From the sequence record OR539220.1: a stretch of 64,000 bases of DNA; one strand, given 5' to 3'. The translations under genes and the position numbers were made by a program. Below are positions 1 to 64,000 of the stretch, one piece after another. Origin of the DNA: Escherichia phage vB-Eco-KMB40. The notes under the pieces were generated by a model that saw only the letters and a program-made list of their open reading frames with translations, did no database searches and had not been told where the DNA came from. How positions within the stretch are numbered: the first letter of the stretch is position 1; each line of letters begins with the position of its first letter.

Positions 1-729
1 TTTATCTTTATTATCCCAATGATAGCCTTTTCGTCGAGATGCTATATGAGCTTTTCTAATCTCCGGATTTTTCCAACTAGCAGCTACTGAATTTGATATA
101 GCTATTTTATATTCAGGTTTTGATAAAGCAGCACGAACAGCCTTTTGGTGTTTAATTTTATTTTCTTCGTTATTAAACCATTCCCTTGAAGCCATTGAAA
201 TTTTTTGTTTTGTTTTAAAATTATTTAATCTTTCTTTGTTATCTTTCCTATTTTTTGCTACTGAAAAATATTTTAATGCCCTTTCTCTAGCAGCATTTCT
301 ATTTTGCGGATTTGAATAATACTGTTGAAGTCTTTTTGATATTGTGTCACTTACATCTTGTTTTATAAAACTATACTCAGCAGCTATTAAATCAACTTCG
401 GCTAAAGATAAATTTTTATATGTTTTTCCTGACATCATTCTATTTAAAGCATTTAGCATTTTTCCATTTTTACCTTTTGCTAATAAGAAATGTGCTTTAA
501 AATGATTAAAATGACTTAAATTAACTAAATTCCATGTAGATTTTAAATATTCAGGAAATATTGATTTAGGAAGCACGTGGTGTGCTTCCGTTTTACCTGG
601 AGTTTTAACAGTTGAATTCATAGAAATAAAATTAATGTAAGACTTGGCGTCTTCTTCACTCAACGCTAATTTTTCAACTAATTCCTTTATTAAAAATTCA
701 TCATTAATGTCAAGTTTAAAATTCTTCAC
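1..729 (-). CDS. HNH-family homing endonuclease (Mob-like), N-terminal 243 codons; C-terminus lies beyond window start
   Basis: Frame open from 729 to 1 with no stop (absent from ORF track because truncated by window edge); GTG start preceded by AAGGAA; translation contains HNH core EAHHVLPKS...NLVNLSHFNHFKAH followed by basic NUMOD-like repeats. Confidence 0.55.
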   Translation of the reverse strand, partial: MKNFKLDINDEFLIKELVEKLALSEEDAKSYINFISMNSTVKTPGKTEAHHVLPKSIFPEYLKSTWNLVNLSHFNHFKAHFLLAKGKNGKMLNALNRMMSGKTYKNLSLAEVDLIAAEYSFIKQDVSDTISKRLQQYYSNPQNRNAARERALKYFSVAKNRKDNKERLNNFKTKQKISMASREWFNNEENKIKHQKAVRAALSKPEYKIAISNSVAASWKNPEIRKAHIASRRKGYHWDNKDK

Positions 730-989
730 AAAAGATTCCTTTTAATGTATCTTTTAGACCATTCTATCATATCATCATAATCTAAAAAGTATTCATCAAA
801 TTCAGCCATGCAAACAACACCTTGTGCTGCTTTTGATGTGATATAAATTATTCCAACATATCTAGAATCTTCTTCGGTATAATCAATATTTGCTATGAAT
901 TCATCATTAATGTCAAATGTCGAAAACTTCACAGTATGCATCCTTAATACAAGATACAGCCATATCTCGTAATGATTTAGGTGTGTCAT
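726..989 (-). CDS. hypothetical ORF (87 aa); partly duplicates the 5' end of the HNH gene; coding status uncertain
   Basis: ORF track; peptide VKFSTFDINDEF resembles HNH N-terminus VKNFKLDINDEF; its stop TGA overlaps the HNH GTG start; overlaps 913..1176 in another frame. Confidence 0.25.
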   Translation of the reverse strand: MTHLNHYEIWLYLVLRMHTVKFSTFDINDEFIANIDYTEEDSRYVGIIYITSKAAQGVVCMAEFDEYFLDYDDMIEWSKRYIKRNLL

Positions 990-1176
990 TATCTAAAATG
1001 TTGAAGTTAAAAGATACAGCCCAGTCAGTGCAGACTGTAACCTTTTTAATACAATTATCTTCAACCTCTAACGGTTCAAACCAATATTCAATAATTTCTT
1101 TATGCCCAATATCATCTTTTACTTCACATTCAAAATGCTGACTCATCATAACATTTTTAAATTCATCAAAAGTCAT
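913..1176 (-). CDS. hypothetical small protein (87 aa)
   Basis: ORF track; start overlaps gene 47 stop (ATGA coupling). Confidence 0.5.
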   Translation of the reverse strand: MTFDEFKNVMMSQHFECEVKDDIGHKEIIEYWFEPLEVEDNCIKKVTVCTDWAVSFNFNILDNDTPKSLRDMAVSCIKDAYCEVFDI

Positions 1177-2192
1177 TGTGTTGCCTCTACATATAGCTGA
1201 TTTGCATATTGAATAAGTGCTTCGCGATCAGAATCAGTGATGTCTGGAATTGCATTAATGTATTCTTCCATCAACGTCTGAAGAGATTGAACTTCAACTT
1301 CTTCACTGTCATCTGACTCGACAGAGTTATCAATCTTTGACACAACTCGTAATGAATGCACAACTTTCTCTAGTTCAGATTCGAACTTCGTCAGATTTTT
1401 GTCTACTTCAGTTACTATAACACGTACTGATAGATTTGTAAAATCTTTATAGTCAATTTTTCCTTTAAATGGATAATGAATTCTACGATGCCAGGTAGTG
1501 TTGTTTGGAATAAATTCCATTCGTTCTGTTTCTGTATCAAACATCCAGAACCCACGAGGGTCATTCTCGTCACCGGCAGTTAGTGTCCATGGTGTCCCAA
1601 TATATCTGACGTTAGCAGCCTCAGAGATAGTATGGAAGTGACCAGACCACACCTCTTTATAAGTCTTAAGGAAATCAGGTTCAAGACCGTGAGATTTCAT
1701 TCCTTTATAAAAATAAAATCCATTCAGTTCCCAGTGACCAACACAAAAAGAAGCAGATGAAGTTTTGATGTGCTCAAGAATTTCACCAGTATTTTCTTCA
1801 CACATCCAAGGAATTAAATCAATTAAACATCCGTCAAAATCTACTGTAGTAGGCTTATCATATACTTTAACATTAGGATATTTAGCCAAAAGCTCAGTAG
1901 AGGCATTTGGAGTTAAAGTATTTTTAAAGTGCATATCATGGTTTCCTACAACAGTATGTAGGGTAATACCAGCATCATCAAGCATTTGAACTATTTCACG
2001 AGCGAACTCCATAGTTTTATGCGTGATTGCTTTTCGCACATCAAAAATATCGCCGTATTGAATCCATGTAGTAATTCCATTTTTCTTAGAATATTCTATT
2101 GCTTGTTTAATTCCATCCAACTGAATGGATTGAACCCACTCATCATCGGCTTTAACGCCTAAATGCCAATCACCTAAATTTAAAATTTTCAT
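1173..2192 (-). CDS. 47: recombination exonuclease subunit gp47 (Mre11/SbcD-like phosphoesterase)
   Basis: 339 aa; calcineurin-like phosphoesterase motifs (GDWHLG, GDIFD, GNHD, GHWE); length and N-terminus as in T4 gp47. Confidence 0.9.
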   Translation of the reverse strand: MKILNLGDWHLGVKADDEWVQSIQLDGIKQAIEYSKKNGITTWIQYGDIFDVRKAITHKTMEFAREIVQMLDDAGITLHTVVGNHDMHFKNTLTPNASTELLAKYPNVKVYDKPTTVDFDGCLIDLIPWMCEENTGEILEHIKTSSASFCVGHWELNGFYFYKGMKSHGLEPDFLKTYKEVWSGHFHTISEAANVRYIGTPWTLTAGDENDPRGFWMFDTETERMEFIPNNTTWHRRIHYPFKGKIDYKDFTNLSVRVIVTEVDKNLTKFESELEKVVHSLRVVSKIDNSVESDDSEEVEVQSLQTLMEEYINAIPDITDSDREALIQYANQLYVEATQ

Positions 2193-2353
2193 ATATCAAG
2201 AACCGTCATTGAAATGCAAAATAAAATTATTGAAATAAATCCATCTGGAGTGCTAAAGAACCCAATCCAACATGCTCTAGTGAATAGATAAAATGCGAGA
2301 AAAAGTATCACATATCCAAGAAATATCATTATATCAAACTCCGTATAAAGCTA

Positions 2354-2369
2354 AAGGGCCGAAGCCCTT
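2354..2369 (-). terminator. GC hairpin with TTCG loop (AAGGGC-TTCG-GCCCTT on minus strand) followed by U-rich tract
   Basis: Perfect inverted repeat at 3' end of a-gt, before gene 47. Confidence 0.4.
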
Positions 2370-3571
2370 TATTTTGTAATAATGTCAAACTGTTCTTTAA
2401 AGCAGAAGCTTGAATCTTGATGCTGATACAAAAATTCATAAGCTTTTTCGCGTTCGCGGTCATAAAGAGTTCGGTCAGATGACAGTTCTTTAATACGTTC
2501 AAATGTTGATTCCATGTCATTTTCATCAAACCAAATGATACCGCTATCATGCGAGGTCAAAGGAGTATTATCAACACGGAATTTTAAATTTTCGCCAGTA
2601 GATTTCCAAAATACCGGAATTGTTCCACATGCACCAAGCTCGAGATGAGTATATTCTAAAGAACGTTGTAGATATTTTTTATCCAACTTACTCAACTGAT
2701 AACCAAAACCGGATTTACTCATACGTTCAAGCATTTCGCTATTTACATAACGGTCAAGAATTTGCGTTGGCAAATTAGGAGCAATTTTAATTTGGTCTAC
2801 TTGATGAAGACGATAATACTCGTATGGAATTCCTTTTTCTTTAATAGGAATGAACGCTGGAGAACGTTCCAGACCTTCCATAATAGTACTTAGTCCTGCA
2901 GGTTTAAGATGTTTTTCATGAAAATCAAACATCTGATAAAAACCTTTCCATGTGGTCGTACGACCAATCCAACGGTTGATATTCATGTTAATTTCAGAAA
3001 CATCTTTCCAGTAGGTTGACCGAACCTTCGCAATATCCATAGGAGGCTGAAAGTTATATACTGTCGGTGCTTCTTCAATATCATCAAACAGAGAAACTGT
3101 TTCAGGATACCATTCTTTCATCAGAACTTTATTAAAATCACCATTATCAGAATGGCTAAAAATAACATCAGCTCGACGAACAGTTTCTTCTAATCCCAAA
3201 TTTCGACGCAAAGAAAGAGAAGAATGGTCATGTTGATAAACTACAACACGAACAGAAGGTTTAATGTTATCAATAATTTTTTTATAGTTATTAATAGTGT
3301 CTTCTTCAACCGAAGTAGCAGGAACTGAATTGATAATTAGAATATCACAATCATTTACCAGCTTAAGTGTTTTATCATATTCTTTTGCCAATAAAACCGG
3401 AATTGAAAATGATTTATAATCATGCGCGCAATTACGAGTAAATGATTTATCTTTAGCATAAACCAAAGTTACTTCATGACCATTCTTAATAAACCAATCA
3501 CGTTGCTCAAGAGAAAATTTAGTTACACCACAACCTTCAAGACCTCGAGCCATAAAAATACATACTTTCAT
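2369..3571 (-). CDS. a-gt: DNA alpha-glucosyltransferase (glucosylation of hydroxymethyl-cytosine DNA)
   Basis: 400 aa; N-terminus MKVCIFMARGLEGCGVTKFSLEQ and length match T4 alpha-gt as recalled; position between 47 and 55. Confidence 0.85.
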   Translation of the reverse strand: MKVCIFMARGLEGCGVTKFSLEQRDWFIKNGHEVTLVYAKDKSFTRNCAHDYKSFSIPVLLAKEYDKTLKLVNDCDILIINSVPATSVEEDTINNYKKIIDNIKPSVRVVVYQHDHSSLSLRRNLGLEETVRRADVIFSHSDNGDFNKVLMKEWYPETVSLFDDIEEAPTVYNFQPPMDIAKVRSTYWKDVSEINMNINRWIGRTTTWKGFYQMFDFHEKHLKPAGLSTIMEGLERSPAFIPIKEKGIPYEYYRLHQVDQIKIAPNLPTQILDRYVNSEMLERMSKSGFGYQLSKLDKKYLQRSLEYTHLELGACGTIPVFWKSTGENLKFRVDNTPLTSHDSGIIWFDENDMESTFERIKELSSDRTLYDREREKAYEFLYQHQDSSFCFKEQFDIITK

Positions 3572-3622
3572 TTAATATCCTCTTTGTTTTGGTTTATTTT
3601 ACCAAAAATTTATAAAGCAATA

Positions 3623-3640
3623 TAGGAGCCGAAGCTCCTA
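3623..3640 (-). terminator. terminator-like hairpin (TAGGAGC-TTCG-GCTCCTA on minus strand)
   Basis: Perfect inverted repeat upstream of a-gt; U-rich tract follows after a few nt. Confidence 0.35.
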
Positions 3641-3829
3641 TCCACATAATACGCCATACAGAGGCTCGTTAGAACTTTTAAATTTTATGCGCTTATATTT
3701 TATAGTTCCTTCTGCTTTAGCTTTATCATGAGACTCTTTAAAGCGTCTCATCATTTCCTCTTGAGAGGAACGAATTTTATTATAATCTATTTCAGAAGTC
3801 TGGTGTTCATCTTTCATAACTGCCACCAT
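3638..3829 (-). CDS. hypothetical small protein (63 aa)
   Basis: ORF track; member of overlapping minus-strand gene chain between 55 and a-gt. Confidence 0.4.
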   Translation of the reverse strand: MVAVMKDEHQTSEIDYNKIRSSQEEMMRRFKESHDKAKAEGTIKYKRIKFKSSNEPLYGVLCG

Positions 3830-4020
3830 TTTTTGACTTGATAAGAATCAACCCACACTTTCATATTGGGGTCTGCTCTTACAATAGGAGGATTAACTTC
3901 TTTAATTGAACTATCATGGTATTCTTTTTCAGAAATTTTCACACAAAGATGACCATTCAAAGATTCAGTAAATCCTGCATTAATTTTAAGACGCTTGAAT
4001 TTTACGTGTGTAAGCATCAA
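3814..4020 (-). CDS. hypothetical small protein (68 aa)
   Basis: ORF track; gene chain. Confidence 0.4.
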   Translation of the reverse strand: MMLTHVKFKRLKINAGFTESLNGHLCVKISEKEYHDSSIKEVNPPIVRADPNMKVWVDSYQVKKWWQL

Positions 4021-4303
4021 TCATATCCTCAATCTGCGATCTAGTAGTCTTCCAAAGAATACTGATGAGTTCATCGTTATATGGCTGTTTCAGAATATCC
4101 CGACTTTTCTTGATAGCATATTCGTATTGAGCAAAATTATTATTTTCAGCTGCAATCTGAGCGTGCTTATAAAGACGATTCAGTTCGCGTTTGTTTTTAG
4201 ACAATAACTTATTTGCTTTTCTTTCTGCTTCAAGACGGTTCTTTTCTTCAATAGAAGAAATAAGCTTTTCCACTTCATCATTAATTTCGGGTTTATCAGT
4301 CAT
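3986..4303 (-). CDS. hypothetical protein (105 aa), charged coiled-coil-like
   Basis: ORF track; gene chain. Confidence 0.45.
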   Translation of the reverse strand: MTDKPEINDEVEKLISSIEEKNRLEAERKANKLLSKNKRELNRLYKHAQIAAENNNFAQYEYAIKKSRDILKQPYNDELISILWKTTRSQIEDMIDAYTRKIQAS

Positions 4304-4304
4304 A

Positions 4305-4523
4305 TTATTTCTCTAATATAAAATAAAAATCATCATCTGTTAAATGATACCGATAGTTTAATTCTACACCATTAGATTTAAAAGCGGTATCATACGGATT
4401 TTCTGGATCAATATCAATGTCAAGAGCTAAAACTTCCCTGAGATACATTTTAAGTAAATAGGGAATAGCTTCAACTTCAGGTATTTCTTCCAAGAATCCG
4501 GAGAGGTTAATCGTTAGCCTCAT
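4305..4523 (-). CDS. hypothetical small protein (72 aa)
   Basis: ORF track; directly downstream of gene 55. Confidence 0.45.
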
Positions 4524-5064
4524 ATAAAAAATCCAAACTAGGAGAATCGTCTACAACACTTTTCTTTTCAGCCCCCGGTGTTCTATAGGTTGATTCTTCG
4601 TAATGCGTCATTTTATCGTAGATGTCTTGAATAAAAGTTTCATCTACTAACGCAACCATATCGTCGTCACGACTGTCATAGACATTGTGAACGAAGTAAC
4701 TATATTTCTTTGCAACTTCCTTACGTTCTTTTTTAATACGTTGGACGAATGCATTAAAACAAGCTTGAGTTATATACGCATGTGGGTTTTTATATTTCGT
4801 TTCATCAAAATTATGAAGCCCCTTAATAGAAGCTTCTATACCATCTGCAATCATTTCTTGTTTCCAAGACTGGGTGTATCCTGAAAAGTTGAAACGTTTA
4901 GATAAGCCTTCTGCAATAAGCATAATGGCTAATCCGATAGTATCATTCTGACGAACTACTTTATTTGGGTCTTTATTATTTGCTAATTCTGTTTTCCAAT
5001 CAATAATAGCCTGTAAAAGCTCTTTATTGTTTACGTAATTATATTTAGGCTTAGTTTCTGACAT
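4507..5064 (-). CDS. 55: late-transcription sigma factor gp55
   Basis: 185 aa from ATG at 5064 (track start is an upstream GTG); GAGGTG SD; length and position as T4 gp55. Confidence 0.85.
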
Positions 5065-5144
5065 TTTCACCTCTTAGCTCAATTCATAGATCTATTATAT
5101 CATAATATTTGAAGATCTATCTTAAAGCATAGAGGATGAATCAG

Positions 5145-5414
5145 TTATCTAAGTAAACAGTATGCTTGGAACACTTTCTCCATCATCTTTTTAAATTCAT
5201 GAATATCTATATAATGACTAGTTAAATCAGCATGATATAAAAAGTCTAAAAACTTTTCATGTGTGCTAACATATTCACTTTCATTTAATTCAGAAACATG
5301 ACTTTCCCAATATCCAACACCAGTCTTATTTGGGAAAAATGAAATTTTCATATATTGGTCAACATAGAAAATGCCATAATTTTCAATAGTAATAGAAATA
5401 TTAATAAATTTCAT
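5145..5414 (-). CDS. hypothetical protein (89 aa)
   Basis: ORF track; gene chain between nrdH and 55. Confidence 0.4.
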   Translation of the reverse strand: MKFINISITIENYGIFYVDQYMKISFFPNKTGVGYWESHVSELNESEYVSTHEKFLDFLYHADLTSHYIDIHEFKKMMEKVFQAYCLLR

Positions 5415-5632
5415 ACATTCATCAACTTAGCCGCTTCGAGAGCTGCATCTATTGAATCAAATTGGTCAACATATTCAATCAATTCGCCGTAATTAGCATA
5501 TAACCACCATTGGCTAAATTCATACTCAAGGATGAATCCGTTTCCTTCAATTTGAGTTAAACCAATGCCATTTGTATTTACTTCATACCCAGCAAGACGC
5601 AAATCGTTAATAAGAGCTTCGTTCATATTCAT
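5411..5632 (-). CDS. hypothetical protein (73 aa)
   Basis: ORF track; ATGA start/stop overlap with neighbours. Confidence 0.4.
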   Translation of the reverse strand: MNMNEALINDLRLAGYEVNTNGIGLTQIEGNGFILEYEFSQWWLYANYGELIEYVDQFDSIDAALEAAKLMNV

Positions 5633-5955
5633 ACCTTAGTAATTTTCAGGTCTGCAAATTTTTTCTTGCGTTGATTTTTCATGCGACGAATAGTCTTATC
5701 GGAAATTTCACGCTTTTGATAAGCTTTAGATTCTACACCGAAAGCTTTAACATCAAATTCTGACAAGATATATTGAACCAACAATTCACGGACAGTATTG
5801 CGTCCAATCTTCTGATCATTCTGTTTCATCGTCTGATGAAGCTCTTTTTCCCATTTATCCAAAATTTGAGGAGTTACAATATCGCCTTTTTCTAACAAAG
5901 AAACTACTTTATCATATGCGTAAGAATTGATGGCGTTTTTAATTTGAATAGTCAT
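5629..5955 (-). CDS. hypothetical protein (108 aa), basic C-terminus
   Basis: ORF track; gene chain. Confidence 0.4.
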   Translation of the reverse strand: MTIQIKNAINSYAYDKVVSLLEKGDIVTPQILDKWEKELHQTMKQNDQKIGRNTVRELLVQYILSEFDVKAFGVESKAYQKREISDKTIRRMKNQRKKKFADLKITKV

Positions 5956-5990
5956 ACATTATCCTCAATTACGTTAAAATTTTATTATCC

Positions 5991-6009
5991 AAAAAGGGCC
6001 GAAGCCCTT
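5991..6009 (-). terminator. intrinsic terminator (AGGGC-TTCG-GCCCT hairpin plus T-run on minus strand)
   Basis: Perfect GC hairpin followed by TTTTT on the transcribed strand, just 3' of ORF 6008..6208. Confidence 0.55.
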
Positions 6010-6208
6010 AGCTAAACTTTTTGGCACCCTTCCAGCCTTCGTACATCATTGCGACTGACAATGACAAAGCTCCTTCACATGCTGCATACTTATTATTCCA
6101 GAACCAATTTAGAAAAACTTCATCCTCAATACCATTGTGTTTCATGTTCTGGAAAAATTTGGCGCGTTCTTCAGCAATTCGCTGTGATAATTTAGATTCA
6201 GGATTCAT
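6008..6208 (-). CDS. hypothetical small protein (66 aa)
   Basis: ORF track. Confidence 0.4.
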   Translation of the reverse strand: MNPESKLSQRIAEERAKFFQNMKHNGIEDEVFLNWFWNNKYAACEGALSLSVAMMYEGWKGAKKFS

Positions 6209-6425
6209 TTAAATTTTTCCAGTTACCGTTTTCATCAATAAATTTAATCCAGTCATTTACTGACCACTTGGTCGTATCGCCTTTTGGAGTAACATTTAAA
6301 GTGTATAACCCTTGTTTAAAAAGCATTCGTTTGATATTCATATTTTCCTCAGCTGTAACGATAACACTCGTTTGATTTACGTTTAGCAACTCGTTGAGAA
6401 ATATTATAATCAAAATCATCATCAA
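6198..6425 (-). CDS. hypothetical small protein (true start possibly internal ATG near 6344)
   Basis: ORF track; N-terminal part overlaps upstream ORF. Confidence 0.3.
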   Translation of the reverse strand: MMMILIIIFLNELLNVNQTSVIVTAEENMNIKRMLFKQGLYTLNVTPKGDTTKWSVNDWIKFIDENGNWKNLNES

Positions 6426-6687
6426 TGTAAACAGATTTTTTCAACTTTCTTACTTCGCCGCGTAATTGACGATTTAACTCATCTTTAACTTCTGAATCAA
6501 TACCTTTCATTCTACGCCATTTATCTGAGCGAAAAATGTTTTCAACCATATCTTTATGACTTACACCATCAGGAGCTTTACGCTTTCCGAAATAGTCATA
6601 ATCACGCACTTTTAAGTCTTTACGACGATACGTTTTACCCATGGAGTTTAATTTCCTTAGCAACTGAACTAAATACAGCACGATCAC
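6349..6687 (-). CDS. hypothetical basic protein (true start possibly near 6642)
   Basis: ORF track; Lys/Arg-rich. Confidence 0.35.
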   Translation of the reverse strand: MIVLYLVQLLRKLNSMGKTYRRKDLKVRDYDYFGKRKAPDGVSHKDMVENIFRSDKWRRMKGIDSEVKDELNRQLRGEVRKLKKSVYIDDDFDYNISQRVAKRKSNECYRYS

Positions 6688-6817
6688 AAATCATACGTTT
6701 ATGTAATTTGATTATAAGATAGTAAACATCAAAACCATTTACATAAGTAACACGAACAACATTACCATTAATAAGATAATACTGTCCCTTTTTAATTTCT
6801 TTATCAACCACAACCAT
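6635..6817 (-). CDS. hypothetical small protein (60 aa)
   Basis: ORF track; first gene downstream of early promoter at 6848..6877. Confidence 0.4.
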   Translation of the reverse strand: MVVVDKEIKKGQYYLINGNVVRVTYVNGFDVYYLIIKLHKRMICDRAVFSSVAKEIKLHG

Positions 6818-6847
6818 ATCAATTCCTCAAAGGTAATTCATATGTTA

Positions 6848-6877
6848 ATAATACCATGGTTTGAACTTGTTGTAAAC
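6848..6877 (-). promoter_or_regulatory. T4-type early promoter (-35 GTTTACA, 17-bp spacer, -10 TATTAT; A/T-rich UP element)
   Basis: Minus strand reads TTTTTCACAAAGTTGTTTACA-N17-TATTAT; same architecture recurs at at least 11 other sites. Confidence 0.6.
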
Positions 6878-6958
6878 AACTTTGTGAAAAATATTTTAGG
6901 GAATGATAAGAAAGGAACGATAGCTTAGAATGGTAATATACAGAATGTGAGAAAGAAA

Positions 6959-6971
6959 GGCCCAGAGGGCC
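6959..6971 (-). terminator. terminator-like GC hairpin (GGCCC-TCT-GGGCC) plus U-rich tract
   Basis: Inverted repeat directly 3' of nrdH stop. Confidence 0.45.
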
Positions 6972-6975
6972 CGTC

Positions 6976-7284
6976 TTAATCTTCTATGATATCTCTATCA
7001 TATCCAAGTGAAATGAGAGTTTCTTTGAAGTGTTTAATGTTCTTTTGTCTAGAATCATTAATGAAAATGACCGGATAACGAATGTTAAGAGATGTGAATC
7101 CAGCGCGTTTAGCAAGAGATACAATCAGCGGACGATCATACTCAATCTTACCATTATTTGTAAGAACTTTATAGAAAGTAAAAGGAGCATTGAGCTCCTT
7201 TAGAAGTTTTGTAACTGATTGACATCCAGGACAACGACCTACTTCATCTGGAATTCCATAGACTTCAATCTTATTTTGTTTCAC
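6976..7284 (-). CDS. nrdH: glutaredoxin-like protein NrdH
   Basis: 102 aa; CPGC redox motif near N-terminus; adjacent to nrdG/nrdD. Confidence 0.8.
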   Translation of the reverse strand: MKQNKIEVYGIPDEVGRCPGCQSVTKLLKELNAPFTFYKVLTNNGKIEYDRPLIVSLAKRAGFTSLNIRYPVIFINDSRQKNIKHFKETLISLGYDRDIIED

Positions 7285-7286
7285 AA

Positions 7287-7499
7287 CTATTCCTTACTAA
7301 GAGCAGCATTCAGCTTGTTAGTAATTTTATCCAGACGCTCATTAAACTCACTAGAAGATAAGCCCTTTTCTGGAGAAATTAAACTAATCACGAAAAATAT
7401 AGCAATAAAAGGAATAAGGAAAATAGCTCCAACTGCCATAAACAGAAAGAACGTTACAGTTGTAAGAAAATCAGCTAAACCTTTACGAAATTTATACAT
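7287..7499 (-). CDS. small membrane protein (70 aa)
   Basis: ORF track; long hydrophobic core VTFFLFMAVGAIFLIPFIAIFFVISLI. Confidence 0.5.
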   Translation of the reverse strand: MYKFRKGLADFLTTVTFFLFMAVGAIFLIPFIAIFFVISLISPEKGLSSSEFNERLDKITNKLNAALSKE

Positions 7500-7614
7500 A
7501 TTTTACCCTTAATTGATTAACCAAGCATTGATAAGCACTAAACTATATTGCGAATAAAATTCTGGACCAAAATGAAAAATCATATCATTTATAGTATCCA
7601 TAATGTAATTCAAT

Positions 7615-8085
7615 TTAATCATGTGTCCACACCCCATCGGTATTTGACCAAAGTCGCTGATTATCTGATCCTCGCCACAGCTTTTTAGTCGGAAGATTTT
7701 TCTCATACTTCCCATCAATAATAACATCAACATATTTAAGCATTTCTAGTTGTTTAATATCTTCAAACTTATATCCTGTCCACAACCAAATGCTTTTATT
7801 GGGATAAAGATTTTTAATAGTTTGAACCACAGAGTGAATCACGTCTCTGTTATCAGGATAAAGAGGGTCACCTCCGGTTATAGTCAATCCTTCTATATAA
7901 TCATTATTCAAACATTCAATTAATTGTTCTAGTGTTTCACCAGTGAATGGAACACCATTTCTAGCATTCCATGTTGATTTATTATAACACCCTTCACATT
8001 TATGCAAACACCCCGTAACGAAAAGAACGACCCTGCAACCAGGGCCATTCACAAAATCGCAAGGATAAAATCTATCATAATTCAT
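7615..8085 (-). CDS. nrdG: anaerobic ribonucleotide reductase activating protein NrdG (radical SAM)
   Basis: 156 aa; Cys cluster CRVVLFVTGCLHKCEGC; immediately 3' of nrdD. Confidence 0.9.
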   Translation of the reverse strand: MNYDRFYPCDFVNGPGCRVVLFVTGCLHKCEGCYNKSTWNARNGVPFTGETLEQLIECLNNDYIEGLTITGGDPLYPDNRDVIHSVVQTIKNLYPNKSIWLWTGYKFEDIKQLEMLKYVDVIIDGKYEKNLPTKKLWRGSDNQRLWSNTDGVWTHD

Positions 8086-9899
8086 TGGTGTTTAACCCTA
8101 TGCATGATTTCTTTATTTTTACCGAGATTAAATCCACGTTCGTTCGGATTTCCCAAATAACCACATGTTCTTCTTATTGTGTTCATCTTTTTAGGGTCAG
8201 TTTCTCCACAAATAGAACAAACAAATCCGTTTTCAGTAGGAGTCATTTCATGGGTACTTCCGCATGTAAAACATTTATCTACCGGCATATTAACACCAAA
8301 ATAATCTAAATGTTGTGCAGCATAATCCCAGACAGCCTCAAGACCCTTTAAATTGTTTTTCATATCTGGAAGTTCAACATAAGAAATGTGACCGCCTGTC
8401 GCAATGAAATGATAAGGCGCTTCACGAGAAATCTTTTCAAACGGAGTAATATTTTCTTCTACTGAAACGTGGAAACTGTTAGTGTACCAGCCTTTATCGG
8501 TAACATCTTTTACACTTCCATATTTTTCTGTATCAAGTTTACAGAAGCGATAACAAAGGTTTTCAGCAGGAGTCGAATATAAACTAAAAGCAAATCCGGT
8601 TCTTTCAGTCCACTGCTTAAGACGAGCATTCATTTTAGTTAAAATTTCTTGTCCAATATCACGACCGACAAGAATATTCAATTCATGAATACCAATGTAT
8701 CCTAAAGACACTGAACTTCTACCGCTTTTAAATAACTCAATTATATCATCATCAGGTTTAAGACGAACCCCGAATGCACCTTCTTGGTAAAGAATAGGAG
8801 CAACAGTCGCTTTAACTCCTTTTAAAGAACTAATTCTACACATCAAAGCTTCAAAACATAAATCCATTCGCTCATTGAACAATTCGATAAATTTCTGTTC
8901 ATTGAACTGTGTTCCAATATAAGAATCTAATGCGATACGAGGAAGATTCAGTGTTACAACACCGAGATTATTACGTCCATCAAGAATTTCATTACCAGTC
9001 GAATCTTTCCATACACCCAAGAAACTACGGCAACCCATTGGAGAAACAGGAATAGATGAACCTGTGATAGCTTTATTGTTCTTAGCCGAAATGATGTCAG
9101 GATACATTCTTTTGCTTGCACACTCTAGAGCAAGCTGCTTAATATCATAGTTCGGGTCGTCTTTATAAAGATTAACACCTTCTTCAACGAACATAACAAG
9201 CTTAGGGAAAATAGGAGTTATCCCATCACGACCAAGACCTTTAATACGATTTTTCAGAATTGCTTTCTGAATCATTCGTTCAGTCCAGTCAGTTCCCGTA
9301 CCAAATGTAATTGTTACAAAAGGAGTCTGTCCGTTTGAACTAAAGAGAGTATTTACTTCATATTCATAAGCTTGGAATGCATCGTATACATCTTTTTCTG
9401 TTTTAGATTGAGCATAATTCAACGCGTCAGTGATTTGCCATTTTTCTGCGTCCTCAATATGTTTTGCATAGGTGCGTTTAACATAAGGAGAAAGTACTTT
9501 ATCTACATTTGCAAAAGTCGTTCCGCCATATTGATGGGAAGCAACCTGTGCAGTAATTTGTGCCATAATTGCAGTAGCAACACCGATTGATTTAGGAGTT
9601 TCAATCTGTGCATTACCGAGCTTAAATCCGTTTTCAAGCATTCCTTTTAAATCTACTAAACAACAATTAGTAAATGGAAGAGCAGGGGAATAATCAATAT
9701 CGTGGAAATGGATAATTCCGCTTTCATGCGCTTTCATAATAAAAGACGGGACCATATTTTTGGCAATGTGTTTAGACACAATACCAGCCATAAGGTCCCG
9801 TTGAGTTGGAAAAACACGAGAATCTTTATTAGCATTCTCGTTTAAAAGGTCTTTATTAGTTTTATGAATCAATCCTTCAATTTCTTTTTCAATTGTCAT
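8082..9899 (-). CDS. nrdD: anaerobic ribonucleoside-triphosphate reductase NrdD (glycyl radical enzyme), uninterrupted
   Basis: 605 aa; C-terminal glycyl-radical motif RRTCGYLG and Zn ribbon CFTCGS...CSICG; single continuous frame. Confidence 0.95.
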   Translation of the reverse strand: MTIEKEIEGLIHKTNKDLLNENANKDSRVFPTQRDLMAGIVSKHIAKNMVPSFIMKAHESGIIHFHDIDYSPALPFTNCCLVDLKGMLENGFKLGNAQIETPKSIGVATAIMAQITAQVASHQYGGTTFANVDKVLSPYVKRTYAKHIEDAEKWQITDALNYAQSKTEKDVYDAFQAYEYEVNTLFSSNGQTPFVTITFGTGTDWTERMIQKAILKNRIKGLGRDGITPIFPKLVMFVEEGVNLYKDDPNYDIKQLALECASKRMYPDIISAKNNKAITGSSIPVSPMGCRSFLGVWKDSTGNEILDGRNNLGVVTLNLPRIALDSYIGTQFNEQKFIELFNERMDLCFEALMCRISSLKGVKATVAPILYQEGAFGVRLKPDDDIIELFKSGRSSVSLGYIGIHELNILVGRDIGQEILTKMNARLKQWTERTGFAFSLYSTPAENLCYRFCKLDTEKYGSVKDVTDKGWYTNSFHVSVEENITPFEKISREAPYHFIATGGHISYVELPDMKNNLKGLEAVWDYAAQHLDYFGVNMPVDKCFTCGSTHEMTPTENGFVCSICGETDPKKMNTIRRTCGYLGNPNERGFNLGKNKEIMHRVKHQ

Positions 9900-10369
9900 T
9901 TTAAACTCTTTCTAAGCTGCTTCTTGAATGAAGCTATTAATTGTGTTTTGGTGTCAGATTCATTATATTCAAATCCTCTTTGAAGCATCTCAGCCATCAT
10001 TTCCTCTTTTCCTAAACGAGAAAATTCCTTTGATTTATCTCCAACGAAGTTAGGGTGAATATTATTTTGGGTGTAATCGGATTTTAAATAAGTAAGTAAA
10101 TTTTCTAACCATTCAAGATAATCAACCCCTTGTCCCTTTAAGCCAGAACGATTAAATTTATGCTTCATTTGACCTTCTGCGGCATTGCAGAGATTACAAA
10201 GCAATCCACGTACCTTTCCTGCTTTTGGTCCATTTAATTCATGGTCATGGTCGAGGTGATTAGCTTGAACATCAGGATTTAGTTCTCGTTGGCAAATTAA
10301 GCATTTACCGTTTTGTGCATCATAAAATTTCTGTTTTTCTTCTTTATATAATTTGCCAGTCAATAACAT
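9896..10369 (-). CDS. 49: endonuclease VII (Holliday junction resolvase) gp49
   Basis: 157 aa; CLICQ...HLDHDH...CNLCN zinc/HNH-like motifs; length as T4 gp49. Confidence 0.9.
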   Translation of the reverse strand: MLLTGKLYKEEKQKFYDAQNGKCLICQRELNPDVQANHLDHDHELNGPKAGKVRGLLCNLCNAAEGQMKHKFNRSGLKGQGVDYLEWLENLLTYLKSDYTQNNIHPNFVGDKSKEFSRLGKEEMMAEMLQRGFEYNESDTKTQLIASFKKQLRKSLK

Positions 10370-10411
10370 AATAAAACCCTTACCTTAAATAGATAAGGGT
10401 ATTTATTATTT

Positions 10412-10915
10412 TCAAGTATTGTAAAACATTTGATTCAATCGCTTATATTGCCGAATCTTTTGGTCAGAAAAAGAAATTTGGGTTTCAAGCCATTCAATAT
10501 ATTCTGCCGCAGCTTGCATCAAATTTCCTTCATAGCCATCGTTATTTTCTTGTGCAGCTAATTTAGCTAATGCGTATGAAATACGTTCACCTTGAAAATC
10601 AGCTTTAGGCTTCTGAACAACTTGATTAGTTCGCTCTACAACTTCTTCAATTTCGCCATTTTCAACGGATTCAGTATTCCATAAGCACCAATACGTAATT
10701 GGCTTATCATAGATATTAATAATCTTTCCGTCGGAAAGTTCAATTTCAATAATTCCAGTATCAGGCTCTATATCATCTTCACATTCTTTTGCAAGTTCAC
10801 GAACTTTAAAGACAGCACCTGCGCTAAGTTCCGGCCAGTAATTACACAGCCCTGTATCAGCACGATTAATTCTAAACCACTTATCTACTGTAATCATGTC
10901 CCATCTCCATATCAA
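10412..10915 (-). CDS. hypothetical protein (167 aa); positional equivalent of T4 pin
   Basis: ORF track; first ORF upstream of gene 49; assignment by position only. Confidence 0.35.
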   Translation of the reverse strand: MIWRWDMITVDKWFRINRADTGLCNYWPELSAGAVFKVRELAKECEDDIEPDTGIIEIELSDGKIINIYDKPITYWCLWNTESVENGEIEEVVERTNQVVQKPKADFQGERISYALAKLAAQENNDGYEGNLMQAAAEYIEWLETQISFSDQKIRQYKRLNQMFYNT

Positions 10916-11020
10916 TTAAGTCATTTATCGTTGGTTCATTATATACTGTTTCTTCATCAGTGTAAACCGGTTCTTCCGGCTCTGGCTCTACAGTTTCCCA
11001 TCTAGCCGCCCACCAAGGTT

Positions 11021-11341
11021 TTATAGCGTAATCCATTCTCGTACTGTCTGAGTTACTACACGTTCATGGGGCTCTACTAGTTCAACAGTCGGAACTGCAT
11101 AATACCAGTCAGAATGATAAGAACCTGACCGAGATTCATTTACAGCCACATGTACATTATGTTTTGGACTAAAGTAAACACACTGACGATATTGACATTT
11201 ACCATCTTGCACCCAGTCTTCTATTTCGACAGGTTTAAGATAATCGGAAAAATCGAAATCATAGTTTTCCGAAAATGCATCATGGTCTTCAATGATTTCG
11301 CTCAGAACTGCATCAACATCTAATTTATTTTCAATAGTCAT
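11021..11341 (-). CDS. hypothetical acidic protein (106 aa)
   Basis: ORF track. Confidence 0.4.
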   Translation of the reverse strand: MTIENKLDVDAVLSEIIEDHDAFSENYDFDFSDYLKPVEIEDWVQDGKCQYRQCVYFSPKHNVHVAVNESRSGSYHSDWYYAVPTVELVEPHERVVTQTVREWITL

Positions 11342-11351
11342 TTTTCACCAA

Positions 11352-11561
11352 TTAATTTCGCAATTTATTAAGTTCTTCATCATCAATCCAGGATTCTAGT
11401 CCTGATGGCAGGTCACATTCAATTTCCCAAAGAAGTTCTTCAATTTTCTGAAGACGATCTAGTTCTTCAGCAGGAATAGTAACCATCGACGGAGCTCTTG
11501 CTACATTAATATCGTAAATCATATTTACCCCAGTTTGACCATACAATCGCCGTATTTCCAC
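11352..11561 (-). CDS. hypothetical small protein (69 aa)
   Basis: ORF track. Confidence 0.4.
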   Translation of the reverse strand: MEIRRLYGQTGVNMIYDINVARAPSMVTIPAEELDRLQKIEELLWEIECDLPSGLESWIDDEELNKLRN

Positions 11562-11740
11562 TTAGAAATAGACTTTTCACCGTTAGAATAATAAACTTCA
11601 AGTTTAGCACGATTATTTTTAATTTGAATAACCTTTGCCGTCATCAAAGTTCCATACCCATAATAAACTGCAACTTCATCACCTACATATACCGCGCTTC
11701 CGCGGTAATCATGGATATAATCAGTTCCTTCGAGCATCAT
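11525..11740 (-). CDS. hypothetical small protein (71 aa)
   Basis: ORF track; ATGA overlap with nrdC. Confidence 0.4.
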   Translation of the reverse strand: MMLEGTDYIHDYRGSAVYVGDEVAVYYGYGTLMTAKVIQIKNNRAKLEVYYSNGEKSISKWKYGDCMVKLG

Positions 11741-12000
11741 TTAAAATATTCTCGCAGTTGGTCAAATCCACCAATATGACTTCCATCAGGAGCAAATACC
11801 TGAGGCATTGTCAAGCCGATTTGAGTATCACGACCTAGTTTAGTCAGAAGCTCAGCGATTTTCTCATCATCAAAAACACCTTTTTCCGGCATAATGTTGA
11901 TAAATTCAAACGGCTGTTTCTTCACGGTCAAAAGACGTTTTGCATTATCGCAATACACACATTTATGAATGTTGCTATCATAACCATATACTTTAAACAT
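11737..12000 (-). CDS. nrdC: thioredoxin/glutaredoxin NrdC
   Basis: 87 aa; CVYC active-site motif; length as T4 NrdC. Confidence 0.85.
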   Translation of the reverse strand: MFKVYGYDSNIHKCVYCDNAKRLLTVKKQPFEFINIMPEKGVFDDEKIAELLTKLGRDTQIGLTMPQVFAPDGSHIGGFDQLREYFK

Positions 12001-12001
12001 A

Positions 12002-12244
12002 TTATTCCTTAATTCCTAGTACTTGTTTAAAAGTCTCGTCGTAATCAAGACTTTGACCCGTTTGTTCTTTATGTTTGTATATAATATCACTTACTTCTGA
12101 TAGCATATTTTTATATGAACGAGTTAAAGCAGATTTAAGCACGCTGTATCTATAAGGAAATTTACCATGTTCATTATAATAAGCTATTGCTAATTCACGG
12201 ACTGCCTTTTCAGCAGCCTCCATATATTCTTTACGCTTGGTCAT
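12002..12244 (-). CDS. hypothetical protein (80 aa)
   Basis: ORF track. Confidence 0.4.
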
Positions 12245-12246
12245 TT

Positions 12247-12636
12247 TTAATCCAAAATATTATTAGGCATTGGTTGAACACTCACAAGTTCTTTAAAGAA
12301 CTCAGTAGAGTCAGGCAATTTAACCATTTCCGGAGCATGCTTACTGAATTTATGTTTACATTGACGGCATTTATATTCAAGCTCTGGTTTACGCCAGTTA
12401 ATCAATTGAACTTGTTCAGTACCGCATTCAGGGCAATTAGGAACGTTTTTAGAAGCTCTTTCACGTCGTTCAACCATAGCCATAATAGCATCCCATGCTG
12501 GAGGTTTAAAATCTAAATCGTCGCAGCCGTGAATCTTTCCACGCATTTCCATATCATCTTCCTCACCAGCCATAATAATTTTAATTAGACTAGAATTACT
12601 TGAAGCTGCAATGTCTTCTAATAAACGCTTTTTCAT
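12247..12636 (-). CDS. hypothetical protein with C-terminal zinc ribbon (129 aa)
   Basis: CPECG...CRQCKH four-Cys motif. Confidence 0.45.
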
Positions 12637-13562
12637 TTCAATACCTCAATAGCATTACGTAAACCATTTGCTTTGGCGGTTAAAGCCTTAAGAACTTTAG
12701 TATGCTCTTCAATTTGTTTTTCAACTTCAGCCAAACGGGCATTGAGATATTCACGTTCTTCACTCAGATTATCAACCTTTTCTACTTTAGGCTCTTTTAC
12801 AACTGTCTTATATGTATTAGGGTTCTTCAGTTTAATTAGAATGCGTGAACTGTATAACATTGAACCATTATCTTCGGTTTCGTCATACATTTCCACTACG
12901 TCCATAATTTTTAACATCATGCGGAGTTTATAAGACAACGAACGAATAGTTTTGTTGTGCTTATTAATTTCTTTAGCTGTCATGGCGCCAAGATTACGTG
13001 AGTAATAATAAGGAACCTGGATATTAATTAATACTGATGAACCACCTGGCTTGTGTGTTACTTCATCAGCAATAACCCAGTCCTTAACATGAACTGTATT
13101 TGTACGGTCATCGCCTGCAGTAAACAGCTTGCGAGCATGCTTAAAAAGCATATTCACTTGGTCATTGAATTGACAAGCAAATTTATCAGCAAATTTAGTT
13201 TCAGGAATGGTAGATAACCAATCAGCCAAATGGGTCTTTTTAACATCGTTAACAATAGTAAATTCAACCAAATCAGTTATAGATGTCGCAGATTTAATGA
13301 AGCTCGGCTTCATAAAGTTTTTAATGTTATCACGAGCTACAGTAGAAGATAACATACGAGAACGTTTAAACCATTCAAGCAAATTGCCTAACGAATGAGA
13401 ATAAGCGTTTTGAGTATCTTTACAGATATGATTTTCCTGACCAACATATTGAAGGAAATCACGAAGAATATTATTGATTACTGCTCTGTGCCCGATCTGA
13501 TAATTACGGTGTTTAGTAATAAGACTGTCAAAATAATCAATATAATGTTTACGAGTTTTCAT
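12633..13562 (-). CDS. hypothetical protein (309 aa) with C-terminal coiled coil; first of four similar tandem genes
   Basis: ORF track; N-terminus MKTRK; C-terminal ~45 aa heptad-like segment. Confidence 0.5.
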   Translation of the reverse strand: MKTRKHYIDYFDSLITKHRNYQIGHRAVINNILRDFLQYVGQENHICKDTQNAYSHSLGNLLEWFKRSRMLSSTVARDNIKNFMKPSFIKSATSITDLVEFTIVNDVKKTHLADWLSTIPETKFADKFACQFNDQVNMLFKHARKLFTAGDDRTNTVHVKDWVIADEVTHKPGGSSVLINIQVPYYYSRNLGAMTAKEINKHNKTIRSLSYKLRMMLKIMDVVEMYDETEDNGSMLYSSRILIKLKNPNTYKTVVKEPKVEKVDNLSEEREYLNARLAEVEKQIEEHTKVLKALTAKANGLRNAIEVLK

Positions 13563-13614
13563 GTTCTTCTCACTTGGTTAATGATTTATACTCCGAGCCA
13601 TCCTTGGCTTTAAA

Positions 13615-14613
13615 TTACTTAATTAACTGTAAAGCTTGTTCCAGACGATCCAAGCGATTGACAGATTCTTCCCAAATCTTTTTAGCCTGCTCATATTCTT
13701 TCTGCGCTTTATTAGAAATTTCTAGAACTTCTTTATAAGCTTTTTCTAGTGCAATAACTTCTGGACGAATTTCTACCGGTTCAGGTGAATCATCAAGATT
13801 ATCCATTAGTTCCTCAAGGGTAGTTTCTTCTTTAGGAGTATTCACAATTTCATCACATTTTTGTTGATAAATTTCTTTATCAGTAGGTGAGTACGCGCAC
13901 TTTACTTCACGAAGACTAATTACAATTTTATATCCTTCCCATCCGCATATATTCTTAAAAGGATATGTATGAATATTTTCTACTGTTTCCATACAAAGTA
14001 ATGCAGTCTCTAACTGACGAGTTATAGTGCTAGCAATTGAGAAAAATTTATTAATATTCTTTTGGTTAGCGTTTGGTGTAAAAAATCCATAATTCACAAA
14101 AATAGCTACTTTATTTTCATCAAGCTCATATTCTTTTACGATAATCATATCAGAAGCCAAAGGATGAATTTGACGATAATCGCCATAACATAATTTAGAA
14201 GCTGATTTTAGAATTTGTCCTTTGAAAAGTCTGAAATTACTAATCCAACGACGAGTAAAAATATTCTCAGGGTCTTCTTTATTAAGATGATAAGAATTAA
14301 CATCACCAAACCAATTATATCCTACTACATCTTTAGTTCGTTTAATTTCTTTCCCAAATTTACTAAGAATATCTCTGTTGACTAAGTATGAAAGAAGACG
14401 AGACCCTTTAAAGGTTTTCTTAATGTCATCTTTATCTGTACGACTAGAAATTTCACGAACTTCATGAATAAATTTACTGGAAGAAACAATACTTGCATCA
14501 ATACTGCTGAGCCATTGATTGATAATAGAAAGAACAGCGTTCTGACTAGACATGGGTTTAACTTTATCATCAATAACGCTATTGAATGATTTGATATATT
14601 CGTTACGAGTCAT
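13615..14613 (-). CDS. hypothetical protein (332 aa from ATG at 14613) with C-terminal coiled coil
   Basis: Track ORF extends into promoter; GAGGAG SD before MTRNEY start; own early promoter. Confidence 0.5.
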   Translation of the reverse strand: MTRNEYIKSFNSVIDDKVKPMSSQNAVLSIINQWLSSIDASIVSSSKFIHEVREISSRTDKDDIKKTFKGSRLLSYLVNRDILSKFGKEIKRTKDVVGYNWFGDVNSYHLNKEDPENIFTRRWISNFRLFKGQILKSASKLCYGDYRQIHPLASDMIIVKEYELDENKVAIFVNYGFFTPNANQKNINKFFSIASTITRQLETALLCMETVENIHTYPFKNICGWEGYKIVISLREVKCAYSPTDKEIYQQKCDEIVNTPKEETTLEELMDNLDDSPEPVEIRPEVIALEKAYKEVLEISNKAQKEYEQAKKIWEESVNRLDRLEQALQLIK

Positions 14614-14641
14614 ATTAATCTCCTCAGTAGAAAGTAAGAAC

Positions 14642-14671
14642 ATTATACCACATCCTTGTGGTAAAGTAAAC
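14642..14671 (-). promoter_or_regulatory. T4-type early promoter (-35 GTTTACT, -10 TATAAT)
   Basis: Minus strand AGTTTACT-N17-TATAAT upstream of 13615..14613. Confidence 0.6.
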
Positions 14672-15690
14672 TAGTTTAGTGCGTTTAGTGCGTTGTTCAG
14701 TTTAGAACGTTGCTTCGTGAGATTTTTGACTTTTTCTTGTGCTTTTTCTAGCATCTTTTCAGCTTCTAACACTTCATTGGTCGCTTTAACGAGTTCATCA
14801 TCTACTGCCTTAAGGGACTTCTCAATCGCATCCGCGTGCCATTTTTCAACAGGTTTAAGACTCGGATTTTCAGTAGGAAGAAAATTCACTTTATTAAATT
14901 TCCATGCATCTTTATTACCTGAGCTATACATCCAAAATTTAGGATCGTTTGATGAGCAATTAGATAAATTTAAGTTATCTTGCACTTCCTGCTTTTTCTC
15001 TTGTATAACTTCGTCCTTTCTCAAAAAATCGTATTTAAATGAAACGATCATATCAAGTTCATACGTTGTTGTGTCTAATTTAAATCGTTCAAAACGAGGT
15101 AAAATCTTAGATTGAACAGCGGCAACAACATCCATATACTTAAATGCTTCTGTCAACTGTGATTTAAGGCATTCACAAATTGAAAGAGAATTTTTTGTAT
15201 TAGGTTTAAAGCTAATTCGTGCAGTTCTATTATTTTCTTTTAATGGTCTTACTTCCATCTGAAGAGTATAACCATCAAATTTCAGGTTCTTTAAGTTAAT
15301 GTCAGAACCTTTTAATCGACTAGCTGTCGACAAAATTTGCTTTAATTGTTTACGGAATAGAGCAATAAATCTCCATTCAAGACGGTAATGATTTGGATTA
15401 AAAAATCCTGTTGATAAATCAACCTTACTCTGACCAACGCCTTGAACAAATAGAGGATTTTTATAATCAATAGTTTTACAGAAATCGGTGAGCTGTTCAC
15501 GAGCAGTCATTTGCGTAATATATCCAGCTTTATCAAAATGTCGCAACCATTCACTGCTATTCATATACTTAAAGTGAATGGAACTATTAACTCTATCAGG
15601 GTCTAAATTATTTTGGCACAAAAATGTCATAACATTACGGGTATAGCTGGCATTACGAACCATATCTTCAATTTGAGAACGAGTTTTCAT
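14671..15690 (-). CDS. hypothetical protein (339 aa) with C-terminal coiled coil
   Basis: ORF track; N-terminus MKTRS resembles 12633..13562. Confidence 0.5.
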   Translation of the reverse strand: MKTRSQIEDMVRNASYTRNVMTFLCQNNLDPDRVNSSIHFKYMNSSEWLRHFDKAGYITQMTAREQLTDFCKTIDYKNPLFVQGVGQSKVDLSTGFFNPNHYRLEWRFIALFRKQLKQILSTASRLKGSDINLKNLKFDGYTLQMEVRPLKENNRTARISFKPNTKNSLSICECLKSQLTEAFKYMDVVAAVQSKILPRFERFKLDTTTYELDMIVSFKYDFLRKDEVIQEKKQEVQDNLNLSNCSSNDPKFWMYSSGNKDAWKFNKVNFLPTENPSLKPVEKWHADAIEKSLKAVDDELVKATNEVLEAEKMLEKAQEKVKNLTKQRSKLNNALNALN

Positions 15691-15698
15691 GGTATTCC

Positions 15699-16586
15699 TT
15701 AAGATTTAAGTAAATCAACAATTTTAATTAACTTTTCACGCTCAGATTTAGCTTTACTACTCAATCCAGATAGTCTAAAGATTTCATCGTCATATTGTTG
15801 AATAGAAATATTCAGCTCTTCAATTTGCTTATTAAAATAATCAATTTGCTCAGAATGTTTTTCGTTACTACGAACTGGTACAGGTTTTGTAGGCAATTTA
15901 GTTGAACTGGATTCATCCGGGCGATAAATTAAAATACAACTTGAACCAATTGGACATTTTGCACCAGATGAATATTCTAATGTTCCAGATTCTTTTAAAA
16001 CTTCAAAAGCTAAACAGAGATGATGACCCATATTGACATAATCAGTAGAGCGAGCTCTGATGTAATAATCATCTCCACGAGTACTAAATTTAAAGCATTT
16101 AAGGTCTTCTGTATTATTGGTCTTAAAAATCATTTGTTTATCTAGACCTTTAGCTAATCGAGCGCCTAATGCTAATAATCGTCGTTGATTTTCCCACAAA
16201 TATGCAATCATTTGGTCAAATGATAATTTTGGCATTAGTCGACCATAAAGGTCATATCCTTTATTATAATTACGAAGAATTTCACTCGCATTAATACGAG
16301 ACAATGCTCCAATTTTATTAAGGGCTTTCATGATGCGATTAGATAAACTCATTCCAGATCCGTTTGTTCGCTGTAAATGTTTTTCTAATCCAAATCCAAT
16401 ATCAACTTTAAATTTATCTAAAATTTCAGCATGAACATCTCTGTCAATAACATTCAAATCCAAAGTTGGGTTAAATCTATGAAAAAATTTATCTGGCTCT
16501 CCACGACGAAGTACAGTCCATTCATTCAATTTTTTATTAACTAAAGATTTAATTACTGTATTGACATTATTAATTACTACTGACAT
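15699..16586 (-). CDS. hypothetical protein (295 aa from ATG at 16586) with C-terminal coiled coil
   Basis: GAGGAAAAT SD before MSVVINN start. Confidence 0.5.
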   Translation of the reverse strand: MSVVINNVNTVIKSLVNKKLNEWTVLRRGEPDKFFHRFNPTLDLNVIDRDVHAEILDKFKVDIGFGLEKHLQRTNGSGMSLSNRIMKALNKIGALSRINASEILRNYNKGYDLYGRLMPKLSFDQMIAYLWENQRRLLALGARLAKGLDKQMIFKTNNTEDLKCFKFSTRGDDYYIRARSTDYVNMGHHLCLAFEVLKESGTLEYSSGAKCPIGSSCILIYRPDESSSTKLPTKPVPVRSNEKHSEQIDYFNKQIEELNISIQQYDDEIFRLSGLSSKAKSEREKLIKIVDLLKS

Positions 16587-16593
16587 ATTTTCC

Positions 16594-17001
16594 TCACTCA
16601 ATTTCAATTTTACTAAATACACAGAATATGATGGAAAAGACTATATAAGCACCGCATACAGATTGAACTAATACCATTCCAAAGAACCAAACGATATTAT
16701 CAAACAATGTCTGTTTTACGTCGAAAGGACGTAAACTTACAGTAATATTATCACCTTTTTCTATTGAAGAATACATCTCTGGGGAAATATATTCACTAAA
16801 TCTATAACCGTCTTTGAGTTCATATACGGCAATAAACGATAAACTAGACCCCTTTCCTTGAGTTCCTGTAAGGGTATTAACTACAGTAACATCATAATCT
16901 TTATAATGCATATAATCATTAATAGCATAATAACCATATGCAACTACTATACATAAACAACATATCAATAAATTCAATCTTTTAATTATCAACTGTTTCA
17001 T
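16594..17001 (-). CDS. membrane protein (135 aa; N- and C-terminal hydrophobic segments)
   Basis: ORF track; LLICCLCIVVAYGYY and IVWFFGMVLVQSVCGAYIVFSIIFCVF. Confidence 0.5.
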   Translation of the reverse strand: MKQLIIKRLNLLICCLCIVVAYGYYAINDYMHYKDYDVTVVNTLTGTQGKGSSLSFIAVYELKDGYRFSEYISPEMYSSIEKGDNITVSLRPFDVKQTLFDNIVWFFGMVLVQSVCGAYIVFSIIFCVFSKIEIE

Positions 17002-17056
17002 AATAATCTCAATTAAAAGGGCTTAGAACCATTATACCATCCTTGGTATAAAGCGG

Positions 17057-17584
17057 TTATGCGAGTACCGTCTTTAACCGTTCTTCAAACTTCCGAAGAG
17101 TATTTTGGCGTTCAGCTCTTTGCTTTTTGTAAGTTTCAATACGCTCTGAAATGAGAGTGTATCGTTCATTTACTGATTCTTTCATAAAATCAGGAATTTC
17201 ACGAGAAGCTTTAATCTCATCAAATTTATCAATAACAGCTTGCTCTTCAGCAATTAAGTTATCATACATTAAAATATCTTTCTTGATGAACTCAATATCT
17301 TCTTGAGTTACACGAGATAATTTAGATGCTTTATCCTTTTTGTACTGTTCGTTAGTATCACGAGACCAGTGTAATGTACGATTTTTATTCGTATTTTTGT
17401 AAATTTCTACAATACCAATTTCATCAATAATAACGATCCAATTCCAACGGGATTTGTAAATTTGTCCTCCATCAACAGTGATTTCACCTCCGATTGAGAT
17501 GTCATTAAAGAACTTGCTTTGTGCTTCAGATTTAAATTTACCATCGTTGTAATTTACCAGGTTGAAAATATCTTTAGCATTCAT
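17057..17584 (-). CDS. hypothetical protein (175 aa from ATG at 17584)
   Basis: Track ORF N-terminal extension is translation of the promoter; GGAGGAACAC SD before MNAKDIF. Confidence 0.5.
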   Translation of the reverse strand: MNAKDIFNLVNYNDGKFKSEAQSKFFNDISIGGEITVDGGQIYKSRWNWIVIIDEIGIVEIYKNTNKNRTLHWSRDTNEQYKKDKASKLSRVTQEDIEFIKKDILMYDNLIAEEQAVIDKFDEIKASREIPDFMKESVNERYTLISERIETYKKQRAERQNTLRKFEERLKTVLA

Positions 17585-17611
17585 TTTGTGTTCCTCCGTA
17601 GTTGATAGTTG

Positions 17612-17641
17612 TATAGTACCACAGAGGAACAGTCTTGTAAA
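17612..17641 (-). promoter_or_regulatory. T4-type early promoter (-35 GTTTACA, -10 TACTAT)
   Basis: Repeat element gttgatagttgtatagtac (plus strand) shared with promoters at 19052, 22868 and 34516. Confidence 0.6.
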
Positions 17642-17644
17642 CAA

Positions 17645-17959
17645 CTAAAAGAAACTTCTTTCACAATTTTTTCCACTAAACCATGCGCTGACCGCTTTCT
17701 TAGTCTCAGGAGCAGTGTTATCCATAAACCATTCAAAGGCAGCCTTTTTATGATTCTGGAGGGCTTCTCGGGCTTTAATCTGCTCACGGTCTATTAACAC
17801 TAACATATGAGCCTTTCTTGTCACCAAGGGCTTCTTATGATTTTTTGAATACTCCCAATCATTTGTCCATCGCATCGTTGTTGCGAACTGAAATACTGCT
17901 TCTTTAATTTTAGTTTCGTAAATTTCACGAGCCTTTGAGTATAACATCATTACCTCCAT
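17645..17959 (-). CDS. hypothetical protein (104 aa)
   Basis: ORF track; GGAGG SD. Confidence 0.45.
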   Translation of the reverse strand: MEVMMLYSKAREIYETKIKEAVFQFATTMRWTNDWEYSKNHKKPLVTRKAHMLVLIDREQIKAREALQNHKKAAFEWFMDNTAPETKKAVSAWFSGKNCERSFF

Positions 17960-18048
17960 TTACCAGTTTAATTCTAGTCATCTTTTTAATGGCAGTCCAT
18001 ATAATCTATTTCTGAACTGCCTTTTTGTCATAGAAGGCCTCTTATGAA

Positions 18049-19017
18049 TTATTTCAGAAGAGTAACCTCAGCAATTTCTTCCCAACCGTTTTTGTCGGTC
18101 ATAATAAAGTCAGCAAGATAAAGTGCAGTACGCAGTGAAACATTGCGTAAACGATTAACATTGACTTTCATCCATGATAATGCTTTATAAGTTTCTTCAT
18201 CAGAAAGACCGCGTTTTTGCATCATGTCAGTTGAAAGAATAACATCTTCAACCCTGACCATAATTTCTTCATTAGTGTGAACACCCAAATCCAAATAAAC
18301 TGAGCGGGAAACTAATGCTTGTAAATGTGGAGCAAGTTTAGTACCACGGTCTAATTCGCGGTCAATGTCAACGTTTGTGATAAAAACAATCGTTCCTTTA
18401 AATTCAAACTCACGCTCAATGCCTTTTTCTTCTAAGTAAGAAGATGCGGTGCTCCAGCAGACTTTACGGGTCTCTCCGGTGTCCAGAGCAGCTTTCAGAA
18501 GATTAAGAATGTCCATATCAGAGAAAACATCCACATCATCAATCAAAAGGACAGAATTCTCTTCACGATTATTCCAAAGCTGTTCATAAAGACCGATACC
18601 AGAGATTTTACCATTAATGCTTTTATATTCGATGTATCCAATATCATTTGCTTTATTTAAAGCTTTATCTAAAGAATACGTTTTACCAATACCTGCTGCT
18701 CCAGAGATAATTAATGAACGAATGTTTCCGTTAATAATACCATTCGTCATCATTCCCATAACATTAAATCTTTTATTAATGCGGGTTTTCATATCTTCAT
18801 ACGATTCTTTAACTTCTTCAACTTTTACACCATCATATGAAATGTCTGATTTGTAAACCCAAACACCGCGACGCTTACCGTCAATTTCAACAAAAACTTT
18901 ACCATCTCCTTGTGCATCTACCGGAGCATTATCTGGGAACCATTCACCTAAGAGCTCAAAAGTTCCAGAGATTTCTTTACCGAAGTAGATACCCTTATTG
19001 ATAGTTACAGTTTTCAT
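18049..19017 (-). CDS. P-loop NTPase (AAA-like) of unknown function (322 aa from ATG at 19017)
   Basis: Walker A SGAAGIGKT and Walker B VLLIDDVD; own early promoter. Confidence 0.6.
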   Translation of the reverse strand: MKTVTINKGIYFGKEISGTFELLGEWFPDNAPVDAQGDGKVFVEIDGKRRGVWVYKSDISYDGVKVEEVKESYEDMKTRINKRFNVMGMMTNGIINGNIRSLIISGAAGIGKTYSLDKALNKANDIGYIEYKSINGKISGIGLYEQLWNNREENSVLLIDDVDVFSDMDILNLLKAALDTGETRKVCWSTASSYLEEKGIEREFEFKGTIVFITNVDIDRELDRGTKLAPHLQALVSRSVYLDLGVHTNEEIMVRVEDVILSTDMMQKRGLSDEETYKALSWMKVNVNRLRNVSLRTALYLADFIMTDKNGWEEIAEVTLLK

Positions 19018-19051
19018 TTTATTCTCCAAATCCGTATCAGTTGATAGTTGT

Positions 19052-19081
19052 ATAGTACCATAAAGCTTTATGCTTGTAAAC
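19052..19081 (-). promoter_or_regulatory. T4-type early promoter (-35 GTTTACA, -10 TACTAT)
   Basis: Conserved early-promoter repeat upstream of ATPase gene. Confidence 0.6.
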
Positions 19082-19101
19082 CGTTTTGTGAAAAATTTTT
19101 G

Positions 19102-19128
19102 AAATAAAAAGGGAGCCCGAAGGCTCCC
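19102..19128 (-). terminator. intrinsic terminator (GGGAGCC-TTCG-GGCTCCC plus TTTTTATTT on minus strand)
   Basis: Perfect 7-bp GC stem with tetraloop directly after nucleotidyltransferase stop. Confidence 0.6.
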
Positions 19129-19130
19129 TA

Positions 19131-20144
19131 TCATTTATAATAACTTCGGTGGTTTTCAAGATAGACCTTCTCAAGGAAGTCATCCCAGAAACTCATGTCT
19201 ACTTTTTGCTGCATACCGTTCTTAGAAGCTTCAGTAGATGCTGCTTCTACTTGATCGACCACATCTTCCAAAAACTCTTGAACTGTTTTAAATGGATGTT
19301 TACCCAACTTCACGTCGAGAATAAATGGAGCATCTTGGAGTGGATAAACCAAGTCACCAGTTTTGTAAATTTCCAATAGTTGGAGTCCACCACGACAAGC
19401 ATGACTCAGAGCTTTCCAGTCAATGCCTTCATTAGCTTCGGCTTTACGAGCACGTTCACCATATTCAGCATCTAATTTATTCAGTGACTGCTTAAGCTCA
19501 ATAAGAGAAAGTGTTGTCTGATATTTACGACCCAACACAGTGTAGAACGTTTGCGGGCCTGTTTTCTCGTGATTATGGAACACCCATTCACAGAATTCGT
19601 TTTCTGGAAGACGATGCTTAATATCTTCAACTTTAGTGCGACGCTGCTTAATAGAACCATCTTCTTGGTAATCAACCCATTGCTCGGGGATTTGATTAAC
19701 TACTTTCAATACATCACGTAATGCAGCCAAACGAGAACCCTTGACACCGTATTTAGAAGCTTGCTTGCGAACATATCCTAAATAGGATTTCATGTTAGTT
19801 GTATAAAAACGAGAACGGTTGTCTTGAATAAACTTCCACACATCAGGCAAATCAGATTTAACCACTAGTTCAGGTGGAGTGTGAAGCATATCCAATGCTA
19901 CAGTTTCACCATCTGCTGCTAATTTAAAGAAATATTTAAGACTGTATAGTTCATGGTCAATATCATCTTTAGTGTTTTTAGATGATGTGTTGTTAGTGTT
20001 TTTACTCATGTGCTCTTTGACATTTCCGATAAGAATATCACGAGCAGGAGGAACAAAAATTTCTTTAAAATCTACATCAGATTCTGGGGTAGAAGTTCCA
20101 TAAAGATGACTACCAAAATAGCTTTTCATTACTGTTTTCATCAT
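19131..20144 (-). CDS. nucleotidyltransferase-fold protein (Pol-beta superfamily), 337 aa
   Basis: N-terminal motif GSHLYGTSTPESDVDF (G-S...D-x-D) and downstream acidic ALDMLH; helical C-terminal region. Confidence 0.55.
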   Translation of the reverse strand: MMKTVMKSYFGSHLYGTSTPESDVDFKEIFVPPARDILIGNVKEHMSKNTNNTSSKNTKDDIDHELYSLKYFFKLAADGETVALDMLHTPPELVVKSDLPDVWKFIQDNRSRFYTTNMKSYLGYVRKQASKYGVKGSRLAALRDVLKVVNQIPEQWVDYQEDGSIKQRRTKVEDIKHRLPENEFCEWVFHNHEKTGPQTFYTVLGRKYQTTLSLIELKQSLNKLDAEYGERARKAEANEGIDWKALSHACRGGLQLLEIYKTGDLVYPLQDAPFILDVKLGKHPFKTVQEFLEDVVDQVEAASTEASKNGMQQKVDMSFWDDFLEKVYLENHRSYYK

Positions 20145-20614
20145 TCAGCCTTATATTCAATAACAGGACATACTTTAGCTTTACGAGCTTTTAAAAATTC
20201 AACGATAATCGATTTCTTGGGTTGAATAGGAGGTAAACCTTTATACGCCCTATCAATATTTTCTATGTGTAAAGCATAATCCTTTTTCCATTTATAATCT
20301 TTATATTTTTCATGCAAATGCGCAGGAATAACAAATGAACCGATAATAAGTAAAACAACCAAAAGCGCAAGTATAAATGCTGATGGAAGAAGAGTCCATA
20401 AACTACCGAAAATAAGCCAACGTTGTAGGCTTTCTGCACAAATAATTGTTAGACCTGCGAGTATAGTACATCCGAAAAAAGAAACGAAAAATGTAGGGAT
20501 AACAATAGACCAAAAGTATGCACACAGTGTCTTAGGTCGTTTCCATTCGTCGTTAAACAGTTTGAATAATTTATAGTGCCAAGAGTTTTCATTAATAATC
20601 ATAATTATAATCAT
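20141..20614 (-). CDS. integral membrane protein (157 aa, multiple TM helices)
   Basis: Hydrophobic segments throughout; ATGA overlap with both neighbours. Confidence 0.5.
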   Translation of the reverse strand: MIIIMIINENSWHYKLFKLFNDEWKRPKTLCAYFWSIVIPTFFVSFFGCTILAGLTIICAESLQRWLIFGSLWTLLPSAFILALLVVLLIIGSFVIPAHLHEKYKDYKWKKDYALHIENIDRAYKGLPPIQPKKSIIVEFLKARKAKVCPVIEYKAE

Positions 20615-21132
20615 CCTTTCATTGAAGGTGTAACAGTTGTTAAATACTTAATCATAGCCTCAGCTTCTGATTTTGATAATGAAATTTCTCCATTGTTTTG
20701 ACGAATAGAAATAAAATCCGGATGACGGTCACCACCAGCTTTTAAAACACACATATAAGTATCAGTTTCATCTTCAATATTTGAAATGATTGAAGCAGTT
20801 CCACATGAATGCGGTTTTTGATAAATCAATACAGCTTTTCTTCCGCCATTTGACTGTTCATAAACTTTTAATACATCAAACAAATCACTTCTTTTATCAA
20901 TAGCTAAAATGTTATTTTCATCTTCAACGTTAAATCCTTCGGATACTTCATAAAGTGTTACCCATAAATCGCCAATATCAATAACAGCGTTCACTTTTCC
21001 ATGACTTTCAAGAGCATGACAAATTTTCTTGATTTCGTCATAACTCATTTTAATAATATCATCTCCTTGAATAAGAAAGATGTCATTTTTAAATTCAACA
21101 CGAATTAAACCACTTCCACTTGAAATAAACAT
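20611..21132 (-). CDS. hypothetical protein (173 aa)
   Basis: ORF track. Confidence 0.45.
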   Translation of the reverse strand: MFISSGSGLIRVEFKNDIFLIQGDDIIKMSYDEIKKICHALESHGKVNAVIDIGDLWVTLYEVSEGFNVEDENNILAIDKRSDLFDVLKVYEQSNGGRKAVLIYQKPHSCGTASIISNIEDETDTYMCVLKAGGDRHPDFISIRQNNGEISLSKSEAEAMIKYLTTVTPSMKG

Positions 21133-21138
21133 ATTTCC

Positions 21139-21748
21139 TCACTTTGAAATCATAGTTGGAATGACAGAATCAAGATAATTCTTTAGCGCAATAGCTTCGT
21201 CTTTGGTAAATGTGACAATATGTGCTCGAGAATCATCATTTTGGCGAACAAGTACGACATCGCCATCTTCATAAGAAGTCTTGACATCCAAAGTCGTAGT
21301 ATAGTTTGCAGCTACTGGATTAATAATGCTAGCACCGCGATCTTTAGCCCATTGAAGTTTAACCTTTTCGGGTGTTTCGACTGTTTCAGATTCCAAGAAT
21401 TCTTTCACCTTGGCAACGAATGTTGCCCAATTGTTGATAGAAAGACACATAAATTCAGTTTCAATAGGCAACGAATGTTGCCCAATTGTTGATAGAAAGA
21501 CACATAAATTCAGTTTCAATATTACCGCCGTAAAGGCCACGATAAAAACGAACTTGGAGGTCGCCTGTAATATTAGTTACACCGGTAACTCCTGAGGGAG
21601 CATAAGATAAAATCGCAGCCAGTTCCATAGGAAGAATAGTAATACTATCGTCTTCCTGCGTCAGAACGTATACATTATCACGTTTTTCGATAACCAGGTC
21701 ACCGAACAAATCAGTTGTTTCAATTACAGCTTTCATATTATTTACCAA
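21139..21748 (-). pseudogene. gene interrupted by a 55-bp tandem duplication (ORF fragments 21461..21748 and 21139..21540)
   Basis: Both fragments share peptide IETEFMCLSINNWATFVA encoded by the two repeat copies; removing one copy restores a single ~184-codon frame. Confidence 0.55.
21412..21521. repeat. perfect tandem direct repeat, 2 x 55 bp
   Basis: ggcaacgaatgttgcccaattgttgatagaaagacacataaattcagtttcaata occurs twice back to back (21412..21466, 21467..21521). Confidence 0.9.
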
Positions 21749-21923
21749 TTAAAGTTTCAATATAAGAATCAAGATTTACTTTAGCTTCTTCCATAAGAAT
21801 TTTGTATTTAATCTTGTTAGCATGTCCGGAGAAAGCTGATTCATCAATAATTGTTGATGTATGAACAGCTCTACTATACGTCTCAATTAATTCTCTTAAT
21901 TTAAAAGCCTGCTCACTTGTCAT
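21738..21923 (-). CDS. hypothetical small protein (61 aa)
   Basis: ORF track. Confidence 0.4.
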   Translation of the reverse strand: MTSEQAFKLRELIETYSRAVHTSTIIDESAFSGHANKIKYKILMEEAKVNLDSYIETLIGK

Positions 21924-22055
21924 TACATACTCCTTTGAACCATATCAATAATGTTATTCACCAGATTATAAGTAAACATTGGGTAATTATATTGAATCAT
22001 CACATACACAACAAACAAAACTTTCATTCTCTTCTCCTTGGCAGTTGACAAGATT

Positions 22056-22085
22056 ACTATACCATAACCTTGCCAACTTGTAAAC
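22056..22085 (-). promoter_or_regulatory. T4-type early promoter (-35 GTTTACA, -10 TATAGT)
   Basis: Minus strand GGTTTACA-N17-TATAGT. Confidence 0.5.
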
Positions 22086-22250
22086 CATTAAATGGCGTTT
22101 TCAATAAAATTCTGAAGCTTTGTGTGAGCATCAACCATGATTTTCATTTCTTCTTTGGCGAAAGCTGTACCTCTTTCCCGAGAAGAACATTCATAGTCAG
22201 AAACTGCATTAGCATATTCTTCAATTAGTTTCATTAAAAACATCTGCTTT

Positions 22251-22445
22251 TCAGTTTTCATTATTCCACCTAATCATTTCAAGATATTGAACTAACTTAG
22301 CTTTAGATTTATCCAAATCCTTTTTAGCTGTTTCTATACCGTCGTATGAATATCCTTCACAATGCTCAACTGCTAATTGATATGAATCTATTTCAATATC
22401 ACGTGCTAATTTAATGATTTTTTCAAACTGTTCATGTGTTAGCAT
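22251..22445 (-). CDS. hypothetical small protein (64 aa)
   Basis: ORF track. Confidence 0.4.
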   Translation of the reverse strand: MLTHEQFEKIIKLARDIEIDSYQLAVEHCEGYSYDGIETAKKDLDKSKAKLVQYLEMIRWNNEN

Positions 22446-22447
22446 AC

Positions 22448-22687
22448 TTAAACTCTCGTATTATGATCGATAATTTCATCAAGAAACATATCTAACGCTT
22501 CTAAAGCATTATCAACTTTAGTTTCAAAGTCTTTAATGCCTTTATTCGAAATACCCGATGAATACCAAGCAAAGTCAATCAGCTCTTCATCTGCTTTACG
22601 AATTGAAGCCACTAATTCCTTGATTTTATCTGCTTGCTCTATACTAATCATTATTCCACCACATATGACAGAGAGAATATTGCACAC
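22448..22687 (-). CDS. hypothetical small protein (79 aa)
   Basis: ORF track. Confidence 0.4.
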
Positions 22688-22839
22688 GCCATGTGAGTTG
22701 CAACTTCATCACACATATTATAACGTTTCTTAAGAAGTTCTACAAGTTCTTCACTAGTAACTTCATCCATGTCGACGAAAAAATCACCATTAATGATGAC
22801 GTAGATATTTCCTTCTTGATTAAGTGCTTCAATTTTCAT
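22651..22839 (-). CDS. hypothetical small acidic protein (62 aa from ATG at 22839)
   Basis: Track ORF starts at TTG inside the promoter; GAGGAG SD precedes ATG. Confidence 0.4.
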
Positions 22840-22867
22840 GATGTTCTCCTCTTTATCCGATAGTTGT

Positions 22868-22897
22868 ATAGTATCACAGCTCAAACGGAAAGTAAAC
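22868..22897 (-). promoter_or_regulatory. T4-type early promoter (-35 GTTTACT, -10 TACTAT)
   Basis: Conserved early-promoter repeat. Confidence 0.55.
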
Positions 22898-22905
22898 CGG
22901 TAAAA

Positions 22906-22929
22906 TGAAAAAAGTCTCCCGAAGGAGAC
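22906..22929 (-). terminator. intrinsic terminator (GTCTCC-TTCG-GGAGAC plus TTTTTT on minus strand)
   Basis: Perfect hairpin plus T-run directly 3' of ORF 22935..23321. Confidence 0.6.
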
Positions 22930-22934
22930 TAATG

Positions 22935-23321
22935 TTATTCGAGGGAAAGAAGATACTTACTCTGGTAAAACATTCCAGTAATATCATCTATCGTGCTTTG
23001 AATGGCTGGAGGCATTTCTTTATAAATGCTGTTAGATTGGTCTAGTATGCGATCAATCATTTTAATTGTGTCGGTAGGAAGTTTACTGGCATCTGGAATT
23101 GAAGGCGTGTATTTTCTACCAGAATACCCCAAATATTGCTCACCAAATTTATCAATCAAATCTGGCAATTCGGAGAAAATAAAATCGTATGCTTTGTGTC
23201 TAGCATAACTTTTAGTTTCAAAATGCGCAGAATGAAAATAAGCTTGTGCAGCCATTAATAAACCTAAGTATTCATCTGCCTTTGAAGGTTTTCCACTTTG
23301 TGAAAAGTCGCTGAATTTCAT
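22935..23321 (-). CDS. hypothetical protein (128 aa)
   Basis: ORF track; immediately downstream of rI. Confidence 0.45.
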
Positions 23322-23611
23322 TCAGTCTCCAATTTAATGTTCATAATTCTAGCGTATGATTGTGCCATCTCCGCGCCTCGTTCTATACATTCAAAATCAG
23401 AAGAGCACGGGTCATTTTTATAGGTCGTTCTCATAAAACTATAGAACTGTTCAGATGATTCTACGCTTTTATTTTCAAAAAGCATATAAACATGTCTAAT
23501 ACCAGATTCCATAAATTTATCAAAATGAGGATCGACATTCGCTTCAATTGGTGGAGATAAAGCAAATGACAATCCTAGCATGGCAAATAGTGCCGTTGCT
23601 TTTAAGGCCAT
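23318..23611 (-). CDS. rI: lysis-inhibition regulator RI (antiholin)
   Basis: 97 aa; N-terminal signal-anchor MALKATALFAMLGLSFALS then periplasmic domain; length and position next to tk as in T4. Confidence 0.75.
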   Translation of the reverse strand: MALKATALFAMLGLSFALSPPIEANVDPHFDKFMESGIRHVYMLFENKSVESSEQFYSFMRTTYKNDPCSSDFECIERGAEMAQSYARIMNIKLETE

Positions 23612-23623
23612 AAAGGCCTCCTA

Positions 23624-23836
23624 TCATTTTTGTCCTGTATTTACTTTATGCCGATGCACGGCCTTAACTTTATCAAGGTATTTTTCAAAATTTCGCAATC
23701 TAGTATAGTCTGCCGGAGATTGGTTGAGTGATACTTCTCGACGCAAAGCTGAAATAACATTTCCAACTTCCCTACGAATTTCATCTAATTGAAGAACAGT
23801 AAGATTGCGAAGTTGCTTTTCAGTTAATTGTAGCAT
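23624..23836 (-). CDS. hypothetical small protein (70 aa)
   Basis: ORF track; between tk and rI. Confidence 0.45.
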
Positions 23837-23878
23837 ATATACCCCTTTAGTTAGATAAACCTATTTATAACTTTTGCA

Positions 23879-24460
23879 CTAACCGAGCTTTTTAGTTAAT
23901 TCATTCCAGTGTTTTCTACACAAAGAAACATAAATTTCATCACCAATACAGATTTGATTACCTTCTTTAACTGGTGTTCCATCTTCCATTAATCGAGCTG
24001 TCATAATCGCTTTTTTACCACAATGACAAACTGCCTTTAGTTCAATAAGTTTATCTGCAATCGCCAAAAGTTCTTTAGAACCTTCAAACAATTTTCCAGC
24101 GAAATCAGTCCTTAATCCATAAGCCATAACAGGAACATTATATGTATCAACAATTCGACTTAATTGATGCACCTGTTCAGTTTTTAAAAACTGAGCTTCA
24201 TCTACAAATACGCAATGAATATCTTTTTGTGCTTCAGCCCATTTATAGAACTCGAAAATATCCATATCATCTGTAATAATATTCGCTTCCTGTTTAATTC
24301 CAATGCGAGAAACAACTTCACAGACAGAATCGCGAGTATCAATAGCAGGCTTAAGAACTAATACACTCATTCCACGTTCTTTATAATTATGTGCAGCAGT
24401 CAAAAGAGAAGCAGATTTTCCAGCATTCATTGCTGCATAAGTAAAAATTAAACTCGCCAT
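23879..24460 (-). CDS. tk: thymidine kinase
   Basis: 193 aa; P-loop AAMNAGKS; C-terminal Cys pairs (CHCG...CRKHW) typical of type II thymidine kinase. Confidence 0.9.
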   Translation of the reverse strand: MASLIFTYAAMNAGKSASLLTAAHNYKERGMSVLVLKPAIDTRDSVCEVVSRIGIKQEANIITDDMDIFEFYKWAEAQKDIHCVFVDEAQFLKTEQVHQLSRIVDTYNVPVMAYGLRTDFAGKLFEGSKELLAIADKLIELKAVCHCGKKAIMTARLMEDGTPVKEGNQICIGDEIYVSLCRKHWNELTKKLG

Positions 24461-24469
24461 ATCACCTTC

Positions 24470-24655
24470 TTAAAGCGTATTCACATAAGCTATTAATTCA
24501 TTTTCTTTCTTATCAAACCGATCAGCAAATTCTTCCTGCTGTTCGGGAGATAGCGGGCCGTATTCATCATAAAAGGTGTTTGCTTCTGTATGCTCATCTA
24601 GAAGTTCATGGATAAGCCCAAACAATTTATCTTTTTGTTCTTTACTCAGACTCAT
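24470..24655 (-). CDS. hypothetical small acidic protein (61 aa)
   Basis: ORF track. Confidence 0.4.
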   Translation of the reverse strand: MSLSKEQKDKLFGLIHELLDEHTEANTFYDEYGPLSPEQQEEFADRFDKKENELIAYVNTL

Positions 24656-24825
24656 ATATTAATTTCCAGGAGTTTTAAAATAATTCGCTTTTGCTTAAAT
24701 ATTTCCATAGTTAAATGACCAGTATCTTTTTGACCGATTCCAATGGCAAAACCTTTATTAACAGCGAGTTCAATTAAATTATCAAGCTCACGTAACACTT
24801 CGTATTGTAACTCAAAACTATTCAT
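24652..24825 (-). CDS. hypothetical small protein (57 aa), below ORF-track cutoff
   Basis: Own translation; ATGA overlaps at both ends link it into the gene chain. Confidence 0.35.
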   Translation of the reverse strand: MNSFELQYEVLRELDNLIELAVNKGFAIGIGQKDTGHLTMEIFKQKRIILKLLEINI

Positions 24826-25034
24826 TTTGGTTTACCTTCTTTAACGAAATCTGGATAAGGATAAAATCCCGAATAAAATCCTTCACCTTTATGATTGATG
24901 CATCCTTTATTAGAACAATAGCACCAATAATCAAAATCACAAGCCATTTCATCGTTGCATAAAGCAAAAACAACCGGCCATTTACACTTTTCACAATGAG
25001 CATTTTTAAGAATACTAGTTTGGCTCATAACCAT
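24822..25034 (-). CDS. Cys-rich small protein (70 aa), probable metal binding
   Basis: Multiple C-x2-C and C-x-C motifs; preferred over overlapping 24818..25003 frame. Confidence 0.4.
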   Translation of the reverse strand: MVMSQTSILKNAHCEKCKWPVVFALCNDEMACDFDYWCYCSNKGCINHKGEGFYSGFYPYPDFVKEGKPK

Positions 25035-25237
25035 GTAACCTTTAAGCAGTATTCTTCTACATGTTGTTTACGACCTTTCTTATCAATAAAGGTATATTCA
25101 ACGAATGTTCCAATGTAGTCTTTATCTACATCATGTGGACTATTAATTGGACATTTAGTACGGCAAATGCGTTCCCATTGACGAATAATTTCCACTTTGT
25201 TTTTAGGATCAAACGGATGTGGGTAATGTACTTTCAT
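25025..25237 (-). CDS. hypothetical small protein (70 aa)
   Basis: ORF track. Confidence 0.4.
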   Translation of the reverse strand: MKVHYPHPFDPKNKVEIIRQWERICRTKCPINSPHDVDKDYIGTFVEYTFIDKKGRKQHVEEYCLKVTWL

Positions 25238-25688
25238 AATCCACCACTATTAAATCAATATCAGGAGTAAACATGTCGATTAATTTAGAAACCTTATCCC
25301 AATCGCCGCCAGCAATACCACAACCTATGCGTGGAATGTAAATTACTGGTTTAAACAAAAGGGTTTCTGCCTGTAGATTTAATTCTATCATGCAGTTTAC
25401 TAAAGCACCATAATCAAGATTAGGACCTGGTTCGTATTGCGTATACAGGTTATAGCATACACCAAAACCATTAGGTTTATGTTTAAAAACAATAGACATA
25501 TCGCCTAATTTATCACGAGAACCGTACTCAGTAGTGGTTTTATCTATTTCTAAAATTTTGGGATAGGCTCTTGCTAATTGACCAGCTACACCTGAACCCA
25601 TAGTATGAAAACAATTGCACCCGTGCGCAATAATATTACCTTGAAGAAATAGGGCGACAATATCGCCCTTGATATATTTTACAATCAT
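25209..25688 (-). CDS. macro-domain protein (putative ADP-ribose binding/hydrolase), 159 aa
   Basis: Motifs GDIVAL...NIIAHGCNC...GSGVAGQL and PRIGCGIAGGDWDKV fit macro-domain Gly-rich loops. Confidence 0.5.
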   Translation of the reverse strand: MIVKYIKGDIVALFLQGNIIAHGCNCFHTMGSGVAGQLARAYPKILEIDKTTTEYGSRDKLGDMSIVFKHKPNGFGVCYNLYTQYEPGPNLDYGALVNCMIELNLQAETLLFKPVIYIPRIGCGIAGGDWDKVSKLIDMFTPDIDLIVVDYESTLPTSV

Positions 25689-26026
25689 CTAGTACTCAAT
25701 CCTCGATTATAAGAATCTACCAAACGGTCAACCATTGAATGACAAGCGGCTTTATCTTTCTCCTCCGCAACTGAACATTCTAAGGTATTCCACTTTTTAG
25801 CATATCGTTTTAACAATGTATCATTTTTGTATCTGCTTGATTTATCTCTTTCTCCGTCTTTATATGCATATATTAATTTCTGTGCAAATTCAGCTTGGCA
25901 TGCTTTATTTTTCCCGCAATAATCCGCTGCAGTACGGTTTACATACTCTCTAATTTCAGTATATGATGTATCTGCTAACGCAGAAAATGAAATTAATCCT
26001 ATACATAAAACCAAAATTTTAGTCAT
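25685..26026 (-). CDS. secreted/periplasmic protein (113 aa) with signal peptide
   Basis: N-terminal MTKILVLCIGLISFSALA; four Cys. Confidence 0.45.
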   Translation of the reverse strand: MTKILVLCIGLISFSALADTSYTEIREYVNRTAADYCGKNKACQAEFAQKLIYAYKDGERDKSSRYKNDTLLKRYAKKWNTLECSVAEEKDKAACHSMVDRLVDSYNRGLSTR

Positions 26027-26564
26027 TTACTATTTCCAAAAGTTTATTATTTTTAAGGTAATTAGCCTTTTCTAGGACTTCAGAAGCATATTTAGAACCT
26101 GCTTTAACATTCCATCCCGAATTATAAGAGGATATTGCTTTTCTTATATCGCCCTTATGTATATTTAACCAATAAGAAAGTTCAATGTACGCCCAGGAAG
26201 CTGAATTGGACCGTTTATTCAACATTCTTTTTATTTCAGCATCGGTCATATTATAACCAAGTTCCTTAACTCTCGCTCGCATAGTAGGCAAATAATTTTG
26301 GAACATTCCATAAGCGTGATGCTTTGGTTTAGATTTTAAATTAACTCCGCCAGAGCTTTCTTGCCATAAAATGGCTGCCATTATATGACCTAATCCGCTC
26401 TTGTGGATATTTTTATGTGTTTTATATTTTCCATCCTTAGAAAATTGTTCCCCGAATTGATACGCGTAACGCATGTTATCGAGTTGGACATTACTGAAAG
26501 TATGCTCGGAGCTATGTGCCATCATTGAAATGGCCAATAGACCAGCGAGTAGTGCTTTTCTCAT
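26019..26564 (-). CDS. secreted lytic-transglycosylase-like protein (181 aa)
   Basis: Signal peptide MRKALLAGLLAISMMAHS; SLT-like motifs ILWQESSGG and AYGMFQ. Confidence 0.45.
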   Translation of the reverse strand: MRKALLAGLLAISMMAHSSEHTFSNVQLDNMRYAYQFGEQFSKDGKYKTHKNIHKSGLGHIMAAILWQESSGGVNLKSKPKHHAYGMFQNYLPTMRARVKELGYNMTDAEIKRMLNKRSNSASWAYIELSYWLNIHKGDIRKAISSYNSGWNVKAGSKYASEVLEKANYLKNNKLLEIVND

Positions 26565-26571
26565 GCTTACC

Positions 26572-27033
26572 TCATTGAGTTTTAATTACTGCTTTAGAAG
26601 CCTTTCCTGGTAAACGACGACTGTTGATAATTGCCATCCTACATTGAAGTGACGGGTCTTTGAACTTCTCATTAGGTTTACAAACTGTAAATCCAAGCCA
26701 AAGATTTCCATCTGTAATTTCTAAACGTCCAGGACGATATTCAACTCCATCAATAAAATCCTCATCAATGTCAGGACGCGGAGGCATACTCAGGAATTCA
26801 TTAACTTCTAAAACATGGTCTTTTATTTTATGGAATAATTCAAAAACATATGTCTCATCAATCTCCCGTTGAATTGCACGATCAAGAAGATGTTGAGAAT
26901 ATTTTAGATGAAACGATGAGACCCCTGCTGCTTTTGATGCCTCACGAATCTCATTGTTAATTTGACGAAACTCCGACTCAAAGTGACGACGAAGCTTATT
27001 TCGACGGATAAAAACTTCTGTATTGATAGTCAT
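26572..27033 (-). CDS. regB: sequence-specific endoribonuclease RegB
   Basis: 153 aa, same length as T4 RegB; position between vs-type ORFs and tk; own early promoter. Confidence 0.7.
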   Translation of the reverse strand: MTINTEVFIRRNKLRRHFESEFRQINNEIREASKAAGVSSFHLKYSQHLLDRAIQREIDETYVFELFHKIKDHVLEVNEFLSMPPRPDIDEDFIDGVEYRPGRLEITDGNLWLGFTVCKPNEKFKDPSLQCRMAIINSRRLPGKASKAVIKTQ

Positions 27034-27060
27034 GTTATTCTCCTCTTAACTGATAGAAAA

Positions 27061-27090
27061 ATTATACCACAGTCAAGAGGAAAAGTAAAC
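27061..27090 (-). promoter_or_regulatory. T4-type early promoter (-35 GTTTACT, -10 TATAAT)
   Basis: Minus strand GTTTACT-N17-TATAAT upstream of regB. Confidence 0.6.
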
Positions 27091-27092
27091 AG

Positions 27093-27371
27093 TTATTCTT
27101 TAAATCTAATCAATTTATTCATAGACTTTGAAACTTCTGCACGAACCTCATGTAAGTTTTTAAGCTGTTCAAGACGCTGCGTATAGTAAGCAATTTCATC
27201 TTCTTCGAGACAGTCCTGTGAATCTTCTTTAAGATAACGTGCATAGTCCTGGAAAGCTTTACGGACTACTTCCTGGAAGTCATCAAGACTTTGAATTTTC
27301 TTAGGAGCGACAGATACACGACGAGGTGCAGTATAATACTCATAACCAAACCCTGCGCTTAATTGAGCCAT
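27093..27371 (-). CDS. hypothetical protein (92 aa from ATG at 27371)
   Basis: Track ORF trimmed to ATG abutting upstream stop. Confidence 0.4.
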
Positions 27372-27637
27372 TAGTATTTTTCCTCTGGTTGGAACACTGC
27401 GCGACAAGCCCACATACTGGCTTCTTTGAGTTTCGTTTTAGCAATAGTTAACTGATCGAGGCTTTCGGCGTAATTCTTCGCGAGTTCATCATCTTCACAG
27501 CTATCAAATGCTTCCCAAAATTCATCGTATAAAGCATCAAAGATAAGTCCTAAACGAACTTCAGCGTCTTTAATAGCATTTACTTTACCGATTTTTTCGT
27601 CGGTATGTGGCTTATAACCTTTAATATCTTCAATCAT
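27371..27637 (-). CDS. hypothetical acidic protein (88 aa from internal ATG); occupies T4 vs.4-like position
   Basis: Position only; no motif visible. Confidence 0.35.
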
Positions 27638-27851
27638 ATTTGACTTCCTCACCAGTACATAAATCGTATTCAACTAAACGAATAGGTTCATGAATGCCAT
27701 ATCCCTGAACAGAAATTTCTGTAGTAGGATAAATTCCATTAATATCACCCATGTTCCATGCTTCGTTAAATTGCTGTTCGCCTGAATTACTAAACCATTC
27801 GGCGAAAGCATTTAGCACATCTTCAGAACCTTCAATAATTATCTTTGCCAT
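27630..27851 (-). CDS. hypothetical small acidic protein (73 aa)
   Basis: ORF track; ATGA overlap with the glycyl-radical gene. Confidence 0.4.
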   Translation of the reverse strand: MAKIIIEGSEDVLNAFAEWFSNSGEQQFNEAWNMGDINGIYPTTEISVQGYGIHEPIRLVEYDLCTGEEVKYD

Positions 27852-28213
27852 TACAAACTCTCGGTAAAGGTACGAGCGATAACGTCGCGCTGCTGTTCCG
27901 GAGTCAGAGAGTTAAAGCGAACTGCATAACCGGATACACGGATGGTCAGCTGCGGATATTTTTCCGGATGCTTAACTGCATCTTCCAGAGTTTCACGACG
28001 CAGAACGTTAACGTTCAGGTGTTGACCACCTTCAATTTTAACTGTAGGTTGTGGCTCAATTTCAATTTCACGGGCATGCAAACCATAGAAAATTTCTGGG
28101 TCTACAAAAGAGTCCTCTTTAAAGGTTTTAGAGACAATAATTCGTGCTTGAATACCATCTTCAAAATAAATAGTACCTTTATGTGTGCCTTCAAGAATTT
28201 GATATGCTTTCAT
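27851..28213 (-). CDS. autonomous glycyl-radical cofactor (GrcA/YfiD-like; T4 Y06I family)
   Basis: 120 aa; C-terminal glycyl-radical signature [27 protein letters not shown]. Confidence 0.8.
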
Positions 28214-28220
28214 ATAAACC

Positions 28221-28547
28221 TCAATTAGAAAATAAATTTATCCAAGATTGTTCTTTAATTAAAAATGGCTCAGAATCATATGCCATTAAACTTTGGGTGA
28301 TTAGTCCTTTAAAAGGTCCATCAATAAATTCCATGGTAAAATATGGAATTTTATTCATTAACTGTGCGTTAGGAGCAGTGCACAAAACTCTGCATCCTTT
28401 GAATACGCCTTTTTGTAATTTGTATTGCTTGGGATAAAATTCGCTTAAAATGTTGTTATTTGCCAAAATTTCAAAATGATTTACCAATTTATTTTTAATA
28501 GTTTTTGGCGAAAAATAGAGATATTCGAAAAGCTGTGTGTCTGTCAT
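28221..28547 (-). CDS. hypothetical protein (108 aa from internal ATG)
   Basis: ORF track trimmed to remove overlap. Confidence 0.35.
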
Positions 28548-29137
28548 TATTGCATTCCGATTACGAAAAACTGTGGACGAGTAATACCACCAATGCAACA
28601 TTTACTATTACAGCAGTAGTGTACAGTGTCAATATGGACGCTATAAATCTTATCCATATCAGGAGATTTGACAGGCTCATCAATTATATACAAAATTCGC
28701 GAAAGCGATAAACCTCTGAACTTGCTTCCTTTATTACCAATAAAACTGCGTACAGAATCAGTAAATAAACGAAAACGTATATCATCATTAGAATAACGCG
28801 AAAATTCCTTTTTAATGTTATTTGCAGAAATTTTAGCGTAAGCTGAAGTATTAGAAAGAACAATAACTGTTCCGCCATCATACAGCCAATTAGCAGCAAA
28901 GTTAGTCACAGCAATTGATTTACCGGATTGACGTCCACCATCTATACGAAGTGTGCAGTACTGTTTGAGCACATCTTCCATTGGTGGAAGATAATCATTC
29001 TTACAAAGTTCTTCTACTCTAGCATCAGAATGGTGTGTAAAAGCATTCATCAGGGATAGATAAGGTCCGGTTAAAAATGTTCTCATGTTATTTCTCTTAA
29101 GGTTTTTGGGCCATTCCGTGGCGCATGAATTGTCCAT
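28547..29137 (-). CDS. hypothetical protein with possible P-loop (GGRQSGKS); start uncertain
   Basis: Walker-A-like motif; 5' end lies in GC-rich intergenic stretch. Confidence 0.35.
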   Translation of the reverse strand: MDNSCATEWPKNLKRNNMRTFLTGPYLSLMNAFTHHSDARVEELCKNDYLPPMEDVLKQYCTLRIDGGRQSGKSIAVTNFAANWLYDGGTVIVLSNTSAYAKISANNIKKEFSRYSNDDIRFRLFTDSVRSFIGNKGSKFRGLSLSRILYIIDEPVKSPDMDKIYSVHIDTVHYCCNSKCCIGGITRPQFFVIGMQ

Positions 29138-29230
29138 TTCTGTATTTACCCATTACCGCACTCAGGCTCGACCTTATTACAGGTTGGCGGGAATCCCTCA
29201 TAGAATCATGAGGTCCAGGCTGTTCCCATA

Positions 29231-29704
29231 TTATTTGAACGATTTAACGTACTGAATAGAACCTTTACTATTTACAAAGGCAATTTTACCATTTTTATTA
29301 TACATGGTAGCAGTACGTTGATAACCATAAGTTTGTTTACCAGATTGATAACCAACTAATGCGAAATTATCTTCGCCCATTTTATTCTGTTTAGCGCGAA
29401 TGCGTTCATGACCATGTGCCATAAGAACCTTAGCATCACCGGTTGCAATGGATCGACGAGTTTTTTCATCTTCAACTGTATTAACAAAGTCGTCAAATGA
29501 ATCAAATTTAGCATGTGATTTATTATACAGTTTTCCATCTACTGCATAATTATATCCCTGTACATCCATCTCAACTTCTGTACCATCATCCAATACAGCA
29601 GTGATTTTTTGACCTTTTTTAAATTTCAAAAGATCAGTAAAAGATTCAGCAATAATTTGAGAATTAATAGCTGCTTCAGTGATAAATTCTTGATATGTTT
29701 TCAT
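29231..29704 (-). CDS. internal-protein-like head protein with capsid-targeting N-terminus (157 aa)
   Basis: N-terminus MKTYQEFITE matches T4 IP capsid-targeting consensus MKTYQEFIAE; basic mature part. Confidence 0.6.
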   Translation of the reverse strand: MKTYQEFITEAAINSQIIAESFTDLLKFKKGQKITAVLDDGTEVEMDVQGYNYAVDGKLYNKSHAKFDSFDDFVNTVEDEKTRRSIATGDAKVLMAHGHERIRAKQNKMGEDNFALVGYQSGKQTYGYQRTATMYNKNGKIAFVNSKGSIQYVKSFK

Positions 29705-29713
29705 ATGTTTCCT

Positions 29714-30130
29714 TTAAATGTAAATATTTTTACCGTAATACTTATACCAATGTGGTTTCATTAAAATTTTTTCATCAAGTCGTTGTTGACTCAATTTAAT
29801 AGCTGATTTGCATGGATTATAATCATTTTTCCATTCTACTGGAATATCGCTGATGTCAGGAACTTCAGTATCTTTTATACTGAACCCTCGTTTTAAGCAT
29901 TCCGTTATAATGTCTAATTGACGCTTTCGCAAAAATTCTAACTTATCGTAAAAGAACGTAACATGACCAGAACCTAAAATAAACTCGGAAGATATTTTAA
30001 AATCTTTAACGCGCTTACCGTTTGCCACATGCTTACGAACTATACCAAAAACACGTGGCAATTCACGATATTCTGCAATTAAATGCTGATCAGTAAGTTC
30101 AGATACTAAAGTCAAATTAATACGAGTCAT
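29714..30130 (-). CDS. denV: endonuclease V (pyrimidine-dimer DNA glycosylase)
   Basis: 138 aa; N-terminus [12 protein letters not shown]...[11 protein letters not shown] as T4 endo V. Confidence 0.92.
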
Positions 30131-30154
30131 TTTATCCCTCCAAGTAACTGTGAA

Positions 30155-30185
30155 TATACTATCACAATTCTAGGAGAAAGTAAAC
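30155..30185 (-). promoter_or_regulatory. T4-type early promoter (-35 GTTTACT, -10 TAGTAT)
   Basis: Upstream of denV with GGAGGG SD. Confidence 0.55.
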
Positions 30186-30189
30186 AACT

Positions 30190-30720
<531 letters not shown>

Positions 30721-31176
30721 TTAAAAGAGGCTGTTCATTATTCGGTAAAGTGAAGGACCCATCACATATTGCCACTGAGTACGAGGAATAAGAGCAAAAG
30801 CATCCATCTCTGGAATCATAACGCCATCTTTATTTTCAAAATAAGACTCGCAATGGCAATTTCTGAACATCTCATGCTCTACTGGAATCGTATAATAAAA
30901 TAACTGTAAGTCTTTATTACTAGAATATTTAAATACACCTAGGTCTTCTAGAAGGTCTGGATTATAATTGCTAAAACCAGTCTCTTCTAAACATTCTCTT
31001 CGTGCTGCATCTAATGCGCTTAAATCGAAATTTTCTACACGGCCCTTTGGAATATCCCAGCGATGTGCCATCATTCCAGGCTTACGAGAACCAGTAACCC
31101 GACCCATAAATAAATCTTTATCTTCTGTCATAAAGATAATACCAGCTGATAGTGTTTTCATTTTAATTTCCTGCAT
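30721..31176 (-). CDS. nudE: Nudix hydrolase NudE
   Basis: 151 aa; Nudix box GRVENFDLSALDAARRECLEETGF. Confidence 0.85.
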   Translation of the reverse strand: MQEIKMKTLSAGIIFMTEDKDLFMGRVTGSRKPGMMAHRWDIPKGRVENFDLSALDAARRECLEETGFSNYNPDLLEDLGVFKYSSNKDLQLFYYTIPVEHEMFRNCHCESYFENKDGVMIPEMDAFALIPRTQWQYVMGPSLYRIMNSLF

Positions 31177-31646
31177 TCAGTGATAAAGTTATTTAAATTT
31201 TGAGTATATTTCTTTTCATCAAAAATCTTTTGCTGTCTGCGTAAACGCCATGGCATTTCAATGAACACGCACCATATTCCTGATAATATTGCTGCTGTCA
31301 AAATATTAACAATCATAATTAAAAGAATCCAATCTCCTGTTCTGCCTATTGGACTTTCACCAAAGAAGCAAAATACAAATGATGACACAGGAAGACTAAT
31401 GATATACCACAGAATCATAATCTTATTTGTAAACCAATCAGCGTTCGTTAGCTTAGCGCGACCATTATGAATACACACAAATTTATCATCTGTTATAATA
31501 GATGGCTTAGCTGCTTGATATCCCATTCTAAACTCCCTAATCAACAAATTTTTCATATCTTCGGAACAACCATTCCAGTCAACTCTATTAACTGAAATGC
31601 CATCATCCCCATCATCTAAATCATACCAGCGAGTTTTTAAAATCAT
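31158..31646 (-). CDS. membrane protein (162 aa; C-terminal TM helices)
   Basis: ORF track; hydrophobic segments. Confidence 0.45.
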   Translation of the reverse strand: MILKTRWYDLDDGDDGISVNRVDWNGCSEDMKNLLIREFRMGYQAAKPSIITDDKFVCIHNGRAKLTNADWFTNKIMILWYIISLPVSSFVFCFFGESPIGRTGDWILLIMIVNILTAAILSGIWCVFIEMPWRLRRQQKIFDEKKYTQNLNNFITECRKLK

Positions 31647-32005
31647 TTAATTTTCCTGCAATCACTCACAAACTCTTCCATTGATTCTTTTTCAATATAA
31701 GACATGTAGTTGTTATATTCCTTTAATTGTATTTTGTAATCCTTTTTTCTTTGCCAATTTATTTTAAAATTATCATAATGAAAATATAACATGGTACCAA
31801 AGAATGAAAATAATGAAATAATTTTAGTATAGTGAAGTTCACTCCAAACTTCTATTATATTTACTGTGCCGTCAATGTTTAAAATAATACAGTCAATTAA
31901 CAATCCAAAAAGACTACCCGCAAGAGCTGCAGCCAACGCCACAGCAAAAATTAAAAATGACTCAGGAAGAGAATATTTGACTTTATTTAGTTTTGGCTTT
32001 TGCAT
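31643..32005 (-). CDS. membrane protein (120 aa)
   Basis: ORF track; two predicted TM helices. Confidence 0.45.
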   Translation of the reverse strand: MQKPKLNKVKYSLPESFLIFAVALAAALAGSLFGLLIDCIILNIDGTVNIIEVWSELHYTKIISLFSFFGTMLYFHYDNFKINWQRKKDYKIQLKEYNNYMSYIEKESMEEFVSDCRKIK

Positions 32006-32379
32006 CGTGATTCCTTAACAAATTTCATAATTTCATCAAATTCATGTGCAGCAAGTTTAAGCTGATGTTCCTTTTTAATCTTTTTACACTGGGCTTTCCA
32101 ATCACGTACACGTTTACGATAGTGTCTTCCTTGATACCAGTATCCCACCCAATTTACAGGTACTAATAAAAATGGAACTATCATTGGAAGAATTAGTGTT
32201 GACGCAAATATTATATTAGATTCAATATCAGTCATAACATCTATAACTATTCCAACCCCCAGTAGAATTACAAATGATACAGCTATTACAGGACCTATTA
32301 ATACATCAGTAGAAATTAGCTGGCGCTTTAATTCATACTTCAACGGTTTACTTGGAAGATACATTGATGGCTTTGACAT
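31987..32379 (-). CDS. membrane protein (130 aa)
   Basis: ORF track; two predicted TM helices. Confidence 0.45.
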   Translation of the reverse strand: MSKPSMYLPSKPLKYELKRQLISTDVLIGPVIAVSFVILLGVGIVIDVMTDIESNIIFASTLILPMIVPFLLVPVNWVGYWYQGRHYRKRVRDWKAQCKKIKKEHQLKLAAHEFDEIMKFVKESRCKSQN

Positions 32380-32956
32380 ATTCTCTACATTCCTTCACAA
32401 ATTTTTCTAATAATAAATCGCTTTCAAAATTGGGATTTTCCACAAATTTATCAAAAAGATCATCAACAATAGTTAAGATATTCTTTTTACTAAGAATACG
32501 CTTATTTTCATGCTTCGTTTCAGAATCAACTATAAGAGTAAAGAAATATTTCTTGCCCTGAAATTTTACAGTAGTATCAATATAGAATAAATTTGACTTT
32601 TGTAAATTACGTTTAAACCATGCATCACTTAAACTATAAACGCCAAGATAATCATAATCGTCGTTTAAATAACAGACCGTCCATTCAGGAGAAACAAAAT
32701 CAGTAAATTCAACGTCAAAATCGCATGTTAATGAATGAATTGATTCAATACTGTTAATAAGTATTCCAGGACGTATTAAAGACTTTTTACCTCTAGAAAA
32801 TCTTCCAGAAAGATTTTCATCAGTTTCATATGAAGAACCCCAATAATAATTACGTCCTTCTGCCATACGTTTAAGAGCATTTAATAATTGGTCTGGAACA
32901 TCAACTCGTCTTTGGAACTCTTCAAACATTGAATTGAAATCACTTTGCATTTTCAT
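32348..32956 (-). CDS. hypothetical protein (202 aa)
   Basis: ORF track. Confidence 0.45.
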   Translation of the reverse strand: MKMQSDFNSMFEEFQRRVDVPDQLLNALKRMAEGRNYYWGSSYETDENLSGRFSRGKKSLIRPGILINSIESIHSLTCDFDVEFTDFVSPEWTVCYLNDDYDYLGVYSLSDAWFKRNLQKSNLFYIDTTVKFQGKKYFFTLIVDSETKHENKRILSKKNILTIVDDLFDKFVENPNFESDLLLEKFVKECREYVKAINVSSK

Positions 32957-32997
32957 TCCTACTTACTCCAAGTAATAGGGGCCGAAGCCCCTTATCA

Positions 32998-33591
32998 TTA
33001 TTTCAGAGAATTAATGTATTCCTGAACATCGGCAGAGGTAGTTTCAACCCCAGAAATATTGCCATTAAAGGTTTCAACTCGGGCAAGAGTATCTTCAATA
33101 TCAACCTTAGTCAGTGCTGCAATTTCAACTACATCATCAGCAGTACTAATTCCAAGTGCATTTGCTGCACGAGTTTCACGGATATATTCCAATTTAACTG
33201 CAAGTTCTTGGCGAGCATCATCTAACTCAACTACTTTCTTGGCTATTTCAATTCGCATTTCAGCATAACCATCAGCTTTAGTAGTCAGCTGCTCAGCTGT
33301 TCGACGATATAGTAAACCGAGTTTAGCATGCATTGTTACATCTTGACCTTCAGAAAGGAGCTTGCGAATTTCGCGCTCTTTTGATTCGGCCTGCTTATTC
33401 TTTTCGACAATAAGTTCACGAATACGCTTTTCTTCGTTAATAGATTTAATGGAAGCAGTTTTTAGGTCTTTAATCTTATCAAGTAGTTTTGCTGCTGCAG
33501 CAGTATACTGTTCTTCAACAGATAGATTTTTAGCCATAACAGAACCAAGTTTAGTGCGAATAAACTCAACAATTTTCTTCAGTGTGTTCAT
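32998..33591 (-). CDS. coiled-coil protein, PspA/IM30-like (197 aa), tentative
   Basis: Long heptad-like helical sequence with weak PspA-like segments (ARQ...RAANA). Confidence 0.3.
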
Positions 33592-33633
33592 AGTATTTCC
33601 TTAGGTTGATTAAAATTAAAATCCACAGAAAAA

Positions 33634-34167
33634 TTATATCATGCTATTTAAGAGATGTAAACTATTTTTAATTTTACAAATTCGTTCAGCTTCTTCAACA
33701 GCGGCAGTGATAATGCTTTTAGCTATAGGAGTACTAATACTAGTAGCTTTTACACTTAACACGATTTCTTTATCTTTACCAGGCCAACCCCACGATTTTT
33801 CACCATGAGTGCCTTTAATTACAGCAGACACCTCAAGTGAGCATCCATTATCACATGTTTTTACATTAACAACCCAAGTGTCACTTTTCTCAACCGGTTT
33901 ATCCCAGTAAATATTGAGAATACGCGGGACATCAAATTTAGCAGGGCAAATCTTAACCGTAAGACCTTCGCTTTCTAGCCAATTAATAAGAGGACGTTCA
34001 TACATGCGGCGATGTGGGCTTTGAACTCGACAAGCCTTGTACCCATTGCTTGCGGCTTCACTAAGCTCTTCTAATACCTGCTTTTGCATTATTGATAAGA
34101 TACCATCAAAAGATTTTTCGGAAGTTTCATTCAGTTCGGTATAAAGAGACATAACAGTTTTCCTCAA
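33634..34167 (-). CDS. hypothetical protein (177 aa)
   Basis: ORF track. Confidence 0.45.
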   Translation of the reverse strand: MRKTVMSLYTELNETSEKSFDGILSIMQKQVLEELSEAASNGYKACRVQSPHRRMYERPLINWLESEGLTVKICPAKFDVPRILNIYWDKPVEKSDTWVVNVKTCDNGCSLEVSAVIKGTHGEKSWGWPGKDKEIVLSVKATSISTPIAKSIITAAVEEAERICKIKNSLHLLNSMI

Positions 34168-34208
34168 ATTATAGGCTCATAATATCTCAATCATGAGCCT
34201 ATGTAAAC

Positions 34209-34484
34209 TTATTTCATATTATTGAAATATTCTTCTGCGATTTCATCGTTATCATGGTAAACTTTAGAAGACAGTTTAACATAACCTTCAGCAGTGAACA
34301 TGTTAATCACAACCTTTACAGTATACCACTGACCATCTTCATTACCCATTACTGCGTAAGTTTCAAACATCGGATGATCAGGACCGATAACTTTAATATC
34401 ATTCACTGTACGACCAAAATCTTCTGAAACACATTTCATAAAGAAGTTGAACAGTTCGCCGTAATTATCCATTTCATTCTCCAA
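34209..34484 (-). CDS. hypothetical small acidic protein (91 aa)
   Basis: ORF track; own early promoter. Confidence 0.45.
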   Translation of the reverse strand: MENEMDNYGELFNFFMKCVSEDFGRTVNDIKVIGPDHPMFETYAVMGNEDGQWYTVKVVINMFTAEGYVKLSSKVYHDNDEIAEEYFNNMK

Positions 34485-34515
34485 GTTGTTTTCTGTATCA
34501 GTAGTTGATAGTTGT

Positions 34516-34545
34516 ATAGTACCATAGAAGAACAGGGATGTAAAC
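34516..34545 (-). promoter_or_regulatory. T4-type early promoter (-35 GTTTACA, -10 TACTAT)
   Basis: Conserved early-promoter repeat. Confidence 0.6.
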
Positions 34546-34677
34546 AGTTTTGTGAAAAATTTTTTAAAAAGTTTTGGGGAATTTTAGGGCAAGGAGGGGA
34601 AATCAAAGGATAGGATAATATATTATAAAGGGTAGAAACTAAATGATGCCTAGAGAGGCCTGGAAAGGCCTAGATAC

Positions 34678-34707
34678 CAAAAAGCCCCAACCTTTTGGTC
34701 GGGACTA
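34678..34707 (-). terminator. intrinsic terminator (GTCCCGACC-AAAA-GGTTGGGGC plus TTTTT on minus strand)
   Basis: 9-bp stem plus T-run; near-identical copy at 35238..35265. Confidence 0.6.
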
Positions 34708-34713
34708 AGAATG

Positions 34714-35187
34714 TTATTTGATTTGTTTAGCAGACCAAATGCGGTCTTTAATAATTTTTTGGATGTCTTCAACATACTCAAGAGAATGAGCATGTGGGTT
34801 ATCTTTAAAGCTATGAGCACGAGCTAGCTTTTGGCCTTCAGTTTTGATTACTAAAAGCTCTTTAAGGATAGCTTCATATTTGGAGATAATTCCTTTAACG
34901 ATATTTTTTTCTTGTGCGACTTTAGGATCTGCTTTAGGAGCAGGTTTACCCGAAGCCTTTGCAAAAGCAGCGCCAGTAGCAACTAAACTTTTCCAGGCCA
35001 TACTAACTGCATTTCCCGTAAATCCTTCCGCTTTCATGTCGCGTGCGAACTGGAATCGTGATTCATCAGAAGCATCTTTGTAAGAATATTTACCCGCTGC
35101 AATGGCTGCTTTTGCGACAGCTTGAATTTCGGTGCTAGATGCTTCATTTAACACCGCTTCATTTAAAAATTGAGTATATGATTTCAT
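34714..35187 (-). CDS. internal-protein-like head protein with variant capsid-targeting N-terminus (157 aa)
   Basis: N-terminus MKSYTQFLNEA resembles IP capsid-targeting sequence; Ala/Lys-rich mature region. Confidence 0.5.
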   Translation of the reverse strand: MKSYTQFLNEAVLNEASSTEIQAVAKAAIAAGKYSYKDASDESRFQFARDMKAEGFTGNAVSMAWKSLVATGAAFAKASGKPAPKADPKVAQEKNIVKGIISKYEAILKELLVIKTEGQKLARAHSFKDNPHAHSLEYVEDIQKIIKDRIWSAKQIK

Positions 35188-35237
35188 CTTATTTCCTGTT
35201 TTAATTCGTGGTTTTAATATACTACTATATTTATACC

Positions 35238-35265
35238 AAAAAGCCCCAACCTTTCGGTCGGGGCT
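35238..35265 (-). terminator. intrinsic terminator (GCCCCGACC-GAAA-GGTTGGGGC plus TTTTT on minus strand)
   Basis: 9-bp GC stem with GAAA tetraloop plus T-run; ends the tRNA/stable-RNA transcription unit. Confidence 0.65.
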
Positions 35266-35573
35266 AAGCCTTGCGGCAACCTTGTCGGGGTTCCACCTGC
35301 TAAGGCAAGTGTTTGTACGAAACGCCGGGATTCGAACCCGGTTATTAAGTAGTTGACGCTACTCAATATTTTTAAAAGGCCATATCTCGACCCATATCCG
35401 AACGTTCCGTCAAAAACGCTACTCGGCTTACGGCAAAGATATTTCCTCGAATCGATAATTCGGTGCGCCGTTTCTGCTGTGATAGTAAAGAGCCAGAACA
35501 CAGTAAAACTGTGGGAGGAAACTATACTCCAGGGAACATCAGTCCGACGACTTACCGGTAGCGACCCGGTTTC
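35266..35573 (-). ncRNA. GC-rich structured non-coding region; candidate small stable RNAs (T4 rnaC/rnaD-like)
   Basis: No convincing ORF; minus strand has canonical T-arm CCGGG-TTCGAAT-CCCGG and several hairpins; lies 3' of tRNA-Arg. Confidence 0.35.
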
Positions 35574-35924
35574 TTAGTATTCTTTTAAAGCATCAACCTG
35601 TTCACGACGTTTACGCCATAAATCAATTACTTCATACGCAGATTCAGCATTTCGAATTGGACGGCATTTATATAAAGACTTGTGATTTTGATATTGTGTA
35701 GATAACGGAATTTTATCTAAAAGGTCTTTACGTTCAAAATATTCGTAACCATCTAAACCAAATGAACGATTTTTGAGAAATTGCCAATGACCATATTCGT
35801 TTTCGACATAAACATAATCTGCATGCTGATAAAGCAAATTAATTAAGCGTTCAGAAATAACAGTGTCATTGTGATTAAAATAGAATGTTAAATCATGAAC
35901 TACTAAATAAACATTACCTTTCAT
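35574..35924 (-). CDS. hypothetical protein (116 aa) just 3' of tRNA-Arg
   Basis: ORF track; no motif. Confidence 0.4.
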   Translation of the reverse strand: MKGNVYLVVHDLTFYFNHNDTVISERLINLLYQHADYVYVENEYGHWQFLKNRSFGLDGYEYFERKDLLDKIPLSTQYQNHKSLYKCRPIRNAESAYEVIDLWRKRREQVDALKEY

Positions 35925-35942
35925 ATTTTCCTCACTTATAAT

Positions 35943-36018
35943 TGGTCGAGGCAGTAGGGATCGAACCTACGACCCAGGACTTAGAAGGTCCTTGCTCTTC
36001 CTTCTGAGCTATGCCCCG
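35943..36018 (-). tRNA. tRNA-Arg (anticodon UCU)
   Basis: Manual fold: 7-bp acceptor, D arm GCTC/GAGC, anticodon loop CTTCTAA, T loop TTCGATC, CCA encoded. Confidence 0.85.
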
Positions 36019-36022
36019 TAAT

Positions 36023-36098
36023 TGGGGTGACCGATGGGAGTCGAACCCATGACTACGAGAATCACAATCTCGAGTTCTACCAACTGAACTACGGCCAC
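36023..36098 (-). tRNA. tRNA-His (anticodon GUG)
   Basis: Manual fold: canonical arms, anticodon loop TTGTGAT, discriminator C, CCA encoded. Confidence 0.8.
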
Positions 36099-36212
36099 AT
36101 TAATACCTACTCCAACAATCAAGATGTCTTCACACGAAATTAAGAGAAGAGTGATCAGTTCAACCCCTATAATCGCGTCAAGTAGATATTAATGTGACAG
36201 TTGTCACAAATT

Positions 36213-36287
36213 TGGCGGACGTGATAGGATTCGAACCTATAACCAATCGCTTAACAGGCGATCGCTCTGCCATTGAGCTACACATCC
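36213..36287 (-). tRNA. tRNA-Asn (anticodon GUU)
   Basis: Manual fold: D arm GCTC/GAGC, anticodon loop CTGTTAA, T loop TTCGAAT, CCA encoded. Confidence 0.8.
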
Positions 36288-36291
36288 AAAT

Positions 36292-36378
36292 TGGTGGGGA
36301 GTGATGGAGTCGAACCACCCGAGTCGCAATGACAATGAATTTACAGTCCACACCGCTACCTCTACGGGATAACTCCCC
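36292..36378 (-). tRNA. probable tRNA-Tyr (anticodon GUA), long variable arm
   Basis: Canonical acceptor, anticodon arm (loop CTGTAAA) and T arm; 15-nt variable arm; D arm non-canonical (4 nt between acceptor and D stem). Confidence 0.6.
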
Positions 36379-36390
36379 TAATTCATAATT

Positions 36391-36465
36391 TGGTGGCCCT
36401 GGGTGGAATTGAACCACCATCTGGCGATTATGAGTCGCTTGCTTGAACCTTCCAGCTACAGGGCC
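36391..36465 (-). tRNA. tRNA with CAU anticodon (Met, or Ile if C34 is modified as in T4 tRNA-Ile)
   Basis: Manual fold: anticodon loop CTCATAA, T stem GGTGG/CCACC, CCA encoded. Confidence 0.75.
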
Positions 36466-36466
36466 T

Positions 36467-36542
36467 TGGTGCTGATTGACGGAATCGAACCGCCGACATC
36501 CTCATTACAAGTGAGGTGCTCTACCTACTGAGCTAAATCAGC
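36467..36542 (-). tRNA. tRNA-Thr (anticodon UGU)
   Basis: Manual fold: canonical cloverleaf, anticodon loop CTTGTAA, CCA encoded. Confidence 0.85.
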
Positions 36543-36547
36543 AAAAC

Positions 36548-36637
36548 TGGCGGAGGCGATAGGATTTGAACCTATGAGTCGCCGGAGCGACTGCCGGTTT
36601 TCAAGACCGGTGCATTAAACCACTCTGCCACGCCTCC
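36548..36637 (-). tRNA. tRNA-Ser (anticodon UGA), long variable arm
   Basis: Manual fold: anticodon stem CCGGT/ACCGG, loop CTTGAAA, 18-nt variable arm, CCA encoded. Confidence 0.85.
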
Positions 36638-36639
36638 AG

Positions 36640-36713
36640 TCTCCGCGGCAGGATTTGAACCTACGACATTCTGCTCCCAAAGCAGACGCTCTACCAAACT
36701 GAGCTACACGGAG
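36640..36713 (-). tRNA. tRNA-Pro (anticodon UGG)
   Basis: Manual fold: anticodon loop TTTGGGA, T loop TTCAAAT; CCA not encoded. Confidence 0.85.
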
Positions 36714-36723
36714 TAAATTAAAT

Positions 36724-36797
<74 letters not shown>

Positions 36798-36802
36798 AAA
36801 TT

Positions 36803-36889
36803 TGGTGCGAGAAGTGGGACTCGAACCCACAAGGAAATCATTCCGCAGCATTTTAAGTGCTGTGCCTTTACCAATTTGACCATTCTCGC
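36803..36889 (-). tRNA. tRNA-Leu (anticodon UAA), long variable arm
   Basis: Sequence GCGAGAATGGTCAAATTGGTAAAGGCACAGCACTTAAAATGCTGCGG...GTGGGTTCGAGTCCCACTTCTCGCACCA matches T4 tRNA-Leu as recalled. Confidence 0.9.
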
Positions 36890-36890
36890 G

Positions 36891-36963
36891 CTGGGAATAA
36901 AGGACTCGAACCTTTGCATCTAGCAGTCAAAGTGCTATGCCTTACCAACTTGGCTAATTCCCA
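36891..36963 (-). tRNA. tRNA-Gln (anticodon UUG)
   Basis: Manual fold: anticodon loop CTTTGAC, T arm AAAGG-TTCGAGT-CCTTT; CCA not encoded; first tRNA of the cluster. Confidence 0.85.
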
Positions 36964-37049
36964 ATTATTAACAAAGGCTCTCAAACAAGAACCCTTGATG
37001 ATAGAGGGTATTAATCAGTGCGGTATGAGTTAATAATAACAAATAATTC

Positions 37050-37565
37050 TTAAAGCAAATTAAACATTTTAACGGTCGGCAAAACAATTTCTTCTTCTAT
37101 ATAAGAGTATTTAACACTCTCAACTACACGCAAAAAATCATAATCATAATACTCAGAAGCATTACCTAAAATATTAATAAGTCCTTCAAGCACTTTATTA
37201 CCATTCACAAAGAATAAGTCAAATACGCGTTCTTCGTCTTCTTCGGATTTATTACCAAGGTCAACTTCTATATCAAAGACCTTTTTAATGAATTCTGGAT
37301 AAAGTTGTTCTGAGAACAGTCCTTCAACCAAGTATTCATAAATAAAAAGCGATTGCTCGCTGAACAAGCCATTACCACAATAACGTTCAGCTTTAGTACT
37401 AGAATGTCTACTTTTAAACTTCTTTAAAAGATATTGAAATTGTAAGATTTCATGCTCTTCTACGCCAAACAGTGTTTTAGTTTTATAGTTGTCACCATCA
37501 TTTTCCCAGGTAGTGACATCAATTACGTAACCCTGTGGAATTGTAGTACCTAAACAAATATTCAT
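37050..37565 (-). CDS. hypothetical protein (171 aa)
   Basis: ORF track. Confidence 0.45.
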   Translation of the reverse strand: MNICLGTTIPQGYVIDVTTWENDGDNYKTKTLFGVEEHEILQFQYLLKKFKSRHSSTKAERYCGNGLFSEQSLFIYEYLVEGLFSEQLYPEFIKKVFDIEVDLGNKSEEDEERVFDLFFVNGNKVLEGLINILGNASEYYDYDFLRVVESVKYSYIEEEIVLPTVKMFNLL

Positions 37566-37855
37566 TTGCTCACCATATTAATGTAAGTATATTCAATACA
37601 TTCAAGACCCAAAGGATTCTTGAAAATATCATATTCAAGAGGACCTTTTTCCGTTTCAATAAAGAAATCAAAATTTACTGTATTAAATTTACGGTCTTCC
37701 TTCACTAATTTAACCTGAGAAGATGAACGGTCAATGTAAACCTTTTCAACTTCAAAACATGTTAAAATGCCATAATCATCAATCAAGGCTTTAGCTGCTT
37801 CTTGATCATATTTATATCCATTTTCAATGGATGATACTTTAGCATAAAGAATCAT
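37562..37855 (-). CDS. hypothetical protein (97 aa)
   Basis: ORF track; ATGA overlap. Confidence 0.45.
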   Translation of the reverse strand: MILYAKVSSIENGYKYDQEAAKALIDDYGILTCFEVEKVYIDRSSSQVKLVKEDRKFNTVNFDFFIETEKGPLEYDIFKNPLGLECIEYTYINMVSK

Positions 37856-37857
37856 TA

Positions 37858-38268
37858 TCAGCCTCTATCAACGATAGCATGAGTATGGGCATTTACGATT
37901 TGCCACCAGTCGAAACGATTGGAACCATAATCTGGTTTATTTTCATTTTCTTTAATGATATCACGCAGTTTATCTTCTGTTTCAGCATACGCAATTAAAT
38001 CATCATATCCGCCACAAGGATAATAATTATCACCTGCGAATAAAAGAAAATTTACCTTAGATGGATTTACGTAATAATGGTCTTTAGGATATTTAGTTCC
38101 TCTCCAATCAGTTACTTCAACATAACGATAAGAAAATCCATTTTTACTTTCAATCCAACTCCACGCTTCAAAAGGAGTATTAAAAACTTTATCAGGTATT
38201 AAATTACCTTCAAAATGAGAAGGATTTGCATAATCCCCAGCATAAACATAATATTCGTTAATACTCAT
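37858..38268 (-). CDS. hypothetical protein (136 aa), Tyr/Trp-rich
   Basis: ORF track. Confidence 0.45.
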   Translation of the reverse strand: MSINEYYVYAGDYANPSHFEGNLIPDKVFNTPFEAWSWIESKNGFSYRYVEVTDWRGTKYPKDHYYVNPSKVNFLLFAGDNYYPCGGYDDLIAYAETEDKLRDIIKENENKPDYGSNRFDWWQIVNAHTHAIVDRG

Positions 38269-38454
38269 CTATTCACCTTTAGAAATTTTATCCATAACAA
38301 TAGCGATTAAACCAATTAAAAATGCTACTACAAGTGAAAACACATTTTCTGCTGTAGTTAATAATCCGCATATAAATCCAACAAACATTGAAAAACTGAA
38401 AGCGGAAGCAGAAATTGCAATAGCAACATTTCGAATTAATTCACAACGTTTCAT
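38269..38454 (-). CDS. small membrane protein (61 aa)
   Basis: Two hydrophobic helices; own early promoter. Confidence 0.45.
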   Translation of the reverse strand: MKRCELIRNVAIAISASAFSFSMFVGFICGLLTTAENVFSLVVAFLIGLIAIVMDKISKGE

Positions 38455-38482
38455 TTTATTCTCCTCAGTAGTTGATAGGGTA

Positions 38483-38512
38483 ATAGTATCACTACCCCGT
38501 CTAAAAGTAAAC
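38483..38512 (-). promoter_or_regulatory. T4-type early promoter (-35 GTTTACT, -10 TACTAT)
   Basis: Repeat element cctcagtagttgatagggtaatagtatcac shared with promoter at 38776. Confidence 0.6.
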
Positions 38513-38519
38513 TTATTTT

Positions 38520-38747
38520 TTACGAAAAAATTGATTTATTTTCTGCTGCCCATTTTTCAATAACTGCAGCAGGACCAGTGACAACAATTTTATCACCGTA
38601 ATCTTCTGCGGCGAGCTGACCATACATATTCAATGAACGACCGAGAACTTCCCAAGGCATTTCACCCATTTTATCTTTCTCGCCAGTGTAAATAAACTCA
38701 ACTTTTACATCAGCAGTTTCAGCAATAAATTCTTGATAAGTTTTCAT
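38520..38747 (-). CDS. small internal-protein-like head protein with capsid-targeting N-terminus (75 aa)
   Basis: N-terminus MKTYQEFIAE identical to the T4 IP capsid-targeting consensus; own promoter. Confidence 0.55.
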   Translation of the reverse strand: MKTYQEFIAETADVKVEFIYTGEKDKMGEMPWEVLGRSLNMYGQLAAEDYGDKIVVTGPAAVIEKWAAENKSIFS

Positions 38748-38775
38748 TTTATTCTCCTCAGTAGTTGATAGGGTA

Positions 38776-38805
38776 ATAGTATCACAACTAAAACCCTATG
38801 TAAAC
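38776..38805 (-). promoter_or_regulatory. T4-type early promoter with 7-bp inverted repeat (ATAGGGT/ACCCTAT) spanning the -10 and spacer
   Basis: Minus strand TTTTTCACAAAGTTGTTTACA-N17-TACTAT. Confidence 0.6.
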
Positions 38806-38823
38806 AACTTTGTGAAAAATTTA

Positions 38824-39108
38824 TTACAAAAGATTTTTAGCAATAATTTTAAGCTGAGCTACTGAAATATGCTTGGCTTTAAACAAAGCAGTTTCTTCAG
38901 CAGGGGAGATAACGATTGTAGCACCATCTTTCTTAGCGGACCATCCATCACCCAGGTAAACAGTACCTTTGACTTCTTCGCCATCAACCAGGCTAATCAT
39001 CGGTTTACCTTCACGTCCTTTGTTTGCTTTAATAACTTCAGAAGTAAGGGTCGCTTCAGTCAAAGTAGAAGCGTTAGTGGTTGAAGTGAATTCTTGATAA
39101 GTTTTCAT
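38824..39108 (-). CDS. ipI: internal protein I-like head protein (94 aa)
   Basis: N-terminus MKTYQEF; 94 aa versus 95 aa T4 IPI; immediately 3' of 57B as in T4; mature part divergent. Confidence 0.6.
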   Translation of the reverse strand: MKTYQEFTSTTNASTLTEATLTSEVIKANKGREGKPMISLVDGEEVKGTVYLGDGWSAKKDGATIVISPAEETALFKAKHISVAQLKIIAKNLL

Positions 39109-39138
39109 TTTATTTTCCTAATTAATTTTGATGAGGTA

Positions 39139-39169
39139 ATAGTATCACTACCTCATCAGCATGTAAACA
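39139..39169 (-). promoter_or_regulatory. T4-type early promoter with 9-bp perfect inverted repeat (GATGAGGTA/TACCTCATC) flanking the -10
   Basis: Minus strand AAAGTTGTTTACA-spacer-TACTAT; palindrome arms overlap spacer and start region. Confidence 0.55.
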
Positions 39170-39180
39170 ACTTTGTGAAA

Positions 39181-39865
<685 letters not shown>

Positions 39866-39866
<1 letters not shown>

Positions 39867-40579
39867 TATAGTACCTTTAGTGTATTTTTAATTTTAGAAA
39901 AAAGTTCTTCAAGAGAACCATCGTTTGTAATTACTAAATCGCCATCACGAATTGGCAATCCAGCTTCTGTAATATGTGTATCATTGGATTTTTGACCAGG
40001 ACGAACTACATGAATTACTGTAGCACCCATCGCCCTAGCCGCATCCATTTCATGATCTTGACGGGTATCAGGAACGATATAATAATCATAACCTGAGTTA
40101 AATTTATCAAGATAATCTAAAGCAAATAATTTTACCCAATACATGCGGTCGAAGTTATTAACAATCAAATCCGTACCTAGGGCTTGCATCAGACGACGGA
40201 CTGACCATTGATCTTCAATATTATTTATAACGTCAGCAATCTTGTTAAATGCTACGAAATTAACTGCGTCATCAAAAACAAACACGCCTTTAATTGGGCT
40301 TTTACTATTAAGATAGCAAAATGCTTGTTCCATAATCGTAATTACTTCTAATTTAGTCAGATTTAAATTAGTCTCACGATCATAGTCAATTCCTTCAAAC
40401 TCTTTACGAGTTAAGCAAGGATAGTCAGTGTTTGCTGCAAATACACCCCATGCATAAGCCAATGCATCCTTAATAGGACCAGCAAGTTGGTATTTAACCG
40501 CAGAATAATTGCTCATGATAAAATCAGCAGTAGTATCTTTTCCACTACGCTTTACACCGCTTAAAAAGATTAGTTTCAT
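39866..40579 (-). CDS. 1: deoxynucleoside monophosphate kinase gp1
   Basis: 237 aa from ATG at 40579 (MKLIFLSGVKRSGKDTT, P-loop GVKRSGKD); matches T4 gp1 N-terminus as recalled. Confidence 0.9.
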
Positions 40580-40628
40580 GTGTTTCTCCTCAAATTTAAT
40601 TAAGATTATAACACACAAAACTGAAGCA

Positions 40629-41159
40629 TTAAACTTCTGCTATAATTTTTCCATCTTTTTCTACTTGAAAATAGGTGTAAGGAATCGTTGCAGTACATAC
40701 TAAGGCCGGGTCTGAATCTTCTGTGTAGCTAAATTCTACTTCAGATAGGTCAGAAACCCAAGGCTTATAAAAATTTATTGACATCACGATTTCAGTTTTG
40801 CTATTATCTAAGATGTAAAGCGTAATGTACTCAGGACCTGTTTTTTGGGCAGTATTTTCACCTGTAAGATAGTTGCTAGTTCCTAGCATCCATTCATACA
40901 TTCCTATCCATGACTTAAGTTCTTCATCAACTATAAATCTCACAATGAGTGGATCATACTCAAATGTAACACCTGGACGTTGTGCTCGGCCTAGTCCAAA
41001 CGGCCCAGTCACGGTATCAGTAACAGGTATTCTAATTCCTGGAATAGGAACTGACTGGGCATTTAAAGTAAAAGCAGATGTAGTATTACTATGTGGTATT
41101 GATACTACAAAGTTAGTTGTATTTGCTTGGTTAAAAATTTGTTGCAGAGCTTGCGACAT
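40629..41159 (-). CDS. 3: tail completion / sheath stabiliser gp3
   Basis: 176 aa from internal ATG (MSQALQQIF), same length as T4 gp3; track ORF extends upstream. Confidence 0.8.
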   Translation of the reverse strand: MSQALQQIFNQANTTNFVVSIPHSNTTSAFTLNAQSVPIPGIRIPVTDTVTGPFGLGRAQRPGVTFEYDPLIVRFIVDEELKSWIGMYEWMLGTSNYLTGENTAQKTGPEYITLYILDNSKTEIVMSINFYKPWVSDLSEVEFSYTEDSDPALVCTATIPYTYFQVEKDGKIIAEV

Positions 41160-41265
41160 ATATTCCTCATAATGCTTTATAACTGTTAGTGGTATAATGG
41201 GTCTAAGTCCCTTCCATTCAATTCCATTTAGAATAAACAACAGAAAAGAATGGAAGATAATAGAA

Positions 41266-42090
41266 TTAGATATTTGACCAGACTTTGTTTGCAGAGAAAC
41301 GTTTTCCTTTTGAAACGAACTGCTGAAGTGGCATCAACACAACGTTCGCCCAGTCTTTCGGGGCGATTTCAACAAGGCTACCCATAATATTACCAGGTAT
41401 ATATGCCTTAATCATTTGGTCTGCACCCCTAAATCCTTTCACTTGACTCCAATCAATTTTTAATTTCGTTTTATTAGTAATAGTAGGTGTATTTGCATAT
41501 TGCTTTAAAAGCTCTTCTAGAAATTGCTGACGAGCTTTAGGTGGAATATAGTGCAAGTTCAATCCGTACATTAAATTATGCTTACCTAAACCAAGGTAAA
41601 TTATCAAAGGAAATTTATCCCAGTAAGGAAGAGTTTCCTTGTGTTTAGCATCATAAGCAAAAGCATATATTCGTCCCGGTTGCGGGCGAACAACTTTATG
41701 TCCTTTTACTTGCTTAATAGTTTCAGCAAACCACTTTCTGGTTTTATTATTAATTGCTGCACCTTCATTACGAATTTTATCACGCAATGTTTGTCTGAAT
41801 GAATTTATCATAAGCAGTTGTCTTTCTTGCTTATTGAGCTTATTCATTGGTTTTGATTCAAGCTTTTGAATCTTTTCAGCTGTTTTAATTCCTGAAGCAT
41901 ATTTTGACATTGCTGAAGTAAACGTGGAGTATTTGATTCCTCTTTCTTCAGCAAATTGTTTTCCTGTCATTCCTTTTGCTTTGGCCTTTTTATATTCAAG
42001 ACCTATTTGAATCCATTTCTTTTCGTTTAATGATTGCTTAACCTTTGGAACTTGGGGAGTGCTTTCATTAATTATTTGAAAAATAGCCAT
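41266..42090 (-). CDS. 2: DNA end protector protein gp2
   Basis: 274 aa, as T4 gp2; position between genes 3 and 4. Confidence 0.85.
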
Positions 42091-42542
42091 TATGCCCCCT
42101 TAAAGCCAAGAGCTCGTAATCCATCTTCTGTTAGAATTCTAAATTTTATTCCACGCTTTTCAGCTAAAGATTGTGCTGCTTTCCATTTGTCGGTATTAAC
42201 GGAATATGTATAAATTTCATTCATAAATCTTTTCTTCGCTGCGGTTGTTAGATGTGCTGGTTTAACTGGTGGTTGTGTTTCTTTTTTAGGTTTTATTTCA
42301 ATAAAAAATTCTTGTCCAGAAGAATCTTTCATCCAAATATCCATGAAGTATCTACGTTTTTTCCCTTCTGCATTACAAAAATAAGGAATTACTGCTGTTT
42401 CACTACCCCATGCAATAATTTCTGGATTTTTATCTAACCATTCAAAAAAGAATTTTTCCCAATTTGATCTATACGTAATTTTTTTAGGGTCACCTCTATA
42501 TTTTGATATATTTTTAGGAACCCATTTTCCAGAATATGCCAT
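42090..42542 (-). CDS. 4: head completion protein gp4
   Basis: 150 aa, as T4 gp4; divergent from gene 53 across late-promoter region. Confidence 0.85.
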
Positions 42543-42553
42543 TGGATTCTCCT

Positions 42554-42576
42554 TATAAATAGATAATATATTTATA
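42554..42576. promoter_or_regulatory. divergent late promoters (TATAAATA on plus for gene 53; TATAAATA on minus for gene 4)
   Basis: Plus TATAAATA at 42554..42561; complement of plus 42569..42576 is TATAAATA; both upstream of SD sequences. Confidence 0.65.
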
Positions 42577-42589
42577 AACAGGAGGGCCC

Positions 42590-43180
42590 ATGCTCTTTAC
42601 ATTTTTTGATCCGATTGAATATGCGGCCAAAACGGTGAATAAAAACGCGCCGACTATTCCTATGACAGATATTTTTAGAAACTATAAAGACTATTTTAAA
42701 CGCGCTCTTGCGGGATACCGCTTACGTACTTATTATATCAAAGGTTCACCACGCCCGGAAGAATTAGCAAATACTATATATGGAAATCCACAGCTGTATT
42801 GGGTTTTATTGATGTGTAATGATAATTATGATCCATATTATGGATGGATTACTTCACAAGAAGCAGCTTATCAAGCATCTATACAAAAATACAAAAATGT
42901 AGGTGGAGACCAAATAGTATATCACGTGAATGAGAACGGTGAAAAATTTTATAATTTAATATCATACGATGATAATCCATATGTTTGGTATGATAAAGGC
43001 GATAAAGCTAGAAAATATCCTCAATATGAAGGAGCGCTTGCTGCGGTCGATACGTATGAAGCGGCTGTTCTTGAAAATGAAAAACTTCGTCAAATAAAAA
43101 TAATAGCAAAATCAGACATCAATTCATTTATGAACGACCTTATACGTATAATGGAGAAATCTTATGGAAATGATAAGTAA
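42590..43180 (+). CDS. 53: baseplate wedge protein gp53
   Basis: 196 aa, as T4 gp53; first late gene after promoter; GGAGGG SD. Confidence 0.9.
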   Translation: MLFTFFDPIEYAAKTVNKNAPTIPMTDIFRNYKDYFKRALAGYRLRTYYIKGSPRPEELANTIYGNPQLYWVLLMCNDNYDPYYGWITSQEAAYQASIQKYKNVGGDQIVYHVNENGEKFYNLISYDDNPYVWYDKGDKARKYPQYEGALAAVDTYEAAVLENEKLRQIKIIAKSDINSFMNDLIRIMEKSYGNDK

Positions 43181-44891
43181 TAACCTTAATTGGTTTGTTG
43201 GTGTTGTTGAAGATAGAATGGACCCATTAAAATTAGGTCGTGTTCGTGTTCGTGTGGTTGGTCTGCATCCACCTCAAAGAGCACAAGGTGATGTAATGGG
43301 TATTCCAACTGAAAAATTACCATGGATGTCAGTTATTCAACCTATAACTTCTGCAGCAATGTCAGGAATTGGAGGTTCTGTTACTGGACCGGTAGAAGGA
43401 ACTAGAGTTTATGGTCATTTTTTAGACAAATGGAAAACTAACGGAATTGTCCTTGGCACGTATGGTGGAATAGTTCGCGAAAAACCGAATAGACTTGAAG
43501 GATTTTCTGACCCAACTGGGCAATATCCTAGACGTTTAGGAAATGATACTAACGTATTAAACCAAGGCGGAGAAGTAGGATATGATTCGTCTTCTAATAT
43601 TATCCAAGATAGTAATCTAGACACTGCAATAAATCCCGATGATAGACCACTATCAGAGATTCCAACTGATGATAATCCAAATATGTCAATGGCTGAAATG
43701 CTTCGCCGTGATGAAGGATTAAGACTAAAAGTTTATTGGGATACAGAAGGATATCCGACAATTGGTATTGGTCATCTTATCATGAAGCAGCCAGTTCGTG
43801 ATATGACCCAAATTAATAAAGTTTTATCAAAACAAGTTGGTCGTGAAATTACCGGAAATCCAGGTTCTATTACAATGGAAGAAGCGGTAACTTTATTTGA
43901 ACGCGATTTGGCTGATATGCAACGTGACATTAAATCACATTCTAAAGTAGGACCAGTCTGGCAAGCTGTCAACCGTTCTCGTCAAATGGCATTAGAAAAT
44001 ATGGCATTTCAGATGGGTGTTGGCGGTGTAGCTAAATTTAACACAATGTTAACTGCTATGTTAGCAGGAGATTGGAAAAAAGCATATAAAGCCGGTCGTG
44101 ATTCATTGTGGTATCAACAAACAAAAGGCCGTGCATCCCGTGTTACCATGATTATTCTTACGGGGAATTTGGAATCATATGGTGTTGAAGTGAAAACTCC
44201 AGCTAGGTCTTTGTCGGCAATGGCTGCTACTGTGGCGAAGTCTTCTGATCCAGCTGACCCTCCTATTCCAAATGACTCAAGAATTTTATTCAAAGAACCA
44301 GTTTCTTCATATAAAGGCGAATATCCTTATGTGCATACAATGGAAACTGAAAGTGGACATATTCAGGAATTTGATGATACCCCTGGGCAAGAACGATATA
44401 GATTAGTTCATCCAACTGGAACTTATGAAGAAGTATCACCATCAGGGAGAAGAACAAGAAAAACTGTTGATAATTTGTATGATATAACCAACGCTGATGG
44501 TAATTTTTTGGTAGCCGGTGATAAAAAGACTAACGTCGGTGGTTCAGAAATTTATTATAACATGGATAATCGTCTTCACCAAATAGATGGAAGCAATACA
44601 ATATTTGTACGTGGCGATGAAACTAAGACGGTTGAAGGTAATGGAACTATCCTAGTTAAAGGTAATGTTACTATTGTAGTTGAAGGTAATGCTGACATTA
44701 CAGTTAAAGGAGATGCTACTACTTTAGTTGAAGGAAATCAGACTAATACAGTAAATGGAAATCTTTCTTGGAAAGTTGCTGGGACAGTTGATTGGGACGT
44801 TGGTGGTGATTGGACAGAAAAAATGGCATCTATGAGTTCTATTTCATCTGGTCAATACACAATTGATGGATCGAGGATTGACATTGGCTAA
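43164..44891 (+). CDS. 5: baseplate hub / tail lysozyme gp5 (cell-puncturing needle)
   Basis: 575 aa; central lysozyme domain paralogous to gene e (MLRRDEGLRLKVYWDTEGYPTIGIGHL); C-terminal VxGxxT beta-helix repeats. Confidence 0.95.
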   Translation: MEMISNNLNWFVGVVEDRMDPLKLGRVRVRVVGLHPPQRAQGDVMGIPTEKLPWMSVIQPITSAAMSGIGGSVTGPVEGTRVYGHFLDKWKTNGIVLGTYGGIVREKPNRLEGFSDPTGQYPRRLGNDTNVLNQGGEVGYDSSSNIIQDSNLDTAINPDDRPLSEIPTDDNPNMSMAEMLRRDEGLRLKVYWDTEGYPTIGIGHLIMKQPVRDMTQINKVLSKQVGREITGNPGSITMEEAVTLFERDLADMQRDIKSHSKVGPVWQAVNRSRQMALENMAFQMGVGGVAKFNTMLTAMLAGDWKKAYKAGRDSLWYQQTKGRASRVTMIILTGNLESYGVEVKTPARSLSAMAATVAKSSDPADPPIPNDSRILFKEPVSSYKGEYPYVHTMETESGHIQEFDDTPGQERYRLVHPTGTYEEVSPSGRRTRKTVDNLYDITNADGNFLVAGDKKTNVGGSEIYYNMDNRLHQIDGSNTIFVRGDETKTVEGNGTILVKGNVTIVVEGNADITVKGDATTLVEGNQTNTVNGNLSWKVAGTVDWDVGGDWTEKMASMSSISSGQYTIDGSRIDIG

Positions 44892-45420
44892 TATACTTCC
44901 AATGAGCGCTGATTTAGGAGAATCCATGGAAGGTTCTTCTATCGACGTCACCTTTACCGCTCAATTAGAAACAGGTGAAACGTTAGTATCTATAAATATA
45001 ACTAGTTACGAAGAAACTCCTGGGGTTTTAGTAGAAGAAAGTCGCTTATACGGAACATATGAATCTGTATTTGGTTTCGGAAATGACGCGTTGAAATATC
45101 GTTTAGGTGATGAATTTAAAACTGCTGCTTCATGGGAAGAACTTCCTACTGATTCTGACACTCAGTTGTATTTGTGGAAAGCTCCTCAAAATCTCCAGAA
45201 GACATTCACTTACGAAGTAACATTAATATATGACTACCAAGAACAAAGTGAATCTGGAGGTTCTGGCAGTAATTCTAGGTCATCTTCTGATACTACTGAA
45301 CCGACGGATCCTCCTGCTCCAGTAAGAAAAACTCTCGTTAAAAATTATACTAAAACTATAGTTGGAAATTGGAGTCGTTGGGCTAATAAATTAAGAAGCT
45401 ATGTGTATGAGAGGCCATAA
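44863..45420 (+). CDS. hypothetical protein at T4 5.1 position (185 aa; alternative start at 44902)
   Basis: ORF track; Ser/Gly/Thr-rich C-terminal region. Confidence 0.55.
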
Positions 45421-45714
45421 ATGTCAGGATTAAGTTATGATAAGTGTGTTACTGCTGGCCATGAAGCGTGGCCTCCAACAGTTGTGAATGCTACACAAAG
45501 TAAAGTATTCACTGGAGGAATTGCTGTTCTCGTAGCAGGTGATCCAATTACAGAACATACAGAAATTAAAAAGCCATATGAAACACATGGCGGAGTGACA
45601 CAACCCAGAACTTCTAAGGTATATGTCACTGGAAAGAAAGCTGTTCAAATGGCTGATCCAATATCATGCGGTGATACTGTGGCTCAGGCATCATCTAAAG
45701 TATTCATTAAATAG
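45421..45714 (+). CDS. 5.4: PAAR-repeat spike-tip protein gp5.4
   Basis: 97 aa, as T4 gp5.4; follows gene 5. Confidence 0.8.
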
Positions 45715-45722
45715 GATTTAAA

Positions 45723-47705
45723 ATGGCAAATACCCCTGTAAATTATCAATTAACAAGAACAGCAAATGCTATTCCCGAGATATTCGTCGGGGGTACGTTT
45801 GCTGAAATAAAACAAAACCTCATTGAATGGCTTAATGGCCAAAATGAATTTTTGGATTATGATTTTGAAGGCTCAAGATTAAACGTTCTGTGCGACCTTT
45901 TAGCTTATAATACATTGTACATTCAGCAGTTTGGTAATGCTGCTGTGTATGAAAGCTTTATGCGTACTGCTAACTTACGAAGTTCAGTTGTTCAGGCTGC
46001 ACAAGATAATGGATATTTACCTACTTCAAAATCCGCTGCACAGACCGAAATTATGTTAACATGCACCGACGCATTGAATAGAAATTACATTACTATTCCT
46101 CGCGGTACTCGCTTTTTAGCATATGCAAAGGATACTTCTGTTAATCCATATAACTTCGTTTCTACCGAAGACGTTATTGCTATTCGTGATAAAAATAACC
46201 AATATTTTCCACGATTAAAATTAGCTCAAGGACGTATAGTAAGAACTGAAATCATTTATGATAAATTAACACCTATTATCATTTATGACAAAAACATAGA
46301 TAGAAACCAAGTTAAACTATACGTTGATGGAGCAGAATGGATTAACTGGACAAGAAAGTCAATGGTTCATGCTGGTTCTACATCAACAATTTACTACATG
46401 CGTGAAACTATTGATGGAAACACTGAATTCTATTTTGGCGAAGGTGAAATTTCTGTTAATGCGGCAGAAGGAGCTCTAACTGCTAACTATATTGGAGGTC
46501 TTAAACCTACCCAGAACTCTACGATTGTTATTGAGTACATCAGTACTAACGGTGCAGATGCGAATGGTGCAGTCGGATTTTCATACGCAGATACATTAAC
46601 AAATATAACTGTCATCAATATTAACGAAAATCCAAATGATGACCCAGATTTTGTTGGGGCAGATGGCGGTGGCGATCCAGAAGATATTGAGCGTATTCGC
46701 GAATTGGGTACTATTAAACGCGAAACCCAGCAACGCTGCGTAACTGCGACCGACTATGATACATTCGTTTCAGAGAGATTTGGTTCTATTATTCAAGCTG
46801 TTCAGACTTTCACTGATTCTACTAAACCTGGGTATGCATTTATTGCTGCTAAACCTAAATCAGGACTATATTTAACTACTGTGCAACGTGAAGATATTAA
46901 AAATTATCTCAAAGACTATAATTTAGCGCCTATTACACCGTCAATTATTTCTCCTAATTATCTTTTTATTAAGACTAATTTAAAAGTCACATATGCTTTA
47001 AATAAACTACAAGAATCCGAACAGTGGCTTGAAGGTCAAATAATTGATAAAATTGATCGCTATTATACCGAAGATGTAGAAATTTTTAACTCATCTTTTG
47101 CCAAGTCTAAGATGTTAACTTACGTAGATGATGCAGATCATTCTATCATTGGTTCATCAGCGACTATTCAAATTGTTCGTGAAGTACAAAACTTCTATAA
47201 AACACCTGAAGCAGGTATTAAATACAATAATCAAATAAAAGATCGTTCTATGGAATCTAATACGTTTTCATTTAATTCTGGACGAAAGGTTGTAAATCCT
47301 GATACCGGTTTAGAAGAAGATGTATTATATGACGTTCGCATAGTATCAACAGACCGAGATTCTAAAGGAATTGGTAAAGTTATTATTGGTCCATTTGCTT
47401 CTGGCGATGTTACAGAAAATGAAAACATTCAGCCGTATACAGGCAATGATTTTAATAAATTAGCAAATTCTGATGGACGCGACAAATACTATGTTATCGG
47501 TGAAATAAATTATCCGGCTGACATGATTTATTGGAATATCGCTAAAATTAATTTAACATCTGAAAAATTTGAAGTTCAGACTATTGAATTATATTCTGAC
47601 CCAACCGATGATGTTATCTTTACTCGCGATGGTTCACTGATTGTATTTGAAAATGACTTACGTCCGCAATACTTAACTATCGATTTGGAGCCTATATCAC
47701 AATGA
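45723..47705 (+). CDS. 6: baseplate wedge protein gp6
   Basis: 660 aa, as T4 gp6; gene order. Confidence 0.92.
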   Translation: MANTPVNYQLTRTANAIPEIFVGGTFAEIKQNLIEWLNGQNEFLDYDFEGSRLNVLCDLLAYNTLYIQQFGNAAVYESFMRTANLRSSVVQAAQDNGYLPTSKSAAQTEIMLTCTDALNRNYITIPRGTRFLAYAKDTSVNPYNFVSTEDVIAIRDKNNQYFPRLKLAQGRIVRTEIIYDKLTPIIIYDKNIDRNQVKLYVDGAEWINWTRKSMVHAGSTSTIYYMRETIDGNTEFYFGEGEISVNAAEGALTANYIGGLKPTQNSTIVIEYISTNGADANGAVGFSYADTLTNITVININENPNDDPDFVGADGGGDPEDIERIRELGTIKRETQQRCVTATDYDTFVSERFGSIIQAVQTFTDSTKPGYAFIAAKPKSGLYLTTVQREDIKNYLKDYNLAPITPSIISPNYLFIKTNLKVTYALNKLQESEQWLEGQIIDKIDRYYTEDVEIFNSSFAKSKMLTYVDDADHSIIGSSATIQIVREVQNFYKTPEAGIKYNNQIKDRSMESNTFSFNSGRKVVNPDTGLEEDVLYDVRIVSTDRDSKGIGKVIIGPFASGDVTENENIQPYTGNDFNKLANSDGRDKYYVIGEINYPADMIYWNIAKINLTSEKFEVQTIELYSDPTDDVIFTRDGSLIVFENDLRPQYLTIDLEPISQ

Positions 47706-50700
47706 CAGTAAAAGCACCTTCAGTCACTAGTCTCAGAATTTCCAAGTTATCCGCAAATCAGGTGCAAGTACGCTGGGATGACGTTGGTGCTAATTTCTAC
47801 TATTTTGTAGAAATCGCTGAGACAAAAACAAACTCGGGGGAAAATCTCCCGAGTAATCAATACAGATGGATTAACTTAGGATATACTGCAAATAACAGCT
47901 TCTTTTTTGATGATGCTGATCCACTGACATCATATGTTATTAGAGTAGCTACAGCTGCGCAAGATTTTGAGCAGTCTGATTGGATTTATACCGAAGAGTT
48001 TGAAACTTTTGCTACAAATGCTTATACATTTCAAAACATGATTGAAATGCAATTAGCCAATAAATTCATTCAGGAAAAATTTACTCTTAATAATTCTGAT
48101 TATGTTAATTTCAATAATGACACAATAATGGCTGCGTTGATGAATGAATCATTTCAGTTCAGCCCATCGTATGCTGATGTTTCATCAATAAGTAATTTTA
48201 TTATTGGTGAAAACGAGTATCATGAAATACAAGGTTCTATTCAGCAAGTATGTAAGGATATTAACCGAGTTTATTTGATGGAATCAGAAGGGATTCTATA
48301 TCTTTTTGAGCGTTATCAACCCGTAGTTAAAGTATCCAATGATAAAGGACAAACCTGGAAAGCTGTAAAGCTCTTCAATGACCGTGTAGGATATCCTTTA
48401 TCTAAGACTGTATATTACCAATCTGCAAACACAACATACGTTCTAGGATACGATAAGATTTTCTATGGCCGTAAATCGACTGACGTTAGATGGTCAGCAG
48501 ATGATGTCAGATTCAGTTCACAGGATATAACATTTGCTAAATTAGGAGACCAACTTCATTTAGGATTCGATGTTGAAATCTTCGCTACTTATGCGACTTT
48601 ACCAGCGAATGTATACCGTATAGCTGAAGCCATTACTTGTACGGATGATTATATCTATGTTGTTGCCAGAGATAAAGTTAGATATATAAAAACGAGTAAT
48701 GCACCTATAGATTCTGACCCGTTATCACCAACATACTCGGAAAGACTTTTTGAACCTGATACAATGACTATAACTGGAAATCCTAAAGCTGTATGCTATA
48801 AAATGGATTCTATTGGTGATAAAGTTTTTGCTCTTATTATTGGTGAAGTTGAAACATTAAATGCCAATCCGAGAACTTCAAAAATAATTGATTCCGCTGA
48901 TAAAGGAATATATGTTTTGAATCAAGACACGAAAACATGGAAAAGAGTTTTCGGTAATACCGAAGAAGAAAGAAGACGTATTCAACCTGGATACGCAAAC
49001 ATGTCAACTGATGGTAAATTAGTTTCTCTGTCTTCGAGTAATTTTAAATTTTTAAGTGATAACGTTGTTAATGACCCTGAAACTGCTGCAAAATACCAGT
49101 TAATCGGTGCTGTCAAATATGAATTTCCTCGCGAATGGTTAGCTGATAAACATTATCATATGATGGCGTTTATAGCGGATGAAAAATCTGATTGGGAGAC
49201 TTTTACTCCTCAACCGATGAAATACTACGCAGAACCGTTCTTTAATTGGTCTAAAAAATCTAACACTCGTTGTTGGATAAACAACTCTGATAAAGCTGTT
49301 GTAGTTTATGCAGATTTGAAATACACCAAAGTTATTGAAAATATTCCAGAAACGTCACCAGATAGATTAGTGCATGAATACTGGGATGATGGCGATTGCA
49401 CTATAGTAATGCCAAATGTTAAATTCACTGGATTTAAAAAATACGCATCAGGAATGCTTTTTTATAAATCTTCTGGTGAAATAATTTCTTATTATGATTT
49501 TAACTATCGTGTGAGAGATACAGTAGAAATTATTTGGAAGCCGACTGAAGTATTTTTAAAAGCATTTTTACAAAACCAAGAGCGTGAAACTCCTTGGTCA
49601 CCAGAAGAAGAACGTGGATTAGCTGACCCTGATTTAAGACCATTAATTGGCACAATGATGCCTGATTCTTATTTGTTACAAGATTCTAATTTTGAGGCAT
49701 TTTGCGAAGCATATATTCAGTATCTTTCTGATGGATATGGAACTCAGTATAACAATTTACGAAATTTAATTCGTAACCAATATCCACGAGAAGAGCATGC
49801 GTGGGAATATTTATGGTCAGAAATATATAAAAGAAACATTTATTTAAATGCTGACAAACGCGATGCTGTTGCAAGATTTTTTGAATCACGTAGCTATGAT
49901 TTTTATTCTACTAAAGGAATTGAAGCATCATATAAATTTCTTTTTAAAGTTCTTTATAATGAAGAAGTTGAAATTGAAATTGAATCGGGAGCAGGTACTG
50001 AATATGATGTAATCATTCAATCTGATTCTCTTACAGAAGATTTAGTAGGACAAACTATCTATACTGCAACTGGAAGATGTAATGTTACTTATATAGAAAG
50101 AAGTTATTCTAATGGTAAATTGCAATGGACTGTGACTATACATAATCTTTTGGGGCGGTTAATAGCAGGACAAGAAGTTAAAGCAGAAAGACTCCCTAGT
50201 TTTGAAGGCGAAATTATTCGTGGGGTTAAAGGAAAAGATTTGCTTCAAAATAATATAGACTATATTAATAGAAGTAGATCATATTATGTAATGAAAATTA
50301 AATCCAATTTACCTTCTTCCCGCTGGAAATCTGACGTTATTCGTTTTGTTCACCCAGTAGGATTTGGATTTATAGCAATCACGCTTTTAACTATGTTTAT
50401 TAATGTCGGTTTAACTCTTAAACACACAGAGACAATAATTAATAAATATAAAAACTATAAATGGGATTCTGGATTGCCTACTGAATATGCTGATAGAGTA
50501 GCTAAATTGACTCCAACTGGTGAAATTGAGCATGATTCGGTAACAGGCGAAGCAATTTATGAGCCTGGCCCAATGGCTGGTGTAGAATATCCTCTTCCTG
50601 ATGACTATAATGCTGAAAATAACAATTCAATATTTCAAGGTCAATTGCCGTCTGAACGACGTAAATTAATGAGTCCTTTATTTGATGCATCTGGAACAAC

Positions 50701-50800
50701 ATTTGCGCAATTTAGAGATTTAGTTAATAAACGTCTAAAAGATAATATAGGAAATCCAAGAGACCCTGAAAATCCAACACAGGTTAAAATAGATGAATGA
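47702..50800 (+). CDS. 7: baseplate wedge initiator gp7
   Basis: 1032 aa, as T4 gp7; ATGA overlap with gene 6. Confidence 0.92.
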   Translation: MTVKAPSVTSLRISKLSANQVQVRWDDVGANFYYFVEIAETKTNSGENLPSNQYRWINLGYTANNSFFFDDADPLTSYVIRVATAAQDFEQSDWIYTEEFETFATNAYTFQNMIEMQLANKFIQEKFTLNNSDYVNFNNDTIMAALMNESFQFSPSYADVSSISNFIIGENEYHEIQGSIQQVCKDINRVYLMESEGILYLFERYQPVVKVSNDKGQTWKAVKLFNDRVGYPLSKTVYYQSANTTYVLGYDKIFYGRKSTDVRWSADDVRFSSQDITFAKLGDQLHLGFDVEIFATYATLPANVYRIAEAITCTDDYIYVVARDKVRYIKTSNAPIDSDPLSPTYSERLFEPDTMTITGNPKAVCYKMDSIGDKVFALIIGEVETLNANPRTSKIIDSADKGIYVLNQDTKTWKRVFGNTEEERRRIQPGYANMSTDGKLVSLSSSNFKFLSDNVVNDPETAAKYQLIGAVKYEFPREWLADKHYHMMAFIADEKSDWETFTPQPMKYYAEPFFNWSKKSNTRCWINNSDKAVVVYADLKYTKVIENIPETSPDRLVHEYWDDGDCTIVMPNVKFTGFKKYASGMLFYKSSGEIISYYDFNYRVRDTVEIIWKPTEVFLKAFLQNQERETPWSPEEERGLADPDLRPLIGTMMPDSYLLQDSNFEAFCEAYIQYLSDGYGTQYNNLRNLIRNQYPREEHAWEYLWSEIYKRNIYLNADKRDAVARFFESRSYDFYSTKGIEASYKFLFKVLYNEEVEIEIESGAGTEYDVIIQSDSLTEDLVGQTIYTATGRCNVTYIERSYSNGKLQWTVTIHNLLGRLIAGQEVKAERLPSFEGEIIRGVKGKDLLQNNIDYINRSRSYYVMKIKSNLPSSRWKSDVIRFVHPVGFGFIAITLLTMFINVGLTLKHTETIINKYKNYKWDSGLPTEYADRVAKLTPTGEIEHDSVTGEAIYEPGPMAGVEYPLPDDYNAENNNSIFQGQLPSERRKLMSPLFDASGTTFAQFRDLVNKRLKDNIGNPRDPENPTQVKIDE

Positions 50801-51797
50801 TTCAAGTGTTATCTATCGTGCGATAGTTACTTCAAAATTTAGAACAGAAAAAATGTTGAATTTTTATAATTCAATTGGAAGTGGTCCGGATAAAAACACT
50901 ATCTTTATCACATTTGGAAGATCAGAACCGTGGTCATCAAATGAAAATGAGGTGGGCTTTGCCCCACCTTATCCTACCGATTCTGTATTAGGTGTAACTG
51001 ACATGTGGACTCATATGATGGGAACAGTAAAAGTTCTTCCATCAATGCTTGATGCAGTTATTCCTCGTCGAGATTGGGGAGATACTAGATATCCGGATCC
51101 ATACACATTTAGAATTAACGATATTGTAGTGTGTAACTCAGCTCCTTACAACGCTACTGAATCAGGCGCGGGATGGTTAGTGTATCGCTGTTTAGATGTT
51201 CCTGATACTGGAATGTGCTCAATAGCATCTTTAACTAATAAGGATGAATGCCTTAAGTTAGGTGGAAAATGGACTCCTTCTGCTAGGTCAATGACTCCTC
51301 CTGAAGGTCGAGGAGATGCTGAAGGAACAATTGAACCTGGGGATGGATATGTTTGGGAATATTTATTTGAGATTCCGCCTGATGTATCTATAAATAGATG
51401 TACGAATGAATACATCGTGGTTCCTTGGCCTGAGGAATTAAAAGAAGACCCGACTAGATGGGGGTATGAAGATAATCTCACTTGGCAACAAGATGATTTT
51501 GGATTAATTTACCGTGTTAAGGCAAATACTATCCGTTTTAAAGCATATTTAGATTCAGTTTATTTTCCTGAAGCTGCATTGCCGGGAAATAAAGGATTTA
51601 GACAAATATCAATAATTACGAATCCTCTTGAAGCTAAAGCTCATCCAAATGACCCAAATGTTAAAGCTGAAAAGGATTATTATGATCCGGAAGATTTAAT
51701 GAGGCATTCGGGCGAAATGATTTATATGGAAAATAGGCCACCTATTATTATGGCAATGGATCAGACAGAAGAAATCAATATTCTGTTTACATTTTAA
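50793..51797 (+). CDS. 8: baseplate wedge protein gp8
   Basis: 334 aa, as T4 gp8. Confidence 0.92.
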   Translation: MNDSSVIYRAIVTSKFRTEKMLNFYNSIGSGPDKNTIFITFGRSEPWSSNENEVGFAPPYPTDSVLGVTDMWTHMMGTVKVLPSMLDAVIPRRDWGDTRYPDPYTFRINDIVVCNSAPYNATESGAGWLVYRCLDVPDTGMCSIASLTNKDECLKLGGKWTPSARSMTPPEGRGDAEGTIEPGDGYVWEYLFEIPPDVSINRCTNEYIVVPWPEELKEDPTRWGYEDNLTWQQDDFGLIYRVKANTIRFKAYLDSVYFPEAALPGNKGFRQISIITNPLEAKAHPNDPNVKAEKDYYDPEDLMRHSGEMIYMENRPPIIMAMDQTEEINILFTF

Positions 51798-51802
51798 ATT
51801 AA

Positions 51803-51829
51803 GGGAGCCCATGGGCTCCCTTTTTCTTT
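51803..51829 (+). terminator. intrinsic terminator (GGGAGCCC-ATGGGCTCCC perfect palindrome plus TTTTTCTTT)
   Basis: 18-bp perfect palindrome after gene 8 stop, followed by T-run and then the gene 9 late promoter. Confidence 0.6.
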
Positions 51830-51836
51830 ATAAATA
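51829..51836 (+). promoter_or_regulatory. late promoter TATAAATA for gene 9
   Basis: Exact TATAAATA 25 nt upstream of gene 9 ATG. Confidence 0.65.
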
Positions 51837-51860
51837 CTATAAACTCATAAGGAAACCGCT

Positions 51861-52727
51861 ATGTTCATTCAAGAACCAAAGAAATTGATTGATACCGGCG
51901 AAATTGGTAACGCTTCTACTGGTGATATCTTATTCGACGGTGGTAATAAAATTAATAGTGATTTTAACGCAATTTATAACGCGTTTGGCGATCAACGTAA
52001 AATGGCAGTAGCAAATGGCACTGGAGCAGATGGTCAAATTATCCATGCTACTGGATATTATCAAAAACACTCTATTGCAGAGTATGCAACTCCAGTAAAA
52101 GTTGGCACTAGGCATGATATTGATACCTCTACTGTAGGTGTTAAAGTTATCATTGAAAGAGGCGAACTTGGCGACTGCGTTGAATTTATTAACTCAAATG
52201 GATCAATATCAGTTACTAATCCTTTAACGATTCAAGCTATTGATTCAATTAAAGGCGTTTCAGGTAATTTAGTAGTAACTAGTCCATATAGTAAAGTTAC
52301 CTTACGTTGTATTTCATCTGATAATTCTACGTCGGTTTGGAATTATTCTATTGAAAGTATGTTTGGTCAAAAGGAATCACCTGCTGAAGGTACATGGAAT
52401 ATTTCTACATCTGGATCAGTTGACATTCCACTATTTCATCGCACTGAATACAATATGGCTAAATTGCTAGTTACGTGCCAATCAGTAGATGGAAGAAAAA
52501 TTAAAACAGCAGAAATAAATATTCTTGTGGATACTGTTAATTCAGAAGTTATTTCTTCTGAGTATGCTGTCATGCGAGTTGGAAATGAAACAGAAGAAGA
52601 CGAAATCGCTAATATTGCATTTAGTATTAAAGAAAATTACGTAACGGCGACTATAAGTTCTTCAACTGTCGGTATGAGAGCAGCAGTTAAAGTTATCGCT
52701 ACGCAGAAAATCGGGGTGGCTCAATAA
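51861..52727 (+). CDS. 9: baseplate protein gp9 (long tail fibre socket)
   Basis: 288 aa, as T4 gp9. Confidence 0.92.
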   Translation: MFIQEPKKLIDTGEIGNASTGDILFDGGNKINSDFNAIYNAFGDQRKMAVANGTGADGQIIHATGYYQKHSIAEYATPVKVGTRHDIDTSTVGVKVIIERGELGDCVEFINSNGSISVTNPLTIQAIDSIKGVSGNLVVTSPYSKVTLRCISSDNSTSVWNYSIESMFGQKESPAEGTWNISTSGSVDIPLFHRTEYNMAKLLVTCQSVDGRKIKTAEINILVDTVNSEVISSEYAVMRVGNETEEDEIANIAFSIKENYVTATISSSTVGMRAAVKVIATQKIGVAQ

Positions 52728-54532
52728 TGAAACAAAATATTAATATCGGTAATGTTGTAGATGATGGTACCGGTGACTACCTGCGTAAAGGTGGTATAAA
52801 AATAAATGAAAACTTTGATGAGCTTTATTATGAACTTGGTGATGGTAATGTTCCATATTCAGCCGGTGCCTGGAAAACTTATAATGCTTCATCTGGGCAA
52901 ACATTAAAAGCTGAATGGGGAAAATCATACGCTATTAATACTTCGTCTGGAAGAGTAACACTGCAACTTCCTAAAGGAACTGTTAATGATTATAATAAAG
53001 TAATTAGAGCTAGGGATGTATTTGCAACATGGAATGTTAATCCAGTTACTTTAGTAGCCGCTTCTGGTGATACTATCAAAGGATCATCGTCATCGGTTGA
53101 AATTAACGTTCAATTTAGTGATTTAGAGCTAGTTTATTGCGCTCCGGGTCGTTGGGAATATGTCAAAAATAAACAAATTGACAAAATTATTAGTTCAGAC
53201 ATTAGCAATGTAGCTCGTAAAGAATTTTTAGTCGAAGTTCAAGGACAAACAGACTTTTTAGATATTTTCCATGGAACTAGTTATAATGTTAATAACATCA
53301 GAGTAAAACACCGCGGTAATGAATTGTATTACGGCGATGTTTTTAGCGAAAACAGTGACTTTGGCTCTCCAGGGGAAAATGAAGGAGAATTGGTTCCTCT
53401 TGATGGATTTAATATTAGATTAAGACAGCCTTGTAATATTGGTGACACTGTTCAAATTGAAACATTTATGGACGGTGTATCGCAGTGGAGAAGTTCATAC
53501 ACAAGACGTCAAATAAAAGTATTAGATTCAAAATTAACATCAAAAACTTCTTTGGAAGGAAGTATTTACGTTACTGATTTATCGACAATGAAATCAATTC
53601 CATTCTCCGCATTTGGATTAATTCCAGGAGAACCTATTAATCCTAATTCTCTTGAAGTTCGTTTTAATGGAATTTTACAACAACAAGCTGGAACAGCCGG
53701 ATATCCTCTGTTTTTATGTGAAGGCGCTAATTCAGATACGCAAGCAGGATGTATATCTCTTGGTGGTGAATGGAAAGAATCGAATACAGATTATTCTATA
53801 GAATATGAAGATGGAAAACCTGTCAGTCTTTTATTTGATAGAAAATTTGAATCCGGCGATATAATCGTTATAACATGGTTCAATAATGATTTAGGAACTC
53901 TTTTGGAAAAAGATGACATCATTGAATTAACTGATGAACGCTATGTTAGCAAAGGATCATCTACTGAAGTTACTGGTGATGTAGCCTTAACTGATTTTGA
54001 TAAAATCGGTTGGCCAAATGTTGAAAAAGTTGATTCTTATACTAGAACATATAATTCAATATCATCTATTTTCGATAGCATTTATCCCATTGGTTCAATT
54101 TATGAAAATGCTATAAACCCAAATAATCCGGTGACTTATATGGGGTTTGGTTCATGGAAATTATTTGGTAAAGGACAAGTTTTAGTAGGATGGAATGATG
54201 ATGTTACGGATCCAAACTTTGCATTAAATAACAATGATTTAGATTCTAGCGGAAATCCTTCGCATACTGCCGGTGGAACAGTTGGAACAACATCAGTGAC
54301 ACTTGAGAACGCAAATCTTCCTGCGACTAAAACTGATGAAAAAGTTTTAATTGAAGATGAAAACGGATCAGTTATTATTGGAGGTTGCCAATATGACCCA
54401 GATGAAACTGGTCCTATATATACAAAATATCGTGAAGACTACGCAACAACAAACTCTTCACATACTCCTCCTGCTAATATTAGTAATATTCAACCGTCTA
54501 TTACTGTATACCGTTGGATAAGGATTGCATAA
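52727..54532 (+). CDS. 10: baseplate wedge protein gp10
   Basis: 601 aa (T4 602); TAATG overlap with gene 11. Confidence 0.92.
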
Positions 54533-55191
54533 TGAGTTTACTTAATAATAAAGCGGGAGTTATTTCCCGCTTAGCAGATTTTCTTGGTTTTAGAACTAAG
54601 AAAAATGATATTTCGGTTATGAATAATCAGCCAGTAGGTGCTGTAACAATTTCACAAATAGCAAAAGGTTTTTATGACCCAAATGTAGAATCTGCTATCA
54701 ATGATGTTAGAAATATGGCAGAGCAACAGGTTGGAGCTGTATTAGTTAATATAAGTGGCGTATCTCCTACCGGCGTGCAGCAAACAGACTATTGGTCATT
54801 TGAAGGAACTGTTACTGATACTTCAGCTAAACCAGGTGACCCAGTTATTGTTAATATGTTTGGCATTCCTGTTAAAGCTACTAATGGAATGACTTCAATC
54901 GAATTTACCAGTGCCGTTAGAACAGCTCTGCAGGAAATGGTTGCAAAATTTATTGCAATTGATTCATTTGAAGACCATCCTACCATAGGAAATAAAATAC
55001 AAGTTAAGTATTTAGATAACCAAGAACATATCTTAGAACAATACTCTGATAAAGGAATTACTTTCAAACAGGAAATAATTTCTCCTTCTAAACCTGGGTA
55101 TGGAACTTGGCAATTATTAGGTGCGCAAACTGTTACGCTAGATAGTCACACCCAACCTACAGTATTTTATTATTTTGAGAGAATAGCATGA
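54532..55191 (+). CDS. 11: baseplate wedge / short tail fibre attachment protein gp11
   Basis: 219 aa from ATG at 54532 ([10 protein letters not shown]), as T4 gp11; track ORF starts 18 nt upstream. Confidence 0.92.
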
Positions 55192-56738
55192 GTAACAATA
55201 CATATCAGCACGTATCAAATGAATCAAAATACGTTAAATTCGATCCTGTAGGATCGAATTTTCCTGACACTGTCACGACAGTGCAGTCAGCATTATCAAA
55301 AATAAGTAATATCGGCGTAAATGGTATTCCTGATGCAACTATGGAAGTTAAAGGAATAGCAATGATTGCATCGGAGCAAGAGGTTTTAGATGGAACTAAT
55401 AATTCTAAAATCGTTACACCAGCTACATTAGCAACAAGATTATTGTATCCAAATGCTACTGAAACTAAATATGGATTAACACGCTATTCAACAAATGAAG
55501 AAACTTTAGAAGGCTCAGATAATAATTCATCAATAACGCCACAAAAACTGAAATACCATACTGACGATGTATTCCAAAATAGGTATTCATCTGAATCATC
55601 AAATGGAGTTATTAAAATATCATCTACTCCTGCGGCTTTGGCTGGAGTTGATGATACTACGGCGATGACTCCGTTGAAAACCCAAAAACTCGCAATAAAA
55701 TTAATTTCGCAAATAGCTCCTTCAGAAGACACAGCATCAGAATCTGTTAGAGGTGTAGTTCAGTTATCAACTGTCGCTCAAACTCGTCAAGGAACTCTCC
55801 GCGAAGGATATGCAATTTCTCCGTATACCTTTATGAATTCTGTTGCAACACAAGAATATAAGGGTGTTATACGTCTAGGAACACAATCAGAAATTAACAG
55901 TAATTTGGGAGATGTTGCAGTAACAGGTGAAACATTAAATGGTCGAGGAGCTACCGGTTCTATGCGTGGGGTAGTAAAATTAACGACGCAAGCCGGTATT
56001 GCTCCTGAAGGTGATAGCTCTGGGGCATTAGCCTGGAACGCAGATGTAATTAATACTCGTGGTGGACAAACTATTAATGGTTCTTTAAATTTAGATCATC
56101 TCACAGCAAATGGAATTTGGTCGCGCGGCGGAATGTGGAAAAATGGCGATCAACCTGTTGCCACTGAAAGATATGCGTCCGAAAGGGTTCCGGTTGGAAC
56201 TATTATGATGTTTGCGGGTGATTCAGCACCTCCAGGTTGGATTATGTGTCATGGTGGAACCGTGTCAGGAGATCAATATCCTGATTATAGAAACACAGTT
56301 GGAACGAGATTTGGTGGCGATTGGAATAATCCTGGCATTCCTGATATGCGAGGTCTTTTCGTCAGAGGAGCTGGTACTGGTGGTCATATTTTAAATCAAC
56401 GAGGGCAAGATGGTTACGGGAAGGATAGACTTGGTGTAGGATGTGACGGAATGCATGTTGGCGGTGTTCAAGCACAACAGATGTCATACCATAAACATGC
56501 TGGTGGTTGGGGAGAATACCAAAGACATGAAGCTCCATTTGGCGCGTCCGTTTATCAAGGATATCTTGGAACTAGAAAATATGCCGACTGGGATAATGCT
56601 TCATACTTCACTAATGATGGATTTGAATTAGGTGGACCGAGAGATGCCCTTGGTACACTTAATCGTGAAGGATTAATTGGTTATGAAACTAGACCATGGA
56701 ATATATCATTAAACTATATTATTAAAATTCATTACTAA
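55188..56738 (+). CDS. 12: short tail fibre protein gp12
   Basis: 516 aa (T4 527 as recalled); N-terminus [13 protein letters not shown] and C-terminal receptor-binding region with HKHAGGWGE. Confidence 0.92.
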
Positions 56739-56747
56739 GGATTACAA

Positions 56748-58205
56748 ATGATTGAATTAAAAGATTTACCTTTTGTTGATAGCGTTCCTGACGAAGGTCA
56801 GGAGCGTATTTCATGGATTAAAAATGGTGAAGAAATACTAGGAGCTAGTACTAAGTATGGAAACGATGGATCAATGAATAGACCAACTGTGTCCGTATTT
56901 AAAAATGTTGAGGTTCTTGATGAAAATATAGGAATTCTTAAAACTGCCGTTGAAACATCACAGGAAGATATTAAAACAATTCAAGGCATTTTGGATGTAT
57001 CTGGAGATATCGAAGCACTATCACAGATTAGCGTTAATAAAAATGACATATCAAATTTAAAGACGCTTACGAATGAACACACTGATATATTAAATGGTAC
57101 AAATGCCACTGTTGACCGCATTCTTTCTGATATAGGTCCATTTAATGAACACGCAAATTCAGTTTATAGAACAGTTCGAAATGATTTGTTATGGATTAAA
57201 AGAGAATTAGGGCAATATGCTGGACAAGATATTAATGGTCTTCCTGTTGTAGGAAATAGCAGCACGGGTATGAAGCATCGTATCATTAATAATACAGATG
57301 CTATAACTTCCCAAGGAATACGTCTAAGTGATTTGGAAGAAAAATTTATTGAATCTGATGTAGGTTCACTGACAATTGAAGTTGGAAATCTTAGACAAGA
57401 ACTTGGACAAAGACCATCTTCATTTAGTGAAAGCATATATTCACGTATGCATAATTTAGATCAATCGCAGATTAATCTTAGTTCCGAAATTAAATCTATC
57501 AAAACTTCTATTGGATATCCAGGAAATACTTCAATAATCACAGATGTCAATGTCAATAGTCAAGAAATTTCAGCTTTAAATGATGAACTAAATAAAAGTG
57601 GCGGCGTTAAACAGCGATTAACTGTTATTGAAACATCGATTGGTTCAGATGATATTCCTTCTAGTATTAAAGGTCAAATTAAAGATAATACCACTTCTAT
57701 TGAATCTTTAAATGGAATTGTAGGTGAAAACACCTCGTCCGGTTTAAGAGCTAACGTTTCATGGCTAAATCAGATAGTTGGAACTGATTCTAGCGGAGGT
57801 CAACCTTCTCCTCCGGGGTCTCTTTTAAATAGAGTTTCAACTGTTGAAACCTCTGTTAATAGACTTAACAATGATGTTCAAAACTTACAGGTTGAAATTG
57901 GTAATAACAATTCCGGAATTAAAGGGCAAGTTGTAGCACTAAATAAATTAGTAAATGGAACAAATCCGAATGGTTCAACTGTCGAAGAACGCGGATTGAC
58001 TAATTCAATAAAAGCTAATGAGACTAACATTTCTTCAATTAATCAAGAGATTCGTAGTATTAAAGGTAATGTGTCCTCATTACAGAGGGATGTCCAGACT
58101 TTACAAGAAGCTGGTTATATTCCTGAAGCTCCAAAAGATGGTCAAGCTTACGTTCGTAAAGACGGCGAATGGGTATTGCTTTCTACCTTTTTATCACCAG
58201 CATAA
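56748..58205 (+). CDS. wac: fibritin (whisker antigen control) with C-terminal foldon
   Basis: 485 aa; coiled-coil repeats; C-terminal foldon [27 protein letters not shown]. Confidence 0.95.
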
Positions 58206-58208
58206 CAT

Positions 58209-58226
58209 GGGGCCGCAAGGCCCTAA
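58209..58226 (+). terminator. GC hairpin (GGGGCC-GCAA-GGCCC) after wac; weak terminator or RNA-stability element
   Basis: Perfect hairpin with GNRA loop; no strong U-run. Confidence 0.35.
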
Positions 58227-58236
58227 AGGATTTTAA

Positions 58237-59938
<1,702 letters not shown>

Positions 59939-59979
59939 TAAATATTATAAACTAATTAAAGCCCAGATTAGGAGAAATC

Positions 59980-63120
<3,141 letters not shown>

Positions 63121-63148
63121 TATTAAAGCATATTAAAGAGGATTAAAA

Positions 63149-64000
63149 ATGACTTTATTATCTCCGGGCATTGAGCTCAAAGAAACTACGGTTCAAAGCA
63201 CCGTGGTTAATAACTCTACTGGTACAGCAGCTTTGGCCGGTAAATTCCAGTGGGGTCCTGCTTTTCAGATTAAACAGGTTACAAATGAAGTAGATTTAGT
63301 TAATACTTTTGGTCAACCAACCGCTGAAACTGCTGACTATTTTATGTCTGCGATGAATTTCTTACAGTACGGAAATGACTTACGAGTAGTTCGTGCTGTT
63401 GATAGAGATACCGCTAAAAACTCATCTCCGATTGCTGGTAATATTGAATACACAATTTCTACCCCAGGTAGTAACTATGCAGTTGGAGATAAAATCACGG
63501 TCAAATATGTTTCAGATGATATTGAAACTGAAGGTAAAATTACTGAAGTAGACGCAGATGGAAAAATTAAGAAAATTAATATTCCTACTGCAAAAATTAT
63601 CGCTAAAGCGAAAGAAGTCGGTGAATATCCAACATTAGGTTCTAACTGGACTGCAGAAATTTCTTCATCTTCTTCCGGTTTAGCTGCAGTAATAACTCTT
63701 GGAAAAATTATTACTGATTCCGGTATTTTATTAGCTGAAATCGAGAGCGCTGAAACTGCTATGACAGCAGTTGATTTTCAGGCAAATCTTGAAAAATATG
63801 GAATTCCAGGAGTAGTAGCTCTCTATCCAGGCGAATTAGGCGATAAAATTGAAATTGAAATCGTATCTAAAGCTGACTATGCGAAAGGCGCTTCTGCATT
63901 ACTGCCAATTTATCCAGGTGGTGGTACTCGTGCATCTACTGCCAAGGCAGTATTTGGATATGGGCCGCAGACTGACTCACAGTACGCTATTATAGTTCGT
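63149..64000 (+). CDS. 18: tail sheath protein gp18, N-terminal 284 codons (continues beyond window)
   Basis: ATG at 63149 after AAAGAGG SD; open to window end (MTLLSPGIELKETTVQSTVVNNSTGTAALAG); follows gene 17. Confidence 0.9.
   Translation, partial: MTLLSPGIELKETTVQSTVVNNSTGTAALAGKFQWGPAFQIKQVTNEVDLVNTFGQPTAETADYFMSAMNFLQYGNDLRVVRAVDRDTAKNSSPIAGNIEYTISTPGSNYAVGDKITVKYVSDDIETEGKITEVDADGKIKKINIPTAKIIAKAKEVGEYPTLGSNWTAEISSSSSGLAAVITLGKIITDSGILLAEIESAETAMTAVDFQANLEKYGIPGVVALYPGELGDKIEIEIVSKADYAKGASALLPIYPGGGTRASTAKAVFGYGPQTDSQYAIIVR

Follow-up and report, generated by a model that had tools for sequence, protein, structure and literature searches.

The minus strand at 1-729 of the DNA analysed here, a window of 64,000 nucleotides from the T6-like Escherichia phage vB-Eco-KMB40 (OR539220.1), appears to encode a homing endonuclease of the HNH type that belongs with the Mob family of T4. 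The gene (hereafter HEG) lies directly before gene 46, and seems to have a history of homing and of assembling its own 5' end as a mosaic of host sequence; we give this reading as a whole a probability of roughly 0.85. The element is of an ordinary kind, a previously undescribed member of the Mob family and not a new kind of system, and no description of a HEG at the site between 46.1 and 46 was found in a full-text literature search or in the 2010 review of T4 mobile elements. The features referred to in the text are as follows.

1-729, minus strand: Mob-family HNH homing endonuclease ORF, codons 1-243 of 284 (translation; PHROG 655; MobD similarity)
25-315, minus strand: basic helical repeat region, residues ~139-235, with four NP(E/Q)..(R/K) repeats (translation and alignment)
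490-588, minus strand: HNH (His-Me finger) core, residues 48-80 (13-member alignment; AlphaFold model)
695-711, minus strand: leader segment B, HEG nt 19-35, GAC ATT AAT GAT GAA TT, equal to 46.1 nt 19-35 in register
712-729, minus strand: leader segment A, HEG nt 1-18, GTG AAG AAT TTT AAA CTT, equal to T4 gene 46 codons 1-6
726-729, minus strand: GTGA overlap of the HEG GTG start (729-727) and the 46.1 TGA stop (728-726), read as TTGTGA
726-932, minus strand: gene 46.1, DUF5487, 68 aa, GTG start at 932 (Pfam PF17589 at 2.2e-49)
898-916, no strand assigned: upstream exact 19-nt copy, 46.1 codons 6-12 (..F DINDEF), unchanged in HEG-less T4
913-1176, minus strand: gene 46.2, T4_Y03C family (Pfam PF25721 at 2.6e-43)
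1173-2192, minus strand: gene 47, encoding an SbcD/Mre11-like nuclease subunit and lying upstream in the run to which the HEG belongs

The endonuclease and its family

From 729 onwards the minus strand has no stop in this frame up to the edge of the window and encodes ...GKTEAHHVLPKSIFPEY...WNLVNLSHFNHFKAH..., and the analysis confirmed both the HNH core and the GTG start overlapping the stop of the upstream ORF (726-989) that had been proposed in the initial annotation. The window covers 243 of the 284 HEG codons, the last 41 lying beyond its left edge; one residue sets its protein apart from the 284-aa protein of C2-3 and from that of T6, the nearest relatives, in both of which the frame is intact throughout, and the window copy is open past both of the lesion sites known from T2 and RB51.

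In a profile search the protein matched PHROG 655 ("homing endonuclease") over residues 1-282 with E = 3.2e-45 and also an HNH PHROG (1e-15), T4 MobD is 30% identical to it over residues 47-281 (tblastn, 4e-11), and HEGs annotated as mobE in other phages are 26-28% identical; at E <= 1e-3 the family has 967 representatives. Residues H50, H51, N67, H76 and H80, which make up an HH..N..H..H motif, are invariant in an alignment of 13 family members and all five are present in the window copy, with an AlphaFold model predicting a strand at 48-51, a second at 68-71 and a helix at 73-84; alignment of the motif with the HNH domains of McrA and Cas8f was sub-threshold. T4 MobA-E have been classed as HNH group 1 (PMC5714182), and similarity and motif together place the window gene, as far as its sequence can tell, in the T4 Mob family of free-standing HNH homing endonucleases, in support of the class first suggested for it. 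Of the NUMOD-like basic repeats that had also been suggested the repeats themselves stand, four of them being visible, but not the name: the Pfam search with the HEG protein gave no HNH or NUMOD match at E <= 1, nor did the NCBIfam search, and PDB sequence and profile searches returned nothing significant. P0042, a distant relative, does have PF07460. The repeat region, over which AlphaFold confidence is low, is presumed to be the DNA-binding part, as in MobD.

MobD, encoded between nrdC.11 and mobD.1, is the closest T4 paralogue of the window HEG, and both have the HH..N..H..H core, basic C-terminal repeats and a C-terminal W-x-x-N-(K/R)-P-K..GYP module, and are free-standing and co-oriented with their neighbours. 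MobD differs in having no borrowed leader, its catalytic His being at residue 31 compared with 50 in the window HEG, and in its insertion site, and its presumed target would therefore differ as well; the 2010 review (PMC2988022) gave the activity of MobD as not determined.

Insertion before gene 46

Alignments of T4, T6 and RB51 and of the junction place 852 bp of inserted DNA, relative to T4, exactly behind codon 6 of gene 46. An insertion inside the 47-46 interval is thereby supported, and the interval is not collinear with T4, nor is the HEG frame inactivated in C2-3 or T6, so that the refuting condition set in the initial annotation does not apply; the gene does not however adjoin gene 47 as was first thought, 46.2 and 46.1 separating it from 47, and its neighbour is instead gene 46, the product of which is the Rad50/SbcC-like recombination nuclease subunit. 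The HEG is free-standing between phage genes and is present or absent at this exact site among close relatives. HEG, 46.1, 46.2 and 47 form a co-oriented, tightly packed run, and 46.1 is annotated alike in T4, T6 and RB51; the ORFs at 913-1176 and 726-989 do overlap as had been described, although the 77 nt stem from the choice of the longest ORF and the annotated start at 932 gives 20 nt.

As the insert sits exactly after codon 6, the HEG inherits the GTG start of gene 46 (the two are the same codon in the alignment of T4, T6 and RB51), and as this GTG overlaps the stop of 46.1 the stop/start overlap is kept; overlaps of this kind have been linked to translational coupling. Gene 46 begins anew 15 nt beyond the end of the HEG, behind a GGA-type ribosome-binding site that T4 lacks there, and reads ATG AAA TCA TTT AAA CTT; to the left of the window this ATG would be preceded by TGA ACAATTGGATACAAA. 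What marks the insertion is that codons 1-6 of gene 46 are imperfectly duplicated over 18 nt, the second copy lying just outside the window, past the HEG stop. A deletion running from one TTTAAACTT repeat to the other would restore the order found in T4, and a comparison of T4 with T6 alone gives no polarity. No promoter of the HEG's own stands out: promoter-like matches of the sigma-70 type did not exceed those in shuffled sequence and the late-promoter box TATAAATA is absent from 1-1300. A regulatory hairpin over the HEG start was considered and rejected, the fold being no better than those of shuffles (z = -0.78).

A mosaic leader

The HEG 5' end resembles a stretch some 200 bp upstream: 686-730 and 889-933, which are spaced 203 bp apart, are 78% identical across 45 nt and share, without a mismatch, the core 19-mer AATTCATCATTAATGTCAA (695-713 and 898-916). 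When the two 5' ends are lined up in register at their GTG codons, 29 of 36 nt agree, 19 of them in one unbroken run, and the similarity between the HEG and 46.1 ends abruptly after leader segment B. The first 35 nt of the HEG thus read as borrowed host sequence, nt 1-18 coming from gene 46 and nt 19-35 from 46.1, and it is this borrowing of the first 12 codons from two neighbouring genes that explains the upstream "duplicate". Copying most likely ran in the direction opposite to that supposed in the initial annotation, with the HEG leader taken from 46.1 and gene 46. The family-native protein would then start at about residue 12; the first catalytic His is at residue 50 in the window HEG, against a family median of 40 (interquartile range 38-43).

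Two related elements occupy the same slot. The closest relative of the window HEG, 45% identical and gapless across 258 residues, is a "MobD-like" HEG present in 10 of 157 Mosigvirus records (172859UKE1, pEK20, phiEC1, AV112), which likewise lies directly upstream of gene 46 with a borrowed leader and with linked variants in the gene 46 5' end. The Mosigvirus gene replaces 46.1, whereas the window HEG follows it; its leader consists of codons 1-7 of Mosigvirus 46.1 (MTKTDYE), its catalytic His is at residue 46, and at its 3' end it runs into the start of gene 46, without the spacer found in the window type. The second, P0043, from a metagenome contig (Logan SRR21022561), falls in the same clade (44% identity to the window HEG, 7e-59) and sits directly between 47 and 46 in a lineage without 46.2 or 46.1. 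Its ..ENI* tail overlaps the gene 46 start as in Mosigvirus, all that it has in common with host sequence is the initiating GTG, which overlaps the stop of gene 47, and residue 40 is its catalytic His; P0043 thus shows the native N-terminus without a leader.

It is possible, though we consider it rather unlikely, that DIN(D)E is native to the HEG, that only six codons came from gene 46, and that ectopic gene conversion between the two similar sequences 203 bp apart, running from the HEG into 46.1 or both ways, produced the 17-nt identity, after which recombination would have carried the converted 46.1 allele into HEG-less phages. In C40 and ZZ1 the HEGs, which lie at other loci, start with MDIN, and BLASTP pairs Met1 of ZZ1 with L6 of the window HEG, so that DIN could be native; a second 46.1 allele has NLG where DIN stands, and the Tequatrovirus DIN deviates from the G conserved in other 46.1 proteins. 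Against this, BLASTP with C40 picks another register, DIN occurs within the first 8 residues of only 1 of 135 family representatives, and a start at L6 would put the His at residue 45 when the family mode is 38-42 and the closest leaderless sister has it at 40. The NLG allele is moreover itself a mosaic with a Dhakavirus-like upstream flank, and the Mosigvirus sister plainly has codons derived from 46.1.

Distribution, decay and mobility

Within Tequatrovirus about 70 records carry the HEG, including T6, T2 and RB51. The HEG part of the query was covered in 71 of 629 matching records, and the junction of the HEG end with gene 46 was spanned in full by 70 of the 144 matching records, all 144 with a gene 46 5' end of the T4 type; these 70 therefore carry the gene. 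A search of IMG/VR viral contigs for exact matches to the left junction found none, so the association statistics rest on GenBank phage records. The ORF is unannotated or "hypothetical" in many T6-, T2- and RB51-like genomes, an annotation gap which its identity as a HEG explains. Ac3 (OK040907), the sole match at 71% identity, was considered as a natural intermediate allele and set aside as a codon-recoded, synthetic-looking copy.

The RB51/RB68 gene is frameshifted by deletion of 1 nt at nt 524 and that of T2 by deletion of 2 nt at nt 609-610. These lesions are independent, and they fit the invasion, decay and loss expected of the HEG life cycle. The HEG-less ELT1 has the HEG-linked variant of gene 46 together with the junction expected from repeat-mediated deletion, and may be an allele of precise loss.

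The frameshifted copies indicate that the phage does not need the HEG, and the 98.7-100% identity of copies across hosts is compatible with hitch-hiking, so one might suppose that the gene is no longer mobile and survives as a passenger in decay, or as a domesticated nuclease that excludes co-infecting phages or has some other role, kept only by linkage to the essential gene 46. This seems improbable, as the full length of 855 nt is kept in 22 of 27 copies among the matches listed and the catalytic residues of the window copy are intact. Two genera, moreover, show presence or absence at an exact site with a linked variant of the neighbouring conserved gene, which is classically what a HEG that is active, or was so recently, leaves behind; exclusion of competitors is, furthermore, itself the way in which T4 HEGs act.

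The upstream copy

The initial annotation took the upstream copy, at 886-925, for the footprint of endonuclease insertion or gene conversion, a diverged duplicate of the HEG 5' end placed where two ORFs overlap. That the repeat exists is confirmed, and it lies far beyond chance, but we regard a scar as very improbable: the copy codes for the 5' end of 46.1, whose DUF5487 match is given above, is base-for-base the same in T4 and in other HEG-less Tequatroviruses, and forms part of a motif, F-x-[IL]-G-[DN]-G-[WY] (FDINDEF in Tequatrovirus), that is homologous in the 46.1 proteins of genera never found with a HEG alongside. The idea that 46.1 is the decayed relic of an older HEG N-terminus was rejected in view of 46.1 homologues in other genera, 31-33% identical, that have a conserved motif of their own. 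MAFFT alignments had given hints in that direction (DINDEF, sEED..Y, and KA-AQGVVCMAEFDEY against KTEAHHVLPKSIFPEY).

Chance similarity in AT-rich DNA, helped by a GTG AAG start that a shared gene 46-type start would explain, can be dismissed, since shuffles expect 0.01 matches to the 19-mer, two copies occurred in 0 of 100 shuffles, and among 15,051 in-register pairs of ORF 5' ends in the window the pair stands at the extreme tail, only one other, from internal-protein paralogue genes, being as similar.

A probable target and mechanism

Within 900 bp on each side of the insert the sole HEG-linked difference is at +45/+46 of gene 46; of the 50 variable sites in the 900 bp to the left, not one follows the presence of the HEG, and no co-conversion haplotype was found there. 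The 70 HEG-carrying records are 98.8-100% identical to the junction query, and the HEG-less records among the matches listed mostly have exactly two mismatches in its gene 46 part. In Mosigvirus 10 HEG-carrying records differ from 115 HEG-less records in a patch at codons 12-22 of gene 46. Since variants at codons 12-22 track the HEG in two genera, the pattern points to the 5' end of gene 46 as the probable target, though the link could be one of plain close linkage over 45 nt and not of target immunity, and at least two HEG-less phages, ELT1 and CJY920, have the "HEG-type" variant.

During mixed infection the enzyme would nick or cut genomes that lack the HEG, either at the junction of 46.1 and 46 or within some 70 nt of the start of gene 46, and repair of the break from a HEG-carrying genome would copy the cassette in. 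Carriers would be protected because their junction is split and because of the linked change of GGG ATT to GGA GTT at codons 21-22 of gene 46. The mosaic leader may be the record of an earlier position of the HEG inside 46.1, like that of the Mosigvirus sister today, and a later in-register recombination between the 5' end of this leader and the similar 5' end of gene 46 would have placed the HEG downstream of an intact 46.1.

There is a precedent in T4 MobE, a HEG shown by experiment to be mobile, which is promoterless and depends on upstream transcription, lies between nrdA and nrdB, and nicks the 5' end of the adjacent nrdB (PMC2790892). Such action on the 5' region of a neighbouring conserved gene is the behaviour that, by analogy, may be proposed for the window HEG on gene 46. 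The two differ in that MobE nicks nrdB whereas the target suggested here comes from sequence variants, and in that MobE is regulated by an internal terminator hairpin whereas the hairpin at 569-589 inside the window HEG has no U-tract on the sense strand. Exchange of cassettes in one slot also has a parallel, SegH/Hef having reportedly been found by Sandegren et al. in 2005 to replace mobC/mobE in relatives of T4, so that different cassettes occupy one intergenic slot; there unrelated endonucleases swap, whereas at 46.1/46 a single clade of HEGs alternates with, or adds to, the small non-nuclease gene 46.1.

Significance

The T-even homing endonucleases are the model system for marker exclusion and mosaicism caused by selfish nucleases when phages co-infect, but for most mob genes the target is not known. 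The window HEG yields a concrete prediction that is cheap to test: a cut or nick would fall no further than ~70 nt into gene 46, codons 21-22 would decide sensitivity, and natural controls exist in the frameshifted T2 and RB51, in the HEG-less ELT1 with the linked variant, and in the two sister elements. The element also shows how a promoterless cassette may enter a packed gene run with overlapping stops and starts by way of a resident start and leader.

More tentatively, and with somewhat less than even odds, the gene 46 start codon may be a reusable landing pad, at which 46.1 and three lineages of the HEG clade would each have entered by in-frame capture of a start that overlaps a stop, every entry providing gene 46 with a new start codon. 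The mosaic leader of 12 codons in the T6-type HEG would then be a fossil of a step from inside 46.1, where the Mosigvirus sister still sits, to 46, taken through in-register recombination between gene 5' ends that resemble each other, and in one genus after another the clade would have tracked the conserved 5' end of the Rad50-like gene. If this were true, the clade would be following the very gene whose product processes its breaks.

The locus and its gene order

In a sequence search window 1-2300 matches the Tequatroviruses (T-even phages), the best match being phage C2-3 at 99.2%, with T6, RB51, RB68, KIT03, ECML-134 and PP01 matching at 98-99%. The genes around the homing endonuclease gene (HEG) are all on the minus strand and run, in order of transcription:

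2369-3571, minus strand, alpha-glucosyltransferase gene (alpha-gt)
between alpha-gt and gene 47, minus strand, 47.1
1173-2192, minus strand, gene 47
913-1176, minus strand, 46.2
726-932, minus strand, 46.1, annotated GTG start at 932, DUF5487 match (2.2e-49)
729 to window edge, minus strand, HEG frame, GTG at 729-727

T4's mobB gene, located between alpha-gt and a-gt.2 in that phage, is absent from the window, where alpha-gt is directly followed by an a-gt.2-like ORF (3638-3829).

A Mob-family homing endonuclease

The HNH-type frame that the initial annotation read from 729 is indeed open over 243 codons, encoding GKTEAHHVLPKSIFPEY...WNLVNLSHFNHFKAH, and its GTG does overlap the TGA of 46.1 (728-726). 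Its product has no significant match in sequence searches of Pfam, NCBIfam and PDB, and a profile search against PDB aligned the motif to the HNH domains of McrA and Cas8f at an E of only ~0.7. An AlphaFold model built on a seven-sequence alignment predicts the N-terminal domain with confidence, the motif lying in a strand-strand-helix arrangement. PHROG 655 "homing endonuclease" covers residues 1-282 (3.2e-45), whilst tblastn gives 30% identity to T4 MobD (4e-11) and 26-28% to HEGs annotated as mobE in other phages; the family numbers 967 cluster representatives at E <= 1e-3. Residues H50, H51, P54, N67, L71, H76 and H80 are invariant in a 13-member alignment. Because of this homology and motif the protein is assigned to the Mob-family HNH homing endonucleases, T4 MobA-E being classed as HNH group 1 (PMC5714182), and the free-standing HNH gene that had been proposed stands. 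The NUMOD-like character previously given to the basic repeats is not confirmed; they are NP(E/Q)..(R/K) repeats of the MobD type.

Promoter-like matches for the HEG do not rise above those in shuffled sequences, no late-promoter box is found in window 1-1300 and the RNA around the HEG start has no significant structure. The HEG looks like a promoterless cassette that would be transcribed by read-through from upstream, with its translation probably coupled to that of 46.1. A perfect 8-bp hairpin (window 569-589, GGAAGCAC / GTGCTTCC, -13.6 kcal/mol on the sense RNA) sits exactly on the catalytic codons T-E-A-H-H-V-L-P and has a terminator-like score on the antisense strand. It is also found in the mobC-site HEG of Salmonella phage Jbel, and is absent from the Mosigvirus sister HEG, C40, MobD and ZZ1; an internal regulatory hairpin is known in MobE (PMC2790892).

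The repeat and the anatomy of the insertion

The repeat of the HEG 5' end is real, with 78% identity over 45 nt between 686-730 and 889-933 at a spacing of 203 bp, and its core is an exact 19-mer that occurs twice in the 64 kb against 0.01 expected. Aligned in register from both GTGs, the 5' ends of the HEG and 46.1 have 29/36 nt in common. Of the 15,051 ORF-start pairs that the window contains only one other reaches this level, a pair of true paralogues that are internal-protein genes. The ORF starts at 29704, 35187, 38747 and 39108 (minus strand) have near-identical 5' ends, MK(T/S)Y(Q/T)(E/Q)F..., presumably a capsid-targeting sequence common to T-even internal-protein genes.

The initial annotation took the upstream copy for the footprint of endonuclease insertion or gene conversion. 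This copy is codons 6-12 of 46.1, coding sequence that is unchanged in HEG-less phages (T4, ELT1 and others), and is therefore not an insertion scar; the observation was right and the interpretation of the repeat must be reversed. The 77-nt ORF overlap in which the copy was placed arises from choosing the longest ORF, the annotated start of 46.1 being the GTG at 932.

In T4 the gene 46 GTG overlaps the 46.1 stop, ...AAAAGGAATCTTTT GTG AAG AAT TTT AAA CTT AAT AGA GTA..., whereas T6, RB51, C2-3 and the window have the same 18 nt followed by GAC ATT AAT GAT GAA TTT... and the remaining HEG, with ACAATTGGATACAAA ATG AAA TCA TTT AAA CTT AAT AGA GTA... 3' of the HEG stop. Relative to T4 these junctions define an 852-bp insert exactly after gene 46 codon 6 and, read side by side, indicate that the native stop-overlapping start of gene 46 is now that of the HEG, gene 46 having been given a stand-alone start. 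The insert is bounded by imperfect 18-nt direct repeats that correspond to gene 46 codons 1-6, the second copy lying just outside the window, and the HEG stop region TTGTGAAcAATT resembles the T4 46.1-stop/gene 46-start junction TTGTGAAgAATT.

A mosaic leader

The HEG opens with 35 nt that form a clean two-piece mosaic: its nt 1-18 are identical to nt 1-18 of gene 46 and its nt 19-35, in register, to nt 19-35 of 46.1, with no similarity thereafter. Three lines of evidence, the length of the N-terminus, the sister elements and the native origin of the 46.1 motif, say that this leader was borrowed by the HEG. The first catalytic His is residue 50 here against a median of 40 (interquartile range 38-43) in 135 family representatives. 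The closest relative, a Mosigvirus HEG (45% identity, 10/157 records), takes the place of 46.1 and retains the first seven codons of Mosigvirus 46.1 (MTKTDYE), with its His at residue 46. A third sister on a metagenome contig (P0043) has 47 and 46 as its immediate neighbours, with its His at residue 40, and has in common with its host only the GTG overlapping the gene 47 stop; the excess N-terminal lengths of 10, 6 and 0 residues match leaders of 12, 7 and 1 codons. Furthermore the N-terminal motif of 46.1 is homologous across genera (FNLGNGW, FHIGDGW and FSIGDGY, with FDINDEF in Tequatrovirus) and is found in phages without the HEG. A rather unlikely alternative, prompted by the MDIN start of the C40 and ZZ1 HEGs, is that DIN belongs to the HEG itself and that the HEG and 46.1 sequences became identical through gene conversion.

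The 47-46 interval is an indel hot spot of gene gain and loss: across T4-like genera (loci L014-L025, L030 and L037) gene 47 is followed by 46 directly, by 46.1 alone, 46.2 alone or both, and in some lineages the interval holds a HEG. Where sister genomes differ in the presence of 46.1, this gene has the start codon and next Lys codon of gene 46, which restarts at an ATGA overlap, and 46.1 itself would therefore also have come in by start capture. Outside Tequatrovirus, identity within the 46.1 family (DUF5487) is as high as 31-33%, and one allele (P0034) is a mosaic of an RB69-type N-terminal half and a T4-type C-terminal half.

Distribution and decay

The T6-type HEG is carried by 70-71 phage records at 98.7-100% DNA identity, the full 855 nt being retained in 22/27 of the copies listed. 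RB51 and RB68 have lost 1 nt at HEG nt 524, as a result of which the RB51 ORF is unannotated in RefSeq, and in T2 a 2-nt deletion lies at nt 609-610. Beyond both lesion sites the window copy is still open, and it differs by one residue from the intact 284-aa protein of each of C2-3 and T6.

Several other copies and neighbours were observed. Enterobacteria phage Ac3 (OK040907.1; L034 1150-2120) has an RB51-type HEG pseudogene, annotated as a misc_feature, that is recoded codon by codon to GC-rich synonymous codons (CTG, ATC, AAC and others) at 71.5% DNA identity with the RB51-type frameshift kept, and which appears to be synthetic or an assembly artefact rather than natural divergence. Between 45.2 and gene 46, RB51 (L001 961-1674) has an oppositely oriented mobB-like HEG that T6, C2-3 and T4 lack, so that endonuclease genes lie on both sides of RB51 gene 46. 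In the T6-like Citrobacter phage PhiZZ23 (L033 3670-4293) and vB_Eco_F26 a second annotated "HNH endonuclease" ORF, additional to the HEG before gene 46, lies between alpha-gt and 47 and overlaps the gene 47 start.

A predicted target in gene 46

In the 900 bp left of the insert 0/50 variable sites track the HEG, and to its right only gene 46 +45/+46 does so, with GGA GTT in carriers versus GGG ATT in T4-type non-carriers. The 70 carriers match a T6 junction query at 98.8-100% and the non-carriers among the matches listed mostly have exactly two mismatches to it. At least two non-carriers, ELT1 and CJY920, are exceptions and match it perfectly; the structure of ELT1 is precisely the product expected of deletion between TTTAAACTT repeats. 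In ELT1 (L035 446-553) 46.2 is frameshifted to a 35-aa ORF, and the phage is HEG-less yet has the GGAGTT variant. In Mosigvirus, carriers and 115 non-carriers differ in a patch at gene 46 codons 12-22. Because of these HEG-linked variants, the precedent of MobE, a mobile HEG that lacks a promoter and whose product nicks the adjoining nrdB in its 5' part (PMC2790892), and the three sister HEGs abutting gene 46, we somewhat favour a predicted target within the initial ~100 nt of gene 46 or at the 46.1/46 junction. Some HEG-less Tequatroviruses (L009, L010, L013 and L022, ~4464-4530) have a second, RB69-like gene 46 5' allele (CTA AAC CGA GTT AGG TAT CAA ... GGT GGA AAT CCT ATT), and gene 46 therefore shows unusual polymorphism within Tequatrovirus over its initial ~66 nt.

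As an element the HEG is of an ordinary kind, a free-standing HNH HEG of the Mob type which several RefSeq records already label "homing endonuclease" and which appears undescribed in the literature searched. What is instructive is its borrowed mosaic leader, the testable prediction of its target and the repeated entry of genes at the gene 46 start.

Follow-up and report, generated by a model that had tools for sequence, protein, structure and literature searches.

Four tandem nrdC proteins of a T4-like phage belong to one head-linker-coiled-coil superfamily and are candidate inhibitors of host defences

The window analysed here, a stretch of 64,000 nucleotides from Escherichia phage vB-Eco-KMB40 (OR539220.1), comes from a Tequatrovirus (T4-like) genome and includes its nrdC.3-nrdC.6 region. 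The four adjacent minus-strand ORFs of this array are nrdC.3, nrdC.4, nrdC.5 and nrdC.6, all present where a preliminary description, made from the letters of the sequence, had placed them. Their positions and those of the associated features are as follows:

12633..13562, minus strand: nrdC.3, 309 aa; head, linker and coiled-coil tail; the array member nearest nrdC.2
12636..12782, minus strand: nrdC.3 tail, aa 261-309; a/d positions 86% hydrophobic versus 23% elsewhere; shuffle p<0.0005
13615..14613, minus strand: nrdC.4, 332 aa; paralogue, sister to nrdC.3
13618..13764, minus strand: nrdC.4 tail, aa 284-332; heptad shuffle p=0.0005
14642..14670, minus strand: T4 early-promoter-like site, GTTTAC-N17-TGGTATAAT, immediately before nrdC.4
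14671..15690, minus strand: nrdC.5, 339 aa; orthologous to T4 nrdC.5, which counteracts Dsr1
14674..14820, minus strand: nrdC.5 tail, aa 291-339; a/d positions 93% hydrophobic versus 17% elsewhere; shuffle p<0.0005
15699..16586, minus strand: nrdC.6, 295 aa; the paralogue that has diverged furthest
15702..15863, minus strand: nrdC.6 tail, aa 242-295; a helix pair kinked at SGLS; shuffle p=0.0005

The nrdC.3 stop and the nrdC.2 start overlap by 4 nt, and the gaps between nrdC.7, nrdC.6 and nrdC.5 measure just 7-8 nt. The promoter-like site before nrdC.4 shows 10 of 12 matches, plus a TG extension, to the T4 early-promoter consensus, and GAGGAG lies 7 nt before the ATG at 14613. Because this site occupies 14670-14642 and GAGGAG precedes the ATG at 14613, the ATG of the longer nrdC.4 ORF falls inside the -10 box; the start at 14613, which had been chosen in the preliminary description, is thereby supported. 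As judged from the sequence, the array is most likely an early-transcribed tandem set, the early-promoter-like site cited for this being the one before nrdC.4. Three of the proteins begin with the M(K)TR that had been noticed (MKTR, MTR and MKTR) and the fourth with MSVV; the peptide quoted as an example of the tails is the C-terminus of nrdC.3, the first gene. Megablast reported a second 'place' per matching record; within the window, a blastn comparison revealed no second copy of the region.

The four genes are filed under different families. The protein encoded by nrdC.3, a name used in T2 and RB69 records, matches the whole 334-position profile of phrog_1435 (E 1.6e-115), as does that of nrdC.4 (E 3.8e-167), while nrdC.6 matches phrog_2257 (E 8.9e-152); homologues of nrdC.4 and nrdC.6 carry the precomputed Pfam assignments PF26897 and PF26899, respectively. 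Pfam DUF7235 (PF23882) is matched by nrdC.5 at full length (403 bits, the gathering cutoff being 30; E 1.2e-120; positions 1-307 of the 307-position model), but by none of the other three at E<=1 in the Pfam HMM search. Unlike NrdC.5, these three thus stand outside DUF7235 by sequence HMM and are filed under PF26897, PF26899, phrog_1435 and phrog_2257; their link to DUF7235 shows up only in profile-profile comparison or in structure. Hundreds of GenBank records label array genes as 'thioredoxin/glutaredoxin', which follows the gene name nrdC.N. This label is wrong for nrdC.3-nrdC.6, as none of the four proteins contains a CxxC motif or matches the thioredoxin and glutaredoxin families of Pfam and NCBIfam.

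We find that nrdC.3-nrdC.6 are ancient paralogues of one superfamily, most likely restricted to T4-like phages (Straboviridae). In profile-profile comparisons (hhalign) with enriched profiles, which depend on our own assignment of bridging sequences to families, five of the six pairs reach probabilities of 86.7-99.3% with E 4e-6 to 3e-20: nrdC.3-nrdC.4 99.3% (E 3e-20), nrdC.4-nrdC.5 97.7% (E 1.5e-12), nrdC.5-nrdC.6 96.8%, nrdC.4-nrdC.6 95.5% and nrdC.3-nrdC.5 86.7%. The weakest pair, nrdC.3-nrdC.6 (58%, E 1e-4), is collinear over 194 columns. The metagenomic protein P0241 is hit by the unenriched HMMs of all four families (nrdC.5 1e-9, nrdC.6 4e-6, nrdC.4 4e-5, nrdC.3 1e-4), and MAFFT aligns three head motifs and a C-terminal motif in register. 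AlphaFold2 models, which cover nrdC.4 and nrdC.6, each as a monomer and each built from its own independent alignment, present the same order of secondary-structure elements; in Foldseek the nrdC.4 model matches JS10 NrdC.6 (E 1e-4), and six outgroup phage proteins are matched by both models. The paralogy proposed in the preliminary description is confirmed by the profile links between all pairs, the bridging protein P0241, the common fold order and the Foldseek matches. DUF7235, PF26897 and PF26899, three families filed apart from one another, are thereby merged into one head-linker-coiled-coil superfamily.

Each of these proteins starts with a bundle of helices, followed by an alpha/beta subdomain in which a long helix stands between two hairpins; a disordered linker (about 15-25 residues) then leads to the tail, an amphipathic helix of seven heptads or about 49 residues. 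In the nrdC.4 model (pLDDT 84.1) residues 260-282 make up the disordered linker and 284-331 a single helix, and in the nrdC.6 model (pLDDT 78.2) a low-confidence linker leads into two helices, 242-271 and 276-294. In each of the four proteins the last 49 residues form seven unbroken heptads, with a/d positions 86-93% hydrophobic versus 17-26% elsewhere, at most one Pro or Gly per tail and a heptad shuffle p<=0.0005; the nrdC.5 tail has no Pro or Gly and the top heptad score in the window. By C-terminal heptad score the four tails rank 1-4 among the 92 non-overlapping ORFs of the window, and by our own arithmetic four consecutive genes would fill these places by chance with a probability of about 89/C(92,4) = 3e-5. 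The coiled-coil tails recognised in the preliminary description are thus borne out by the heptads, the shuffle tests, the ranking and, for nrdC.4 and nrdC.6, the predicted helices; their suggested length of about 45 residues was close to the 49 found here.

Whether these tails are shared at the level of sequence is a different matter. All four end in a motif, L-x-x-A-[IL]-x-x-L-[KN] or, in its broader form, L-x-x-[AI]-[ILV]-x-[VAL]-[LI]-[KN], and their heptads are in one register when numbered back from the C-terminus; between paralogues the tails have just this register and motif in common. None of the leave-one-out tail-only HMMs detected the family that had been left out, and hhalign restricted to the tails gave E>=0.002 between paralogues; we therefore make no claim of sequence similarity between the tails, and the common tail of the preliminary description does not hold in this sense, the detectable homology between paralogues residing mainly in the heads. 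Within each orthologue group, by contrast, conservation is highest in the tail: that of nrdC.3 is 91% identical to T2 versus 56% for the rest of the protein, and conservation in tail versus head is 60% versus 46% in divergent homologues of nrdC.4 and 64% versus 39% for nrdC.6. We infer that the tails drive oligomerisation of NrdC.3-NrdC.6. The nrdC.4 tail contains RLDRLE, presumably an instance of the trimerisation motif R-h-x-x-h-E reported by Kammerer et al. (2005), which we regard as a lead only.

The duplications are old. The region matches only itself when compared with the window by blastn, so that the copies lack DNA similarity to one another, and the repeats linking the four genes (17-26 nt) are of a size expected by chance. 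Since DNA similarity is absent and three-copy arrays are common to four genera, the array was not recently amplified. The tandem amplification postulated earlier stands as a tandem paralogue family but not as a recent event, and recent gene conversion or amplification is rejected for want of DNA-level repeats. Across T4-like genomes the comparison of copy number suggested by the preliminary description gave a range from one (Klebsiella and Enterobacter T4-likes) via two or three to four, with frequent deletions; single-copy genera retain the tail. Natural isolates present deletions, frameshifts and one in-frame chimera of an NrdC.6 head and an NrdC.4 tail with an intact ORF. P0120, which resembled a case of homologous exchange, was rejected as such, being the product of an out-of-register deletion, NrdC.5(mid)::NrdC.3.

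The array also evolves faster than its surroundings. Identity to JS10 is 26-48% for the array genes versus 69-85% for neighbouring genes, and pairwise dN/dS is 0.10-0.41 versus about 0 in the neighbours, with no value above 1. The nrdC.3 allele is mosaic: its central block (12780-13409) is only 47-71% identical to T2 at the nucleotide level, while both ends are 84-99% identical. The term 'diversifying' used in the preliminary description thus fits the rates, far above those of the neighbours, and the mosaic nrdC.3 alleles, but not the dN/dS values, which at 0.10-0.41 lead us to reject gene-wide positive selection; an arms-race signature is not demonstrated, because pairwise dN/dS stays below 1 everywhere. 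The array is variably present, dispensable, fast-evolving and located next to other anti-defence genes, as is characteristic of accessory genes. Its range of one to four copies, together with the mosaic alleles and head/tail chimeras, forms a natural series in which to study how phage counter-defence diversifies.

T4 is the best-studied virulent phage, and roughly half of its genes are without a function. For one gene of this array a phenotype has been published: when T4 nrdC.5 is supplied in trans, a deletion mutant is again able to plate on MG1655 with the dsr1 gene from ECOR17 (Srikant, Guegler and Laub, eLife 2022; PMC9391042). The nrdC.5 of the window is its orthologue in the same gene-order position, with 92.4% identity over aa 1-330 to T4 NrdC.5; the window allele is therefore 92%, not 100%, identical to the one tested against Dsr1. 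That publication reports a complementation phenotype only and describes neither the architecture, the coiled-coil tail nor the paralogy with nrdC.3, nrdC.4 and nrdC.6. Two neighbours in the same island, an early region of accessory genes bounded by gene 49 and nrdC.11, are likewise active against defences: Gp49.2 is an anti-OLD protein (PMC13096335) and NrdC.1 an anti-Septu protein (bioRxiv 10.1101/2025.11.20.689424). Gp49.2 and NrdC.1 are small, uncharacterised, phage-specific proteins, each shown to inhibit a single defence system; they differ from the array proteins in their length (68-80 aa), unrelated sequence, single copy and lack of a coiled-coil tail. The counter-defence role put forward in the preliminary description thus has published support for one member and for these neighbours; our literature search found no defence phenotype for nrdC.3, nrdC.4 or nrdC.6, and no account of whether NrdC.5 counters Dsr1 directly or indirectly.

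The interpretation we favour, with a probability of roughly 0.6, is that the array encodes non-enzymatic, oligomerising binding inhibitors of different host defences that act early in infection, nrdC.5 being directed against Dsr1. NrdC.3-NrdC.6 would bind and neutralise different anti-phage defence proteins, the head conferring target specificity and the coiled-coil tail assembling an oligomer that would gain avidity for defence proteins that are themselves oligomeric. The target of NrdC.5 would be the sirtuin NADase Dsr1, and NrdC.3, NrdC.4 and NrdC.6 would act on other targets; that binding is direct we infer, as we do that the latter three have defence targets at all. Because one copy, nrdC.5, is already known to disarm an NAD-destroying defence, nrdC.3, nrdC.4 and nrdC.6 are good counter-defence candidates, and they provide three concrete leads to inhibitors of still-unidentified E. 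coli defences. Four T4 genes without a function become testable in this way, in a superfamily tied to its sole member with an anti-defence phenotype.

The closest functional analogy to NrdC.5 is DSAD1, a protein of SPbeta-type phages that blocks DSR2, a SIR2-domain NAD+-depleting defence, by binding; both are phage inhibitors of sirtuin defences, but DSAD1 acts on DSR2 and NrdC.5 acts against Dsr1. We know of no report of DSAD1 in a tandem paralogue array or with a coiled-coil tail. The superfamily profile, searched against all PDB chains at E<=1, did not match the chains of the DSR2-DSAD1 complex; its matches were only designed helical repeat proteins and weak coiled coils, which we reject as compositional artefacts.

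Other explanations of the array have to be weighed against these inhibitors. Four unrelated AT-rich ORFs might by compositional chance end in charged helices, as the initial BLASTP, with nrdC.3-nrdC.4 as the sole significant pair, and the failure of tail-only profiles to detect the other families would allow. The results refute this, and we give it practically no credence: head alignments are collinear (E 1e-8 to 1e-20), bridging sequences exist, independent structure models agree, the syntenic position is kept across two subfamilies of Straboviridae, and the tails rank 1-4 of 92 ORFs. A host-takeover role, in which the proteins bind DNA, RNA or the nucleoid and NrdC.5 affects Dsr1 indirectly by suppressing an activating signal, is unlikely, but it draws on several observations. 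The heads of nrdC.3, nrdC.5 and nrdC.6 are strongly basic (net charges +12, +10 and +12), so that three of the four would also fit nucleic-acid binding, and nrdC.3 residues 30-86 resemble, below threshold, the N-terminal SAM-like DNA-binding domain of tyrosine recombinases (PF02899, E 0.066; NCBIfam PRK00283, E 0.0016, 17.8 bits where the cutoff is 279). Furthermore, the published nrdC.5 work consists of genetics only (PMC9391042). Apart from this minor point, the weak matches to PHL, Phage_int_SAM_1, Prefoldin, DUF3905, tyrosine recombinase and PgrA were rejected as far below the curated Pfam/NCBIfam cutoffs.

The tails could instead dock co-expressed paralogues on one common partner, or on each other, to give a mixed complex with several heads. 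This is suggested by the identical heptad register and common terminal motif, by tails more conserved than heads within each orthologue group, by the intact ORF of the natural in-frame NrdC.6-head/NrdC.4-tail chimera and by the 7-8 nt spacing of nrdC.7, nrdC.6 and nrdC.5. We nevertheless think it distinctly unlikely, and a little less probable than a nucleic-acid-binding role. The tails of different paralogues are not significantly similar, which is evidence against one common partner; single-copy genera keep the tail, which therefore has a use even where partner paralogues are absent; in a phage from which part of the region is missing, nrdC.5 by itself suffices for complementation in trans (PMC9391042); and e/g ionic scoring of homo- versus hetero-pairing gave scores of -2 to +2, without pattern or preference. 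Mimicry is very unlikely in our view. Here the alpha/beta subdomain of the head would imitate a phage tail-terminator or tail-tube-like fold and so occupy in advance the sensors for late proteins; just as improbably, such decoys would be produced within minutes of infection, bundled by the tail, and would saturate these sensors, each paralogue being tuned to a different sensor. DSR2 does recognise a tail tube protein, and mimicry, if true, would make the array a family of 'early decoys of late antigens', a principle that to our knowledge has not been described for T4. Scores against tail terminator and completion proteins (lambda gpU, T5 p142, SPP1 gp17-like) are too low for a claim of homology, and the nrdC proteins differ from these in their additional N-terminal helical bundle and coiled-coil tail, their early-gene region and their dispensability.

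Two further genes were considered for membership of the superfamily. The C-terminus of nrdC.8 is helical and weakly heptad-like (p=0.03), but the tail and family HMMs miss this gene, which we reject as a fifth member. ORF 1173-2192 (339 aa), which has an internal heptad stretch, is unrelated and corresponds to a Metallophos/gp47-type nuclease subunit.

The four genes under study lie within a 3,990-nt region of a T4-like (Tequatrovirus) genome. This region is matched by 659 phage records, headed by Escherichia phage NiC89 at 97% identity, and records carrying gene names allowed the genes to be assigned as follows:

12633-13562, minus strand: nrdC.3, 309 aa
13615-14613, minus strand: nrdC.4, 332 aa
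14671-15690, minus strand: nrdC.5, 339 aa
15699-16586, minus strand: nrdC.6, 295 aa

Most of the records H1-H25 match the 3,990-nt query at two 'places'; within the window there is no second copy of the region. The array is flanked by nrdC.2, which encodes a zinc-ribbon protein, and by nrdC.7, for which the T2 and RB69 records give a predicted membrane protein. Spacing is tight: 7-8 nt separate nrdC.7, nrdC.6 and nrdC.5, the gaps upstream of nrdC.4 and nrdC.3 measure 57 and 52 nt, and the stop of nrdC.3 and the start of nrdC.2 overlap by 4 nt. The gap ahead of nrdC.4 holds GTTTAC-N17-TGGTATAAT, which corresponds to the T4 early-promoter consensus; GAGGAG and then the ATG at 14613 come after it, and this promoter-like site supports the nrdC.4 start chosen in the preliminary description.

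Sequence profiles and predicted structures together indicate that nrdC.3, nrdC.4, nrdC.5 and nrdC.6 are paralogues, and that the signal of their relationship resides in the heads. By BLASTP, a relationship is seen only between nrdC.3 and nrdC.4 (E 4e-7, N-terminal 220 residues), which PHROGs likewise places in one family while filing nrdC.5 and nrdC.6 separately. A first-pass profile comparison gave 98% for nrdC.3-nrdC.4 and 86-90% for nrdC.4-nrdC.5, together with weak matches to nrdC.6 whose registers were mutually consistent. At the centre of the matches are three collinear motifs of the head, SRxLSxxxARDxLxxF, [IL]Lxx[AG][SA][RK]L and a helix with ALxxMxxV, all of which line up in register in a MAFFT alignment of the four families. 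When 1.84 billion representative proteins were searched exhaustively by profile, only 29 matches were obtained, so that the family is very narrow by sequence, and some of these are bridging proteins. The metagenomic protein P0241 matches the unenriched HMMs of nrdC.5 (1e-9), nrdC.6 (4e-6), nrdC.4 (4e-5) and nrdC.3 (1e-4), and three further bridging proteins (P0235, P0238 and P0246) match nrdC.6 at ~1e-16 as well as nrdC.4 and nrdC.5 at ~1e-5. Profiles enriched by adding the bridging sequences to their best-matching family, and hence dependent on our family assignment, yielded 99.3% for nrdC.3-nrdC.4, 97.7% for nrdC.4-nrdC.5 (E 1.5e-12, reaching the last residue of both proteins), 96.8% for nrdC.5-nrdC.6, 95.5% for nrdC.4-nrdC.6, 86.7% for nrdC.3-nrdC.5 and 58% for nrdC.3-nrdC.6.

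Independent support comes from AlphaFold2 models of nrdC.4 and nrdC.6, each built from its own-family alignment. Both are predicted to follow the same order of elements, namely a helical bundle, helix-helix-short helix, hairpin, long helix, second hairpin, linker and terminal helix, with one extra beta insertion in nrdC.4. In Foldseek, the nrdC.4 model matched NrdC.6 of the Dhakavirus JS10 (E 1e-4), and both models matched the same uncharacterised 300-370-aa proteins of T4-like phages infecting Enterobacter, Pectobacterium, Klebsiella, Acinetobacter, Yersinia and Serratia. The preliminary proposal of a paralogous family is thus borne out by the enriched profile pairs, the bridging protein P0241 and the matching models.

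The same description had noted heptad-rich C-terminal segments, and these are confirmed. Seven unbroken heptads close each of the four proteins, with 86-93% hydrophobic residues at a/d positions vs 17-26% at other positions, at most one Pro/Gly per tail and a shuffle p <=0.0005 for every tail. Among 92 non-overlapping ORFs of the window the four proteins rank first to fourth by heptad score; by our own arithmetic, the chance that the top four places fall to four consecutive genes is ~3e-5. In the nrdC.4 model (mean pLDDT 84) the tail is predicted as one helix, 284-331, and in that of nrdC.6 (mean pLDDT 78) as two, 242-271 and 276-294; each model has a low-confidence linker ahead of the helical tail. 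Counted from the C-terminus, the heptad register is identical in all four tails, and all share the closing motif L-x-x-[AI]-[ILV]-x-[VAL]-[LI]-[KN]. The claim that the family shares its tail fared less well: tail-only profiles did not detect the other paralogues. Conservation within each orthologue group is nevertheless highest in the tail (tail vs rest, 91% vs 56% in nrdC.3, 60% vs 46% in nrdC.4 and 64% vs 39% in nrdC.6). No further ORF of the window carries either the tail or the head. The helical-looking C-terminus of nrdC.8 (17057-17587; …QRAERQNTLRKFEERLKTVLA) has weak heptad periodicity (p=0.03) but was set aside, as no profile relates the protein to the four paralogues. In P0122, a 378-aa NrdC.6 homologue of Shigella phage Sf25, a stretch of ~83 residues covering the end of the head and the start of the tail is duplicated in tandem (IRAHSTDYVNMGHH…QIEEL twice).

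No nucleotide similarity remains between the four copies, which indicates that the duplications are old; the only nucleotide-level echo is a 19-nt stretch, 89% identical, at the nrdC.3 and nrdC.5 start codons (13551-13569 and 15679-15697; …CATGAAAACTCGT, encoding MKTR). Orthologues number roughly 500-700 for each gene. Gene order is conserved (nrdC.6, nrdC.5, nrdC.4, (nrdC.3), nrdC.2), and copy number varies among relatives as follows:

Tequatrovirus: four copies
Dhakavirus (JS10): three copies
Gaprivervirus (VR26): three copies
RB69 (Mosigvirus): three copies, nrdC.5 tail in another frame
Kanagawavirus (IME523): one copy in the syntenic slot, with heptad tail, matching 3/4 family HMMs
Jiaodavirus (K65PH164): one copy in the syntenic slot, with heptad tail, matching 3/4 family HMMs
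Acinetobacter phage Acj61: two adjacent genes, p120 and p121, between nrdC and nrdC.10

The lengths of p120 and p121 equal those of the two Foldseek matches, and p120 has borderline profile support (E 3.5e-5). Acj61 also has a nicotinamide phosphoribosyltransferase gene next to one for ribose-phosphate pyrophosphokinase (L010, 1229-3938), a pair that resembles an NAD+ reconstitution pathway and lies ~30 kb away from the two nrdC.3-6-like genes.

Natural isolates display both decay and recombination of the array. Pinarejo retains just an nrdC.6 scar, and ACG-C40 just nrdC.6 together with out-of-frame remnants. In the T2 record (L001, NC_054931), frameshifts split nrdC.4 and nrdC.6 into two ORFs each (3318-4281 and 5405-6241); nrdC.3 and nrdC.5 are intact. 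RB69 (L002, 4380-5470, minus strand) has an annotated nrdC.5 of 300 aa without the coiled-coil tail, which follows just downstream in another frame (…LSVELDKAQAKLRDAQSVVTNLQLQYSKLFNAMNALKS*), pointing to a 1-nt indel that is genuine or stems from a sequencing error. Salmonella phage Manna has lost nrdC.5 and the nrdC.4 head, and encodes an intact 345-aa in-frame chimera, Manna_094 (L003, 3215-4252), in which the nrdC.6 head (residues 1 to ~268) runs on into the linker and tail of nrdC.4 (residues 250-332); the junction is a DEI tripeptide common to both. The four genes have diverged much faster than the genes around them: they share 26-48% identity with JS10 vs 69-85% for flanking genes, and pairwise, gene-wide dN/dS is 0.10-0.41 vs ~0 for nrdC.8 and nrdC.10. 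Within Tequatrovirus, nrdC.3 exists as deeply different alleles (~95% and ~61% identity), and its comparison with T2 reveals a central ~630-nt block of only 47-71% identity between an N-terminus and tail of 84-99%. Immediately downstream, nrdC.2 (12247-12636) is a second hypervariable gene; it encodes 129 aa with a zinc-ribbon-like CxxC…CxxC region, the T2 protein has 65 aa and those of other genera 73-101 aa, and its 3' third shares only 11-58% nucleotide identity with T2.

As T4 ORFs, all four genes were already known, and for one of them an anti-defence role is published. A T4 clone from which a segment with nrdC.5 has been deleted fails to plate both on ECOR17 and on MG1655 with ECOR17 dsr1, which encodes a sirtuin defence, and plasmid-expressed nrdC.5 restores plating (PMC9391042). 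Two other genes of this island encode inhibitors: gp49.2 inhibits OLD (PMC13096335) and nrdC.1 inhibits Septu (bioRxiv 10.1101/2025.11.20.689424). The literature searched yielded nothing about nrdC.3, nrdC.4 or nrdC.6 and no mechanism for NrdC.5. What is new here is the single unified superfamily, its architecture and three candidate anti-defence genes. In GenBank, homologues of nrdC.1-nrdC.10 (corresponding to 12002-19017) are called 'thioredoxin' in hundreds of phage records, a label that seems to have been carried over from the gene names; for the four proteins we reject this identity, as they lack a CxxC motif and match no thioredoxin family.

Most likely, the nrdC.3-nrdC.6 products would be made early and act as non-enzymatic binding proteins, with heads that would recognise different host defence proteins and coiled-coil tails, set off by a flexible linker, that would mediate oligomerisation. 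A much less likely explanation is that they are nucleic-acid-binding or takeover factors, in favour of which three of the heads bear a net charge of +10 to +12; slightly less credible again is a role of the tails as a shared hub or hetero-oligomer module. With the corrections made here, the preliminary interpretation of the array is essentially right.

Further along the window, a perfect 8-bp GC-rich hairpin, AGGGAGCC-TTCG-GGCTCCCT (19110-19129), is followed on the minus strand by a T-run, and looks like a terminator inside the early region. It sits between nrdC.10 and an nrdC.11-like nucleotidyltransferase gene of the RlaP family (19131-20144). On a larger scale, GC skew flips sign at ~42 kb, being negative before and positive after.

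Follow-up and report, generated by a model that had tools for sequence, protein, structure and literature searches.

Results

A perfect 55-bp tandem repeat lies in a T4-like phage sequence

The window, that is, the whole 64-kb stretch of DNA analyzed, comes from a T4-like phage (Tequatrovirus) and has a G+C content of 35%. Hundreds of records from Escherichia and Shigella phages match it at 97-100% identity, and the top match across 24 kb reaches 97.6%. The window is on the same strand as its relatives and collinear with them, and the repeat site falls ~53-57 kb from the start of their records, a placement that would suit a re-oriented genome without proving one. The features at the locus are as follows.

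20611..21132, minus strand: intact adjoining MobD.1 paralog, 173 aa, with PF24449 and PF24448
21139..21411, minus strand: 3' part of the mobD.1 homolog, carrying the end of the N domain and the y05I C-terminal domain, in a different frame from the 5' fragment
21139..21540, minus strand: downstream open reading frame, 133 aa from a mechanical GTG, containing ...LPIETEFMCLSINNWATFVAKVKEF...
21461..21736, minus strand: 5' fragment of the mobD.1 homolog, 91 aa when counted from the ATG at which relatives start
21461..21748, minus strand: upstream open reading frame, 95 aa from TTG, ending in ...GGNIETEFMCLSINNWATFVAY and a stop
21412..21466: first 55-bp unit (copy 1), GGCAACGAATGTTGCCCAATTGTTGATAGAAAGACACATAAATTCAGTTTCAATA
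21467..21521: second 55-bp unit (copy 2), with the same sequence as copy 1
21466/21467: copy-to-copy junction, ...CAGTTTCAATA/GGCAACGAATG...
21412..21427, and again 21467-21482: hairpin GGCAAC-GAAT-GTTGCC with a perfect 6-bp stem, formed by the first bases of the unit and coding (..WATFVA..)

The initial annotation had described a 55-bp unit occurring twice, back to back and without a mismatch. Direct string comparison showed that the two abutting copies (21412-21466 and 21467-21521) are identical strings, and Tandem Repeats Finder (TRF) reported the same array (21412..21521, period 55, 2.0 copies, 100% matches, no indels, score 220), confirming this description. It is the only perfect tandem repeat in the TRF output for the window. 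Moreover, it is the sole perfect tandem duplication with a period of 15-399 bp in 270,461 bases, comprising the window and ~206 kb of related T4-like DNA. Chance alone could not produce a perfect tandem repeat of this length in 64 kb.

The match at an offset of 55 is exactly 55 bases long, which leaves 0 bp of microhomology at either border of the repeat. At the left edge, the T at 21411 preceding copy 1 mismatches the A that ends the unit, and at the right edge, the T at 21522 following copy 2 mismatches the G that begins it. The hairpin at the start of the unit is probably coincidental. We considered it as a clue to mechanism and gave it little weight; it is ordinary coding sequence in all single-copy relatives too.

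Elsewhere in the window, an imperfect 24/48-bp tandem array (71-83% matches) at 44631-44762 aligns to the gene for a 575-aa gp5-like baseplate hub protein of phage NiC89. We take this array to be ordinary, as it fits the 8-residue repeats of the gp5 C-terminal beta-helix.

The duplication splits a homolog of T4 mobD.1

The gene cut by the duplication is a homolog of phage T4 mobD.1 (NP_049711), which encodes a 180-aa “y05I-like putative transcription factor”. It sits between nrdC.11 and mobD.2/rI/tk, the same place as in T4. Removal of one copy yields a single open frame of 555 nt, or 184 codons counted from TTG, as the initial annotation had anticipated; homologs are annotated from the ATG at 21736, which gives 543 nt and 180 aa. 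The restored 180-aa protein matches both y05I families, scoring 110.2 bits against PF24449 (T4_y05I_N; gathering cut-off 24.9) and 64 bits against PF24448 (T4_y05I_C; gathering cut-off 27). It also matches phrog_1502, a family of unknown function, at 1.8e-66. The restored product thus resembles T4 MobD.1 in both Pfam domains and in location, and differs in that the gene is split here by the duplication and that a 173-aa paralog and a 157-aa membrane protein occupy the position of T4 mobD.

The upstream (21461..21748) and downstream (21139..21540) open reading frames are in different frames because 55 leaves a remainder of 1 when divided by 3. The same 18 residues, IETEFMCLSINNWATFVA, are present in both and are encoded by different copies. 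The frame relationship and the shared residues had both been claimed from the sequence, and both held.

In the protein, the duplication occupies roughly codons 72-90, within the N-terminal domain. The 5' fragment (21461..21736) spans most of the y05I N-terminal domain and reaches a stop one codon past the crossing from copy 2 into copy 1. Neither the GTG at 21540 nor the TTG at 21748 is likely to serve as a true start. Separate translation of the C-terminal open reading frame was considered and judged improbable, as no Shine-Dalgarno-like motif was found upstream of the GTG at 21540 or of the internal ATG at 21450.

Several further observations concern the neighborhood. At 20141-21132 (minus strand), the 173-aa MobD.1 paralog and a 157-aa predicted membrane protein (phrog_944) replace the T4 HNH gene mobD, so that the window carries two y05I-like genes side by side, the mobD.1 homolog and the 173-aa paralog. 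A 61-aa open reading frame at 21738-21923 (minus strand) belongs to DUF7438 (PF24219) and is called a “helicase loader” by RefSeq and PHROG 4859; in this stretch, which continues upstream to about 22700, four or five DUF7438 paralogs follow one another in ESh25 and other relatives. The “helicase loader” label on DUF7438 proteins looks like annotation propagation without a tested function. Just downstream of nrdC.11, an A run at about 19106-19111 lacks one base relative to ESh25, RB18, NiC89 and T4. Read on the gene strand, this run forms the T-tract of a terminator-like hairpin, GGGAGCC-CGAA-GGCTCCC. The shortened run is intergenic and therefore harmless to coding.

Relatives and public collections contain a single copy

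The initial annotation had proposed a comparison with related genomes. A 1,701-bp query around the repeat produced 40 listed matches, all of which (40/40) span 1,644-1,646 bp, ~55 bp short of the query, and align in two pieces. The record of ESh25 has one copy and is otherwise 100% identical to this query, flanks included. Likewise, an 80-bp probe over the junction aligned in two pieces onto a single 55-bp span in all 25 of the records listed.

We also searched for the junction itself. A 40-bp probe centered on the copy-to-copy junction, which can attain significance only where two copies exist, found no match in 50,697 phage records. A 27-mer junction pattern was likewise absent from IMG/VR, JGI metagenomes and GTDB genomes. 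Exact matches to the 91-aa and 133-aa products of the split open reading frames were sought, and none were on record.

Eleven other contigs encode the exact 173-aa or 337-aa neighbor proteins, five of them Logan assemblies from public read sets. These contigs are 95-99.8% identical to the window and none represents the same phage. All six unit-bearing contigs (ESh25 and the five Logan assemblies) encode the identical 173-aa neighbor and have one copy only. Each unit-bearing contig aligns to the window as a pair of HSPs, with the break precisely at 21466/21467 and a 55-nt overlap on the contig side. Among the relatives listed (65 phage match rows and five Logan assemblies), we found neither copy-number variation nor a diverged two-ORF form; each unit-bearing relative listed has a single copy. 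One of the Logan contigs, ERR14047520, aligns to the window with 18 gap openings over 4.2 kb and has several shortened open reading frames (among them MobD.1 at 144 aa and antiholin at 64 aa), which probably reflect an error-rich assembly rather than real variants.

These comparisons bear on the idea of a reversible on/off switch, in which the unit would toggle between one and two copies by recombination and thereby phase-vary the putative transcription factor MobD.1. The idea has some appeal, since the repeat is perfect and its length is not a multiple of 3, and unequal recombination would restore the frame precisely. As in contingency loci and slippage duplications, an out-of-frame tandem repeat in a coding region would in principle allow precise reversion. 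However, contingency loci are known to use short units in many copies, whereas here there are only two long copies without bordering microhomology. Copy number should vary among related strains at a phase-variable locus, but the relatives listed have one copy each, no polymorphism appeared in them or in the metagenomic assemblies, and the junction is absent from all four collections searched. In addition, recombination would find no repeat to use in going from one copy to two, which makes the “off” direction a rare illegitimate event. We therefore consider a switch highly improbable and rank it as the least likely of the readings.

The identity of the flanks also bears on a second proposal, namely that the repeat is the scar of a misrepaired MobD homing-endonuclease cut suffered by a mobD-less phage during co-infection. 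In T4, nrdC.11/mobD.1 is the insertion site of mobD, which encodes an HNH endonuclease whose target is given as unknown (PMC2988022); mobD is absent from the window. In the one paper found to name MobD.1, it appears only as a flank of this insertion site (PMC2988022). The proposal is pure inference, however. Break repair in T4 proceeds by homology-directed synthesis, which copies a donor and does not duplicate 55 bp, and the flanks match ESh25 at 100% identity and contain no co-conversion tract. Nor does a repair scar account for the coincidence of the repeat length with an assembler k of 55. We regard such a scar as very unlikely.

Repeat length and borders point to a probable assembly or finishing artefact

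The largest k used by default for shorter reads and in metaSPAdes is 55, according to the SPAdes manual. When the SPAdes graph contains a cycle, the output contig ends with the same k bases with which it begins. The T4 genome is permuted and packaged by the headful.

The repeat was compared with what an untrimmed overlap of this kind would leave. Its length equals the SPAdes/metaSPAdes default final k, the odd number 55. The copies are identical and abutting, with 0 bp of microhomology, and their flanks are collinear with the relatives. The genome is of a type that assembles as a circle, being a Tequatrovirus with 97-100% identity to T4-like records. Finally, neither the relatives listed nor the independent assemblies, which are of other isolates, contain the duplication.

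The absence of microhomology also separates the artefact from a genuine event. According to the competing explanation, the phage stock acquired a real and very recent 55-bp tandem duplication through illegitimate recombination or template switching, perhaps aided by the hairpin. The sequence as given does carry two copies, and their identity is what a recent event predicts. Since mobD.1 has neither a reported function nor known essentiality, breakage of the gene may leave the phage viable, and with the intact 173-aa paralog adjoining, the loss could be tolerated. The 6-bp-stem hairpin lies exactly at the unit boundary and could in principle stall replication. However, a few shared bases are normal in slippage, and the borders have no short direct repeat and zero microhomology. 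Zero microhomology is predicted by a k-mer overlap and generally not by slippage, and therefore counts in favor of an artefact. Moreover, the length equals the assembler default exactly, and the variant occurs in no relative listed and in none of the five read-level Logan assemblies. T4 recombination should readily collapse a perfect 55-bp tandem repeat, so that such a repeat would become fixed in a stock only through selection or a bottleneck. Overall, we consider a genuine duplication unlikely. Little credence can likewise be given to its more specific form, in which a de novo 55-bp duplication, nucleated at a hairpin and free of microhomology, would have only just inactivated the putative transcription factor MobD.1 of a natural T4-like phage and could be reversed precisely by recombination.

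We conclude that the 55-bp duplication is very probably an assembly or finishing artefact and not a feature of the phage DNA. Three observations favor this reading: a repeat length that matches the SPAdes k of 55, borders without microhomology, and a junction that was found in no other sequence searched. Most likely, the repeat is an untrimmed SPAdes contig-end overlap, where we infer the assembler and k from the number 55 alone. The initial annotation had offered an assembly artefact, a reversible switch and a recent pseudogenization as possible causes; the first is thus the favored one, the second received no support, and the third is retained as a minority reading.

The quality of the remaining sequence is consistent with the artefact. 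Apart from the net 55-bp insertion, no indel relative to four relatives exceeds 19 bp; most measure 1-6 bp, and they frequently come in offsetting pairs. This profile is compatible with a clean assembly of short reads that suffered one finishing error.

Record ends of related phages were examined in the same light. None of the three records checked (ESh25, Sf22 and teqdroes) has an untrimmed overlap at its ends. The teqdroes record (MN895438.1) starts and ends within mobD.1, which is unannotated there, and its end-to-start join is 18 bp short (AGTACGACATCGCCATCT) relative to the window. This 18-bp deficit is another circularization-junction error in the same gene, showing that errors at such joins occur in this phage group. 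We considered whether assemblies preferentially break near this site, as Sf22 has a record end 6 bp before the gene and teqdroes has one inside it, and judged this a coincidence because Sf22 evidently was started at a gene boundary and teqdroes breaks 143 bp away.

Discussion

We propose that the repeat arose as follows. From a circularly permuted and terminally redundant T4-like genome, a de Bruijn graph assembler would yield a cycle. SPAdes or metaSPAdes would linearize this cycle into a contig whose final k bases equal its first k bases. The end overlap could then have become internal by any of three routes: the contig may have been rotated to a conventional start without trimming; two contigs with a common 55-bp end overlap may have been pasted together; or the window may have been cut over the end-to-start join of a contig flagged as circular. 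In each case, the untrimmed overlap would appear as a perfect internal 55-bp tandem duplication at an arbitrary position, here inside the mobD.1 homolog, where it would break the frame. The boundary 21466/21467 would then mark the old end-to-start join of the contig.

The value 79 is a k among the Shovill defaults, a link that is not made in the study of przondovirus assemblies cited in this section. Terminal repeats of ~55 bp have been documented for SPAdes contigs (PMC12509680, PMC12697183), and according to COBRA, the end overlaps of metaSPAdes contigs are as long as maxK (PMC10914622). Circularization has been described as a common assembly artefact (PMC8785237). The repeat reported here resembles the terminal repeat of a circular SPAdes contig in its exact length of 55, perfect identity, lack of microhomology, arbitrary position and circle-assembling genome type. 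It differs in that the copies are adjacent and internal instead of lying at the two ends of the record, which needs an extra, unobserved step.

Internal repeats have also been reported. Shovill/SPAdes assemblies of przondoviruses contained ~79-bp internal repeats in 7 of 10 phages, and Sanger sequencing identified these as artefacts in most (PMC10438801). In phage Tokugawa, one ~79-bp repeat lay inside the genome, beyond the presumed terminal-repeat region (PMC10438801). As in those phages, a repeat of assembler k-mer length occurs within a finished phage genome. The przondovirus repeats were not supported by read depth, a feature of that study (PMC10438801). They differ from the present case in length (79 versus 55 bp) and in belonging to another phage group with defined terminal repeats; moreover, they were mostly close to or within the terminal-repeat regions, and the artefact was proven experimentally there, whereas we deduce it here.

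If the duplication were real, mobD.1 would probably be inactivated, leaving a 91-aa N-terminal fragment with the C-terminal part untranslated, and the allele would be a truncation that is effectively null. It would represent a modest case of recent gene inactivation in a T4-like phage, affecting a gene of unknown function beside an intact paralog. If the knock-out were revertible in addition, the sequence would be a snapshot of a cycle of duplication and collapse, amounting to a crude genetic toggle.

If the duplication is an artefact, as we favor, the source genome is 55 bp too long and mobD.1 has been wrongly split into two open reading frames. The value of the finding would then be in quality control: automated screening of phage assemblies for exact tandem repeats of 55, 77, 79, 99 or 127 bp should precede any biological interpretation of such repeats.

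Follow-up and report, generated by a model that had tools for sequence, protein, structure and literature searches.

What does the small gene between vs and tk.3 encode in T4-like phages, and on which ADP-ribose adduct would its product act? The question is raised here by a window of 64,000 nucleotides of Escherichia phage vB-Eco-KMB40 (OR539220.1), the whole stretch that was analyzed. A sequence-only reading had described an open reading frame for 159 residues in it as a macro domain that could reverse host ADP-ribosylation defences or degrade ADP-ribose-derived immune signals. The open reading frames and their PHROG matches place the gene in a tightly packed, head-to-tail block on the minus strand, with the order regB-vs.1-vs-tk.4-tk.3-tk.2/tk.1 slots-tk. 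The features of this block are:

26572..27033, minus strand: regB (RegB), PHROG match
26019..26564, minus strand: vs.1, PHROG match
25685..26026, minus strand: vs, PHROG match
25685..25688, minus strand: ATGA overlap of the vs stop codon and the tk.4 start codon, read from the sequence
25209..25688, minus strand: tk.4/adfM orthologue, a 159-residue single-domain macrodomain protein with an ATG start, from the ORF listing
25209..25237, minus strand: 29-nucleotide overlap of the tk.4 3' end with the start of tk.3, from the ORFs and the DNA comparison with T4
23879..24460, minus strand: tk (thymidine kinase), PHROG match

Three small ORFs between tk.4 and tk fill the positions of tk.3, tk.2 and tk.1 in T4; of these, the middle ORF matches a PHROG other than that of its T4 counterpart. 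Many Tequatrovirus genomes, e.g. teqhal and PhiZZ23, match the 1.3 kb around tk.4 at 99% identity, and the window is Tequatrovirus. In such 99%-identical phages the GenBank labels of the gene are 'hypothetical protein', 'phosphatase' and 'macro domain protein'. The ATGA shared by the vs stop and tk.4 start codons indicates translational coupling of the two genes. The junction at the other end of tk.4 is a simple ATGA overlap in T4, whereas here tk.4 and tk.3 overlap by 29 nucleotides, as is also annotated in RefSeq NC_054901. A 13-nucleotide indel relative to T4 at the 3' end accounts both for this overlap and for a C-terminal tail unlike that of T4 Tk.4. The tail, ESTLPTSV, is modelled at low confidence, with a pLDDT of 66 for the last 10-residue block of the AlphaFold2 model.

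A promoter scan found 17 sites where 19.4 were expected, and neither a promoter nor a MotA box could be assigned to tk.4; the best minus-strand site is positioned upstream of regB (27089..27061). The Rfam scan returned only tRNAs, with nothing close to tk.4. An 8-bp GC-rich hairpin at 25651..25669, within tk.4 codons 7-13, was flagged as terminator-like and then rejected, as its folding energy is no better than that of shuffled sequences (z=-1.5). The hairpin has the same sequence in T4, is located just upstream of the point at which the two alleles diverge, and is probably incidental to the coding sequence.

The window protein is 57% identical to T4 Tk.4 over 155 residues (E=9e-70). The two proteins occupy the same slot (vs/tk.4/tk.3) with collinear flanks, and are of the same length class and the same PHROG. 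They agree at every one of the first 13 residues and at 33 of the initial 38. All active-site residues (His22, Asn25, Gln84, Gly122, Gly124 and Trp130) are common to both. The phosphate-binding loop differs, reading GCGIAGGDW in the window protein and GAGIGKGNW in T4 Tk.4. This comparison identifies the ORF as the allele of T4 tk.4 (adfM) carried by this Tequatrovirus. Homologues of the tk.4 type are found in about 2,770 phage records from many genera.

The proposed membership in the macro-domain family is confirmed. The 159-residue product matches Pfam Macro (PF01661) with 33.1 bits (E=5.9e-8; the gathering threshold is 22 bits), aligned over positions 2-117 of the 118-position profile, and it matches PHROG 335 with E=1.9e-71. 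PF01661 is also matched individually by 50 of 52 homologues. The nearest solved structures by sequence are BT1257 from Bacteroides, Poa1p from yeast, SCO6735 from Streptomyces, the DarG macrodomains and human TARG1. A family profile of the 52 homologues lifts the PDB matches to E-values of 6.6e-20 through 7e-10, the best of them being BT1257 (6.6e-20).

An AlphaFold2 model calculated from the alignment of the 52 homologues has a pLDDT of 94.6 and a pTM of 0.89. Together with the Foldseek matches and the alignment, it gives, with high confidence, a three-layer α/β/α macro fold with two glycine-rich ligand loops. Foldseek against the PDB ranks TARG1 at the top (2.5e-10), then Poa1p, BT1257 and DarG (M. 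tuberculosis, 4.8e-8), with viral macrodomains after these. There are 166 PDB matches at E<=0.001, and the best 50 of the 166 are macrodomains or designed hydrolases, the latter resembling the TTHA0132 macrodomain in sequence. The predicted fold and the profile matches thus agree that the tk.4 product is a genuine macro domain, and its membership can be considered settled.

Neither this assignment nor a role against DarTG2 is new. The tk.4 orthologues were assigned to the A1pp/macro family in 2006 (PMC1524935), and the role was described for the T4 orthologue in a 2025 preprint (bioRxiv 10.1101/2025.11.20.689424). DarTG stops phages via ADP-ribosylation of phage DNA, and T4-like phages layer AdfA, AdfN and AdfM against it. 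T4 lacking both adfA and adfN stays resistant to DarTG2, and a further factor was therefore expected (PMC11825919). When a T4 transposon library was examined on a DarTG2 host by HIDEN-SEQ, tk.4 was the single significant hit, and a clean tk.4 knockout sensitised T4 to DarTG2; the gene was named adfM, for anti-DarT factor Macrodomain (bioRxiv 10.1101/2025.11.20.689424). On plain K-12, T4 does not need tk.4 (same preprint). The genetics of the T4 orthologue thus bears out the suggestion that the protein reverses a host ADP-ribosylation defence.

The active site was compared residue by residue. The window protein, T4 Tk.4, BT1257, SCO6735, TARG1 and PhiKZ gp104 were aligned to the family profile with hmmalign. 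The alignment is considered valid because all published residue numbers were reproduced: His24, Val25, Asn27, Lys34, Gln85, Gly87, Lys89, Gly126 and Gly128 of SCO6735, Lys84 and Asp125 of TARG1, and Asn23 of PhiKZ gp104. The gp104 row is unreliable around the catalytic strand, where its Lys78 is positioned two columns away from Gln84. A MAFFT alignment of six sequences was dropped, as it misplaced the central β-strand and was at odds with the HMMER profile alignments. The elements of the site are:

25575..25637, minus strand: first glycine-rich (substrate-binding) loop, residues 18-38, from the profile alignment
25437..25439, minus strand: codon CAA of Gln84, from the profile alignments
25290..25334, minus strand: second glycine-rich (phosphate-binding) loop PRIGCGIAGGDWDKV, residues 119-133, from the profile alignment

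Both motifs quoted in the sequence-only reading are thus present in the translation, NIIAHGCNC...GSGVAGQL at residues 18-38 and the second at residues 119-133, and in the alignment the two coincide with the loops that bind substrate and phosphate in solved macrodomains. In the first loop, His22, Asn25 and Gly31/Gly33 correspond to His24, Asn27 and Gly33/Gly35 of SCO6735, and His22, Gly23, Asn25, Cys26 and Gly33 are invariant across the 52 homologues. In the second loop, Gly122 and Gly124 correspond to Gly126 and Gly128 of SCO6735, Ala126 takes the position of TARG1 Asp125, and the invariant residues are Pro119, Gly122, Gly124 and Trp130. Gln84, also invariant in the 52 homologues, aligns with Gln85 of SCO6735, Gln82 of BT1257 and Lys84 of TARG1. 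The Gln85 position of SCO6735 has been equated with the catalytic Lys80 of DarG (PMC9411070), which makes Gln84 the counterpart of that lysine by way of the published equivalence, DarG itself being outside the present alignment.

SCO6735 of Streptomyces coelicolor and BT1257 constitute the Gln-type subclass of ALC1-like macrodomains. The window protein carries the residues that characterize this type, namely Gln84, the locking Asn25, the histidine and the loop glycines Gly122 and Gly124, which on this alignment places its active site with the glutamine type of SCO6735 and BT1257 and apart from DarG and TARG1, where the residue is a lysine. On DNA, thymidine-linked ADP-ribose is a substrate of SCO6735, for which a water-mediated cleavage has been put forward; the Q85A mutant is inactive and N27S nearly so (PMC9411070). 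The genes for SCO6735 and BT1257 are orphans that are not paired with DarT, as is tk.4 in the window. BT1257 is about 26% identical to the window protein (Foldseek). The comparison with TARG1 (OARD1) is mixed. The loop leading from the catalytic position to the next helix is equal in length in the two proteins, whereas the TARG1 catalytic dyad Lys84/Asp125 is replaced by Gln84/Ala126.

The DarG macrodomain (PDB 5M3I, 5M31 and 7OMU) has the same fold and belongs to the same class as the window protein (TM about 0.72-0.75), and the two presumably share their substrate and biological effect. The differences are nevertheless considerable. The window protein scores 27.8 bits on the NCBIfam DarG model NF048014, for which the equivalog cut-off is 250, and 27.5 bits on the PADLOC model PDLC02990, and its match spans no more than positions 3-144 of the 329 in the DarG model. 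With 159 residues, it has no counterpart of the C-terminal domain through which DarG binds DarT. Among the window ORFs and their PHROG matches, no darT toxin gene adjoins tk.4, the neighbours being vs and tk.3. The T4-type protein would therefore work like DarG without being a member of the DarG family.

A second stand-alone phage macrodomain that counters DarTG2 is gp104 of PhiKZ, the chimallivirus 'AdfM' (PMC13309987). Gp104 strips DarT2-made ADP-ribose from DNA in vitro, and its N23A mutant is impaired (PMC13309987); Asn23 is the conserved asparagine that corresponds to Asn25 of the window protein. The two proteins are otherwise only marginally similar (27% identity over 33 residues, E=0.001), and gp104 is taken up into a phage nucleus, a structure that T4-like phages lack. 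On the DarG models gp104 scores 133-138 bits (132.9 on the PADLOC model), compared to 30-36 bits for T4 Tk.4. This gap in score, together with the near impossibility of aligning the pair, indicates that the two 'AdfM' proteins represent convergent recruitment of different macrodomain lineages. The name was given to the two lineages independently, and its sharing could mislead annotation.

The same strategy is followed by AdfN (T4 30.3), likewise an orphan hydrolase of antitoxin type that is carried by a phage and clears DNA of DarT marks (PMC11825919). AdfN, however, has the unrelated NADAR fold, acts only on the guanosine-linked ADP-ribose made by DarT1, and does not counter DarTG2 (PMC11825919).

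On these comparisons the window protein is probably a stand-alone macrodomain ADP-ribosyl glycohydrolase that acts against DarT2 marks, encoded by an allele of T4 adfM. Its most likely function, by analogy, is to free the thymidines of phage DNA from ADP-ribose, and the 57%-identical allele is expected to have the same substrate and phenotype as its relatives. The protein would be made from the tightly packed regB-vs.1-vs-tk.4-tk.3-tk block. The DarT2 toxin of the host would ADP-ribosylate thymidines of single-stranded phage DNA and so block replication. The tk.4 product would hold the ADP-ribose between its two glycine-rich loops and hydrolyse the thymine-ribose bond, restoring replicable DNA; it would thus be an 'orphan antitoxin' doing the job of DarG. 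The chemistry is probably similar to that of SCO6735 rather than to that of DarG, with Gln84, kept in place by Asn25, orienting the distal ribose for a water-mediated cleavage.

Several observations count against this reading. In the preprint the enzymology of the T4-type protein was deduced from its resemblance to M. tuberculosis DarG (bioRxiv 10.1101/2025.11.20.689424). The scores of the window protein on the DarG models are weak. Identity to the tested T4 protein is only 57%, and the phosphate-binding loop is among the regions that differ. Lys34 and Lys89, which position DNA in SCO6735, are replaced by Ser32 and Gly88. The mobile loop, which is extended in the SCO6735/BT1257 type and is about 5 residues longer there than in DarG and TARG1, has the TARG1 length in the window protein and is about 6 residues shorter than that of BT1257. 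Finally, the protein is acidic, with a pI of 5.25 compared to 9.5 for SCO6735. The acidity is no objection to activity, however, because the PhiKZ enzyme, which is active in biochemical assays, is just as acidic (pI 5.05).

The alternatives differ mainly in the substrate that they assign to the site. The label 'phosphatase', attached both to PHROG 335 and to the RefSeq entry, would make the protein a small-molecule housekeeping enzyme, either an ADP-ribose-1''-phosphate phosphatase like Poa1p or an O-acetyl-ADP-ribose deacetylase. Poa1p is indeed among the best matches in both sequence and fold, its His23 is kept as His22, and the H-x-C-N-C motif is common to both. The label, however, goes back to A1pp, the former name of the domain, and is not based on an assay. 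Of the other two residues that were probed in the Poa1p structures besides His23, Phe152 is replaced by Ala126 and Ser30 by Thr29 in the alignment, which leaves the central part of Poa1p outside the residue-level comparison. Moreover, the phenotype of the T4 orthologue is specific to DarTG2, and the gene is dispensable on plain K-12. No phage or E. coli pathway is known to produce Appr-1''-p in relevant amounts, and a housekeeping role of this kind appears quite unlikely. An activity on marks other than those left by DarT2 on DNA, such as ADP-ribosylated RNA or proteins modified by other host toxins, or the marks of the phage's own Alt, ModA and ModB, is unlikely as well. The ends of nucleic acids are also substrates for macrodomains of the TARG1 class, and the divergent alleles described below could reflect different substrates. 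Alt and Mod modify arginine, a linkage that macrodomains are not known to cleave. SCO6735 acts on ADP-ribosylated PARP1 too (PMC9411070), so that the substrates of the class extend beyond DNA, but DarTG2 resistance is the only known genetic phenotype of the orthologue.

Catalysis itself could be secondary if DarT2 were neutralized mainly by stoichiometric binding of the toxin. Forms of SCO6735, DarG and TARG1 that have lost catalysis still inhibit DarT in vitro, the effect being strongest for SCO6735 (PMC9411070), and the fast turnover of tk.4 alleles is as expected from an arms race between proteins. The absence of the DarG C-terminal DarT-binding domain argues in the opposite direction, as does the invariance of the catalytic-site residues in the 52 homologues, which speaks for selection on chemistry. 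Binding as the main mode of action is thus very unlikely, and stoichiometric inhibition of DarT is possible as a secondary effect. The suggestion that the protein breaks down ADP-ribose-derived immune messengers, for example the gcADPR or His-ADPR of Thoeris, found no support. Macro domains in general bind ADP-ribose derivatives, and one of the 52 homologues marginally matches ThsA_Macro (E=0.002). The closest characterized relatives, however, are glycohydrolases of ADP-ribosylated macromolecules, and the T4 screen paper makes no mention of Thoeris (bioRxiv 10.1101/2025.11.20.689424), so that this role can be regarded as highly improbable.

The DNA comparison with T4 (locus L001) shows that most of tk.4 has diverged as a unit within well-conserved surroundings:

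25238..25633, minus strand: divergent allele cassette, 58% identical to T4 DNA

Upstream, vs is 96% identical to its T4 counterpart. The first 55 nucleotides of tk.4 are 89% identical and the remaining body of the gene 58%. Downstream, tk.3 is 92% identical overall and about 99% in its 3' two-thirds. The breakpoints relative to T4 are near tk.4 codon 14 and within the initial third of tk.3. Of the records in the phage collection, 318 have an allele that matches tk.4 of the window with 90% identity or more, 224 have the T4 allele (at least 90%), and 159 have a third allele that is 80-90% identical to that of T4. At least three tk.4 allele groups therefore appear to be present in otherwise near-identical Tequatrovirus backbones, a pattern that fits recombinational exchange of a counter-defence gene. 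A more speculative view, which we consider doubtful, is that the alleles are arms-race specificity variants, exchanged by recombination and directed at different DarT2 families or at other nucleic-acid ADP-ribosyltransferases; they would combine a lysine-free chemistry of glutamine and water with a DNA-binding surface unlike that of the characterized thymidine ADP-ribose hydrolases.

Recognition of the gene as adfM corrects the uninformative labels 'phosphatase' and 'hypothetical protein' in hundreds of database genomes, and the identity of the adfM allele predicts that this phage would be resistant to DarTG2. Two modest points are new: the T4-type AdfM is of the Gln type, nearer to SCO6735 and BT1257 than to DarG, and tk.4 behaves as a swapped allele cassette. 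Both can guide the biochemistry of AdfM or the choice of phages against DarTG-carrying strains, and they leave the overall picture unchanged.

The closest chromosomal homologue in bacteria, found in Pelagimonas phthalicica (6001..6459 of the locus examined, L002), is 40% identical to the window protein. It is an orphan among unrelated genes, and no DarT-like gene is present next to it in that locus. A capture of tk.4 straight from a darTG operon is consequently unsupported. Another homologue, 43% identical, is encoded in a large phage genome (a 110-kb contig of Logan ERR3585466). The gene is located about 4 kb downstream of one with an Acb5 (anti-CBASS) Pfam domain, the two being at 1541..1888 and 6001..6447 of locus L004, and its surroundings may be an anti-defence neighbourhood.

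Two genes of the block have unexpected features of their own. The products of vs (25685..26026) and vs.1 (26019..26564) have N-termini resembling Sec signal peptides, MTKILVLCIGLISFSALA/D and MRKALLAGLLAISMMAHS. The PHROG matches of vs.1 resemble lytic transglycosylases or endolysins. Export of the vs product would be odd for a 'valyl-tRNA synthetase modifier'. In the HIDEN-SEQ preprint vs was the most depleted gene in minimal medium (bioRxiv 10.1101/2025.11.20.689424).

Further along the window, a cluster of 11 tRNA genes is located on the minus strand at 35943..36963, comprising Arg, His, Asn, Tyr, Met-CAT, Thr, Ser, Pro, Gly, Leu and Gln. The tRNA-Tyr gene (36292..36378) is an ARAGORN call that scores below the Rfam gathering threshold.

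Follow-up and report, generated by a model that had tools for sequence, protein, structure and literature searches.

Ip4 of Escherichia phage vB-Eco-KMB40: a T-even internal protein with a capsid-targeting signal at the e/denV locus and a possible inhibitor of host nucleases

What does a T4-like phage carry beside denV when ipII and ipIII are not found between denV and e, and is the product a new injected effector or a known member of the internal protein (IP) class? The question is raised by an open reading frame of Escherichia phage vB-Eco-KMB40 (OR539220.1), of which a stretch of 64,000 nucleotides, referred to here as the window, was analysed; the window belongs to a Tequatrovirus and is approximately 97.5% identical to phages QOTSP, teqhad and JK1. 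An earlier note, made from the letters of the window, had pointed to a 157-aa product encoded directly 3' of denV, with 60 bp between denV and e, as a capsid-targeted protein. The position was as described, with ip4, as the gene is called below, starting 9 nt past the denV stop codon; the e-denV spacer is equally short and was found to be 59 bp. The next gene upstream of e in the direction of transcription is nudE. The three genes at the centre of this analysis are:

29231–29704, minus strand: ip4 CDS, 157 aa plus stop codon, Ip4/DUF7412 internal virion protein
29714–30130, minus strand: denV (endonuclease V), Pfam Pyr_excise, PHROG 1183, a divergent allele between e and ip4
30190–30684, minus strand: e (T4-type lysozyme), Pfam Phage_lysozyme, 96.7% nucleotide identity to T4

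The identity of the product, whose N-terminus reads MKTYQEFITEAAINS in the ORF list and the translation, was addressed by profile, sequence and structural searches. It matched the Pfam family DUF7412 (PF24183) over its full length (E = 5.7e-96, residues 1–157 on profile positions 1–158) with a score of 319.4 bits against a curated cut-off of 27, and a match spanning the whole protein was likewise obtained with PHROG 3155 "internal virion protein" (E = 6e-102). A structural search of the BFVD viral models identified UniProt Q38388, "Ip4 [Enterobacteria phage K3]", with 98% identity and a TM of 0.98. Copies with 100% identity occur in phages T2, RB18, RB33 and teqskov, and the same protein name, Ip4, is given in the GenBank records of ime09 ("Ip4: internal virion protein") and JK1. 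From these matches we regard it as virtually certain that the 157-aa product is Ip4, a protein of the T-even internal-protein class. It follows that ip4 is a gene already named and very common, in a common locus layout, and not a discovery; the novelty implied by the earlier note was lost with these family names and accessions, with the identical protein in T2 and with the occurrence of the gene in 470 phage records. Matches to NCBIfam were sub-threshold noise only and were set aside, and a sequence search of the PDB gave as its best match a designed Kelch-repeat protein at a per-domain E > 700. The base composition of ip4 does not indicate a foreign origin.

Phage K3 is a T-even phage that was studied in the 1990s. 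The name Ip4 reportedly originates from Repoila et al. 1994 (EMBO J 13:4181), who are said to have described ten IP open reading frames and two polymorphic IP loci. Their work is cited for these ten reading frames and two loci both by Silas et al. (2025; PMC12373910) and in the Black review.

The start of the protein is where its likeness to the T4 internal proteins is found, and three parts of the product could be delimited, the second of them putative:

29675–29704, minus strand: capsid-targeting sequence, residues 1–10 (MKTYQEFITE), of which residues 8–10 (I-T-E) form the gp21 cleavage motif
29645–29674, minus strand: possible second propeptide segment, residues 11–20, ending in a conserved hydrophobic-X-Glu motif (I-A-E, residues 18–20)
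29234–29644, minus strand: mature globular part, residues 21–157, basic, with a confidently predicted fold

The signal of Ip4 shares nine of its ten residues with that of T4 IPII and IPIII (MKTYQEFIAE), the one substitution being alanine to threonine at position 9. This similarity is also seen in the DNA, as a stretch of 60 nt comprising the ribosome-binding region and the signal codons (window 29732–29673) is 95% identical to the start of ipII in T4 (L002, 4747–4688), and the signal-coding box is 94% identical to the start of ipIII over 47 nt; judged from these alignments, the likeness is one of homology and not of chance. The reading of the N-terminus as a T4 capsid-targeting signal was thereby borne out. 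In T4, the ten N-terminal residues of IPIII are enough for packaging; positions 4 and 7 of the signal are important for targeting and positions 8 and 10 for processing, while gp21 cuts after glutamate in the motif L/I-X-E and the propeptides of the internal proteins are 10–19 residues in length (PMC9026906). All four of these mapped positions (Y4, F7, I8 and E10) are occupied accordingly in Ip4, so that the residues for targeting and the cleavage motif are both present. Among the close homologues (61–100% identity), F7 and E10 never vary, tyrosine or phenylalanine is found at position 4 and isoleucine, leucine or methionine at position 8, and at least two of three relatives at approximately 35% identity carry the variant signal MNF(E/K)(Q/D)FLNES. 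On the strength of its residues and its coding box, what Ip4 bears is a bona fide capsid-targeting signal.

The close homologues also possess an invariant E20 and a hydrophobic residue at position 18 (alignment and motif scan). This second motif at residues 18–20 suggests a possible second cleavage, which if used would place the mature start at Ser21; the propeptide of IPI is 18 residues in length, with the mature protein of PDB 2JUB beginning at residue 19. We infer the packaging of Ip4, the positions of its cleavage and its ejection from the intact and selectively maintained signal taken together with the T4 paradigm, and we hold its membership of the internal-protein class to be almost certain.

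The layout of the locus was then compared with that of T4 and T2:

T4: e - ipIII - ipII - denV - vs.8
T2: e - ip4 - vs.8 (denV absent at this position)
Window: e - denV - ip4 - vs.8
29087–29230, minus strand: spacer following ip4, with homology to the 5' part of T4 vs.8 and a 34-aa ORF (29097–29201)

In the window ip4 lies between denV and vs.8, near e, which is one of the two polymorphic IP loci. The annotated T4 order agrees with the statement in the earlier note that ipII and ipIII lie between denV and e. Pairwise comparison showed the flanks of the window, T4 and T2 to be nearly identical (94–97% at the nucleotide level), whereas denV shares only 77.9% nucleotide identity with T4 denV over 294 nt. 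When compared to T2, the window contains an insertion of 421 bp (30140–29720) which is essentially denV, and T2 ip4 is found at the exact place of T4 ipIII, behind the same spacer and signal box. Both junctions of the ip4 cassette could be located, the left junction of its body being the box coding for the capsid-targeting signal, common to ipII and ipIII, and the right junction being exactly the stop codon. Window position 29231 aligns with the T4 position directly following denV, and from there the window (29231–28193) is 94.4% identical to T4 (L002, 3943–2900). The spacer downstream of ip4 is relatively GC-rich and was considered as a structured RNA or terminator, a candidate that was rejected (z = 0.20, no Rfam match and no terminator-like site on the minus strand); by alignment, this spacer is simply the homolog of the 5' end of T4 vs.8.

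A fourth configuration occurs in Klebsiella phage PKO111, in which ipII comes after ip4, and Ip4 and the T4 internal proteins are therefore not mutually exclusive. The statement that ip4 replaces ipII and ipIII is accordingly true of this genome but does not hold in general. Outside the signal, a BLASTP comparison of the mature region gave E = 0.46 for IPII and E = 5.2 for IPIII, with aligned identity in columns 1–11 only. A full-length match of high identity to either protein, named beforehand as the result that would count against the proposal, was thus looked for and is absent.

Three elements that may govern the expression of ip4 were identified:

29705–29732, minus strand: conserved upstream box with ribosome-binding site (AAAAATATTTACATTTAAAGGAAACAT), overlapping the 3' end of denV
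30141–30185, minus strand: early-promoter/stem-loop (PeSL-like) element in the e-denV spacer, sense GTTTACTTTCTCCTAGAATTGTGATAGTATATTCACAGTT, a putative promoter
30711–30718, minus strand: exact match to the T4 late-promoter consensus (TATAAATA), just upstream of e, from a pattern scan

The PeSL-like element, in which GTTTAC...TAGTAT overlaps a AATTGTGA/TCACAGTT hairpin, is the nearest promoter-like element upstream of ip4 and is homologous to the spacer downstream of e in T4 and T2. The PeSL consensus of PST/T4 is TTTACW-N17-TAYWAT, and such elements mediate modular shuffling in T4-type genomes (PMC4122927); from its similarity to them, the element in the window would be expected to act as a promoter. 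Similar PeSL-like elements are present ahead of both other IP genes in the window. With regard to late expression, TATAAATA is the sole exact match to the late promoter within approximately 1 kb upstream of ip4, and nearer matches at seven of the eight positions are TATAAGTA (29739–29746) and TAAAAATA (29725–29732), located 35 and 21 nt from the ATG, respectively.

Using tblastn, ip4 was found in 470 of 50,697 phage records, in 290 of them at an identity of at least 99%, with T4 IpIII being found in 261 and IpII in 198 records. By these counts, Ip4 is the commoner occupant of the e/denV locus in sequenced phages. In 449 records, 80% or more of the 5 kb surrounding ip4 is covered, which implies that hundreds of Tequatrovirus genomes have the layout e-denV-ip4-vs.8, and the annotation of JK1 lists e, denV and Ip4 in the same order as here. 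Homologs of Ip4 occur in Escherichia, Klebsiella, Salmonella and Serratia phages at 61–100% identity with 64 invariant columns, and the family is small, forming 14–16 clusters at 90% identity. When 1.84 billion representatives were searched exhaustively with an HMM, only seven proteins were returned, the new full-length relatives among them being three at approximately 35% identity, and a profile search for Ip4 homologs gained only P0016 and P0017. As far as these searches reach, the Ip4 family is confined to T4-like phages. One relative is encoded on a T4-like contig from a metagenome, where gene 1 and Acb1 (PF23474) lie a few kb upstream of it and vs lies downstream. This Acb1 is presumably T4 57B, in which case the surroundings of the relative would correspond to the other T4 IP locus.

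There are 17 positions which are invariant in all homologs, including G31, V48, G50, K58, N61, K62, N107, K108, Q120 and Y128, and two histidines, H64 and H99, vary in the distant homologs. No catalytic motif or enzyme family was detected in Ip4 using Pfam, NCBIfam and the alignment of homologs. The mature protein has a computed mass of 15.5–16.5 kDa and a pI of 9.1–9.3. AlphaFold2 modelling of the full-length protein with 13 close homologs gave a pLDDT of 50.4, with residues 1–20 below 50 and disordered; modelling of residues 21–157, with two homologs of approximately 35% identity added, gave a pLDDT of 93.8 and a pTM of 0.88. In this model the N-terminal part is rich in beta-hairpins, and three helices and a beta-sheet at the C-terminus are also predicted. 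An internal duplication of two beta-rich halves, with a YNK motif in both, was considered and proved to be unsupported (E = 0.042 over 15 residues).

A Foldseek search of the PDB with the model gave a best E of 0.36, and Ip4 itself was the sole match in BFVD, indicating that the predicted fold is without a known relative in either collection beyond Ip4's own predicted model. No structural similarity was seen with IPI* (PDB 2JUB), the only one of the injected GmrSD inhibitors with a solved structure, which was also without likeness to Ip4 in the sequence and fold searches of the PDB, and no structural resemblance to any known inhibitor was found in the PDB or BFVD. The earlier note had called the protein uncharacterised and had proposed that its structure be predicted; this has yielded a confident model of a fold with no known relative.

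What, then, might such a protein do? Our proposal builds on features observed directly, namely the identity of Ip4, its intact targeting and cleavage motif, its locus, the conservation of its family and a compact folded mature domain. The precursor would be produced from transcripts starting upstream of denV, at the early-type promoter of the e-denV spacer, and possibly also from the late promoter upstream of e. Through the sequence MKTYQEFITE it would dock to the scaffolding core within the prohead, where gp21 would cut behind Glu10 (I-T-E) and perhaps a second time behind Glu20 (I-A-E), freeing a basic protein of approximately 15.5–16.5 kDa that would be kept in the head and be ejected into the cell with the DNA. 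Once there, Ip4 would most likely be a stoichiometric inhibitor of a host nuclease attacking glucosylated hydroxymethylcytosine DNA on entry, and its target would be a type IV enzyme (GmrSD-family or similar) of a subtype still unsampled. By analogy with the rest of its class, we consider the chances to be about even that Ip4 is injected to inhibit a modification-dependent nuclease.

The analogy comes from T4, where IPI* (PDB 2JUB) inhibits GmrSD-CT596. The proteins Ip1, Ip2 and Ip3 (IPI, IPII and IPIII) are mutually non-homologous and each blocks a distinct GmrSD type IV enzyme without cross-protection, Ip2 blocking the BrxU-type GmrSD-ECOR21 and Ip3 the two-gene GmrSD-ECOR17 (Silas et al., 2025; PMC12373910). 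IPIII has been found to be required on ECOR17 and to be active in the cytoplasm without its capsid-targeting sequence (PMC9391042). An anti-defence role is the standing hypothesis of the field and has in part been tested already. Silas et al. (2025; PMC12373910) challenged five further active GmrSD systems with ten ip genes, 'ip4-10' among them, and obtained no reproducible inhibition, the 'ip4' of that screen being equated here with Ip4 through the common nomenclature rather than through its sequence. In the same study, T2, whose Ip4 is identical, was restricted by both GmrSD-ECOR21 and GmrSD-ECOR17 (PMC12373910). BrxU restricts four Durham phages in vivo, namely QOTSP, Solly, NR1 and CP (PMC13390438), and our searches of phage records showed all four to carry Ip4. 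Given the restriction of phages with Ip4 and the null screen, any anti-restriction target would have to be either an unsampled subtype or a different system. The suggestion that the product is a candidate anti-restriction effector therefore agrees with what the field supposes, while the GmrSD tests of Silas et al. and the restriction of Ip4 phages by three enzymes tell against it. Searches of the literature for 'Ip4' and 'DUF7412' in a phage context gave nothing beyond that study (PMC12373910), and the lack of virion proteomics or genetics for Ip4 among their results also counts against the proposal, as does the lack of structural resemblance to IPI* and to known inhibitors.

Identity of at least 99% in 290 records, together with the 64 invariant columns, looks less like a protein in a fast arms race and would equally fit a role intrinsic to the phage. 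The strongest alternative, which we hold to be unlikely but worth serious attention, is that Ip4 is mainly structural or morphogenetic, an abundant basic component of the core which helps the prohead to assemble or the DNA to condense and has no host target of its own. Ip4 would then stand in for IPIII in phages without it, an assembly role having been described for IPIII (PMC9026906). The high pI of the mature protein, the position of T2 ip4 at the place of T4 ipIII behind the same spacer and signal box, the high conservation of Ip4 across genera and the negative GmrSD screens are all in keeping with such a role. However, IPIII, on which it is modelled, also inhibits a GmrSD enzyme, which means that one role does not preclude the other, and the absence of Ip4 from many phages, T4 itself among them, along with its presence beside ipII in some, is the pattern of an accessory gene. 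A compact and specific fold with many invariant residues of surface type (G, K, N, Q and Y) also exceeds what would be needed for the neutralization of charge.

We are more doubtful that Ip4 is an injected effector acting against a target other than a type IV enzyme, be it another first-response defense or a host take-over target. This would account for the null result of the directed GmrSD screen and for the failure of native Ip4 to protect against three enzymes of the GmrSD family. It has a precedent in Alt, a packaged ADP-ribosyltransferase of T4 whose target is not a restriction enzyme (PMC9026906), and a fold with no known relative leaves the choice of target unrestricted. Against it, no catalytic motif or match to an enzyme family is seen and neither H64 nor H99 is conserved in distant homologs, and all three internal proteins of the class that have a known target act on GmrSD enzymes.

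It is very improbable that the signal is a relic, with the protein neither packaged nor injected. It is true that no virion proteomics or genetics of Ip4 turned up in the searchable literature and that in this genome ip4 is without an exact late promoter of its own, but the functional positions of the signal are kept throughout the family, even where identity elsewhere is 35–61%, its nucleotide box is still 95% identical to T4, and in T4 the first ten residues are by themselves enough for packaging (PMC9026906). Scarcely credible is an unrecognised, genome-specific hypervariable cassette, which the lack of relationship to IPII and IPIII outside the signal might have suggested and which is refuted by 290 near-identical genomes including T2, by the Pfam and PHROG families, by Q38388 and by a layout implied for hundreds of genomes. 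Even jointly, a relic signal and an unrecognised new cassette retain only a slim share of the probability.

The reading of Ip4 as an injected inhibitor draws its interest from the fact that internal proteins arrive with the DNA and so act before the expression of any phage gene, and from Ip4 occurring in more sequenced phages than T4 Ip2 or Ip3 and being present in the classic phage T2. We suggest tentatively, and at somewhat less than even chances, that Ip4 could inhibit a defense not yet linked to T-even phages. If so, this defense could be an unsampled subtype of modification-dependent nuclease, perhaps tuned to the gentiobiosyl-hmC DNA of the T2/T6 type, or alternatively a first-response system other than GmrSD, and finding the target of Ip4 would reveal a new inhibitor fold along with a new or newly assigned defense. 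For a search of that kind, this analysis contributes a confident model of the mature domain, whose fold has no structural relative, a conserved motif as a putative site of second cleavage, the exact points at which the cassette has recombined and a list of GmrSD enzymes which Ip4 evidently fails to block (GmrSD-ECOR21, GmrSD-ECOR17 and BrxU).

Two further proteins of the internal-protein class are encoded elsewhere in the window:

38824–39108, minus strand: IPI (Ip1), at the other IP locus, residues 19–94 matching PDB 2JUB 'Internal protein I' (E = 7.5e-43)
38520–38747, minus strand: third signal-bearing protein, 75 aa, starting MKTYQEFIAE, acidic, matching PHROG 8111 'internal virion protein' (E = 1.3e-42)

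The best identity of the 75-aa protein within the phage collection is 87.8%. The presence of Ip1 and of this third protein beside Ip4 would fit an arsenal of multiple inhibitors.

When compared with known systems, Ip4 of the window is closest to that of the K3/T2 family, with the same protein, profile, N-terminal signal and locus and with nothing of substance differing. The arrangement does differ from that of T2, in which ip4 directly follows e, whereas here a divergent denV is placed between them. The T4 proteins IPIII and IPII resemble Ip4 in nine of ten signal residues, in the L/I-X-E motif, in the locus, in the upstream box and in having a basic mature protein, but they are 193 aa (IPIII) and 100 aa (IPII) in length as opposed to the 157 aa of Ip4. 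IPI* resembles Ip4 in being small and in coming from the class that is packaged, processed and injected, to which Ip4 is assigned by its signal, and IPI is encoded by this phage too; IPI* differs in belonging to the other IP locus, in its propeptide of 18 residues and in its mature form of 76 aa. Finally, the locus recalls the shuffling of modules by PeSLs (Arbiol 2010; Comeau 2014), in that the IP genes and denV are flanked by such elements and the junctions lie at short conserved boxes. It departs from that system in that ip4 has no element of its own and would use that of denV, and in that its 5' junction is the signal-coding box and not a PeSL.

The internal proteins of the phage are not limited to Ip4, as two further genes of this kind were identified in the window, each lying downstream of its own promoter-like element:

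38520–38747, − strand: third protein with a capsid-targeting signal, 75 aa, N-terminus MKTYQEFIAETADVK..., PHROG 8111 "internal virion protein"
38824–39108, − strand: IPI gene of T4 type
38760–38800, − strand: PeSL-like (early-promoter/stem-loop) element upstream of the 75-aa protein
39130–39170, − strand: PeSL-like element upstream of IPI
30141–30185, − strand: PeSL-like element upstream of denV

Residues 19–94 of the IPI product match the mature T4 protein IPI* (PDB 2JUB, E = 7.5e-43), and the phage therefore encodes Ip1, Ip4 and the 75-aa internal protein. The latter is acidic (pI 4.6), and its allele is rarer than Ip4, given that its top match among the 50,697 phage records searched reached just 87.8% identity. 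The PeSL-like elements consist of GTTTAC ... GATACT or TAGTAT with an overlapping hairpin; the one between e and denV also matches the T4 ipIII–ipII spacer, in inverted orientation.

The e–denV–ip4 locus itself is a mosaic. Its denV allele was compared with that of T4 at the nucleotide level, and the gene following ip4, vs.8, was compared with the fused T4 form:

29714–30130, − strand: denV allele
28547–29230, − strand: vs.8 homologue, split

The two denV genes share only ~78% nucleotide identity compared with 94–97% for the flanking genes, and the 3′ part of the window allele gives no alignment at all to T4 denV. Phage T2 lacks denV at its e/ip4 site. For vs.8, a 34-aa ORF (29097–29201, −) is the counterpart of the N-terminus of the fused 219-aa T4 protein and is followed by a stop codon, with translation probably restarting at about 29086 (MRTFLTG...); the same split is annotated in T2 and in the related phage JK1. 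The vs.8 homologue (28547–29137, −) possesses a P-loop-like motif (GGRQSGKS) and weakly matches profiles of AAA proteins and of the N-terminal part of the terminase large subunit (PHROG 2, E = 1.2e-5), and is possibly an uncharacterised small NTPase.

Ip4-type genes were also found in other surroundings:

6001–6561 of the extract from metagenomic T4-like contig ERR6050427_5810: DUF7412 homologue, ~35% identity
2501–3475 of the extract from Klebsiella phage PKO111: ip4, then directly ipII

On the contig, the dNMP kinase gene (gene 1) lies, together with a gene for Acb1 (PF23474), a few kb upstream of the homologue, and vs lies downstream; we take these to be the surroundings in which T4 has its other internal-protein locus. 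The called start of this homologue overlaps the preceding gene and is thus probably placed 35 codons too far upstream.

The closest Ip4-carrying relatives of the window, phages QOTSP, Solly, NR1 and CP, have DNA with about two-thirds alpha-gentiobiosyl-hmC, like T6 (PMC13390438), and a link between Ip4 and this modification type is therefore possible.

With respect to known gene orders, PKO111 represents a fourth arrangement of the internal-protein locus, in which a gene annotated as "sulfurtransferase" precedes ip4 at the position of e in T4. The window also carries a tRNA cluster:

35946–36963, − strand: ten tRNA genes

This agrees with expectation from T4, where the tRNA region is located between e and ipI.
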